A stretch of 7,285 nt of DNA from Paraspadella gotoi. Taxonomy: Eukaryota; Animalia; Chaetognatha. Below, one piece after another: positions 1 through 7,285 of this stretch. The notes under the pieces were generated by a model. The model did not search any database and was not told the DNA's origin. It saw only the letters and a program-made list of their open reading frames with translations. Made by a program: the position numbers and the translations under genes. Every line of letters begins with the position of its first letter. Positions within the stretch are counted from its first letter, which is position 1. The DNA lies in the NCBI GenBank assembly GCA_051294375.1, contig JBJCIZ010000136.1:1-7285 (forward strand), read 5' to 3'.

Positions 1-200
1 TAACATAAGATTTGAACTACGTAGTACTAATCCTTAGTCCAACCGAATCGACGCTAAGGCAAAAATCCTAATTCCGGGCCGAATAGAAATAAACGGAAAA
101 TTACGGAGCTGACTACGGAGAGAAAATATTGATAAAGGAAACGAATTTATAAGAGAATAAGGTGATNNNNNNNNNNATAAAACTTAAATAAGTGATTTAA

Positions 201-253
201 TGATAAGTTAATACCAATTGGGGGTTAATTTTACTTCCTCTGACCGCGGTAAG
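201..253 (+). repeat. Dispersed repeat, TIR-like motif copy 1
   Basis: TGATAAGTTAATACCAATTGGGGGTTAATTTTACTTCCTCTGACCGCGGTAAG aligns with 664-715; the core 222-253 matches 684-715 at 27/32. Confidence 0.7.
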
Positions 254-663
254 CCCAAATTGGTTTACAATTGGATGACGACGACTCCCNNNNNNNNNNT
301 TTGATCATTTGCCGCTTTCATCACCACCGTTAGCTCTTTAGTTCTAATTTAACAATAATGACCGCGACAAGGAGACTGACCTTAACCAGGTCATAACTNN
401 NNNNNNNNCAAGGTAAGGTTACTGACCTTACCTTCTTACTATTTTGATCATTACTTGTCTTATAAAAAAAAATTTATCTCCTCTCAAAACGAATTCAACA
501 TGGAGAAATTCATTCCCAGACAAACCGTTGGACCCGGACACTTCTCCGGCCGGATTACCTGCCACCGATAGCTTCTGAGACTTGGNNNNNNNNNNGTCAA
601 CCTATGAAATAACCTTTTGCCAAATAAATTTGAAAATATGTAATTGTAATTAAATGTTATCAT

Positions 664-718
664 TGATAATTTAATACCAAATAGGGTTAATTTTACTTTC
701 GCTAACCGGGGTGAGGGG
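664..718 (+). repeat. Dispersed repeat, TIR-like motif copy 2
   Basis: The core GGGTTAATTTTACTTTCGCTAACCGGGGTGAGGGG (684-718) matches the revcomp of 2340-2374 at 30/35. Confidence 0.75.
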
Positions 719-780
719 TTAAGAAGTTGAAAAAGTTGACTTCCTTGCTGACACAGGTGCCGATTTAGTTAGCGATACAG

Positions 781-909
781 ATGCTGCTGCGGAAGCAGAC
801 GAGAATGCTAGTGCAGTATCTGAGACAACTTGGAGAGGTTTCACACGTCAACGGATTGGCCGACGCGATCATCGGCCGAGAAAGTCGTCTGTTCATGAAT
901 GACACCTAA
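781..909 (+). other. GC-rich exon-like island, possible short coding remnant
   Basis: The open frame MLLRKQTRMLVQYLRQLGEVSHVNGLADAIIGRESRLFMNDT* has many G/C third positions in an AT-rich background. Other frames and the minus strand are also partly open, so strand and frame are uncertain. Confidence 0.25.
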
Positions 910-1271
910 AAAATCTTTACTATACTATATTTAATATATAAGTATATCATTAATTGGAGAACTACTGGACTTTTTTATGTATAAGTTTTATTTCGAGTTT
1001 AATTCATTTACTATTTTATGTTTAATTTGGGTAACTTTACTATTCGACGTACAAAACCAACTTTAGCTACCACCGGTCGGTNNNNNNNNNNTCCATTTAA
1101 TTTTGTTTTCCCTCTCGTGTAGAGTCTCAGTTTGCGAAATAATAATATACATTTTTTGGTTCAGTAATATAAATTTTATAATAAATAAATTTTTAAAATT
1201 TATTTTAATTGCCATTTTATGTTTGAAGTAGAAAATGAATTGTTTATGNNNNNNNNNNATAAAGAAACAAA

Positions 1272-1315
1272 TTTCGGATATATTTCAGCCTCTATGTAAG
1301 CTTTCATCAGCGCAA
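1272..1315 (-). ncRNA. Minimal type I hammerhead ribozyme-like motif (copy A)
   Basis: Minus strand reads TTGCG CTGATGA A AGCTT ACATAG AGGCT GAAA TATATC CGAAA. It has the core CUGAUGA (1310-1304), a 5-bp helix II AGCTT/AGGCT with one G-U, GAAA, a self-complementary ATATAT helix III, an AUC cleavage triplet (C at 1277) and a short helix I (CG/CG). Confidence 0.75.
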
Positions 1316-1413
1316 AAACAGATTTGTAAAACAAATAATTTTACAGACTTTTTTCTTTCTTTCTTCAAACTTCAAAATTTGTGAAAGTATTTGTTTCACA
1401 AATNNNNNNNNNN

Positions 1414-1458
1414 TTGCGCTGATGAAAGTTTACATTGAAGCCGAAACACGTCCAAAAT
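1414..1458 (+). ncRNA. Minimal type I hammerhead ribozyme-like motif (copy B)
   Basis: TTGCG CTGATGA(1419-1425) A AGTTT ACATTG AAGCC GAAA(1443-1446) CAC GTC(1450-1452) CAAAA. Core boxes are intact, helix II has one mismatch, the helix III hexamer ACACGT is near-palindromic, and AATAAA follows at 1470-1475. Confidence 0.8.
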
Positions 1459-1531
1459 TTATGTTTCTTAATAAAACTTATTGTACGTAAACAAACAAGG
1501 AAAAGAAAAGGAAAAACAATATTTTTTAAAC

Positions 1532-1594
1532 GGTTAGCAATTGGGTTAAGGCTGGTTATGGATTAGGGGTGGTTAAGGTTAAGGGTGGTTATGG
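1532..1594 (+). repeat. Degenerate GGTTA / TTAGG(G)-like tract
   Basis: Repeated GGTTA(A/G/T) units: GGTTAG..GGGTTAAGGCTGGTTATGGATTAGGGGTGGTTAAGGTTAAGGGTGGTTATGG. Confidence 0.55.
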
Positions 1595-1703
1595 ATTTAT
1601 AATAAAAAGTTTTTCTACCCTTACCAGTATCCTTTTATTTTTGAGTAGCGAGATTTCTATATGTCGCTCATANNNNNNNNNNNNNNNNNNNNNNNCGCAA
1701 AAT

Positions 1704-1730
1704 CCCGGTCGGCGAATGTAAAAATAAGCC
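1704..1730 (-). repeat. Dispersed repeat, TIR-like motif copy 3
   Basis: Revcomp GGCTTATTTTTACATTCGCCGACCGGG matches 684-710 at 22/27. Confidence 0.55.
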
Positions 1731-1891
1731 TTTAATTTTTTATATAACAATAAAATTGGCGAAAAAAGATTATTTTAAGTGTATTCGTGATTGCATTAAA
1801 ATATATCATAATCAATGGCGTATCTGAATTATAGTAATGTTTAACCAAAAGTTTTTATTAGTTTTTACAACGATTTGTAATTGACTTTGGT

Positions 1892-1934
1892 AACGGACAT
1901 GTTTCGACTAACGGGCTCGGTTATCAACAGCGTT
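1892..1934 (-). ncRNA. Degenerate hammerhead ribozyme-like motif (copy C)
   Basis: Minus strand reads AACG CTGTTGA TAACCGAGCCCGTTAGTC GAAA CATGTC CGTT. Helix I (AACG/CGTT) is a perfect 4 bp, helix III is the palindrome ACATGT and the site is GUC. The core has A6->U (CUGUUGA) and helix II is imperfect. ATCGTTGTAA and AATAAA follow, as in the other copies. Confidence 0.65.
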
Positions 1935-2339
1935 TTTTATAATGTTTATAAATTTTTGAGTAAATCTTTTTCTTAATACAATTCGTCCAATTAGAAAAAA
2001 ATGCTGTCCTGGGCATATTCTTGACCGTCTTGAATAATTATTTTTTAACATAAGGATTCCCAGTTAATGCTTCATTTAATGGTGAATATTGGATGACCAT
2101 TAAAGAAAGGTTGTTTTACAATAGTAAATATATAATCAACTTTATGAAATTCAAATATAATAAACGTCCAGTACTTTGCTATAGAAGGAGAAAAAATTTT
2201 AAAAATTTTCATCCAATGAGAAATGGNNNNNNNNNNTTTGGTGTCACTCGCGAATGGACACGGTATTATGAATTGGGCATAACCAATACAAGAATTATCC
2301 ATTCATTTAGTAAATAAAATGGTAAAATTTACCATTAAT

Positions 2340-2374
2340 CCCCTAACCCTGGTGGGCGAAAGTAAAATTAGCCC
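2340..2374 (-). repeat. Dispersed repeat, TIR-like motif copy 4
   Basis: Revcomp GGGCTAATTTTACTTTCGCCCACCAGGGTTAGGGG is 30/35 identical to 684-718. Confidence 0.75.
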
Positions 2375-3434
2375 AAAAAATATCTGACTTTGTATCTTCC
2401 CTACTATGAGAACTCGAAAAACTAAAAATCTTGGTCTGTTTTTTCCTTCACTTACCAGTAAACAACACATCGAAGATTTTTTTAATCAGCAGTGCAGATA
2501 TGGTAACAAACTGAGTTTGACAAACAGTTTAGAAGAATTATTGATTAGACAATTTAATAAAATGCAATACTGACAGAGTCAATAACTCAGTTTCATCAAA
2601 ATTTAAAGGGAGGTCCAACTCTTTACAGAAACGGTAAAACAGAATAAAAATAAAAACAGAATGCCAGATTGTCGTTGTGGGTAAACGAAGGTGGCGAAGG
2701 AGATGGGAGCGTCGGCCTCTTGGTAGATATTTGAATCGATCGTCGACGTGACCTCGATGGAATGGGTTTGGATGCCGGAAAAGTCAAAGTATTTTATCCC
2801 GTGGTATTTTCTAAAATTATTAAATAAATTGGTATCAATTTTTATTCTTAATAATTCAATTTTCTCTAACTTAACATGTTTAACAATCCAAAGCAAGCTG
2901 GCAGACCAACGACCAAAACGCCGGAGCCCCCGCGCCGTAGTTGTACTGGTTCTGATGATTGTTGCTCTCTGGAGGATTTGTTGTAGTCCACGTTGGCGAG
3001 GTCAAGGAGGAAATTCTTCAGCATCATTTGACAAAGTTTGATGTCGAGATTTGGATTCCAAAAGGTGAGTGAAGGGACGACGCCGGAGTAAACAGCGTCG
3101 CGAAGAGGGATGGAGAATTGATTCACCTTTGTTAGGGGGGAGAAGAGCAAATTAATTTATGAAATAATGTAGTGAGACGGAAACTATTCATGCCATTTGA
3201 AAAAGCTAATTTCAAGGATATTCTTTGGAGAAAAACAATTACATTTGTATTTGTTTTTATCAACGAATTGTATTAGACATTAGGACATTTTCTCCAAATT
3301 TTAAAACAACGAAACTGAAAGTCTACACACGAGGATATTCTTTTAATTCGACGTATTTGATAATTTGATCCAGTTTTAAGATTTTTGAGAAAAAATCAGG
3401 ACACGAATAAAAATAAAAACTATTGAAGAGACAG

Positions 3435-3584
3435 TAATTATTATTATGTGTTAATGACANNNNNNNNNNATATAAGCAGTCCCTGAGCTTTGGATCAGGC
3501 TGTAACCAGGCTAGAACCTGGCCACCAGGCTAGAACCCCGGACCTTTGGTTTGAGAGGCGAATGACTTGCCTCCGGCACCAATG
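3435..3584 (-). mobile_element. tRNA-derived SINE-like element / tRNA pseudogene head
   Basis: Minus strand 3584-3521 reads CATTGGTGCCGGAGGCAAGTCATTCGCCTCTCAAACCAAAGGTCCGGGGTTCTAGCCTGGTGGC. It has an A-box-like TGGTGCCGGAGG and a B-box-like GGTTCTAGCC at tRNA spacing, plus a tRNA-like AAAGGTCC..GGTTC segment. The anticodon stem is broken. A short (ATA)n run near 3447-3437 may be a tail. Confidence 0.55.
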
Positions 3585-4094
3585 NNNNNNNNNNAACGGT
3601 TGGTGGATTTTAGTCCACCATACTATAAAAATTATTTTTATAATTTTAAGTTGCTGTCAAAAATTAATCACGGTGAAAATGTATCAAAATTTATTAATTT
3701 AAAAAATCAGAACTTACAAATTCATACTGTAGTGTACTCACCATTCAAAAGTCCAGCAGCGTCGCGTAACGGATCAGAAGGGAGAGCAAGGACTGTCTCT
3801 TGGGTAAGGAGAGGTAAAAATTTTGGAACAAGTCTTGGTGGCGTAGCTGCTGATCGAATCCAACGGAGCGGACAAGAAATTCATTTCCAATTCGGGAGTG
3901 AGTAAACTTTGGAGGAAGAGACGCCGAGTGCATGTACAGTTGTACACATTACCTTGAAGGGTTGTAACAAATCCATTTTAATTGATTATTTTATATTACA
4001 TTATGCTTATTTATTGAATGCATAAATAATTTTTATATTGTTTAACCAATTTTTTGACATCCTTAAATTCAGTCCAATTTTTATAACCTTTATT

Positions 4095-4319
4095 TTAGCA
4101 AAGTTTTTCGAATTTTTTACAACGNNNNNNNNNNTGAAAAAGCAGACATGTTTCGGCTCACAAATGTCAAGAGCTGATGAAGGCTCGAAATNNNNNNNNN
4201 NAACATGTCTGCTTTTTCAAAAATAAAATCATTGTAAAAAATTCAAAAAACTTTGCTAATCTCTTACAACNNNNNNNNNNCTAATCTCTTACAACAACGA
4301 AAGAAAGGATTATACCATG
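4095..4319 (+). mobile_element. Short hammerhead-bearing retro-insertion with inverted 5' arm and 13-bp target-site duplication
   Basis: 4095-4160 is the reverse complement of ~4202-4259 plus the gap. The perfect direct repeat TATAACCTTTATT at 4082-4094 and 4320-4332 abuts the start of the inverted arm. AATAAA lies at 4222-4227. Confidence 0.8.
4171..4215 (+). ncRNA. Minimal type I hammerhead ribozyme-like motif (copy D, interrupted by an assembly gap)
   Basis: GAG CTGATGA(4174-4180) A GGCTC GAAAT [N10] AACATGTC(4202-4209). The inverted arm at 4135-4160 reads TGAGCCGAAACATGTCTGC on the minus strand, which supplies the missing GAGCC-GAAA and gives a perfect GGCTC/GAGCC helix II. Helix I pairing is poor. 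Confidence 0.75.
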
Positions 4320-6119
4320 TATAACCTTTATTATATTACGTCTATTTTTCCTTTAAACATGAAATGAAGAATTTGAACCTCTGGTTAAATTTATATTTTT
4401 CAACCCATTTTAAAACAATAACATAAAATTGGAACTGATTTTAATTTATAATATTTAGCATATTTTTGCTATTTAATACGGAAATAAGGTGAATAAAACA
4501 GAAATAGGCCTGAGGCACCTCCCCGGCGAACGAAGACGATATATAGCGGAAGGATTTAGGAGAATGTCCGTCCAGTGGGCGGAGATGTTATGGATCCTGG
4601 CGATGGAGGGCACGAAAGTGGCCAAGAGGCGTTTGTAGATGCCCGGTAGTGGTGCCAGCTTCTTGACACGATCGATTCTCTCTTTGTGAATGTAGATGCT
4701 AAAAAATATGTTTAATGTGCAAGAGATTGAAAAGCTACTAAACTACTTAAATCCTCTCTATTATTTTATTGCCAATAAAATGGCTTTTGTTACTTTACAT
4801 CGCATTACTTCTCAATCAGATGACTTTAGTTCTGTGTGGTCACGGGACTACGCAAGTATAAAACCTAAGCATAAGAAGCAAAGCAACAGAGAACAAACAA
4901 ATATAAATTACAGAGTAGCTGCGCAAAACATTGTCAACAAACTAAAAAAAAGCCCAGTTAATTATATTTTATTTACTATTATCATTATACAGGGGTGGGA
5001 CCATATATCAAAACAAAATTTAAAAAATCATTACTCTAAAACTCTTAATGAATTTTAAAATCAGAATAAATATTTGTATAATACTCTCACTAAGCTTTTA
5101 GACGATATATTAATCTTTTTGAAGTTTTTTGATATAATGCTTTTTTTNNNNNNNNNNAGGCAACTGCTCGGTTTTCTGAATATCTAAATAAGCGTCAACC
5201 ATTTATTGTTGCAGAGAAGAGTCAAGTAACAACAATATCTATGTACTATAGTTGAGCAACTCAAGGTAACAGGATTGCTTTCTTGCCATTTATAAAATTT
5301 ACTTAACATCTTCAGTCAAAAAGAAATTCACCTCGGTCTGAAAGCAGGCGAGTAGCAGTAATCAATGCGGGCGGCGGCGGCCAGCGCCGAGGGTGGGACG
5401 AGCGCCGGCTTTGCGACAGCGGCGAAGCGTGAGACGATTCTCCAGTCCGCTCTTTGATCACAACGCGCCAAGCGTCAGATTCCTTCACCCTTCATATTCA
5501 CATATTTTTTTATACGTAATGATCAAAATACTAGATTCAAATAATCGATACACTATTAGAAAATTAACCTGAAGATCCAAAGTAGCAACGCCGTGCAAAT
5601 TAAACATGGCAGACTTATTCTCTGCAATGAAAATCCGCAAGGCGAAGAGCGCCGAGGCCTGAAGGTTGAGTCTCGGCGTCGACATGGCGCCAAATGGACT
5701 CGGTAGGTGACGGTATCAGGGTTGGCATTAAAAAACCCACCCGTCGTTTTGCAGAATGTCTTGCACCTCGATCCCGTGGTTTGCCTCCGTGACGCCGTCC
5801 TTTGTCATCTTCGTCGCCACTCGGGNNNNNNNNNNTGACGGAGCGATCGTCGAGACTGCGATCGTTGCTGGAACGTGAACGACGCGTGTGGCGCTTGTGG
5901 TACTGATCACGATTTGGACAGTCATGGATATTATTAATACGCTCAGGAGGCTTATGAAAAAAAGGAATAGAAAGAAAATGAAATTTTTTCTTTTTTACAT
6001 TAAATTATATTAAAAACGTTAATAAGCTTCATGGGCAAAAAAATTCTTGTCAATTCTTTTTAATTCTTTAAAAAAAATATTAGTATTTATATATTTTTTT
6101 ATTGTATTTGATAGATATT

Positions 6120-6371
6120 TATAAAGTAATAATTTTTATTTGTGATAATTCGAACATGTTTCGGTTCTTTTTTTTTTCTTGAGAGAGAGCAAAAGAGAAA
6201 GAAAGGGGCAATTTTAACTTTAATATATATCTCTTTTTCAAAGTTAATATCAAATATTTTTTTAAAATTGTCAAAACCTTGCGCTGATGAAGGTTTGAAA
6301 AAAAAAACCGAAACATATCCGAATTATTAAATGATCATTGTAATCACAAATTTATACTTTGTTACTTTATA
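6120..6371 (+). mobile_element. Hammerhead-bearing element with partial inverted arm
   Basis: The revcomp of 6120-6175 (AAAAGAACCGAAACATGTTCGAATTATCACAAAT...TTACTTTATA) matches 6298-6371 (AAAAACCGAAACATATCCGAATTAT[17 nt]CACAAAT...TTACTTTATA). The layout is the same as at 4095-4319. Confidence 0.68.
6279..6324 (+). ncRNA. Minimal type I hammerhead ribozyme-like motif (copy E)
   Basis: TTGCG CTGATGA(6284-6290) A GGTTT G(A)n AAACC GAAA(6310-6313) CATATC CGAA. Helix II GGTTT/AAACC is perfect, the site is AUC (C6319) and helix I is CG/CG. The helix III hexamer ACATAT has one mismatch, while the inverted arm retains ACATGT. Confidence 0.78.
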
Positions 6372-6455
6372 CTTTATTATATTTTTTTATGAATTTATTA
6401 ATATTAAAATATTATTTTTTTTAATTTTAAATTATTATATACTTAGGCTGAAATT

Positions 6456-6513
6456 TTAACTTAATCCTAACTTACCCTAACCTTACCTTAACCCTAACCT
6501 AACTTACCCCTAA
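6456..6513 (-). repeat. Degenerate (C)CCTAA telomere-like tract
   Basis: TTAACTTAATCCTAACTTACCCTAACCTTACCTTAACCCTAACCTAACTTACCCCTAA consists of 5-6-nt CCTAA/CCCTAA/CTTAA variants. Confidence 0.65.
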
Positions 6514-7248
6514 TTTATTTTTAACTTACTTTTTTAACTTACACATATTCTTAATTTATTTTAACCATAATTTATTATAAACAAAATTTTCACTTAAATA
6601 TTAATATAAGAAAAATAACAAATATTAAAAAAATATGTGATTCCCTTTAATTTCCCCCCCCCACCCCAAAAAAAAAATTATCTTCTTCCGTTCCGTTCCT
6701 CTTATTTTTCCGTTAATTCTTTAAGAAAAAAAAAAAAAATCTCATAGACCTCGAGTGTATTAATCTCCAGAAATGCCATTTATAAATATTAAAGTACTCG
6801 CATTACGAAGCCTGTTAACTGGGCAAATAGTTAAAGGTTCTCGCAAACTCCATCGACTATTATTAACTTATTTGTTACTCCTGGTCAAAACGCCGCAGTT
6901 TTACGAAAAATCCATTTAAAAAAAAAATAACATTAAATGTATTTTTAACAATTTTTTTTTTCTGGAAGNNNNNNNNNNAACGACAATGTTACTCATTCGA
7001 AAGAATTAGATGTCAAGCAATTGTATAATCAACGTTGAAACAAAATATAAAAAATAAAATGAAAGCTAAGAGCTTTCTTGTTAAATGGAAGCGAGCAGAG
7101 AATTTGTAATTTTCAATAAAATAATAAAATCAATTTTTCATTATAATTTTCTTAAAAAGAAAAAAAAATCGGGCGGGAACAATGTTTATAAACATGCGAG
7201 CTAACAAATCCTCTGCTTCGTGAACCGCAGCTGGCTCGATGAAGCGCC

Positions 7249-7277
7249 ATGGCTCTCGGTTTGGTTCTTGCGGTAAC
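7249..7277 (+). CDS. Possible first exon of a gene running out of the window (MALGLVLAV..., signal-peptide-like)
   Basis: GCGCC-ATG-G context, a hydrophobic run, and a consensus donor GTAAGT at 7278-7283 inside a GC-rich island. It is very short and other frames are possible. Confidence 0.3.
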
Positions 7278-7285
7278 GTAAGTTA

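What the first reader, a model, noticed from the sequence alone, without database searches (positions are those of the whole stretch)
1272..6324. Family of minimal hammerhead ribozyme motifs: five cores at four loci in ~5 kb, with helix II covariation
Seen: five copies share CTG(A/T)TGA + one extra nucleotide + helix II + GAAA + a (near-)palindromic hexamer + H. Helix II differs between copies but keeps pairing (AGCTT/AGGCT, GGTTT/AAACC, and GGCTC/GAGCC reconstructed from the inverted arm), which is the pattern expected of a structured RNA rather than a chance match. Established: minimal type I hammerheads with a tiny palindromic helix III are typical of Penelope-like element pseudo-LTRs and are proposed to cleave as dimers. 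Inference: several related subfamilies of hammerhead-bearing retroelements inserted here independently, and the ORF track misses them entirely.
Basis: partly seen in the sequence, partly recalled or inferred. Interest (0 to 1): 0.85.

Follow-up and report, generated by a model that had tools for sequence, protein, structure and literature searches.

The report
Fold-back Penelope ends carrying hammerheads
The self-cutting-RNA (hammerhead) motifs are real and sit in short, mostly mirror-image insertions that are likely the truncated, inactive ends of Penelope-like jumping genes, an ordinary and already described pattern in animal genomes.

Summary
Real but ordinary. Five hammerhead-like cores lie at the stated cut-site coordinates. 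Three match a full descriptor (at most 1 in any of 1000 shuffles), one is partly unreadable (N), and one has a broken core. Helix II covaries between families. Loci 3 and 4 have 13-bp target-site duplications and one-sided extensions. The locus-1 motif is a dispersed family (43-219 contigs per run), and the window copies differ from the family majority in ways that mostly weaken them. This is the published insertion pattern of Penelope-like elements. No RT or GIY-YIG sequence was found, so parentage is inferred. Cleavage is untested, and the long hairpins would likely block it. A separate animal-like contig (L001) holds four such fold-backs in 8 kb. The scan noted this before (155 notes, at least 35 genomes). 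One residual lead: 4 of 7 partner arms break inside helix II and none at the cut site.

The parts
1219..1239 (-). Locus 1: likely one-sided 3' extension ('tail') of the left arm
   Evidence: A contig joint skips 1219-1522 in runs X3, X5 and X8. Loose ends of family contigs behind 1478/1494/1498 resemble this stretch. The right arm lacks it.
1240..1351 (-). Locus 1 left arm, inverted copy holding the hammerhead core 1310-1277 (H17 = 1277)
   Evidence: (I1, I7); arms 73 of 87 readable aligned bases identical
1374..1494 (+). Locus 1 right arm holding the hammerhead core 1419-1452 (H17 = 1452)
   Evidence: family depth falls at about 1478 and 1494-1498
1848..1930 (-). Locus 2: solo decayed hammerhead 1930-1896 (core position 6 changed) plus a 3' stretch related to locus 3; repeated DNA continues upstream to about 2200
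   Evidence: (I9, 29 nt 83%); summed contig depth above single-copy level over 1795-2208 in X3
4082..4094 (.). Locus 3: left copy of the 13-bp target-site duplication
   Evidence: null test
4095..4159 (-). Locus 3 left arm: inverted copy truncated in helix II/loop II, 3' half-core only (H17 = 4145)
   Evidence: (I3); arms 46 of 48 identical
4160..4259 (+). Locus 3 right arm with hammerhead 4172-4209; the 3' strand of helix II reads N
4260..4332 (+). Locus 3: one-sided 60-nt extension (4260-4319) and right copy of the 13-bp duplication (4320-4332)
6090..6119 (.). Locus 4: left copy of the 13-bp duplication (6090-6102) and a 17-nt one-sided extension (6103-6119)
6120..6174 (-). Locus 4 left arm: inverted copy truncated in loop II, 3' half-core only (H17 = 6153)
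   Evidence: (I4); arms 48 of 55 identical
6175..6390 (+). Locus 4 right arm with hammerhead 6284-6319 (arm homology 6298-6371), then the right copy of the duplication (6378-6390)

Best explanation
The motifs are minimal type I hammerhead sequences inside short, mostly head-to-head mirror-image insertions that are likely the 5'-truncated pseudo-LTR ends of several Penelope-like retrotransposon families, and these copies are likely inactive. Shown here: the cores, the inverted arms, 13-bp duplications at two loci, one-sided extensions, and a dispersed multi-copy family. Inferred mechanism: an autonomous PLE elsewhere in the genome supplies the RT/GIY-YIG protein. It nicks both strands of an AT-rich target about 13 nt apart, each nick primes reverse transcription from one of two neighbouring start sites just downstream of the hammerhead (giving a tail on one arm only), and both cDNAs stop early and are joined head to head. 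The template was likely uncut, since every arm runs through the cut site. Hammerhead structure was likely kept by selection in the parent elements, which explains covariation between families, while the inserted copies decay neutrally. If transcribed, the fold-backs are predicted to form long hairpins that would bury the core.
For: Descriptor against shuffles. Covariation 9 of 13 pairs, helix II 5 of 5. Inverted arms at 3 of 4 loci. 13-nt direct repeats flank loci 3 and 4; of 617 left/right flank pairs across the window, the 5 with a repeat of 12 nt or more all lie at these two loci. Locus-1 family: 219, 43 and 59 contigs laid in X3, X6 and X8, and 0 in X10 (organism B). The majority of family depth restores the ACATGT palindrome (1449: 96-100%; 1279/1282: 85% and 95% in X3), G10.1 (1427: 87-97%) and a second stem I pair (1454: 47-93%). 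L001, a separate contig, has four fold-backs in 8 kb, one with a 9-bp duplication and a 33-nt one-sided extension; five of its motifs were found at E<0.005 by a model not trained on them. Fold-back hairpins of -60 to -86 kcal/mol against -3 to -6 for the lone motifs. Literature: inverted 5'-truncated copy plus 30-40-bp tail (PMC8557442, passages); head-to-head inverted pLTRs, 8-10-bp TSDs, tail on one arm (PMC3846280, passages); dual minimal hammerheads 100-700 bp apart on opposite strands (PMC4209133, parts 1-2 of 4); a purified PLE protein cuts and extends both strands, starts at two internal sites that bound the tail, and does not need ribozyme cleavage (PMC11167929, parts 1-2 of 4).
Against: No RT or GIY-YIG sequence was detected in or next to any locus (Pfam; protein search), and no genome was held to look for the parent. 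No duplication was found at locus 1 (best 8 nt, AT-rich), locus 2 (best 7 nt) or the main L001 fold-back. The extensions here are 17, about 21 and 60 nt, against 30-40 in print. Within the locus-1 family the core is not visibly more conserved than the tail: variants of 2-9% occur at 1444, 1447, 1450 and 1453, many tail positions show none, and positions 1414-1443 gave no rows, even 1427 which varied. At least one contig carries the locus-1 right arm together with downstream DNA to 1641 (X3 record 3), so some copies may have spread as part of a larger repeat.
Confidence: 0.85

Rival explanations
1. A self-propagating non-autonomous fold-back mini-element (MITE-like or PLE-mobilised): the whole hairpin is the transposing unit.
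For: Compact inverted arms with flanking duplications. One X3 contig and one X5 contig carry the locus-1 right arm with the same downstream flank (records 3 and 11).
Against: Arms are unequal and asymmetric, with a tail on one side only. Three different junction types and three sequence families occur in one window. Family contigs end at variable points, about 1478 and 1494-1498.
Confidence: 0.08
2. Dispersed monomers of non-LTR retrozymes, which cleave to unit-length RNAs, circularise and are retroposed.
For: Same class of type I hammerhead; retrozymes are argued to derive from PLE pseudo-LTRs (bioRxiv 10.64898/2026.07.22.740005, part 1 of 5).
Against: No head-to-tail array of hammerhead-bearing units (longest period 23 nt). 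Copies are inverted, not tandem. No arm starts at the cut site.
Confidence: 0.04
3. Host-adopted ribozymes that regulate the surrounding gene by cutting its pre-mRNA.
For: The loci lie among exon-like stretches of an INTS3-like sequence on the minus strand, and some cores are on that strand.
Against: The window copies carry changes away from the family majority, hairpins would hide them, and the INTS3-like sequence looks broken: an in-frame stop 7 codons after the matched stretch and a 14-codon gap in the next weak match.
Confidence: 0.02
4. Chance motif matches in AT-rich DNA.
For: No Rfam hit; monomer folding is no better than shuffles.
Against: 3 full hits against at most 1 in 1000 shuffles. 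Of 80 counted core matches in viral contigs, 9 had helix II of 4 or more pairs; none of the 88 viral loci had an inverted arm (best score 24 against 98 for L001).
Confidence: 0.01

Closest known systems
Inverted pseudo-LTR insertions of endonuclease-bearing Penelope-like elements (Adineta vaga Pen2a/Pen2, PMC3846280; general scheme PMC8557442)
   Same: Head-to-head inverted 5'-truncated copy, extension on one arm only, target-site duplication, hammerhead in the pseudo-LTR, near-palindromic junction (locus 1).
   Different: Whole inserts are only about 0.23-0.3 kb with no ORF; duplications are 13 bp (8-10 in the rotifer examples read); extensions are 17-60 nt; the parent element was not found.
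Minimal hammerheads of metazoan PLEs (Cervera and de la Pena 2014, PMC4209133)
   Same: Core boxes, extra nucleotide between 9 and 10.1, G10.1-C11.1 in the family majority, small palindromic helix III, several families per genome, pairs on opposite strands 100-700 bp apart.
   Different: Helix II is 5 bp (7-8 in Schistosoma minimal motifs). They belong to the variant with a short palindromic helix III rather than the strictly minimal form. The window copies are decayed.
Anolis Poseidon element PAc (PMC11167929)
   Same: Provides the likely mechanism: both strands cut and extended, two internal RT start sites bounding the tail, uncut RNA as the main template, AT-rich targets.
   Different: PAc is a full-length active element tested in vitro; nothing was tested biochemically here and clade membership is unknown.
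Animal non-LTR retrozymes (bioRxiv 10.64898/2026.07.22.740005)
   Same: Non-coding, type I hammerhead, linked to PLE pseudo-LTRs.
   Different: Retrozymes are defined by tandem units; these loci are inverted pairs or a solo copy.

Membership tests
PLE-type minimal type I hammerhead (PMC4209133) | Core boxes CUGANGA, GAAA and UH | tested here: met
   Intact in 1419+, 1310- and 6284+; readable parts intact in 4172+; position 6 changed in 1930-
PLE-type minimal type I hammerhead (PMC4209133) | [quoted passage not shown] | tested here: met
   Present in 5 of 5 window copies and in L001
PLE-type minimal type I hammerhead (PMC4209133) | G10.1-C11.1 pair and a paired helix II | tested here: met
   G-C in 6284+ and L001; A-U in 1310-; A.C in 1419+, where the family majority at 1427 is G (87-97%); helix II 88% of cells paired
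PLE-type minimal type I hammerhead (PMC4209133) | Palindromic helix III/loop 3 | tested here: met
   Perfect in 5 of 7 window hexamers, one change in 2; family majority restores it
PLE-type minimal type I hammerhead (PMC4209133) | Self-cleavage as a dimer or with protein help | not testable with these tools
   Only contigs were available, and no listed holder is on record as RNA
Endonuclease-bearing Penelope-like element | ORF with telomerase-like RT and GIY-YIG endonuclease | tested here: inconclusive
   None detected in the window; expected for truncated copies; no genome to search
Endonuclease-bearing Penelope-like element | Inverted 5'-truncated copy in head-to-head arrangement | tested here: met
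   3 of 4 loci
Endonuclease-bearing Penelope-like element | Target-site duplication | tested here: met
   13 bp at 2 of 4 loci, with null test; none found at loci 1 and 2
Endonuclease-bearing Penelope-like element | Optional 30-40-bp tail on one arm | tested here: inconclusive
   One-sided extensions of about 21, 60 and 17 nt; only that of locus 1 is supported as family sequence
Endonuclease-bearing Penelope-like element | Dispersed multi-copy family | tested here: met
Non-LTR retrozyme | Tandem head-to-tail units, each with a hammerhead | tested here: not met
   No such array in the window; the rest of the genome could not be examined

The most novel reading that the evidence does not exclude
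The hammerhead of these elements works mainly as a structural signal rather than a cutter: helix II stops reverse transcriptase or marks the point where the two cDNAs are joined, and the palindromic helix III may pair two template RNAs for paired priming at both nicks. Of 7 partner arms (3 in the window, 4 in L001), 4 break inside helix II or its loop, 3 are full length to a near-palindromic junction, and none starts at the cut site.
Probability: 0.2. Interest if true: 0.5.

Novelty: new member of a known kind. Interest (0 to 1): 0.2.

Why it matters
As an instance it matters little: PLE hammerheads and inverted, tailed insertions are in print, and the scan has noted them in at least 35 genomes. 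It does show that Rfam misses this whole class, and that four such insertions fit in 7 kb, so PLE ends may be a large unannotated fraction of this animal's genome. What the hammerhead does in the PLE cycle is still open (PMC8557442 calls it unclear). Genome-wide breakpoint maps of such mini-insertions are a cheap way to test it, and the loop-II breakpoints seen here are a small lead.

Tried and rejected
Rfam scan at E<=10: no hammerhead family. No whole genome is held, so no genome-wide BLAST or upstream walk to an RT ORF was possible. No RNA holder listed; run X8, guessed as RNA, has contigs spanning exon and intron and behaves as DNA, so expression and cleavage are untested. DNA upstream of locus 2 (about 2050-2225, minus strand) resembles, from my recall only, the C-terminal end of a PLE GIY-YIG domain across frames, but Pfam and one protein search found nothing: unsupported. 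A loose core pattern in viral contigs gave 88 stretches that behave as chance; a fold-back pattern gave 0. No tRNA gene by ARAGORN. The INTS3 exon search at 4509-4694 found nothing, and the frame upstream of the matched INTS3 stretch did not match, so a frameshift near 3880 rests on recalled similarity only. The ESM Atlas gave no result. Summed contig depth at locus 1 (about 45,000-60,000 against about 300 for single-copy contigs in X3) suggests some 100 copies or more, but the tool states that it is no copy number. PMC8969392 (passages) added only the general 5'-truncation description. Paper searches were seen as listings; I did not search specifically for helix II breakpoints, so I do not claim that point is absent from print. 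Supplements were not read; those of PMC4209133 hold further motif alignments that may include closer relatives.
Full report
Setting. The window is 34% GC eukaryotic DNA with GC-rich exon-like stretches and AT-rich spacers. One stretch on the minus strand matches Integrator subunit INTS3 (Pfam Ints3_N, E 3.9e-06; human residues 315-353). An in-frame stop follows 7 codons later, a weak match at 3126-3010 has a 14-codon gap, and a diverged second copy of 2660-2903 exists in run X5, so this is likely a broken gene copy. No genome is held. Nine public runs of one coded organism hold part of the window, none on record as RNA. Much of the window is repeated DNA.

The observation. The five cores and all five cut-site coordinates are as stated. 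A full descriptor finds three (1419+, 1310-, 6284+); 1000 global and 1000 block-wise dinucleotide shuffles never gave more than one. The 4172+ copy cannot be fully read because part of it is N. The 1930- copy has a changed core position 6 and a poor helix II. Two further 3'-half cores lie at 4145- and 6153- (H17 positions). Rfam finds none of them, and the lone motifs fold no better than shuffles, as expected for motifs with almost no helix III. On an alignment of the five window copies plus one from L001, 81% of cells pair against 67% in shuffles, 9 of 13 pairs change on both sides, and all 5 helix II pairs do; slid registers are much worse. This test leans towards the structure, because the structure came from these sequences, two rows are arms of one insertion, and L001 was selected by a pattern fixing part of helix II.

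Architecture. Three of the four loci are head-to-head inverted repeats with 3' ends pointing outwards. Locus 1 (about 1219-1494) has two complete arms, 73 of 87 readable bases identical, around a 22-nt loop. Locus 3 (4095-4319) and locus 4 (6103-6377) pair a complete arm with one that starts in helix II or its loop (46 of 48 and 48 of 55 identical). Loci 3 and 4 are each flanked by a 13-nt direct repeat (4082-4094/4320-4332 and 6090-6102/6378-6390). Of 617 flank pairs sampled along the window, the only 5 with a shared word of 12 nt or more are at these two loci. Between arm and duplication, each has an extension on one side only (60 and 17 nt). At locus 1, a contig joint skipping 1219-1522 occurs in 3 of 4 runs, and loose ends of family contigs resemble 1219-1239, so the left arm carries about 21 nt of family sequence that the right arm lacks. 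No duplication was found at loci 1 and 2. Locus 2 is a solo copy whose 3' stretch is related to locus 3 (I9).

Family. On 1414-1505, 219, 43 and 59 contigs were laid in three runs of the organism and none in a run of organism B. The majority of depth differs from the window copy at 1449 (96-100%) and 1454 (47-93%), and at 1427 (87-97%), 1279 and 1282 (85% and 95% in X3). These majority letters give a perfect ACATGT palindrome, a G10.1-C11.1 pair and a second stem I pair. The window copies are therefore decayed members, mostly by transitions. The ATATAT palindrome of 1310- is a private double change, not a family trait. Against strong claims: within the family the core is not more conserved than the tail (variants of 2-9% at 1444, 1447, 1450 and 1453; none at 1445, 1446, 1448, 1451, 1452 or many tail positions), and the first 30 positions gave no rows. 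Covariation is a between-family signal. One X3 contig carries the right arm with downstream DNA to 1641, so part of the spread may be inside a larger repeat.

Elsewhere. One metagenome contig matched the motif (L001). It is AT-rich DNA with a microsatellite and, by my reading, eukaryotic repeats. A covariance model built from the six copies found five more motifs in it at E<0.005, and alignment shows four fold-backs in 8 kb, one with a 9-bp duplication and a 33-nt one-sided extension. The 88 viral-contig matches behave as chance and have no inverted arm. So neither the density nor the layout is special to this window.

Mechanism. Shown: cores, arms, duplications, extensions, dispersed family. 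From papers: PLE insertions often carry an inverted 5'-truncated copy and a 30-40-bp tail (PMC8557442, passages); rotifer PLEs show head-to-head inverted pseudo-LTRs, 8-10-bp duplications and a tail on one arm (PMC3846280, passages); minimal hammerheads occur as opposite-strand pairs 100-700 bp apart and cleave weakly, only as multimers (PMC4209133, parts 1-2 of 4); a purified PLE protein cuts and extends both strands, starts at two internal sites bounding the tail, assists the ribozyme, and does not need cleavage for insertion (PMC11167929, parts 1-2 of 4). Inferred: two nicks about 13 nt apart each primed a short cDNA from the pseudo-LTR, and the two were joined head to head. Every arm crosses the cut site, so the templates were likely uncut. 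If transcribed, the loci are predicted to fold into hairpins of -60 to -86 kcal/mol, far below the -3 to -6 of the lone motifs, which would bury the catalytic core. PMC3846280 proposes self-priming on an antisense template for such junctions; my data do not separate that from paired priming.

Limits. No RT or GIY-YIG sequence was found, so membership of the PLE class rests on architecture and motif. Nothing on expression or cleavage could be tested.

Novelty. This is a new member of a known kind. The scan holds 155 notes with the same words in at least 35 genomes, and several reach the same reading; they are unchecked AI notes, not support. The one lead is that 4 of 7 partner arms break in helix II or its loop and none at the cut site. 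Interest 0.2.

Noticed in passing
window about 2640-5940, minus strand: INTS3-like sequence that looks broken (in-frame stop after the matched stretch at 3745-3880, 14-codon gap in the next weak match, possible frameshift near 3880); the stretch is identical in contigs of four runs, and a diverged second copy is seen in X5.
   Followed up: partly
window 3424-3620, minus strand: Extremely high-copy short repeat (summed depth over a thousand times the single-copy level in all four runs) with what looks by eye like tRNA-type A and B boxes; a likely SINE or mini-LTR. ARAGORN finds no tRNA.
   Followed up: partly
window 2209-2346 and 4003-4124: Further high-copy repeats; 2280-2317 and 4007-4044 are related in inverted orientation.
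   Followed up: no
window 201-253, 664-722, 2335-2374: Three related copies of a short repeat end, 83-85% alike, the third inverted; possibly termini of a non-autonomous DNA element.
   Followed up: no
window 1542-1597 and 6457-6517: TAACC-like microsatellite arrays on opposite strands, each within about 50-70 nt of a fold-back locus; the first belongs to a repeat in which locus 1 appears to be inserted.
   Followed up: no
window about 2905-2990, minus strand: 28-residue stretch resembling one kelch-type repeat (match to designed SAKe proteins, E 8.3e-06 summed over repeats, each weak), in frame after the INTS3-like piece.
   Followed up: no
window about 2050-2225, minus strand: Across frames, resembles from recall the end of a PLE GIY-YIG domain just upstream of locus 2; no tool supported it.
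   Followed up: yes
L001 1293-1654, 3190-3568, 3916-4259, 6623-6904: Four hammerhead-bearing fold-backs of four different sequences in 8 kb of a separate contig.
   Followed up: yes

What the first reader, a model, noticed from the sequence alone, without database searches (positions are those of the whole stretch)
4082..4332. Complete ~225-bp non-coding insertion: inverted arm + hammerhead + poly(A) signal + tail, inside a perfect 13-bp TSD
Seen: TATAACCTTTATT flanks 4095-4319 exactly. Inside, a partial reverse-complement copy starting in helix II precedes the forward hammerhead, AATAAA and an unpaired tail of roughly 35-60 nt (length uncertain because of the gap). It looks like a MITE, but the arms are asymmetric and the right TSD lies beyond the repeat. 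Inference: this is a target-primed retro-insertion with an inverted pseudo-LTR, either an extremely 5'-truncated Penelope-like copy or a tiny non-autonomous ribozyme retroelement. It sits in a predicted intron of the minus-strand pseudogene.
Basis: partly seen in the sequence, partly recalled or inferred. Interest (0 to 1): 0.75.

Follow-up and report, generated by a model that had tools for sequence, protein, structure and literature searches.

The report
Back-to-back Penelope retrotransposon stub
This 225-base insertion with an exact 13-base target duplication holds two back-to-back scraps of a hammerhead-bearing repeat, likely the end of a Penelope-type jumping gene copied from both cut DNA strands in one event, which would make it an ordinary, very short example of a known kind of insertion.

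Summary
The anatomy is real. A 13-bp direct repeat (4082-4094, 4320-4332) brackets a 65-nt inverted arm, a forward copy with a minimal type I hammerhead core, and a one-sided tail. Contigs of public runs place the repeat's limits exactly at 4095 and 4319. Three other-locus copies end at the same two points, which is the two-start-site tail signature published for Penelope-like elements (PLEs). An unrelated metagenome contig shows the same layout with its own 13-bp duplication, and the window holds two older hammerhead pairs. This matches published endonuclease-bearing PLE insertions (inverted truncated copy, 30-40-nt tail, target duplication) at very small size. The poly(A) signal is not supported. 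The ribozyme is predicted to be weak, and neither end lies at its cut site. Three things stay open: the inner order across three N runs, an empty site, and a parent element with RT and endonuclease (no genome is held). A dedicated non-autonomous family is therefore not excluded. This scan has noted the same kind of stub before on other DNA (32 findings in at least 15 genomes). Verdict: real, new member of a known kind, low interest.

The parts
4082..4094 (.). Left copy of the 13-bp target-site duplication
   Evidence: Exact repeat, two copies only; chance about 3e-4
4095..4159 (-). Inverted, 5'-truncated arm without tail; carries the 3' half of the hammerhead (helix II 3' strand, GAAAC, ATGTC) but no CTGATGA; contains one N run; may extend a few bases further right
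   Evidence: 46 of 48 called bases match the forward copy; an X2 contig ends 30 nt inside it and another copy in X9 ends at 4095
4160..4259 (+). Forward copy of the repeat end, starting about 14 nt upstream of the hammerhead core
   Evidence: Sequence; arm alignment
4174..4209 (+). Minimal type I hammerhead motif: CTGATGA, extra A, helix II 5' strand, N run, palindromic ACATGT, predicted cut after C4209
   Evidence: Motif scan; two-strand fold forms helix II but traps C3 in a shifted helix I
4260..4319 (+). One-sided tail: 60 nt as assembled, 35 nt if the 25-nt period around the N run is counted once
   Evidence: Other copies end at 4318 (X9) and 4319 (X5); X2 and X5 contigs start 30 nt inside it; 15-mer repeated across the N run
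4320..4332 (.). Right copy of the 13-bp target-site duplication
   Evidence: read without differences in X2 and X5 contigs
3745..3952 (-). Context: broken INTS3-like exon next to the AT-rich interval that holds the insertion
   Evidence: Pfam Ints3_N E=3.9e-6; PDB INTS3 E=2.9e-4; 61% over 33 aa to P0001 at 3864-3766; in-frame stop soon after

Best explanation
This is a real insertion, likely a very short stub of an endonuclease-bearing Penelope-like retrotransposon, likely built in one event when both nicked DNA strands primed copying of the element's hammerhead-bearing end. Inferred steps: a GIY-YIG endonuclease nicks the AT-rich target 13 nt apart. One strand primes at the outer start site (4319) and is copied about 160 nt, to just past the hammerhead. 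The other primes at the inner start site (equivalent to 4259) and stops after about 65 nt in stem-loop II. The two copies are joined head to head and gap filling yields the TSD. The tail is the distance between the two start sites. The template was not cut at this hammerhead, since the forward copy spans the cut site. The stub encodes no enzyme and is likely dead. The host pre-mRNA strand (minus) carries only the 3' half of the motif and could not self-cleave.
For: Shown: exact 13-bp TSD and arm identity. Contigs with no differences stop 30 nt inside the element on both sides, where a 31-mer graph would fork if the repeat spans 4095-4319: X2 on the left, X2 and X5 on the right. Three other-locus ends lie at 4318, 4319 and 4095. 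L001 shows the same layout: 274-nt insert, head-to-head hammerheads, 32-nt one-sided tail, 13-bp TSD. Three full hammerhead cores with paired helix II lie elsewhere in the window, in two inverted pairs with different stop points. Published: inverted 5'-truncated copy and 30-40-bp tail at either end (PMC8557442); a shorter inverted pLTR with a 31-bp tail and 9-bp TSD, head-to-head most frequent (PMC3846280); opposite-strand minimal hammerhead pairs 100-700 bp apart, ascribed to truncated PLEs (PMC4209133); the PLE protein cuts and extends both strands, prefers ATT, starts at two internal sites whose spacing is the tail, and does not need ribozyme cleavage (PMC11167929). The TSD here ends in ATT.
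Against: No parent with RT and GIY-YIG was seen: no genome is held, and neither metagenome hit shows a long reading frame beside the motif (longest 131 and 93 aa). No empty site appears in the rows shown for 6 runs, but the loose-end tables were cut by 389 and 32 rows. The left junction is seen only in X2, which the tool flags as possibly the source DNA. The inner order across the N runs is unverified. The tail is 60 nt as assembled, longer than the published 30-40. 5' stop points across the family were not measured. L001 and L002 share only the hammerhead core with this element, so they are analogues, not family members.
Confidence: 0.8

Rival explanations
1. A discrete non-autonomous PLE parasite: a short non-coding RNA starting about 14 nt upstream of the hammerhead, copied in trans by a PLE protein by the same two-ended route. 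The forward copy would then be full length, not truncated.
For: Fixed 3' ends in other copies; no parent seen; pLTR sequences suffice for mobilisation in trans (PMC3846280); non-autonomous PLE derivatives are described (PMC8557442; bioRxiv 10.64898/2026.07.22.740005).
Against: Fixed 3' ends are expected of ordinary PLE copies too (PMC11167929). The other pairs in the window and L001 stop at different points relative to the core, although they are other families. The frame from the ATG at 4177 stays open through the forward arm, as a pLTR holding an ORF start would, but chance is 0.06-0.11.
Confidence: 0.13
2. Partial mis-assembly: the flanks and TSD are right, but the inner pieces between the N runs come from another copy or are wrongly oriented.
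For: Three N runs lie inside 225 nt, the arms are multi-copy, and one N run is flanked by a repeated 15-mer. No contig spanning the element was seen.
Against: Both outer junctions are in contigs and already have opposite orientation. The head-to-head junction lies within one called piece (4135-4191). The N run in the left arm equals the 10 bases of the right arm, and another N10 is spanned without gaps by two contigs. L001 shows the layout in gap-free DNA.
Confidence: 0.05
3. A DNA MITE with long terminal inverted repeats, moved by a transposase.
For: Long inverted arms, no coding capacity, multi-copy.
Against: The right arm is 35-60 nt away from the right TSD. Other copies end at either of two points. 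The arms carry hammerhead motifs. A 13-bp TSD is longer than usual for MITE superfamilies (recalled).
Confidence: 0.02

Closest known systems
Insertions of endonuclease-bearing Penelope-like elements with inverted pseudo-LTR and tail (Adineta vaga Pen2a, PMC3846280; general scheme in PMC8557442; D. virilis Penelope, PMC2377424)
   Same: Head-to-head inverted copy shorter than the direct one, tail on one side only, TSD around the whole unit, AT-rich target. Penelope pseudo-LTRs can carry one or two copies of the terminal 34-37-bp repeat.
   Different: No ORF body at all (225 nt against kilobases), TSD 13 bp against 8-10 bp in the rotifer examples, inverted arm stops inside the hammerhead, parent not seen.
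Minimal type I hammerheads of metazoan PLE pseudo-LTRs, including opposite-strand pairs 100-700 bp apart (PMC4209133)
   Same: Core CUGAUGA, extra nucleotide after position 9, G10.1-C11.1, short palindromic helix III, poorly formed helix I, opposite-strand pairing.
   Different: Only one arm has the whole core; helix II is 5 bp; canonical helix I has a mismatch at its second pair and an alternative register is predicted to trap C3.
Poseidon of Anolis carolinensis, in vitro mechanism (PMC11167929)
   Same: Two fixed 3' end points separated by a tail; ATT at the target; copy spans the uncut ribozyme; possible ORF start within the hammerhead region.
   Different: That work did not show joining of the two products into a TSD-flanked head-to-head unit in the parts read; the clade of this element is unknown.
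Metazoan non-LTR retrozymes (PMC7229834; bioRxiv 10.64898/2026.07.22.740005)
   Same: Non-coding, about 225-350 nt, type I hammerhead, proposed PLE origin.
   Different: Retrozymes are head-to-tail tandem repeats with canonical hammerheads cut to monomers; this unit is head to head, single, with a minimal motif and ends away from the cut site.

Membership tests
EN+ Penelope-like element insertion | 5'-truncated inverted copy joined head to head at the 5' end | tested here: met
   46 of 48 called bases; outer junctions in contigs
EN+ Penelope-like element insertion | One-sided 30-40-bp tail | tested here: inconclusive
   One-sided tail present; 35 nt if the 25-nt period is counted once, 60 nt as assembled
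EN+ Penelope-like element insertion | Two fixed 3' end points shared among copies | tested here: met
   Other-locus ends at 4318, 4319 and 4095; only three such ends seen, tables cut
EN+ Penelope-like element insertion | Target-site duplication around the whole unit | tested here: met
   13 bp exact
EN+ Penelope-like element insertion | Empty site with a single copy of the duplication | tested here: inconclusive
   None in the rows shown for 6 runs; several runs do not cover the site
EN+ Penelope-like element insertion | Minimal type I hammerhead in the terminal repeat | tested here: met
   Core pieces called in the forward copy, 3' half complete in the inverted arm; no Rfam hit; activity untested
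EN+ Penelope-like element insertion | Parent element with RT and GIY-YIG endonuclease ending in this sequence | not testable with these tools
   No genome held; contigs of runs cannot be fetched as loci
EN+ Penelope-like element insertion | Variable 5' truncation among copies | not testable with these tools
MITE (DNA transposon derivative) | Terminal inverted repeats abutting the TSD on both sides | tested here: not met
   Tail of 35-60 nt lies between right arm and TSD and is shared with other copies
Non-LTR retrozyme | Head-to-tail tandem units each with a type I hammerhead | tested here: not met
   Head-to-head, single unit
Non-LTR retrozyme | Unit defined by self-cleavage sites | tested here: not met
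   Predicted cut after 4209 is 49 nt from the 5' end and 110 nt from the 3' end of the forward copy
Poly(A)-type LINE/SINE or retrocopy | Poly(A) signal close to an A-rich 3' tail | tested here: not met
   No A-tail before the TSD; AATAAA at chance level and 67-92 nt upstream

The most novel reading that the evidence does not exclude
The unit is the footprint of a dedicated short non-coding RNA that starts just upstream of the hammerhead and is copied from both target strands by a borrowed PLE protein. The forward copy would run off the RNA's 5' end, while the second copy stalls at the ribozyme's stem-loop II, as seen in two of the three pairs in this window. The hammerhead would then shape insertions as a folding barrier rather than as a cutter.
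Probability: 0.12. Interest if true: 0.5.

Novelty: new member of a known kind. Interest (0 to 1): 0.2.

Why it matters
As it stands this is one more short Penelope-type insertion. Its use is as a clean record of the still unresolved PLE insertion step: a 13-nt stagger, two start sites and a head-to-head join in 225 bases. A count of junctions over all copies would test in vivo whether both target strands prime copying, as the 2024 in vitro work suggests. Such stubs can be mistaken for MITEs in repeat libraries.

Tried and rejected
Rfam at E<=1: no hammerhead family, one chance 7SK hit. No genome held, so no copy census. No RNA holder on record was listed; this says nothing on expression. Empty site: none in the rows shown; X6, X7, X8 and X9 have no listed long contig across the site, which proves nothing. 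Exact-pattern scans: 2 loci in metagenome contigs, neither with a long reading frame beside the motif; 1 locus in viral contigs, with a different 3' core among long phage-like reading frames, set aside as unrelated. Poly(A) signal rejected. Open frame from ATG 4177 kept only as a weak hint (p 0.06-0.11; the sister motifs close after 4 to 35 codons). TSD search around the other hammerhead pairs gave only low-complexity candidates. Summed contig depth over the arm and tail is about ten times the flank in X2 but is not a copy number. INTS3 homology of the blocks at 4476-4742, 3777-3977 and 2869-3156 was not found by Pfam or PDB search; 3126-3010 matched P0001 only at E=0.6. One fourth match of the loose hammerhead pattern (5273-5315) was not examined for helix II and is not counted. 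Look-ups of earlier findings near this place and by sequence were blank. Paper searches for a named family of such stubs listed 1, 2, 1 and 1 papers, none on one by title; subscription journals are not covered.

Full report
Observation. The window is AT-rich eukaryote-like DNA with 17 runs of N. The 13-mer at 4082-4094 recurs at 4320-4332 and nowhere else on either strand. In 200,000 simulations on flank composition such a recurrence within 120 nt had a frequency of 0.00033. The reverse complement of 4095-4159 matches the forward copy ending at 4259 at 46 of 48 comparable called bases and begins at the 3' strand of helix II. The forward copy starts near 4160, carries CTGATGA at 4174 and AACATGTC at 4202-4209, and continues 60 nt beyond the end of the arm to the right TSD. 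The 3' strand of helix II in the forward copy falls in an N run and is seen only in the inverted arm. Rfam reported no hammerhead.

What the N runs are is unknown. The one at 5826-5835 is spanned without gaps by a 421-nt contig of X5 and a 382-nt contig of X9, and the one in the left arm has the length of the matching stretch of the right arm, so at least these stand for ten bases. Of 17 runs, only the one at 4271-4280 has a long repeat across it, 15 nt; the others have 0-2. It is either a 25-nt duplication within the tail or an assembly join, so the tail is 60 or 35 nt.

Evidence from public runs. Nine runs from three studies hold the stretch 3600-4800; one is flagged as a possible source. 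On the right, contigs of X2 (333 nt) and X5 (753 nt, another study) align over their whole length without differences and both start at 4290. On the left, a 526-nt contig of X2 ends at 4124 without differences; the tool marks X2 as possibly the source DNA. Each contig reaches exactly 30 nt into the element. That is where a graph of 31-mers forks if the repeated sequence spans 4095-4319 (the word size is my knowledge of these contigs). Other copies share the ends: X9 has a contig leaving the tail after 4318 and X5 one leaving after 4319, and X9 has one entering the arm at 4095, each with unrelated flank. So the tail belongs to the element, and copies end at either of two points. No row shown gives an empty site, but 389 and 32 loose-end rows were cut, and X6, X7, X8 and X9 have no listed long contig across the site.

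The layout recurs. A loose hammerhead pattern has 4 matches in the window against 0.00 expected in 200 shuffles. Three have a paired helix II and lie in two inverted pairs, 1269-1460 and 6145-6327; a further 3' half lies near 1906 on the minus strand. In the first pair both arms carry the core. In the second the inverted arm stops in stem-loop II, as in the focal element. Neither has a convincing TSD. An exact scan of metagenome contigs gave 2 loci. L001 holds a 274-nt insert with head-to-head hammerheads, a 32-nt tail on the inverted arm and an exact 13-bp TSD. L002 holds a single forward copy of that same family with the tail. They share only the core with the focal element, so the layout is general and not a mark of one family.

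Ribozyme. The motif has the marks listed for PLE minimal hammerheads: an extra nucleotide after position 9, G10.1-C11.1 and a palindromic helix III (PMC4209133, parts 1-2 of 4 read). Folding the called 5' half with the 3' half seen in the inverted arm forms helix II. The canonical helix I is G-U, mismatch, G-C, A-U, A-U, at -6.9 kcal/mol, whereas a shifted register that pairs C3 reaches -16.0. In a + strand transcript the arms would also pair with each other (-26.6 and -29.3 kcal/mol). The minus strand lacks the 5' half of the core. The copy is therefore predicted to cut poorly or not at all; this is untested. Neither end of the insertion lies at the predicted cut after 4209. AATAAA at 4222 is one of 22 on the + strand, 0.49 are expected in the forward copy, and no A-tail follows.

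Host. The block at 3748-3948 on the minus strand matches Pfam Ints3_N, solved INTS3 structures and P0001, an INTS3 protein, at 61% over 33 residues. An in-frame stop follows within a few codons, and the next block matches only weakly with a 14-residue gap (E=0.6). The insertion lies in the AT-rich interval upstream of a candidate acceptor at 3953. A decayed INTS3-like copy is thus supported; that the upstream block is its exon rests on recall.

Mechanism. Craig et al. describe PLE insertions as highly 5'-truncated, often with an inverted truncated copy at the 5' end and a 30-40-bp tail at either end (PMC8557442, passages). Arkhipova et al. show a shorter inverted pLTR, a 31-bp tail and a 9-bp TSD, with head-to-head the commonest arrangement, and explain it by self-priming (PMC3846280, passages). 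Cervera and de la Pena note opposite-strand pairs 100-700 bp apart and ascribe most single motifs to truncated PLEs. Frangieh et al. show that a PLE protein cuts and extends both strands, prefers ATT, starts at two internal sites whose spacing is the tail, and needs no ribozyme cleavage (PMC11167929, parts 1-2 of 4). From these I infer two-ended priming: outer start on one strand, inner start on the other, head-to-head joining, and fill-in of a 13-nt stagger. The anatomy is shown; every enzymatic step is inferred, and self-priming is not excluded as the source of the inversion. Also read: PMC2377424 (passages), PMC8969392 (passages), PMC7229834 (passages) and bioRxiv 10.64898/2026.07.22.740005 (part 1 of 5). 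No supplements were read; those of PMC4209133 and PMC3846280 may list such short units.

Rivals. A MITE fails on asymmetry and on the two alternative ends. A retrozyme fails on orientation and on ends away from the cut site. Mis-assembly of the inner pieces cannot be excluded, but both outer junctions already face opposite ways. A dedicated non-autonomous RNA cannot be told from extreme truncation without a copy census, and no genome is held.

Novelty. The kind is published. Four targeted searches listed no paper devoted to such ORF-less stubs as a named family, within a library that lacks most subscription journals. This scan has 32 earlier findings with the same words in at least 15 genomes; these are unchecked notes and not evidence. 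Verdict: real, a new member of a known kind, interest 0.2.

Noticed in passing
window 1269-1460: Older head-to-head pair in which both arms carry a full hammerhead core, with an inner palindrome (1322-1351 / 1374-1403); no convincing TSD.
   Followed up: partly
window 6145-6327: Another inverted hammerhead pair whose inverted arm stops in stem-loop II; many related contigs in public runs; TSD candidate is low-complexity.
   Followed up: partly
window 1848-1930: Decayed minus-strand copy of a hammerhead 3' half and downstream sequence that resembles the focal arm.
   Followed up: partly
window 4005-4043: Short decayed scrap of a very abundant repeat: summed contig depth about 1000 times the flank in all four runs laid.
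   Followed up: no
window 4986-5147: Abundant repeat with a sharp left end at about 4986-4988 and many unrelated flanks; the end looks like that of a TA-targeting DNA transposon (recalled).
   Followed up: no
window 4551-4709 and 5479-5568: Contigs of a second, about 89% identical copy of the GC-rich block, and contigs that skip 5480-5560 or 5480-5567, point to paralogues of the decayed host gene.
   Followed up: no
window 201-253, 664-718 and 2340-2374: Three related 30-55-nt stretches, two direct and one inverted, possibly ends of another mobile element.
   Followed up: no
L001 3298-3597: Gap-free analogue in unrelated DNA: 274-nt head-to-head hammerhead insert, 32-nt tail on the inverted arm, 13-bp TSD.
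   Followed up: yes
L001 1576-2165 and 78-872: A long near-perfect inverted repeat (161 + 74 nt, 99%) and a pair of 34-nt inverted ends around a 131-aa frame that looks transposase-like (recalled, not tested).
   Followed up: no
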